Below are positions 1-12,074 of a stretch of DNA of 12,074 nucleotides, piece by piece. Positions within the stretch are counted from its first letter, which is position 1. Each line of letters opens with the position of its first letter. The translations under genes and the position numbers were made by a program. A model generated the notes under the pieces. That model did not search any database. It saw only the letters and a list, made by a program, of their open reading frames with translations, and was not told the DNA's origin. The stretch covers positions 1 through 12,074 of IMG/VR virus record IMGVR_UViG_2651869861_000010; one strand, 5' to 3'. The stretch is from a virus. Its lineage: Duplodnaviria; Heunggongvirae; Uroviricota; Caudoviricetes.

Positions 1-649
1 GCACCTTACCTGTCGCCACGCCGTTTACCGTAATTGTCATATCTTTCACACTAATGGTGGCTTTCGACGGATCGGCGGAAACCGCTCTGAACGTCTTGTC
101 TGTTGCACTTTCCGGCTCAAAAGAAACCGTCAGGGTGGTTGTTTTCCCTTTTGCCACCGTACCGGATGTCGGCGTCACCTTAATCGCACTGACCGGCGTA
201 ATTTTGCTGCGTTCTTCCGCTACAGAAGGTTTACCCACGTTAGTGACTTTCACCGTGCGGGTGATCACTTCTTTCGCCGTCACGGCCTTACCGATACTGC
301 TGACCCAGCCACGAAACACATCCACCGTGCCATTCGGAAAACGGATTTTATAGGCCCGGACATCGCCGCTTTCAAACCAGCCTATAAGCCCTTTCTGGCC
401 TTCCTCTCCCGGTTTCCAGGCCAGCGTAAAACTGGTATCACCTGCAGATTTCTGCCCCTGCCCGGTCGCGGTCCAGTCCGCGTCTTCATCATCCAGGTAG
501 TTATCATCGTAGGATTCTGCCGTCATCTCGCCCGGCGTCAGATCCTTCACCTTAGCCAGTCGCTGCCAGTCATCGTCTGACAACGGGTTTGCATAGGCGT
601 CACCCTGACCGTTATAAACCCACAGGGTGGTACCGGCTCCTTTTACCGG
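1..649 (-). pseudogene. V: Major tail protein V remnant. Homology starts at about V residue 9 ([10 protein letters not shown]...), there is no in-frame start codon, and the 3' end runs off the window at position 1.
   Basis: My own translation of the minus strand from about 649 downward gives [142 protein letters not shown]..., near-colinear with lambda gpV as I remember it. An in-frame TGA lies just upstream (about 704-706) and no ATG follows it. This frame is absent from the ORF track because it has no start. Confidence 0.8.
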
Positions 650-909
650 CTCCAGGGGAATTCGTGTTTCGGCTTGACGTAGCCCGGACGTAACACGCGG
701 GTTTCACCACCGCGATGACGCAGCACTTTTCCTTCAACAACCGGGGAGACATAGGCCGCCACCGGCGTTTTTCCGGTAATTTTGTCCAGCATCACCTCTT
801 CGGTATGGAAATTCACCGTACGGCGGAAAAACAGCTCCAGAAACAGCGCACGAAATTTCACTTTTTGTTCGGTATAACCGAGTAACTGGCGGGTCGTAAA
901 CAATCCCAT
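643..909 (-). pseudogene. E: Major capsid protein E, N-terminal fragment only (88 codons, then stop).
   Basis: The track ORF MGLFTTRQLLGYTEQKVKFRALFLELFFRR...PGYVKPKHE matches the lambda gpE N-terminus (MSMYTTAQLLAANEQKFKF...PGYVKPKHE) as remembered. After KHE the reading frame diverges and stops (FPWSR*). Lambda gpE is about 341 aa, so roughly 250 codons are missing. Confidence 0.85.
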
Positions 910-937
910 AAATCAGTTCCTTTCATTCAGAAATCAG

Positions 938-959
938 TCAGGCCACCGCGGTGGCCTGA
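938..959. repeat. 22-bp perfect palindrome TCAGGCCACCGCGGTGGCCTGA in the D-E' intergenic space.
   Basis: Read directly: the sequence equals its own reverse complement. It sits 8 nt downstream of the D stop and about 30 nt upstream of the E' ATG on the minus strand. Confidence 0.9.
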
Positions 960-966
960 TAACGTG

Positions 967-1314
967 TTACGGCAGCGCCGCGTGACTCAGGGCACTGCCG
1001 GCAAAGGCATTTGCCTTTTTGTGTTCATCCACACTTTCAGGCCAGCGGATTGCCTCCGTCGCAAAGGTCCCCGACTTGTAATAGGTCAGTACCGTCTCTG
1101 TGCCTTCAAGCGGCAGTACCAGTATGCCAACTGCACTACCGGCTTTCTGTCCGTCCCAGACCACCAGTTTCCCGCTGGCTTCATCCAGCATCAGGGGCGT
1201 CAGTGCCGGTGTTGCCGAGGAAATCCCGCTGCTGCCTGTGGCGGTATGAGCCGGATCATTACCGGCAAAAATACGTACTTCCGCACGCTGTTCAGTGATG
1301 TTTTTCGTTACCAT
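967..1314 (-). CDS. D: Head decoration protein D.
   Basis: The 115-aa ORF carries motifs I recognise from lambda gpD (DPAHTATG, TPLMLD, KSGTFA, AFAG). Its position between C and E is as in lambda. Confidence 0.9.
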   Translation of the reverse strand: MVTKNITEQRAEVRIFAGNDPAHTATGSSGISSATPALTPLMLDEASGKLVVWDGQKAGSAVGILVLPLEGTETVLTYYKSGTFATEAIRWPESVDEHKKANAFAGSALSHAALP

Positions 1315-1350
1315 ATTGTAAAAACCTCCTGTTGATGGTCAGCACTGACT

Positions 1351-2856
1351 TCATGGCATGGCCATGAGCATTTTCACGTCCGCATCACCGTCTGCTGACG
1401 TCTGTGGCACGCCACCCTGTACCGCAGCCGGTGAATGGTTCGCCATGATGCGTTCAAACAGGGCGGTTGTGGATGCAGAGACCGGTTCTGCCTTACCTGA
1501 TCCCGCAGCCAGCACAGCCCGGGCGCTCTCCACAGTCATTCCCGGGCAGGCAGCCAGCTGTTCAGCCTGCGCCTCAGCCCCTTTTGCCTCATCCAGTGCC
1601 ATGATCTGATCACGGAGTGAGGGTCCGGCATCCGCCTGCGGTGAAGCAGCCAGGATCGGGCGGGCTTTTTCCACCGTCATCTCCGGCATCGCCGCCAGCG
1701 TTGCCGCCAGTTGTTCACGACCGTTCGCTTCTTCACACGCCATAATGCGATCGGCTTCACTCTGCGTGGATGCCACCGGCTGCTGCGGTGCCGCCGCGGC
1801 CAGAATCGCCCGGGCCTGTTCAACGCTCATGCCCTGTTGTCCTGCCAGCATCGTGGCAAGCTGTTCACGTCCTTTCGCTTCCTGGCATGTCAGGATCCCC
1901 ATCACTCGCTGGTTCTCCTGCGCGGCGGCTTCCGTTGCAGTTAATTGCGGCATAGTGCCTCCTCTGACATTACTGTTCAGCGCCGTGGCCATCACACTGA
2001 TGGCATCCGACGCATTGACTAATTCATCCGCCAGCCCGGCATCAATGCCGGACTGACCTTCAAAAACGGCGGCCTCTGTTCCCGTGACGGCATCAACAGA
2101 CAGACCGGTAAACATGGCCACTTTTTCGGCAAACATCCGGCGCGCCGCATCAATGCGCTGCTGCATGTTCTGGCGAACCTCTGCCGGTAAGGCTTCAAAC
2201 TGATTGCCATCCACCTTGTGCGCCCCTGAGTAAATCAGCGTGATATCCACACCGGCCTGCGCCAGATGACCGGCATAGCTGACATGGCTCATCATCACGC
2301 CAATGGAGCCGATACGGGATGTCTGGGTAACCAGCCGTCGGGAGCAGGCCGACGCCAGCAGCATGGCTGCAGAACAGGCCGTGTCATTGCACAGTGCCCA
2401 GACCGGCTTCTGCTGACGGAGGCGGTAAATCATGTCAGCGCAGTCAAACGCGCCGGCGGCCTGCCCGCCCGGACTGTCAATGTCCAGCAGTACGCCCCGC
2501 ACCTGGCTATCCGCCATTGCCTGCTGAAGACAGGCGACAATGCCGTCATAGCCTGTCATTCCGGAAAATGGCCGCATACCCCCCAGCCGGTGCACCAGCG
2601 TGCCGGTCACCGGCAGTACAGCAATACCGTTCACCACCCGGTAAACACGGGCCGGTCGTTTACCTCCGGCCATGTACTCGTCCGTTTCAGCCAGCATTCC
2701 GGGAGCATCAAGCTGTACCTGCTGCTGTGGTACCGAAAGACTTGCTGCCCCCATCTCGCGCCCGAGCGCGCAAAAGAAAACCCGCGCATAGGCGGGCTCC
2801 AGAAGCAGCGGTTCATTGAATGCTGCGGCAATAATGTGTGAAAGATTACGTCTCAC
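1351..2856 (-). CDS. C: Capsid assembly protease C (S49/ClpP-like fold) with a C-terminal Nu3-like scaffold domain.
   Basis: The 501-aa ORF has an N-terminal 300 residues colinear with lambda gpC as remembered (AFNEPLLLEPAYARVFFCAL, VLPVTGTL, SGMTGY, DSPGG, PVWALCND, GSIGVMM, LIYSGAHKVDGN, GLADELVN). The C-terminal part contains three tandem repeats of the motif lambda carries once (RIMGIL-CEEA-GRE...PGMTV-ARRILAAAP). Confidence 0.9.
   Translation of the reverse strand: MRRNLSHIIAAAFNEPLLLEPAYARVFFCALGREMGAASLSVPQQQVQLDAPGMLAETDEYMAGGKRPARVYRVVNGIAVLPVTGTLVHRLGGMRPFSGMTGYDGIVACLQQAMADSQVRGVLLDIDSPGGQAAGAFDCADMIYRLRQQKPVWALCNDTACSAAMLLASACSRRLVTQTSRIGSIGVMMSHVSYAGHLAQAGVDITLIYSGAHKVDGNQFEALPAEVRQNMQQRIDAARRMFAEKVAMFTGLSVDAVTGTEAAVFEGQSGIDAGLADELVNASDAISVMATALNSNVRGGTMPQLTATEAAAQENQRVMGILTCQEAKGREQLATMLAGQQGMSVEQARAILAAAAPQQPVASTQSEADRIMACEEANGREQLAATLAAMPEMTVEKARPILAASPQADAGPSLRDQIMALDEAKGAEAQAEQLAACPGMTVESARAVLAAGSGKAEPVSASTTALFERIMANHSPAAVQGGVPQTSADGDADVKMLMAMP
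1498..1917. repeat. Three tandem, imperfect repeats of about 135 bp (about 45 codons) inside the 3' part of C.
   Basis: Protein repeats at about aa 314-356, 367-405 and 414-453: RVMGILTCQEAKGREQLATMLAGQQGMSVEQARAILAAAAP / RIMACEEANGREQLAATLAAMPEMTVEKARPILAASP / QIMALDEAKGAEAQAEQLAACPGMTVESARAVLAAGS. The corresponding DNA repeat (cagCTGTTCAcg...cgcttc...gccat) is visible at about 1556, 1711 and 1858. Confidence 0.8.
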
Positions 2857-4438
2857 GGGGTGTTGTCTCCTCTTCCGGCCTGCGACTCTCCGCTATCTGC
2901 TGCTGATACGCCTGCGCTATCCACACCGGACGTGAGAGTCCGGCTTTTTGCCGCTCTGCAGATTCCCTGACCTGCTGGCGGAAAATGTCCTGATAATCCT
3001 CGCCCATCAGCGCCGGCTCTTTCTCATACGTGCTCAGTCCGGCCTCAATGCGCATCACCGATTCCTGAACCTCCTTGAGCCCGTCAATGGCCATTCTTCC
3101 GGCACCAATCCACTCTGCCCGTGACCAGGCTGATCGCGCCTGATAAAAATCAAAACGCGCCCGTGGCGGACGGATAATCCCCCGAAGAAGTGCCTCTTCC
3201 AGCCAGTAGGAAAACATCTGCGTGGCCAGCCGGGCCGCAATAAATTTTCGCCGCCCCATAAAATAGCGCCACGACTCATTGGCAGAGGCCCTGGCACTTG
3301 AATAACTGACCTTCGAGTAATCACGGGACAACTGTTCGTAGGAAACGCCAAGACCGGCGGCGATATACCGCAGCAGCGCCTGTTCAAGCGCCGAAAATCC
3401 ATTGTCTGAATCCTGCGCAGTCTGTAGTTTCAGATCATCCCCGGGGAAAAGGTGCGGAATTTTGACACCACCCAGCGTCACGTTATTCGTGTCATACCAG
3501 CTGGAGAACTTCTCCAGAATATTAATAAGCGGATTATCCTTCTGCCCCTGCGGCGCACCGGCGATATATTCAAAGGCCTTTTCGGTATCAAGGTCACTTT
3601 CAATCGTCGCTGCATACATGGCTTTCACAATGGCCGACTGAAGCTGTGTTGCCTGCAGGGAATCGAGCATCTTCAGCCGTTCCATGACGCTGTAAAACTG
3701 GTTGGCCCCACGGGTCTGCCCGTCCTCCACCGGCTCGAAAATATGCAGCATGGCCGGACGCCCGGTGGGAAGTTCACGCGGGATCCGTTCCCATCGTCCA
3801 CTCCCGGAGCGAGGAAAATCATCCTCACAGATATGGTACGCAACGGCACGGCCATATCGATCGACCTCCACCCCGGCCCGCAGAAAACGGTTCCCCATAC
3901 CGTGTCCTGGCGTGTCCACCCGTTTCGGACTCACGGCTTTAAAACGCGTACGGAATAACTGCGTGGTTTCCGTATCCCAGACCGGCTGCACAAAGATTTC
4001 GCCGTTAAACGCATGAACGCCCACACCTTCACGGATAAATTCCGTGAACGTGCGTTTTCCTTCCACGTCGATCTCGCCAGACATCCCTTCGGCGTATTCC
4101 GACCAGGCCGCCTCCACCTCATCGACAAAGCTTTTTGCTGCGGTCTCCCGCATCCCCAGCCAGCGCCAGTTCGGACGGTAGCTGATAAGAAACATATGCC
4201 CGACAATGTGATCCTTATGCAGTGCCACCGCATTGGCCGCTATTCCGTTATTGCGCACCAGATCATCTGCCCGGGCATTCCCCAGACGCAACGCGGGCAG
4301 CAGGGCCGCATCGGCACTCTGCGCCGGTGGCAACCACTCCGCCATTTGCCCGCCAAATCCTGCACCGCCCCCGTTGTAGCTGAGACTCTCACGAAGCGGA
4401 ACGCCGTTCACATCAATCAGGACAGGCGTTCGTTTCAT
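2846..4438 (-). CDS. B: Portal protein B.
   Basis: The 530-aa ORF is colinear with lambda gpB (NGIAANAV, FEPVEDGQTRGAN, LQSAIVKAMYAATIES, LLRYIAAGLGVSYEQLSR, IDGLKEVQE, EAGLSTYEKE). Its start overlaps the W stop (ATGA) and its 3' end overlaps the C start by 11 nt. Confidence 0.92.
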   Translation of the reverse strand: MKRTPVLIDVNGVPLRESLSYNGGGAGFGGQMAEWLPPAQSADAALLPALRLGNARADDLVRNNGIAANAVALHKDHIVGHMFLISYRPNWRWLGMRETAAKSFVDEVEAAWSEYAEGMSGEIDVEGKRTFTEFIREGVGVHAFNGEIFVQPVWDTETTQLFRTRFKAVSPKRVDTPGHGMGNRFLRAGVEVDRYGRAVAYHICEDDFPRSGSGRWERIPRELPTGRPAMLHIFEPVEDGQTRGANQFYSVMERLKMLDSLQATQLQSAIVKAMYAATIESDLDTEKAFEYIAGAPQGQKDNPLINILEKFSSWYDTNNVTLGGVKIPHLFPGDDLKLQTAQDSDNGFSALEQALLRYIAAGLGVSYEQLSRDYSKVSYSSARASANESWRYFMGRRKFIAARLATQMFSYWLEEALLRGIIRPPRARFDFYQARSAWSRAEWIGAGRMAIDGLKEVQESVMRIEAGLSTYEKEPALMGEDYQDIFRQQVRESAERQKAGLSRPVWIAQAYQQQIAESRRPEEETTPRET

Positions 4439-4641
4439 AACCTCACTCCCAGCGGACGACGGCGACGCCGGGTTGTCCCCAGTACCGACTCCGCATCATT
4501 GATCGCCCGGTTAAGCTCATCCAGAGAAGCCGCCGTATATTCAATTCTGCGACCATCTTTCTGGACAGACACCACCCGTTTACCGGTTAATAAATCAAGG
4601 CGCGCCTGACGCAGCGCCTGCAGTTCAGCGACTGTAACCAT
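4435..4641 (-). CDS. W: Head-tail joining / head completion protein W.
   Basis: The 68-aa ORF matches the length and core of lambda gpW (LTGKRVVSVQKDGRRIEYTAASL, TTRRRRRP). It overlaps the 3' end of A by 17 nt. Confidence 0.9.
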   Translation of the reverse strand: MVTVAELQALRQARLDLLTGKRVVSVQKDGRRIEYTAASLDELNRAINDAESVLGTTRRRRRPLGVRL

Positions 4642-6553
4642 TCACTCCTCCGGACAGCTTCGCTGCCAGTTCTTTCAGGGTTGGCCGGGTCGTCTCTTCT
4701 TCCCGGGATTTTGCCAGTACAGCCAGATCAAGCTGCCAGCGTTGCACGGACACACGTAATGCCGCGTAGGCATACACCAGGCAGTCCAGCGCTTCGTTAC
4801 GCCGCTTTTTGTTATCCCACAGCAGACGCATCTTTCCTTTTTCCCACTTCTCCACCAGCTCTTCCGCCACCAGTTGCTGCGCCTCTGTCTGCGAAAAAAT
4901 CTCCGGATCATCAGGAAAACGGATGGCATACGACGTGGCTTCATCCGCAGGCGAGGGATCGGCTTTCATACGGGCATAGAGAATTTCTTTTGCGGTGTCC
5001 GTTCCCACTTCACACAGATACACGCCCCGCTGATTGCGGGTTTTTGGCATGGTGATCACCGGCTTGCCATAGACAGATGCGCCTTTTACCGGCAGCACCC
5101 GGAAAACACCGTGTTTTTTTGATCTCTGATAAACAATTTCACCATCGATCCCCCCGGTGTCCCAGCAGACACGGGAAATAGTCATTTCGGTGCCATCCGC
5201 ATGGCGGTATTTTTTGTTGATCGCCGCATCCACACGTAACAGCGTCTCTTCCTCATCAGGACGCCCCATAATGATGATTTTATCCACCAGAAAGGCTTCC
5301 TCTCCCGGAGCCCATCCCCAGACATACATCTCAAAACGGTTTCGCTGCGAGTCAATGCCCGCCGTCAGATAAACCACCCGGGCAGGCACCGCCGCCGTGT
5401 AACGCACCACCTTATCCATCAGTACCTGGTGATCGAGTTTTTCGCCCACGGCCTCTTCCCAGGTCTCGCCCAGCGTGGTGTTCACAAAGGTTTTCAGGCC
5501 GTTGGGATCTTTCAGTGCATCCAGCCAGTCATAGACAATCTGTACCCAGGTGGTGAACGGACTGTACGCCGTCCAGATATGGAACATGATGGAGCGCGGC
5601 GGCGGAATTTCATCACCCCGGGCGCTGAAAAACGTCAGACCGTCACGGGTCCACATGCCCGTGTTTTCACAGATCCACCGCCCGTTGCTCTGGTCCAGTT
5701 CAGACTGATGGATCACGCAGCCATGATGTTCACAGAGGTAGAAAACACTTTCAGGGCTGTCCTTCTCCCATTTAAGCCCAAAAGGCGTGGACTCATCGCC
5801 AAATTTCAGATACTGCGCCTCCCCACAGTGCGGGCAGGGCACATAAAAACGCATAAAATGCGCCGACTCGTTAGCGGCTTTTTCGATCTGGCAGGTGCCT
5901 TTGATTTTAGGCGTCGAGCCGCGAATGGATTTTGGCCACACCGACCCCTCAATACGCTTATCCCCCAGCAGGGTTGGCGAGCCCTCTTTTTCGACATCCG
6001 GCTCGAACGAGGAAAGTTCGTCATAGCAGACCACGTCAACGGATTTTTCACGGTAGTTTTTGGCGGCAGCGCCGCCCAGGCACCAGAAACCGACGCCCGA
6101 TGAAAAGCGTTTCAGCGTGAGAGTATTGTCACGATGTTTACGACCCAGCCATGGGGAAAGGTCTTTCAGGCATGGCACGTTCCGAATCGTCGCCTCCACG
6201 TGAGACTTCATAAAATCTTCAGCGGCAGAATCCGTGGGCTGAAAAAGCAGACTGTTTCGGGATTTATGCTCAATAAAATACCCGCCCCCCCCCAGCAACA
6301 TCTTTGTATAGCCAACACGGGCAGATTTAATCAGATTAACAGTGCGGATCTGATCATTCCCCATACTGTTCATGATGGCGATCTGGAATGGCAGCGTTTT
6401 CCATTCGCCCTCACCATATGAAGATTCTTTAGGCAGATAATAATTTTGATCAGCCCATTCAACTGGCGTCACCGGCAATGCCCTTATCAGGGGCTGTAAT
6501 GCAGTTGTGACAGCGCTCATCATATTATTCAGTTGTTGCTCTGATATATTCAT
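4625..6553 (-). CDS. A: Terminase large subunit A. The likely start is the internal ATG giving MNISEQQ..., not the extended ORF start at 6610.
   Basis: Colinear with lambda gpA along its whole length (EWADQNYYLPKESSYGEGEWKT, FWCLGGAAAKNYREKSVD, GSPTLLGDKRIEGSVWPKSIRGSTPK, HFMRFYVPCPHCGE, TAYSPFTTWVQIV, ICWDTGGID, KKRRNEALDC). The lambda protein begins MNIS...; the 19 upstream codons in the track ORF overlap Nu1. Confidence 0.93.
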   Translation of the reverse strand: MNISEQQLNNMMSAVTTALQPLIRALPVTPVEWADQNYYLPKESSYGEGEWKTLPFQIAIMNSMGNDQIRTVNLIKSARVGYTKMLLGGGGYFIEHKSRNSLLFQPTDSAAEDFMKSHVEATIRNVPCLKDLSPWLGRKHRDNTLTLKRFSSGVGFWCLGGAAAKNYREKSVDVVCYDELSSFEPDVEKEGSPTLLGDKRIEGSVWPKSIRGSTPKIKGTCQIEKAANESAHFMRFYVPCPHCGEAQYLKFGDESTPFGLKWEKDSPESVFYLCEHHGCVIHQSELDQSNGRWICENTGMWTRDGLTFFSARGDEIPPPRSIMFHIWTAYSPFTTWVQIVYDWLDALKDPNGLKTFVNTTLGETWEEAVGEKLDHQVLMDKVVRYTAAVPARVVYLTAGIDSQRNRFEMYVWGWAPGEEAFLVDKIIIMGRPDEEETLLRVDAAINKKYRHADGTEMTISRVCWDTGGIDGEIVYQRSKKHGVFRVLPVKGASVYGKPVITMPKTRNQRGVYLCEVGTDTAKEILYARMKADPSPADEATSYAIRFPDDPEIFSQTEAQQLVAEELVEKWEKGKMRLLWDNKKRRNEALDCLVYAYAALRVSVQRWQLDLAVLAKSREEETTRPTLKELAAKLSGGVNGYSR

Positions 6554-7034
6554 CAAGTAAATCCGGTAATTTATCCCCTGCCCGCGCACACTGATTTGCC
6601 CCCTTAGCAATAAGGGTTTTCAGATGGTCAAGATGGCGCGGTGTTAAATCAGGAAACTGTCGCTGCATGGATAAAGGGATGGAATCAAGCGTACTGGATA
6701 ACGCCATTGCCAGCTTACTGAGGGCAAAAATACAGAACCCGGTGTCAATCAGTTTTCCTTTTGACACCTCATTTTTTAACTGCTGTGTAACAGCCTGTTC
6801 TGCTGTCAGTTCCCATCTGGCAATAAGCAATTTCTCCTCATAGTCGTCTTCGCTATCGCCATCAGGCACATCGTTTTTACTTCTCCTCAGATACGATATG
6901 TAAAAATCGCGCCAGGCATCCAGATCCAGTTGCCCTCGCTTATTCGATATCGGGGCACCCGGCAATTTCTGCAATCTGCGAAGCTGGCGATCGGTCAGAC
7001 TTAAATGCCTGGCAACTTCAGTCTGCGTAGCCAC
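6525..7034 (-). CDS. Nu1: Terminase small subunit, Nu1-like. The C-terminal half is lambda-like, the N-terminal helix-turn-helix DNA-binding domain is divergent, and the start codon is GTG.
   Basis: The C-terminal half (TGFCIFALSKLAMALSSTLDSIPLSMQRQFPDLTPRHLDHLK...LPDLLDEYI) resembles lambda gpNu1 (TAFCTFVLSRIAGEIASILDGLPLSVQRRFPELENRHVDFLK...IPGLLSEYI). The N-terminus (MATQTEVARHLSLTDRQLRRLQKL) is an HTH unlike lambda's. The start reads GTG on the minus strand (cac at 7032-7034) with GAGGTGAGGA just upstream. It overlaps A by 29 nt, as in lambda. Confidence 0.8.
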   Translation of the reverse strand: MATQTEVARHLSLTDRQLRRLQKLPGAPISNKRGQLDLDAWRDFYISYLRRSKNDVPDGDSEDDYEEKLLIARWELTAEQAVTQQLKNEVSKGKLIDTGFCIFALSKLAMALSSTLDSIPLSMQRQFPDLTPRHLDHLKTLIAKGANQCARAGDKLPDLLDEYIRATTE

Positions 7035-7074
7035 TCCTCACCTCGCAAAAACTCTCACCTCACAATCACAACAA

Positions 7075-7180
7075 AACCGGTCATGTCCGGTTTACATGTC
7101 TGTTTTTTGTTCATGTCCGGTTCACAGAAGACCTGTTTTTATATTTTTCATATAGTTAACTTGAAGAGAAACCGGACATG
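7075..7180. repeat. cosB-like array: three copies of the 11-mer CATGTCCGGTT (7082-7092 and 7112-7122 direct; 7170-7180 inverted), with an AT-rich spacer that is a possible IHF bend site.
   Basis: Read directly. The first copy is part of a near-palindrome AACCGGTCATGTCCGGTT (7075-7092). The array sits between cosN and the Nu1 start, where lambda has its R3-I1-R2-R1 small-terminase binding sites. Confidence 0.55.
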
Positions 7181-7217
7181 GATCCCGGAAAATTTTCATA
7201 AATAGCGAAAACCCGCG

Positions 7218-7229
7218 AGGTCGCCGCCC
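7218..7229 (-). other. cos: cosN, the 12-nt cohesive-end site (GGGCGGCGACCT on the minus strand), with lambda-like flanks.
   Basis: The reverse complement of 7201-7260 reads CGGGTCCTTTCCGGCGATCCGACAGGTTACG-GGGCGGCGACCT-CGCGGGTTTTCGCTATT, which is the lambda right-end/left-end junction with one mismatch in the flank, as I remember the lambda ends. Confidence 0.85.
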
Positions 7230-7265
7230 CGTAACCTGTCGGATCGCCGGAAAGGACCCGCAAAA

Positions 7266-7280
7266 TGATAATAATTATCA
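7266..7280. promoter_or_regulatory. 15-bp perfect palindrome TGATAATAATTATCA, identical to the 7-1-7 Fur-box consensus (TGATAATnATTATCA).
   Basis: Read directly. It lies about 37 bp from cosN on the side away from Nu1. I recall lambda having TGATAATCATTATCA at the equivalent place, i.e. a different centre base with both arms preserved. Confidence 0.4.
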
Positions 7281-7428
7281 TCTACATGTCACAACGTGCA
7301 TCTACGCCATCAAACCACGTCAAATAATTAATTATGACGCAGGTATCGTATTAATTGATCTGCATCAACTTAACGTAAAAACAACTTCAGACAATACAAA
7401 TCAGCGACACTGAATACGGGGCAACCTC

Positions 7429-7623
7429 ATGTCAACGAAGAACAGAACCCGCAGAACAACAACCCGCAACATCCGCTTTCCTAACCAAATGATTGAACAA
7501 ATTAACATCGCTCTTGATCAAAAAGGGTCCGGAAATTTCTCAGCCTGGGTCATTGAAGCCTGCCGTCGGAGGCTAACGTCAGAAAAGAGAGCATATACAT
7601 CAATTAAAAGTGATGAAGAATGA
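7429..7623 (+). CDS. ylcI: Small ribbon-helix-helix-like protein (64 aa), YlcI/DUF3950-like.
   Basis: The 64-aa ORF has a basic N-terminus (KNRTRRTTTRN), then a predicted beta-strand and two helices (IRFPNQMIEQINIALDQ...NFSAWVIEACRRRL). Size and position next to cos match ylcI of DLP12-type prophages as I remember them. Confidence 0.65.
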   Translation: MSTKNRTRRTTTRNIRFPNQMIEQINIALDQKGSGNFSAWVIEACRRRLTSEKRAYTSIKSDEE

Positions 7624-7723
7624 ACATCCCGCGTTCTTCCCTCCGAACAGGACGATATTGTAAATTCACTTAATTACGAGGGCATTGCAGTAATTGAGTT
7701 GCAGTTTTACCACTTTCCTGACA

Positions 7724-7751
7724 GTGACAGACTGCGTGTTGGCTCTGTCAC
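7724..7751. terminator. Candidate bidirectional hairpin between the convergent ylcI-like and ybcW-like genes.
   Basis: Stem GTGACAGA (7724-7731), 12-nt loop, stem TCTGTCAC (7744-7751). The flanking T/A runs are modest. Confidence 0.35.
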
Positions 7752-7787
7752 AGGTTAAGTAGTTTGAATGATTAGCAGTTATGGTGA

Positions 7788-7994
7788 TCAGTCAACCACC
7801 AGGGAATAATCCTTCATATTATTATCGTGCTTCACCAACGCTGCCTCAATTGCCCTGAATGCTTCCAGAGACACCTTATGTTCTATACATGCAATTACAA
7901 CATCAGGGTAACTCATAGAAATGGTGCTATTAAGCATATTTTTTACACGAATCAGATCCACGGAGGGATCATCAGCAGATTGTTCTTTATTCAT
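7788..7994 (-). CDS. ybcW: Small hypothetical protein (68 aa), YbcW-like.
   Basis: The 68-aa ORF has an ATG start at 7994, lies in an AT-rich context, and matches the remembered size and position of ybcW in DLP12-type prophages. No function can be inferred from the sequence. Confidence 0.6.
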
Positions 7995-8279
7995 TTTGTC
8001 GCTCCATGCGCTTGCTCTTCATCTAGCGGTTAAAATATTACTTCAAATCTTTCTGTATGAAGATTTGAGCACGTTGGCCTTACATACATCTGTCGGTTGT
8101 ATTTCCCTCCAGAATGCCAGCAGGACCGCACTTTGTTACGCAACCAATACTATTAATTGAAAACATTCCTAATATTTGACATAAATCATCAACAAAACAC
8201 AAAGAGGTCAGACCAGATTGAAACGATAAAAACGATAATGCAAACTACGCGCCCTCGTATCACATGGAAGGTTTTACCA

Positions 8280-8690
8280 ATGGCTCAGGTTGCCATTTTT
8301 AAAGAAATATTCGATCAAGTGCGAAAAGATTTAAACTGTGAATTGTTTTATTCTGAACTAAAACGTCACAATGTCTCACATTATATTTACTATCTAGCCA
8401 CAGATAATATTCACATTGTGTTAGAAAACGATAACACTGTGTTAATAAAAGGACTTAAAAAGGTTGTGAATGTTAAATTCTCAAGAAATACGCATCTTAT
8501 AGAAACGTCCTATGATAGGTTGAAATCAAGAGAAATCACATTTCAGCAATACAGGGAAAATCTTGCTAAAGCAGGAGTTTTCCGATGGGTTACAAATATC
8601 CACGAACATAAAAGATATTACTATGCCTTTGATAATTCATTACTATTTACTGAGAGCATTCAGAACACTACACAAATCTTTCCACGCTAA
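8280..8690 (+). CDS. ybcV: Hypothetical protein (136 aa from [10 protein letters not shown]...), YbcV/DUF1398-like. The track ORF start at 8157 is probably an N-terminal over-extension.
   Basis: The ATG at 8280 is preceded by GGAAGG at a suitable spacing and gives 136 aa, which is the remembered size of YbcV. The region is strongly AT-rich. The alternative starts at 8157 and 8238 lack a convincing ribosome-binding site. Confidence 0.6.
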
Positions 8691-8981
8691 ATCATCACGT
8701 CCGGTTTCTTCCGTGTCAGCACCGGGGCGTTGGCATAATGCAATACGTGTACGCGCTAAACCCTGTGTGCATCGTTATTAATTATTCCCGGACACTCCCG
8801 CAGAGGAGTTTCCCTGTCAGGGCTGCGGACATAGTTAATCCGGGAATACAGTGACGATCCTTCGCATCTGACATACATTAATAAATATTAACAATATGAG
8901 ATTTCAACTCATTGTTTAGGGTTTGTTTAATTTTCTACACATACGATTCTGCGAACTTTAAAAAGCATCGGGAATAACACC

Positions 8982-9275
8982 ATGAAAAAAATGCTACTCG
9001 CTACTGCGCTGGCCCTGCTTATTACAGGATGTGCCCAACAGACGTTTACTGTTCAAAACAAACCGGCAGCAGTAACACCAAAGGAAACCATCACCCACCA
9101 TTTCTTCGTCTCTGGAATTGGGCAGAAGAAAACTGTCGATGCAGCTAAAATTTGTGGCGGCGCAGAAAATGTTGTTAAAACAGAAACCCAGCAAACATTC
9201 GTAAATGGATTGCTCGGTTTTATTACTTTAGGCATTTATACTCCGCTGGAAGCGCGTGTGTATTGCTCACAATAA
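8982..9275 (+). CDS. bor: Bor outer-membrane lipoprotein (serum-resistance moron), on the opposite strand to the late operon.
   Basis: The 97-aa ORF has a lipoprotein signal peptide with lipobox (LLITGC) and matches lambda Bor (MKKMLLATALALLITGCAQQTFTVQNKPAAV...YTPLEARVYCSQ) at essentially every residue I can recall. Confidence 0.93.
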   Translation: MKKMLLATALALLITGCAQQTFTVQNKPAAVTPKETITHHFFVSGIGQKKTVDAAKICGGAENVVKTETQQTFVNGLLGFITLGIYTPLEARVYCSQ

Positions 9276-9306
9276 TTGCATGAGCTGCCCATCGATATGG
9301 GCAGCT

Positions 9307-9768
9307 CTATCTGCACTGCTCATTAATATACTTCTGGGTTCCTTCCAGTTGTTTTTGCATAGTGATCAGCCTCTCTCTGAGGGTGAAATAATCCCGTTCA
9401 GCGGTGTCTGCCAGTCGGGGGGAGGCTGCATTATCCACGCCGGAGGCGGTGGTGGCTTCACGCACTGACTGACAGACTGCTTTGATGTGCAACCGACGAC
9501 GACCAGCGGCAACATCATCATGCAGAGCATCATTTTCAGCTTTCGCATCAGCTAACTCCTTCGTGTATTTTGCATCGAGCGCAGCAACATCACGCTGACG
9601 CATCTGCATGTCAGTAATTGCCACGTTCGCCAGCTTCAGTTCTCTGGCATTTTTGTCGCGCTGGGCTTTGTAGGTAATGGCGTTATCACGGTAATGATTA
9701 ACAGCCCATGACAGGCAGACGATGATGCAGATGAGCAGAGCGGAGATAATCGCGGTTATTCTGCTCAT
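9307..9768 (-). CDS. Rz: Rz, the inner-membrane spanin subunit (i-spanin).
   Basis: The 153-aa ORF matches lambda Rz ([48 protein letters not shown]...KYINEQCR). Its ATG overlaps the R stop (ATGA). Confidence 0.93.
9366..9548 (-). CDS. Rz1: Rz1, the outer-membrane lipoprotein spanin subunit (o-spanin), embedded in the +1 frame of Rz.
   Basis: The 60-aa ORF has a lipobox (VVGCTS) and a proline-rich stretch ([18 protein letters not shown]) and matches lambda Rz1. It lies entirely inside Rz. Confidence 0.9.
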
Positions 9769-10241
9769 ACCTCACTCTCTCTGACCGTTCCGCCAGCTTC
9801 TTTGAATTTTGCAATCAGGCTGTCAGCCTTATGCTCGAACTGACCATAACCAGCGCCCGGCAGTGAAGCCCAGATATTACTGCAACGGTCGATTGCCTGA
9901 CGGATATCACCGCGATCAATCATAGGTAAAGCACCACGCTCTTTAATCTGCTGCAATGCCACTGCGTCCTGGCTTTTGGGGGAGAAGTCTTTCAAACCAA
10001 GCTGTTTACGGTAAGCATCCCACCAGCGTGAAAGAAGCTGATAACGTCCGGCGGCTGTTGATTTGAGTTTGGGGTGTAGCGTGACAAGTTTGCGAGGGTG
10101 ATCGGAGTAATCAGTAAACAGTTCGCCGCCAACAATAACATCATAACCGTGGTTACGTGTCGGTTGTCGCCCGTTATCCGTTCCTTCTGACCACGCCAAC
10201 ATATCGAGGAAGGCTTTACGCTGAGGATTAAGATTTTGCAT
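9765..10241 (-). CDS. R: Endolysin R (lambda-type lytic transglycosylase).
   Basis: The 158-aa ORF ([49 protein letters not shown]...[21 protein letters not shown]) is nearly identical to lambda R. Its start lies 14 nt inside the holin 3' end. Confidence 0.95.
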
Positions 10242-10545
10242 TTTTCACCCCTGTCAGTCGTTCCCAGAAGTACGTCAGTGCAACCGAACCCATCGCACCA
10301 CTAATCCCCGCTGTCGCGAGAATCATGTAAATACTGAATCCACTTTCGATGCTGATCAGGCCACCAATAACACCGGTGAATCCTGATACCACTATTTGAG
10401 CCAGAGCATTTATCCAACTCCACGTTGCTTTACTCTGCTTCACATCTATCAGGTAGCGGACCAGACCGCCCCAACCTGCGATGATCAGCAAAACGAGCCA
10501 GAACGCTCCGGCAAGGCTCTCTTTTTCGTGCATATGAATAGCCAA
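10228..10545 (-). CDS. Class I holin with three predicted transmembrane segments, not lambda S-like. The first codon of the ORF is TTG and the first ATG is codon 5 (10531-10533).
   Basis: Three hydrophobic stretches (LAGAFWLVLLIIAGWGGLV; WINALAQIVVSGFTGVIGGLI; FSIYMILATAGISGAMGSVAL) are followed by a charged C-terminal tail, and the gene sits immediately upstream of R. The minus strand reads TTG GCT ATT CAT ATG CAC... The sequence is unrelated to lambda S. Confidence 0.8.
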   Translation of the reverse strand: MAIHMHEKESLAGAFWLVLLIIAGWGGLVRYLIDVKQSKATWSWINALAQIVVSGFTGVIGGLISIESGFSIYMILATAGISGAMGSVALTYFWERLTGVKNAKS

Positions 10546-10647
10546 TGTTTCGCCGCCGACAAAAGGCCGGGACGTTAAATGTCAGAAATCAGGCTCACGG
10601 GGTAATTTAACGACAAAGCACGGAGTTGATGCTCCCCACAAGCCTGG

Positions 10648-10673
10648 AATAAAAAAGCCAGCATGTAGCTGGC
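10648..10673 (-). terminator. tR'-like intrinsic terminator on the minus strand.
   Basis: Stem GCCAGC (10657-10662), loop ATGTA, stem GCTGGC (10668-10673). On the minus strand the hairpin is followed by TTTTTTATT (complement of 10648-10656). It lies about 185 nt downstream of the candidate PR'. Confidence 0.6.
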
Positions 10674-10842
10674 AACAGAGGGCTAAGCAATATCAACTCA
10701 ACAGCTGAAGACCCCCTGGCTGGGGTAGGTTGGAAGGCTACTCACCGTTCAGAAACAGAAAAGCCCAAGGCTTTAAACCTCGGGCTTGAATTTGGATTAC
10801 TGCCAGTGCGTACAACATTGGCAAAATATCAGATTTACATAA

Positions 10843-10871
10843 AATATATGATTTTTAATCCAGTTTTGCAA
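10843..10871 (-). promoter_or_regulatory. Candidate late promoter PR': -35 TTGCAA (10866-10871), 17-bp spacer, -10 TATATT (10843-10848), overlapping the Q stop codon.
   Basis: Hexamers read directly on the minus strand. The position at the 3' end of Q, upstream of a terminator about 185 nt away, mirrors the lambda PR'-qut-6S RNA-tR' arrangement. Confidence 0.4.
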
Positions 10872-11544
10872 TATCTTGCTGTGAAAATGTGGTCTTTTGT
10901 TTTGAACGTGTTTTCGTTAAAAGCAATAAAGCTTGGCTATCAAGCTGTAGAAAAATGTGTTTCATTGCAACCCAGCGTTCAGTAAATGTCTCAGACCAGT
11001 TTTTTGATGTCACTCCCACCAGTGATGCCAGCTCCTGGTATTCATAGGTCTTACGCCCTGCCAGCTCGTTCTTCACATCCTGTGCCGCCAGCCAGATCAA
11101 CTTCTTCAAACGTTCCAGTGTCTTACCTGCAATTTTCCTGGTACCCAACAGAGTCTTAAACTCGCTCCATGCCCACTGCGTTATGGTGACCTGATGTTCC
11201 CAGCGAACACTTTCGCTGTAACTCCACAGCAACCACGCTTTCTGATGTTCTTCGAGAGACAGAACCGCGCGGCGCCATGACGAGGTTGAGAACTCAACCT
11301 GGCTGACCAGTGCAATGGATGAACCTTTTGCGTACGACTGCTTACCGGAAATCGGCGGATTATCCAGCGTAATCATCCTGCCAGTTACCTCATCCAGAAT
11401 GCGCGGCTTCTTTCGTTTGTATGTACCAGTATCAAATTGTGCATGCTCCAGCCAGGCTTCAAGCTGTCCTTTCGTTGCTCCGCTCAAATCAGCGGTAGCC
11501 ACAATGAGTTGCTCGCGGACATACTGTAAATATTGGGTATTCAT
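10855..11544 (-). CDS. Putative late-gene antiterminator (Q-like by position), not lambda-Q type and cysteine-free.
   Basis: The 229-aa ORF lies directly between rusA/ylcG and the PR'/tR'/holin region, the canonical Q position. It has no similarity to lambda Q as remembered, and it has no Cys residues, so no zinc finger. The family assignment is not verified. Confidence 0.5.
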   Translation of the reverse strand: MNTQYLQYVREQLIVATADLSGATKGQLEAWLEHAQFDTGTYKRKKPRILDEVTGRMITLDNPPISGKQSYAKGSSIALVSQVEFSTSSWRRAVLSLEEHQKAWLLWSYSESVRWEHQVTITQWAWSEFKTLLGTRKIAGKTLERLKKLIWLAAQDVKNELAGRKTYEYQELASLVGVTSKNWSETFTERWVAMKHIFLQLDSQALLLLTKTRSKQKTTFSQQDIAKLD

Positions 11545-11681
11545 GCGGCAGCTCCTTTCAGTGTTTTGGCGTAATTCTTCAGTATCCGGTAATCGGTCAA
11601 AACAGAACCAGGAAAACGATATAAGCGCAGGCGCATCCAGCGGTGGCGAAGACGTTCTGCCATATAAGACTCAAACATCAT
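11541..11681 (-). CDS. ylcG: YlcG-like 46-aa protein, found by manual translation (below the ORF-track size cutoff).
   Basis: The minus strand translates to [46 protein letters not shown], closely resembling E. coli DLP12 YlcG as remembered. Its ATG overlaps the rusA stop and its TGA overlaps the Q ATG. Confidence 0.7.
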
Positions 11682-12040
11682 TCATTCCCCAGTTCGGTGA
11701 TGGTCAGCTCCAGCTTCCCACCTTTGGTAACGGGCATCTTCACAACACGGTAATCAACGACCTGAGCATCATCCAGCCAGAAACCTGCTTTGGTGAGTGC
11801 GTCAAAAGCGGCTTTTTGCAGATTATCCAGGTCACGGCGACGGCGATCCGGCATGTGGCACTCAATACGGATTTTCACTGGCATAGCCAGGCCGATATCC
11901 AGCATGGAGCCTTTGATGATTCGGGCGACGTTATCACGGTATGCCTGCCCTTCTGCGCTGATGTGCGTGCGCCCGCGATTATGCCGGTAGTAGCGATTAT
12001 TGCTCGGAGGCCAGGGTAATGTGATGCTGTAGGTATTCAC
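11678..12040 (-). CDS. rusA: RusA Holliday-junction resolvase (GTG start).
   Basis: The 120-aa ORF ([26 protein letters not shown]...[42 protein letters not shown]) is nearly identical to E. coli RusA as remembered. The start codon reads GTG (cac at 12038-12040), with GAGGGGG upstream. Confidence 0.92.
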
Positions 12041-12074
12041 GCCTTAATAACCCCCTCTTTCAGCCAGATAACCT

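Follow-up and report, generated by a model that had tools for sequence, protein, structure and literature searches.

The prophage window described here shares the gene order of the lambda and phage 21 late operons, Nu1-A-W-B-C-D-E-FI-FII-Z-U-V; both of these are complete plaque-forming phages, whereas the window is without E codons 85-342, FI, FII, Z, U and the start of V. Decay of the same kind, in which morphogenesis genes are deleted internally and the lysis cassette is kept, is known from E. coli K-12, where DLP12 and further lambdoid prophages carry deletions. In DLP12 hardly any structural genes are left after nohD, whereas the window loses only the stretch from the 3' part of E to the 5' part of V; its right half carries DLP12-type genes that PGAP names ylcI, ybcW, ybcV, bor, rzpD, ylcG and rusA. 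An interruption of E at almost the same codon is found in the helper-embedded PICI (HE-PICI) class 11capE, and the stumps hold 82-84 native residues (in an 88-89-aa ORF) in both cases. There, a 10.7-kb element with an integrase lies between the E halves and excises precisely; the window, by contrast, contains no insertion and has permanently lost 2.5 kb of helper genes, with a crossover that falls outside the att identity block.

Two prophages of E. coli O157 Sakai, Sp4 and Sp14, were described by Asadulghani et al. (2009), who re-evaluated 18 prophages of this strain (PMC2669165). Their Table 1 scores both as portal +, head D and major tail D, and differs in the score for DNA packaging, which is D for Sp4 and + for Sp14. 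The nu1 gene of Sp4 is broken by an IS, identified as ISEc8 in their Figure S8, and the Nu1 proteins and cos sites are identical between Sp4 and Sp14. Both prophages circularize only after mitomycin C, via regional replication by their neighbors Sp5 and Sp15. Sp4 DNA was packaged at a low level, for which the authors credit complementation and suggest the Sp14 terminase, while Sp14 DNA was not found packaged. Sp4 was marked and tested and is absent from the four prophages with marker transfer; Sp14 was unmarked. The defects of both prophages are given in that paper in a table and figures, and we did not find exact endpoints stated in its text (PMC2669165).

The window, meaning the whole stretch of DNA analyzed here, comprises the 12,074 nucleotides of IMG/VR record IMGVR_UViG_2651869861_000010. 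From its open reading frames and their translations it is a lambdoid prophage late region, read along the minus strand in the order rusA, ylcG, Q, holin, endolysin, Rz/Rz1, Nu1, A, W, B, C, D, a short E ORF and V, with bor, ybcV and ylcI (plus strand) and ybcW (minus strand) sitting between Rz/Rz1 and Nu1. The features from Nu1 to V, in the direction of reading, are as follows.

6525-7034, minus strand: Nu1, intact, 169 aa
4625-6553, minus strand: A, terminase large subunit, intact, 642 aa
4435-4641, minus strand: W, intact
2846-4438, minus strand: B, portal, intact, 530 aa
1351-2856, minus strand: C, S49 protease/scaffold, intact, 501 aa
967-1314, minus strand: D, head decoration gene, intact, 115 aa (PGAP WP_000256723.1, "head decoration protein"; Pfam HDPD)
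643-909, minus strand: E', pseudogene, 88-codon ORF with its TAA at 645-643
659-668: deletion junction and microhomology block, 10 nt, crossover at the block edge
658-663: GAATTC (EcoRI site), combining V-side G658 with E-side AATTC
1-661, minus strand: V', tail-tube gene without codons 1-5, ATG and ribosome-binding site

D lies directly upstream of E'. Across the head and packaging genes (1351-7034), O157 loci have identical gene lengths and Pfam families, and the holin, endolysin, Rz/Rz1 and Q are also intact in the window. The terminase, portal, protease/scaffold, decoration and lysis genes had been predicted to be intact, and their lengths and sequences do equal those of annotated intact genes. 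The lysis cassette derives from another O157 prophage than the head genes, as described below, so that the "intact lysis genes" represent a different prophage module. Within the terminase gene A there is a run of nine C at 6285-6293 (G9 on the coding strand). In many O157 assemblies (L001, L006, L007, L008, L010, L014 and L030) the run is longer by one or two C and A is thereby frameshifted, labeled "frameshifted" by PGAP in strain TR01; in L012 and L029 the run has the length seen in the window. Such differences may stem from homopolymer errors of long reads or reflect true variation in length. Between D and E, in the intergenic stretch immediately before the start of the capsid gene, the minus strand at 938-959 holds a perfect GC-rich hairpin, UCAGGCCACCGCGGUGGCCUGA, followed by CTGATTTCTG. 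The surrounding 51 nt (925-975) fold with -18.4 kcal/mol and a z of -3.1, and the element looks like a weak terminator or an mRNA-stabilizing element.

The extent of the loss was defined against intact relatives in three complete E. coli genomes, PapRG-06-5 (L002), 14EC001 (L003) and UTME-9 (L004), whose prophages carry the full E-FI-FII-Z-U-V set between both flanks. Positions 659-1400 of the window are 99.9% identical to the E-D region of 14EC001, and positions 1-668 are 98% identical to its V gene. The missing DNA amounts to 2,513 bp relative to 14EC001 and 2,554 bp relative to PapRG-06-5 and UTME-9, in keeping with the approximately 2.5 kb that the original prediction had estimated from the lambda gene order. 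The deletion takes E codons 85-342, FI, FII, Z, U and 14 nt of V, and everything from the last base of V codon 5 onward is retained. Three-way alignment with the relatives places the crossover at base 659, with V-type sequence up to 659 and E-type sequence from 659, and no inserted DNA is present at the join when the window is aligned with both flanks of the three relatives. The 32-mer for the deletion is GGCTCCAGGGGAATTCGTGTTTCGGCTTGACG. A deletion junction at which a truncated E is joined to a 5'-truncated V, with FI, FII, Z and U lost, was the central claim of the original prediction, and it is borne out by these comparisons.

On the E side, what remains is 84 codons of a phage-21/lambda-type major capsid gene followed by four foreign codons (PWSR) and a stop, codons 85-88 being V-region DNA read out of frame. 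The earlier count of 88 retained E codons is corrected accordingly: the truncation stands, with 84 native codons and the last four from V-region DNA. Residues 1-84 match residues 1-84 of lambda gpE (7vi9; E 1e-23), and at the DNA level the phage 21 capsid gene shares 98% identity with the fragment over 102 nt. Against Pfam Phage_cap_E (PF03864), E' aligns to profile positions 1-80 of 329 only (E 1.5e-14), whereas an intact relative spans positions 1-329 and the full domain measures approximately 341 aa. Judged by this coverage, E' is a gene fragment short of the full-length capsid domain and is predicted to be no functional member of the gpE family; PGAP likewise labels it "major capsid protein, incomplete, missing C-terminus".

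On the V side, the reading frame runs approximately 80 nt past the left end of the window and matches residues 6-224 of lambda gpV (6p3e; E 2e-113), which together with the gpE match over residues 1-84 confirms the identity of both genes. It contains a complete Phage_TTP_12 domain (PF16461, positions 1-135 of 135, E 1.4e-69) and a Big_2 domain. The frame is colinear with gpV as predicted, with a different starting point: measured against the native V of intact relatives, colinearity begins at base 659, the last base of codon 5, and not near position 649 at V residue 9. The native start of V in 14EC001 reads MSTPNPLEPVKG, and both its ATG (L003 2673-2671) and the upstream GAGGA fall within the deleted DNA. 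Reading the V frame from the upstream stop to the first internal Met, there is no ATG, GTG or TTG, which agrees with the prediction of a V gene without a start; only the first five codons are gone. PGAP starts V' at the ATT at 661-659 and derives a CDS of 741 nt encoding a 246-aa "phage tail protein", WP_029208397.1. This ATT is a junction-made codon, native codon 5 being AAT, and since it exists only through the deletion junction, the WP_029208397.1 entry hides a pseudogene. The V frame is -1 relative to E' and overlaps it by 19 nt, with four C's within the overlap (C-CCC, 658-655). With the canonical start and Shine-Dalgarno sequence missing, we infer that V' expression would be lost, and there is a small possibility that the junction-made ATT and the C-CCC run may leave a trace of it. 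Sp4-type loci have intact tail genes, G to J, farther downstream.

The two parental sites agree at 8 of 10 positions in register at 659-668 (plus strand A[T/A]TT[G/C]GTGTT). On the plus strand the V side reads ATTTGGTGTT and the E side AATTCGTGTT; on the coding strand the E parent reads AACACGAATT (codons 81-84) and the V parent AACACCAAAT (codons 3-5). Only 0.058% of in-register V x E 10-mer pairs in 14EC001 match at 8 of 10 positions or better, a figure to be read with a 10-nt frame that was picked after the junction was seen. The nearest intact V flank is 98% identical to the window with two differences within 25 nt of the junction, and the microhomology therefore assumes a true parent that resembled 14EC001 at 659-668. 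The GAATTC at 658-663, which had been noticed as lying on the junction, is present and was created by the join. The parental sequences at this site are AAATTC in E and GATTTG in V; the EcoRI site is a by-product of the join because G658 is V-derived and AATTC is E-derived. Alignment to intact lambdoid prophages, which had been proposed as a check, has in this way defined both the endpoints and the 8/10 microhomology.

A 201-nt probe across the junction (560-760) was found end to end at 100% identity in 300 of the 5,426 complete E. coli genomes, and 1,613 other complete genomes match the V half or the E half only. Among the matches listed, the junction genomes are O157:H7 or unlabeled strains from similar sources. 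The exact 88-aa E' product occurs in 9,344 blocks of public assemblies, and the junction is present in nine IMG/VR contigs, all identical to the O157 type. No junction-spanning record was found among 50,697 isolated phage records, and no exact junction match among GTDB species-representative genomes. Every genome with the E'-V' adjacency has a truncated E. The original prediction could have been overturned by intact-headed relatives sharing the E-V adjacency, and the zero of 50,697 phage records, together with the constant association of this adjacency with a truncated E, goes against such relatives; a living phage with this arrangement was accordingly rejected as a candidate.

Four genomes with both copies listed, CP051816, CP018241, CP041747 and CP066753, each contain the junction twice (pairs L006/L007, L008/L009, L011/L012 and L013/L014). 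The two copies differ at nu1, where one has ISEc8 inserted and the other is intact, and both are identical to the window over approximately 7.5 kb except for ISEc8 and the length of one C-run. The same lesion in two prophages identical over approximately 7.5 kb points to duplication or gene conversion after the deletion arose. The ISEc8 copy would correspond to Sp4 and the nu1-intact copy to Sp14, because the descriptions in PMC2669165 match the two copies found. Sp4 shares the E'-V' junction and the phage-21-type head genes, and the window is 100% identical to it over 1-6779 and 6772-7464, whereas nu1 is disrupted by ISEc8 in Sp4 and uninterrupted in the window. The 8-bp ISEc8 target (6772-6779) is present once in the window and is empty. 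Sp14 shares the E'-V' junction and the intact nu1 and A, and the window shows no differences from its copy L012 over 1-7520. Upstream of nu1, Sp14 carries genes for a 74-aa DUF3950 protein, PerC, Rz/Rz1, a 177-aa lysozyme, a DUF1327 protein and a class II holin, whereas the window differs there. CP-933M and CP-933U are the EDL933 equivalents of Sp4 and Sp14. The E'-V' lesion is thus the already known head and tail defect of Sp4 and Sp14, and a head-defective prophage, as the locus had been called from its sequence, is what the published head score of D describes (PMC2669165). The accompanying question of what mitomycin C induction yields is answered by the same study: circularization, and low-level packaging of Sp4 by complementation.

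The window as a whole resembles a join of two prophages. No complete genome holds at least 80% of it in one place. Positions 1-7520 have no differences from the Sp14-type copy L012, positions 7362-12074 have none from an icd-adjacent O157 prophage (L017), and the window diverges from L007, L008 and L012 from 7521 on. Both matches share 159 bp (7362-7520) in the 5' part of ylcI, and the switch therefore lies there. To the right of 7520 the window carries the genes of the icd-adjacent prophage, namely ylcI, ybcW, ybcV, bor, Rz, a GH24 endolysin, holin, Q and rusA. The two parent prophages are inverted and approximately 1 Mb apart in CP051816, and only the two parental arrangements appear around the exact YlcI protein and around the E' product. 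The hybrid is either a real inter-prophage recombinant, in which case a large inversion would follow, or a short-read misassembly across the 159-bp repeat. The E'-V' junction lies 6.7 kb from the switch, inside the part identical to hundreds of genomes, so the deletion finding is unaffected by this choice. Elsewhere in the right half, an IS target between ybcV and bor (8833-8836) is empty in the window and in L017 and holds IS1203/IS629 in L005 and L022. An IS1203 copy between ybcV and bor and ISEc8 in nu1 are common in O157 genomes, and both are absent from the window.

The position of the breakpoint in E was also compared with the integration site of known satellites. A further capsid stump (L023 1-1662), of 89 aa and from a lambda-type prophage, ends in ...PGYVKPKH and is followed by an integrase, and this adjacency of integrase and E stump occurs in 174 complete E. 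coli genomes. In E. coli O2:K2:H1 C 237-04 (L035 10700-21433) an approximately 10.7-kb satellite splits E in two. Its gene content includes int, alpA, two Abi genes, ylcI, an Icd-like gene, primase and ssb genes, as well as E-like capsid, D-like decoration and Nu1-like small terminase genes. This element belongs to the published helper-embedded PICI class 11capE, with the site E:Phage_cap_E:80 (Barth et al. 2023, PMC10111431). For this element the identity block is the 10-bp AACCCAAGCA, which corresponds to E codons 79-82. The equivalent block in phage-21-type E is AAGCCGAAACA (675-665 in the window).

Several other readings of the junction were weighed. That it is an artefact of sequencing, assembly or EcoRI cloning, and that the true locus has a full-length capsid gene, is suggested by the failure of the whole window to match any complete genome and its likeness to a two-prophage join, which makes assembly errors possible, and by a GAATTC placed exactly on the join. 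However, the suspect join of the window lies 6.7 kb away at 7362-7520, and 300 complete genomes from independent sequencing and the nine IMG/VR contigs all share an identical junction, which each of the four inspected genomes has at two loci. These observations refute an error of sequencing or assembly at the junction, including one splitting a full-length capsid gene, which had been named as a way in which the prediction might fail; a cloning artefact is refuted by the parental origin of the EcoRI site base by base and by its presence in natural isolates. The artefact reading is left with practically no probability. Under a satellite origin, the deletion would be an HE-PICI scar at E:Phage_cap_E:80, in which aberrant integrase activity or attR-side damage removed the stretch from the 3' part of E to the 5' part of V and the satellite was then lost. 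This would fit the splitting of lambda-type E at AACCCAAGCA by the approximately 10.7-kb satellite in 174 complete genomes, and the O157 crossover (659) lies only 5-6 nt 3' of the equivalent block, the microhomology overlapping the block by 4 nt. PICIs are moreover associated with variable-length deletions from a fixed site in tRNA attR fragments (PMC10111431). Yet E joins directly to V with no satellite DNA between them, the HE-PICI arm motif TGTATTGCANTGTGTATTGC (the doubled TGTATTGC motif) has no matches in the window with up to three mismatches allowed, and three of the 10 positions in AAGCCGAAACA deviate from the satellite core. The E-native CGAAT is kept between the block and the crossover, so the exchange can have taken place neither within the block nor between attL and some secondary site. 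A query of attR arm, core and 24 nt of E gave no alignment that stops just after the core among the matches listed (60 of 743 records); these all run into E (46 genomes in all) or begin inside E. The coincidence of breakpoints was, furthermore, noticed after the fact. A satellite origin is therefore not supported, given that no remnant is left, that the crossover falls outside the att block and that the listed matches show no truncation on the attR side, and we consider such a scar very unlikely. Equally doubtful is the corollary that the E breakpoint is non-random and the deletion collateral damage from a satellite once resident in the capsid gene; if true, permanent prophage decay in O157:H7 would have satellites among its causes.

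A different possibility holds that the E'-V' arrangement is functional, with V translated from the ATT at 661-659, by coupling to translation of E', an ORF that would be translated at a high level, or by -1 slippage on C-CCC (658-655), which would yield an E(1-85)-V fusion. V' would then feed tail tube protein to the O157 prophage pool. The 246-aa protein annotated by PGAP from this ATT, the completeness of its tail-tube domain, the -1 frame with four C's in the 19-nt overlap and the intact genes G to J downstream are all compatible with such a role, as is the fact that all O157 copies seen retain the lesion. In a young lineage, however, clonal descent predicts the same conservation, which is thus no evidence of selection. 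No Shine-Dalgarno sequence precedes the ATT, itself a very weak start, and the E'/V' overlap contains no canonical slippery heptamer. U and Z, required for finishing tails, are deleted, and the major tail function is scored defective in PMC2669165. We regard a functional E'-V' arrangement as highly improbable. The window very probably carries a fixed 2.5-kb late-operon deletion in a lambdoid prophage with phage-21-type head genes, the same lesion as in Sp4 and Sp14.

The anatomy, endpoints, microhomology, distribution and double occurrence per genome are observed directly; for the origin of this fixed deletion, we infer the following mechanism and order of events. In an ancestral prophage of the phage-21 type, one illegitimate recombination event guided by microhomology, between short imperfect matches in E and V, may have removed the 3' three quarters of E, FI, FII, Z, U, the V ribosome-binding site and the first five V codons. 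Duplication or inter-prophage recombination would then have brought the lesion into another prophage on the same chromosome, and clonal inheritance may have maintained it afterwards.

To the published account of Sp4 and Sp14, the present analysis adds the loss of 2,513 bp, a crossover at an 8/10 microhomology, an EcoRI site and an ATT made by the join, and the presence of two identical copies in each of the four genomes inspected. It also adds that the intact-looking 246-aa "phage tail protein" of PGAP starts at a deletion-made codon. Without E, the prophage cannot build capsids. FII, Z and U, which complete heads and tails, are missing from the locus as well, as is FI, an accessory protein of DNA packaging, and, judging from the lost start of V, tail tube protein is probably not made. 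With capsid, completion and packaging-accessory functions gone, such a prophage could spread only if other prophages supply them. The lesion explains why Sp4 and Sp14 make no particles of their own and rely on the "defective prophage pool" of O157, a dependence that was analyzed experimentally in 2009.

Follow-up and report, generated by a model that had tools for sequence, protein, structure and literature searches.

The gene analysed here is very probably a phage-21-type allele of the lambdoid protease/scaffold pair (genes 5/6 of phage 21, C/Nu3 of lambda), in which a tandem triplication of a small module in the scaffold part is old and fixed. The triplication as such is already known, having been on record for decades as the 'Tri boxes' of phage 21. 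What the present analysis adds is modest, namely a census of the module, a single-copy norm over about a thousand clusters, and indications of old age and protein-level selection. All coordinates are those of the window, by which we mean the whole 12,074-nt stretch of DNA that was analysed, counted from its first letter, and the features are collected in Table 1. The interval in which a triplication had originally been predicted, 1498-1917, corresponds to residues 314-453 of a 501-aa ORF on the minus strand.

Table 1. Features of the protease/scaffold gene and its neighbours in the 12,074-nt window
Feature	Position	Strand	Basis and remarks
Portal gene, upstream neighbour	2846..4438	-	ORF; collinear with phage 21 gene 4 / portal
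gp5-type head protease/scaffold CDS (lambda gpC analogue)	1351..2856	-	ORF call; 501 aa, GTG start
S49 (SppA/ClpP-fold) peptidase domain, aa 146-293	1978..2421	-	Pfam PF01343
Strong Shine-Dalgarno GAGGAGG	1958..1964	-	Read from sequence; 4 nt upstream of internal ATG
Nested in-frame gp6/Nu3-like scaffolding gene	1351..1953	-	200 aa; ATG at 1953 = Met302 of gp5
Module R1, aa 313-364	1765-1920	-	
R1 core, aa 313-358	1783..1920	-	HMM domain E = 7e-23
Phage 21 'Tri1 box'	1783-1886	-	Ungapped-alignment transfer from M81255.1; within R1
Module R2, aa 365-411	1624-1764	-	
R2 core, aa 366-408	1633..1761	-	HMM domain E = 3e-25
Phage 21 'Tri box' (second)	1636-1746	-	Ungapped-alignment transfer; within R2
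Module R3, aa 412-463	1468-1623	-	
R3 core, aa 413-454	1495..1620	-	HMM domain E = 3e-22
Phage 21 'Tri3 box'	1492-1605	-	Ungapped-alignment transfer; overlaps R3
C-terminal tail, aa 464-501 (F-x-R/x-F/I-M ... acidic ... LMxMP)	1354..1467	-	Alignment; single copy
CII-site pattern matches	1701-1714, 1935-1948		Transferred from phage 21
Head decoration gene (shp / gpD analogue), downstream neighbour	967..1314	-	ORF; collinear with phage 21 shp
Truncated major capsid gene	643..909	-	Only the first ~85-94 codons remain; fused to a tail-protein gene at about 650-659

A profile search matched the full-length protein to phrog_53 'head maturation protease' (E = 1e-227). The S49 domain was recognised by its Pfam model with E = 2.8e-35 (122 bits against a cut-off of 24.9) and also matched the SppA crystal structures 3rst and 4kwb (E ~1e-16), while its CSA (Ser162) and HKVDGN (Lys214) motifs aligned with Ser166 and Lys218 of lambda; going by the lambda gpC and SppA literature, Ser162 and Lys214 are presumably the catalytic pair. 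The nested 200-aa protein was matched by phrog_8399 'head scaffolding protein' (Nu3-type) in three separate stretches. An internal RBS is annotated at the same place in both phage 21 records (M81255.1 and OL657228.1), and from this annotation and the RBS in the window we infer that the internal start at Met302 is used for a gp6-like scaffold. The genes around the pair, all on the minus strand, run in the order terminase, W-like, portal, protease/scaffold, decoration and capsid (truncated), and the neighbourhood is a lambdoid head operon. Thus the S49 domain, the nested start with its RBS, the operon position, the module and the C-terminal tail that mark the phage 21 gp5/gp6 - lambda C/Nu3 pair were all found. 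The antisense ORFs that cross the repeat on the plus strand (1358-1609, 1711-1944 and 1745-2056) were put down to the GC-rich composition of the gene.

In phage records, tblastn recovered phage 21 together with about 20 relatives, all matching over the full length with 90-98% identity. Phage 21 gp5 has the same length (501 aa) and is 98.0% identical to the window protein, the two differing at 10/501 positions, one of which lies inside a module core (A373V in R2), and the 200-aa product of phage 21 gene 6, 'head-tail preconnector gp6 / scaffolding protein', is 97.5% identical to that of the window. The phage 21 DNA aligned with window 4953..659, from the terminase to the start of the capsid gene, at 98% identity and with no gap, an alignment that takes in phage 21 genes 2 to 7. 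In M81255.1 ('Bacteriophage 21 head gene operon') the annotated features include gene 5, gene 6 nested in it together with an RBS, and, in gene 6, three repeat_regions called 'Tri1 box', 'Tri box' and 'Tri3 box' that carry the note 'function unknown; putative'; when transferred to the window these three boxes coincided with the three modules R1-R3, and it is because of this GenBank feature table that we describe the triplication as known before. The newer complete phage 21 genome, OL657228.1, names the two products 'capsid protease/scaffolding protein' and 'scaffolding protein'. We take the source of the Tri-box annotation to be Smith & Feiss (1993, Gene 126:1-7). A search of the open-access literature on phage 21 head genes, Tri boxes and gpC/Nu3 domains returned nothing relevant except an interaction map of lambda.

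At the protein level, the predicted three tandem copies in the scaffold part of a gpC-type protease were confirmed. Residues 313-463 comprise three diverged copies of ~45 aa, which are 44-60% identical to one another and whose pairwise BLOSUM62 local scores of 87-101 compare with a mean of ~26 for composition-preserving shuffles (n = 2000; z = 11-15). The module consensus was D-R-I-M-A-x-x-E-A-K-G-R-E-x-L-A-x-x-L-A-x-x-P-G-M-T-V-E-x-A-x-x-L-L-A-A-A-P, with R3 carrying KGAE in place of the KGRE found in most modules, and conservation was strongest in the E-A-K-G-R-E segment between helices 1 and 2 and at the hydrophobic positions of helices 2 and 3. The linkers between modules are Pro/Ala/Gln-rich. 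The conserved C-terminal tail that follows, and that is also present after the single module of lambda, contains a fourth 'RIM' in the peptide ERIMANH (aa 468-474), but the tail had no significant likeness to the modules in the shuffle test (z below 0). A 44-position profile built from 20 modules was used for all copy counts given below.

The original prediction had also claimed a matching DNA repeat of about 135-150 bp, which holds only weakly. The period is 141-159 nt, and DNA local alignments between copies gave ~70% identity over 60-100 nt (z = 4-12), with 52-64% identity when alignment was guided by codons. Considered as a recent, minisatellite-like DNA array the repeat failed, since Tandem Repeats Finder (TRF) gave no row across it, even at a score of at least 30, and the longest exact run common to two copies was 8-9 nt. 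Identity between copies was 58-81% at codon positions 1 and 2 and 36-38% at position 3, and this conservation of positions 1 and 2 with position 3 near background argues for selection on the protein and makes a DNA or RNA role unlikely.

The original prediction gave lambda one copy, which is correct, and the peptide quoted for it was also right (gpC aa 357-399). Using the profile, in which lambda was not included, exactly one module was found in lambda gpC (NC_001416) at aa 357-401 (E = 1e-20). Lambda has the same gene order as the window (W, B, C/Nu3, D, E), and has in common with it the S49 domain (about 54% identity over aa 3-346), the module type and the C-terminal tail. It differs in that its single module follows a ~48-aa low-complexity linker, whereas the three of the window begin 11 residues after the internal start, and in that its scaffold, counted from Met309, has 131 aa (RefSeq annotates 201 aa) as against 200 aa in the window. 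In Salmonella, Gifsy-1 STM2605 and related prophage gpC homologues have three modules in the same order and the same tail, although the scaffold part of Gifsy-1 is only about 53% identical to that of the window and its R3 keeps the KGRE that is KGAE in the phage 21 lineage. Three modules were also found in several more distant E. coli and Salmonella lineages (45-64% identical). One E. coli lineage (P0027 / locus L006) has the architecture of the window with four copies, next to genes for a decoration protein, a Phage_cap_E capsid protein and FI; its last three modules (copies 2-4) are 81-86% identical to each other and form a clear DNA tandem array with a 138-nt period and a TRF score of 529.

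Counting copies across homologues, as had been proposed, thus gave one in lambda, three in phage 21, the window and Gifsy-1, and four in one E. coli lineage. The original prediction had treated three copies as unusual unless close relatives had the same number; phage 21 (98% identical) and Gifsy-1 also have three, and by that measure the triplication is ordinary. A search of 1.84 billion representative proteins with the module profile returned 1039 clusters (50% identity) at E<=1e-3. Among 144 new top hits, some of them fragments, one copy was found in 130/144, two in 10/144 and three in 4/144, and certain two-copy forms from distant lineages clearly arose by independent duplication. In complete E. 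coli genomes, the lambda-type one-copy segment was present in 3222/5426 (59%), the phage-21-type three-copy segment of 603 nt in 1870/5426 (34%) and the four-copy segment in 106/5426 (about 2%). Three copies are therefore normal for one of two common head-module alleles, given the 1870 genomes and the match to phage 21, and we regard the triplication as ordinary because it is annotated in phage 21, because it is ancient and stable, and because roughly one in three E. coli genomes carries it.

When other lineages of E. coli and Salmonella are compared, each module of the window has its closest counterpart in the same position, with identities across lineages of 76-93% for R1-R1, 77-86% for R2-R2 and 60-69% for R3-R3. 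This positional orthology indicates that the triplication predates the divergence of the E. coli and Salmonella prophage lineages, and sequence comparison thus suggests that it is old and fixed in the phage 21 / Gifsy-1 lineage and has been selected as protein, not as DNA. It had been proposed, however, that the repeats are recombination-prone and may vary between strains, and the array could accordingly be read as a recent, unstable tandem duplication whose copy number changes by unequal crossing-over. Variant alleles do exist. A homologue search with the 200-aa scaffold, in which nearly all proteins recovered were partial or fragments, so that it shows variants and not frequencies, returned a clean one-module deletion with an R1/R2 hybrid junction and 150 nt lost (P0020), a two-copy form (P0021) and partial deletions of R2 (P0009, P0011 and P0016). 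Strain UTAK-4 carries a perfect 45-nt duplication inside R3. The separate four-copy lineage, with its TRF-detectable 138-nt array and copies 2-4 at 81-86% identity, also points in this direction.

Against unequal crossing-over in the window allele, most of the variants came from short or fragmentary draft contigs with 1-4 members. Coverage was >=80% in 1864/1870 of the E. coli genomes carrying the segment, and 28/30 of a spread sample of the hits were exactly 603 nt in one piece. Positional orthology, moreover, holds even where the lineages of E. coli and Salmonella have no more than 45-60% identity. With exact runs between copies of at most 9 nt, the array offers little for homologous recombination to act on, and the low identity at codon position 3 (36-38%), the exact runs of 8-9 nt and the blank TRF result together lead us to consider it not notably recombination-prone. 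Strain variation by recombination is hence poorly supported for the window allele, and a recent unstable duplication is improbable. Deletion and duplication alleles look rare, and the idea of a recombination-prone array would appear, from the sequences, to fit the four-copy lineage better.

Structure prediction of the module, which had likewise been suggested, gave three short helices per module with AlphaFold2. The scaffold models are of moderate confidence only, the 200-aa scaffold reaching a mean pLDDT of 64 from the single sequence and of 67 (pTM 0.27) from a 21-sequence alignment, with module helices at pLDDT 72-81 and linkers and tail at low confidence. The pTM of 0.27 suggests that there is no fixed packing between modules, which would thus resemble beads on a string and not one packed domain. 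Among solved structures the module had no match by sequence profile or by fold, and a Foldseek search of the PDB with the AlphaFold2 model had no hit with E below 2; in BFVD the only matches were local ones, to this module in other S49 proteins of phages. The module is not covered by any model in Pfam or NCBIfam. PDB chain 9hqv_Un ('LAKGREALAEK', E = 0.35) was considered as a scaffold fragment and rejected as a chance match, the entry being an apicomplexan mitoribosome. The C-terminus of P22 gp8 is a helix-turn-helix coat-binding domain and is likewise a small C-terminal helical unit on flexible segments. This is analogy only, as P22-gp8-like scaffold coat-binding domains showed no sequence or structure match to the module, and membership of that group is not claimed.

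The second half of the module (L-A-A-x-P-G-M-T-V-E-x-A-R-x-L-L) resembles the pattern of helix-hairpin-helix (HhH) nucleic-acid-binding repeats, and were the modules of this type, the scaffold or the protease tail would contact DNA. Pfam HHH (PF00633) gave E = 0.002 to 0.09 on R3, and there were weak profile matches to NusA C-terminal HhH domains at E about 0.5. However, the best Pfam score (18.3 bits) was below the gathering score of 24 and was obtained on R3 alone, R1 and R2 giving nothing with this model. In addition, the structure search returned no significant match, the modules have an acidic to neutral character and are not basic, and scaffolds do their work before DNA enters the head, making a nucleic-acid-binding role highly improbable.

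The Tri boxes could instead be repeated cis-acting DNA or RNA sites, for a regulator or for packaging, with the protein repeat being secondary. They are annotated in M81255.1 as DNA repeat_regions of unknown function, and OL657228.1 marks two matches to the CII-site pattern (TTGYN6TTGY) in gene 6, one of them inside the second box. In contrast, conservation falls mainly on the first two codon positions, identity at position 3 being close to background, and at the protein level the module has been retained in 1039 distant clusters; the CII matches, furthermore, are pattern-only annotations, two in all and not one per box. A cis-acting role is thus barely credible. Finally, chance similarity in an alanine-rich, low-complexity tail, which might be entertained from the abundance of Ala, Gln and Glu in the region and the non-significant resemblance of the C-terminal 'ERIMA', is already refuted, since 0/2000 composition-preserving shuffles reached the module scores (z = 11-15) and the profile that recovers the module from lambda also recovers it from hundreds of unrelated clusters.

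On the preferred reading, that of a phage-21-type allele of the lambdoid protease/scaffold pair, one reading frame would give both a full-length S49 serine protease with a scaffold tail and, from the internal ATG and its RBS, the scaffold tail alone. Homology suggests that each module is a protein-protein contact unit, serving in self-association of the scaffold and/or in capsid or portal binding, and that the scaffold would become multivalent by carrying three such units on flexible linkers. The protease and the scaffold have the module in common, and we therefore propose that both are taken into the procapsid together, where the protease domain would remove the scaffold after shell assembly. 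The reported partners of lambda Nu3 are portal B, protease C, Nu3 itself and capsid protein E (PMC3224144).

It is tempting to suppose that copy number sets scaffold valency, co-adapts with the capsid or portal allele and adds to the incompatibility of lambdoid head genes, although we regard this as a doubtful extension of the preferred reading. Lambda builds the same kind of T=7 shell from a homologous capsid protein with one module copy, and the capsid genes found with the one-, three- and four-copy alleles are all homologous Phage_cap_E genes. Since lambda assembles with one copy and the four-copy lineage adjoins a Phage_cap_E capsid gene, copy number may be nearly neutral. If the proposal is true, the module, a widespread building block of scaffolds (at least 1039 clusters), would tune valency through its one-, three- and four-copy forms and the independent two-copy forms. 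With their one, three and four copies, the natural alleles form a series already available for relating scaffold valency to procapsid assembly.

Unlike that of phage 21, the gene of the window lies in a prophage with a truncated capsid gene. A tblastn search with phage 21 gp7 covered only aa 1-94, the homology ending after about residue 94, and window 3-649 continues in a tail-protein gene. Compared with an intact prophage, about 2.56 kb are missing at the capsid/tail junction, comprising most of the capsid gene, FI, the head-tail joining genes, two tail genes and the start of the major tail gene. The truncation of the adjoining capsid gene makes the function of the protease/scaffold gene at this locus doubtful, and unless it works in trans, or recombination with other prophages rescues it, the gene of the window is probably a relic. 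An identical junction (100% identity) occurs in about 300 genomes, among which O157:H7 strains head the list, and RefSeq annotates the capsid gene in O157:H7 as an incomplete pseudogene; the prophage is a defective, phage-21-like E. coli prophage of the O157:H7 type.

In a representative protein library, the scaffold module was also found in distant proteins carrying two copies, both as S49-scaffold fusions and as stand-alone small scaffolds. In each of five of them (P0197, P0103, P0226, P0100 and P0162) the two copies were most similar to each other, and the module has thus been duplicated independently several times. Within E. coli, a four-module version of the gene was found in a separate lineage, with the four-copy allele present in 104-106 of the 5426 complete genomes. 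Copies 2-4 of its product were 81-86% identical to one another, and across these same copies Tandem Repeats Finder detected a 138-nt tandem array (score 529). The four-copy array looks like either a younger expansion or the outcome of concerted evolution.

Features of the window and of related loci
Feature	Location	Details
Truncated major capsid gene fused to tail-protein gene	window 1-960, junction ~650-659	~85-94 codons left
TTGCN6TTGT and TTGCN6TTGC	window 1701-1714 and 1935-1948	+ strand; pattern match
Four-module version of the gene, separate E. coli lineage	L006 410-918	GCA_032727965.1 contig, protein P0027
Perfect 45-nt tandem duplication within R3	L003 1896-1994	E. coli UTAK-4, NZ_CP157156.1
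Deletion allele of phage-21-type gene, P0020	L009 503-955	
Deletion allele of phage-21-type gene, P0011	L008 94-639	
Deletion alleles of phage-21-type gene, P0021, P0016, P0009		

Alleles of the phage-21-type gene itself also differed in length. In UTAK-4 the unit ACPGMTVESARAVLA is present twice within the third module, R3, giving a product of 516 aa; this duplication was seen in a single genome only, where it arose either very recently or through an assembly error. Deletion alleles, most of them from short draft contigs, included one clean loss of a single module (150 nt) via an R1/R2 hybrid and several in which R2 was partly lost, for example by 57 nt. R3 of the phage 21 lineage carries K-G-A-E-A-Q in place of the nearly invariant K-G-R-E-x-L (gp5 aa 424-427, window ~1576-1587), whereas R3 of Gifsy-1 retains K-G-R-E. 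The third copy may be functionally relaxed or specialised.

The nested-start annotations of lambda nu3 and phage 21 gene 6 are not equivalent. In RefSeq, nu3 (201 aa) begins within the protease domain of gpC, at Met239 (L007 833-1438; NC_001416 5132-5737), while the gene 6 start aligns to lambda Met309 (GGRM-TKETQ), from which a scaffold of 131 aa would result. Both CII pattern matches in the window correspond to 'CII binding site' features within phage 21 gene 6 (OL657228.1), annotated from pattern only, and are probably due to chance.

The prophage of the window is defective. Compared with the intact relative L005, it lacks ~2.56 kb comprising head-completion and tail genes. The identical capsid/tail junction occurs in ~300 complete E. 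coli genomes, among which O157:H7 strains are listed first; in O157:H7 strains RefSeq annotates a capsid pseudogene. At a coverage of ≥80%, no complete E. coli genome contained a single locus matching the full window. L005, the best-matching prophage, left positions 6472-7188 and 9769-11539 uncovered, and the late-gene region is thus mosaic. The portal ORF of the window (2846..4438, 530 aa) is intact; in O157:H7 PV15-279 (L010 4807-5241) the portal gene is flagged as frameshifted by RefSeq and adjoins a scaffold segment identical to that of the window.
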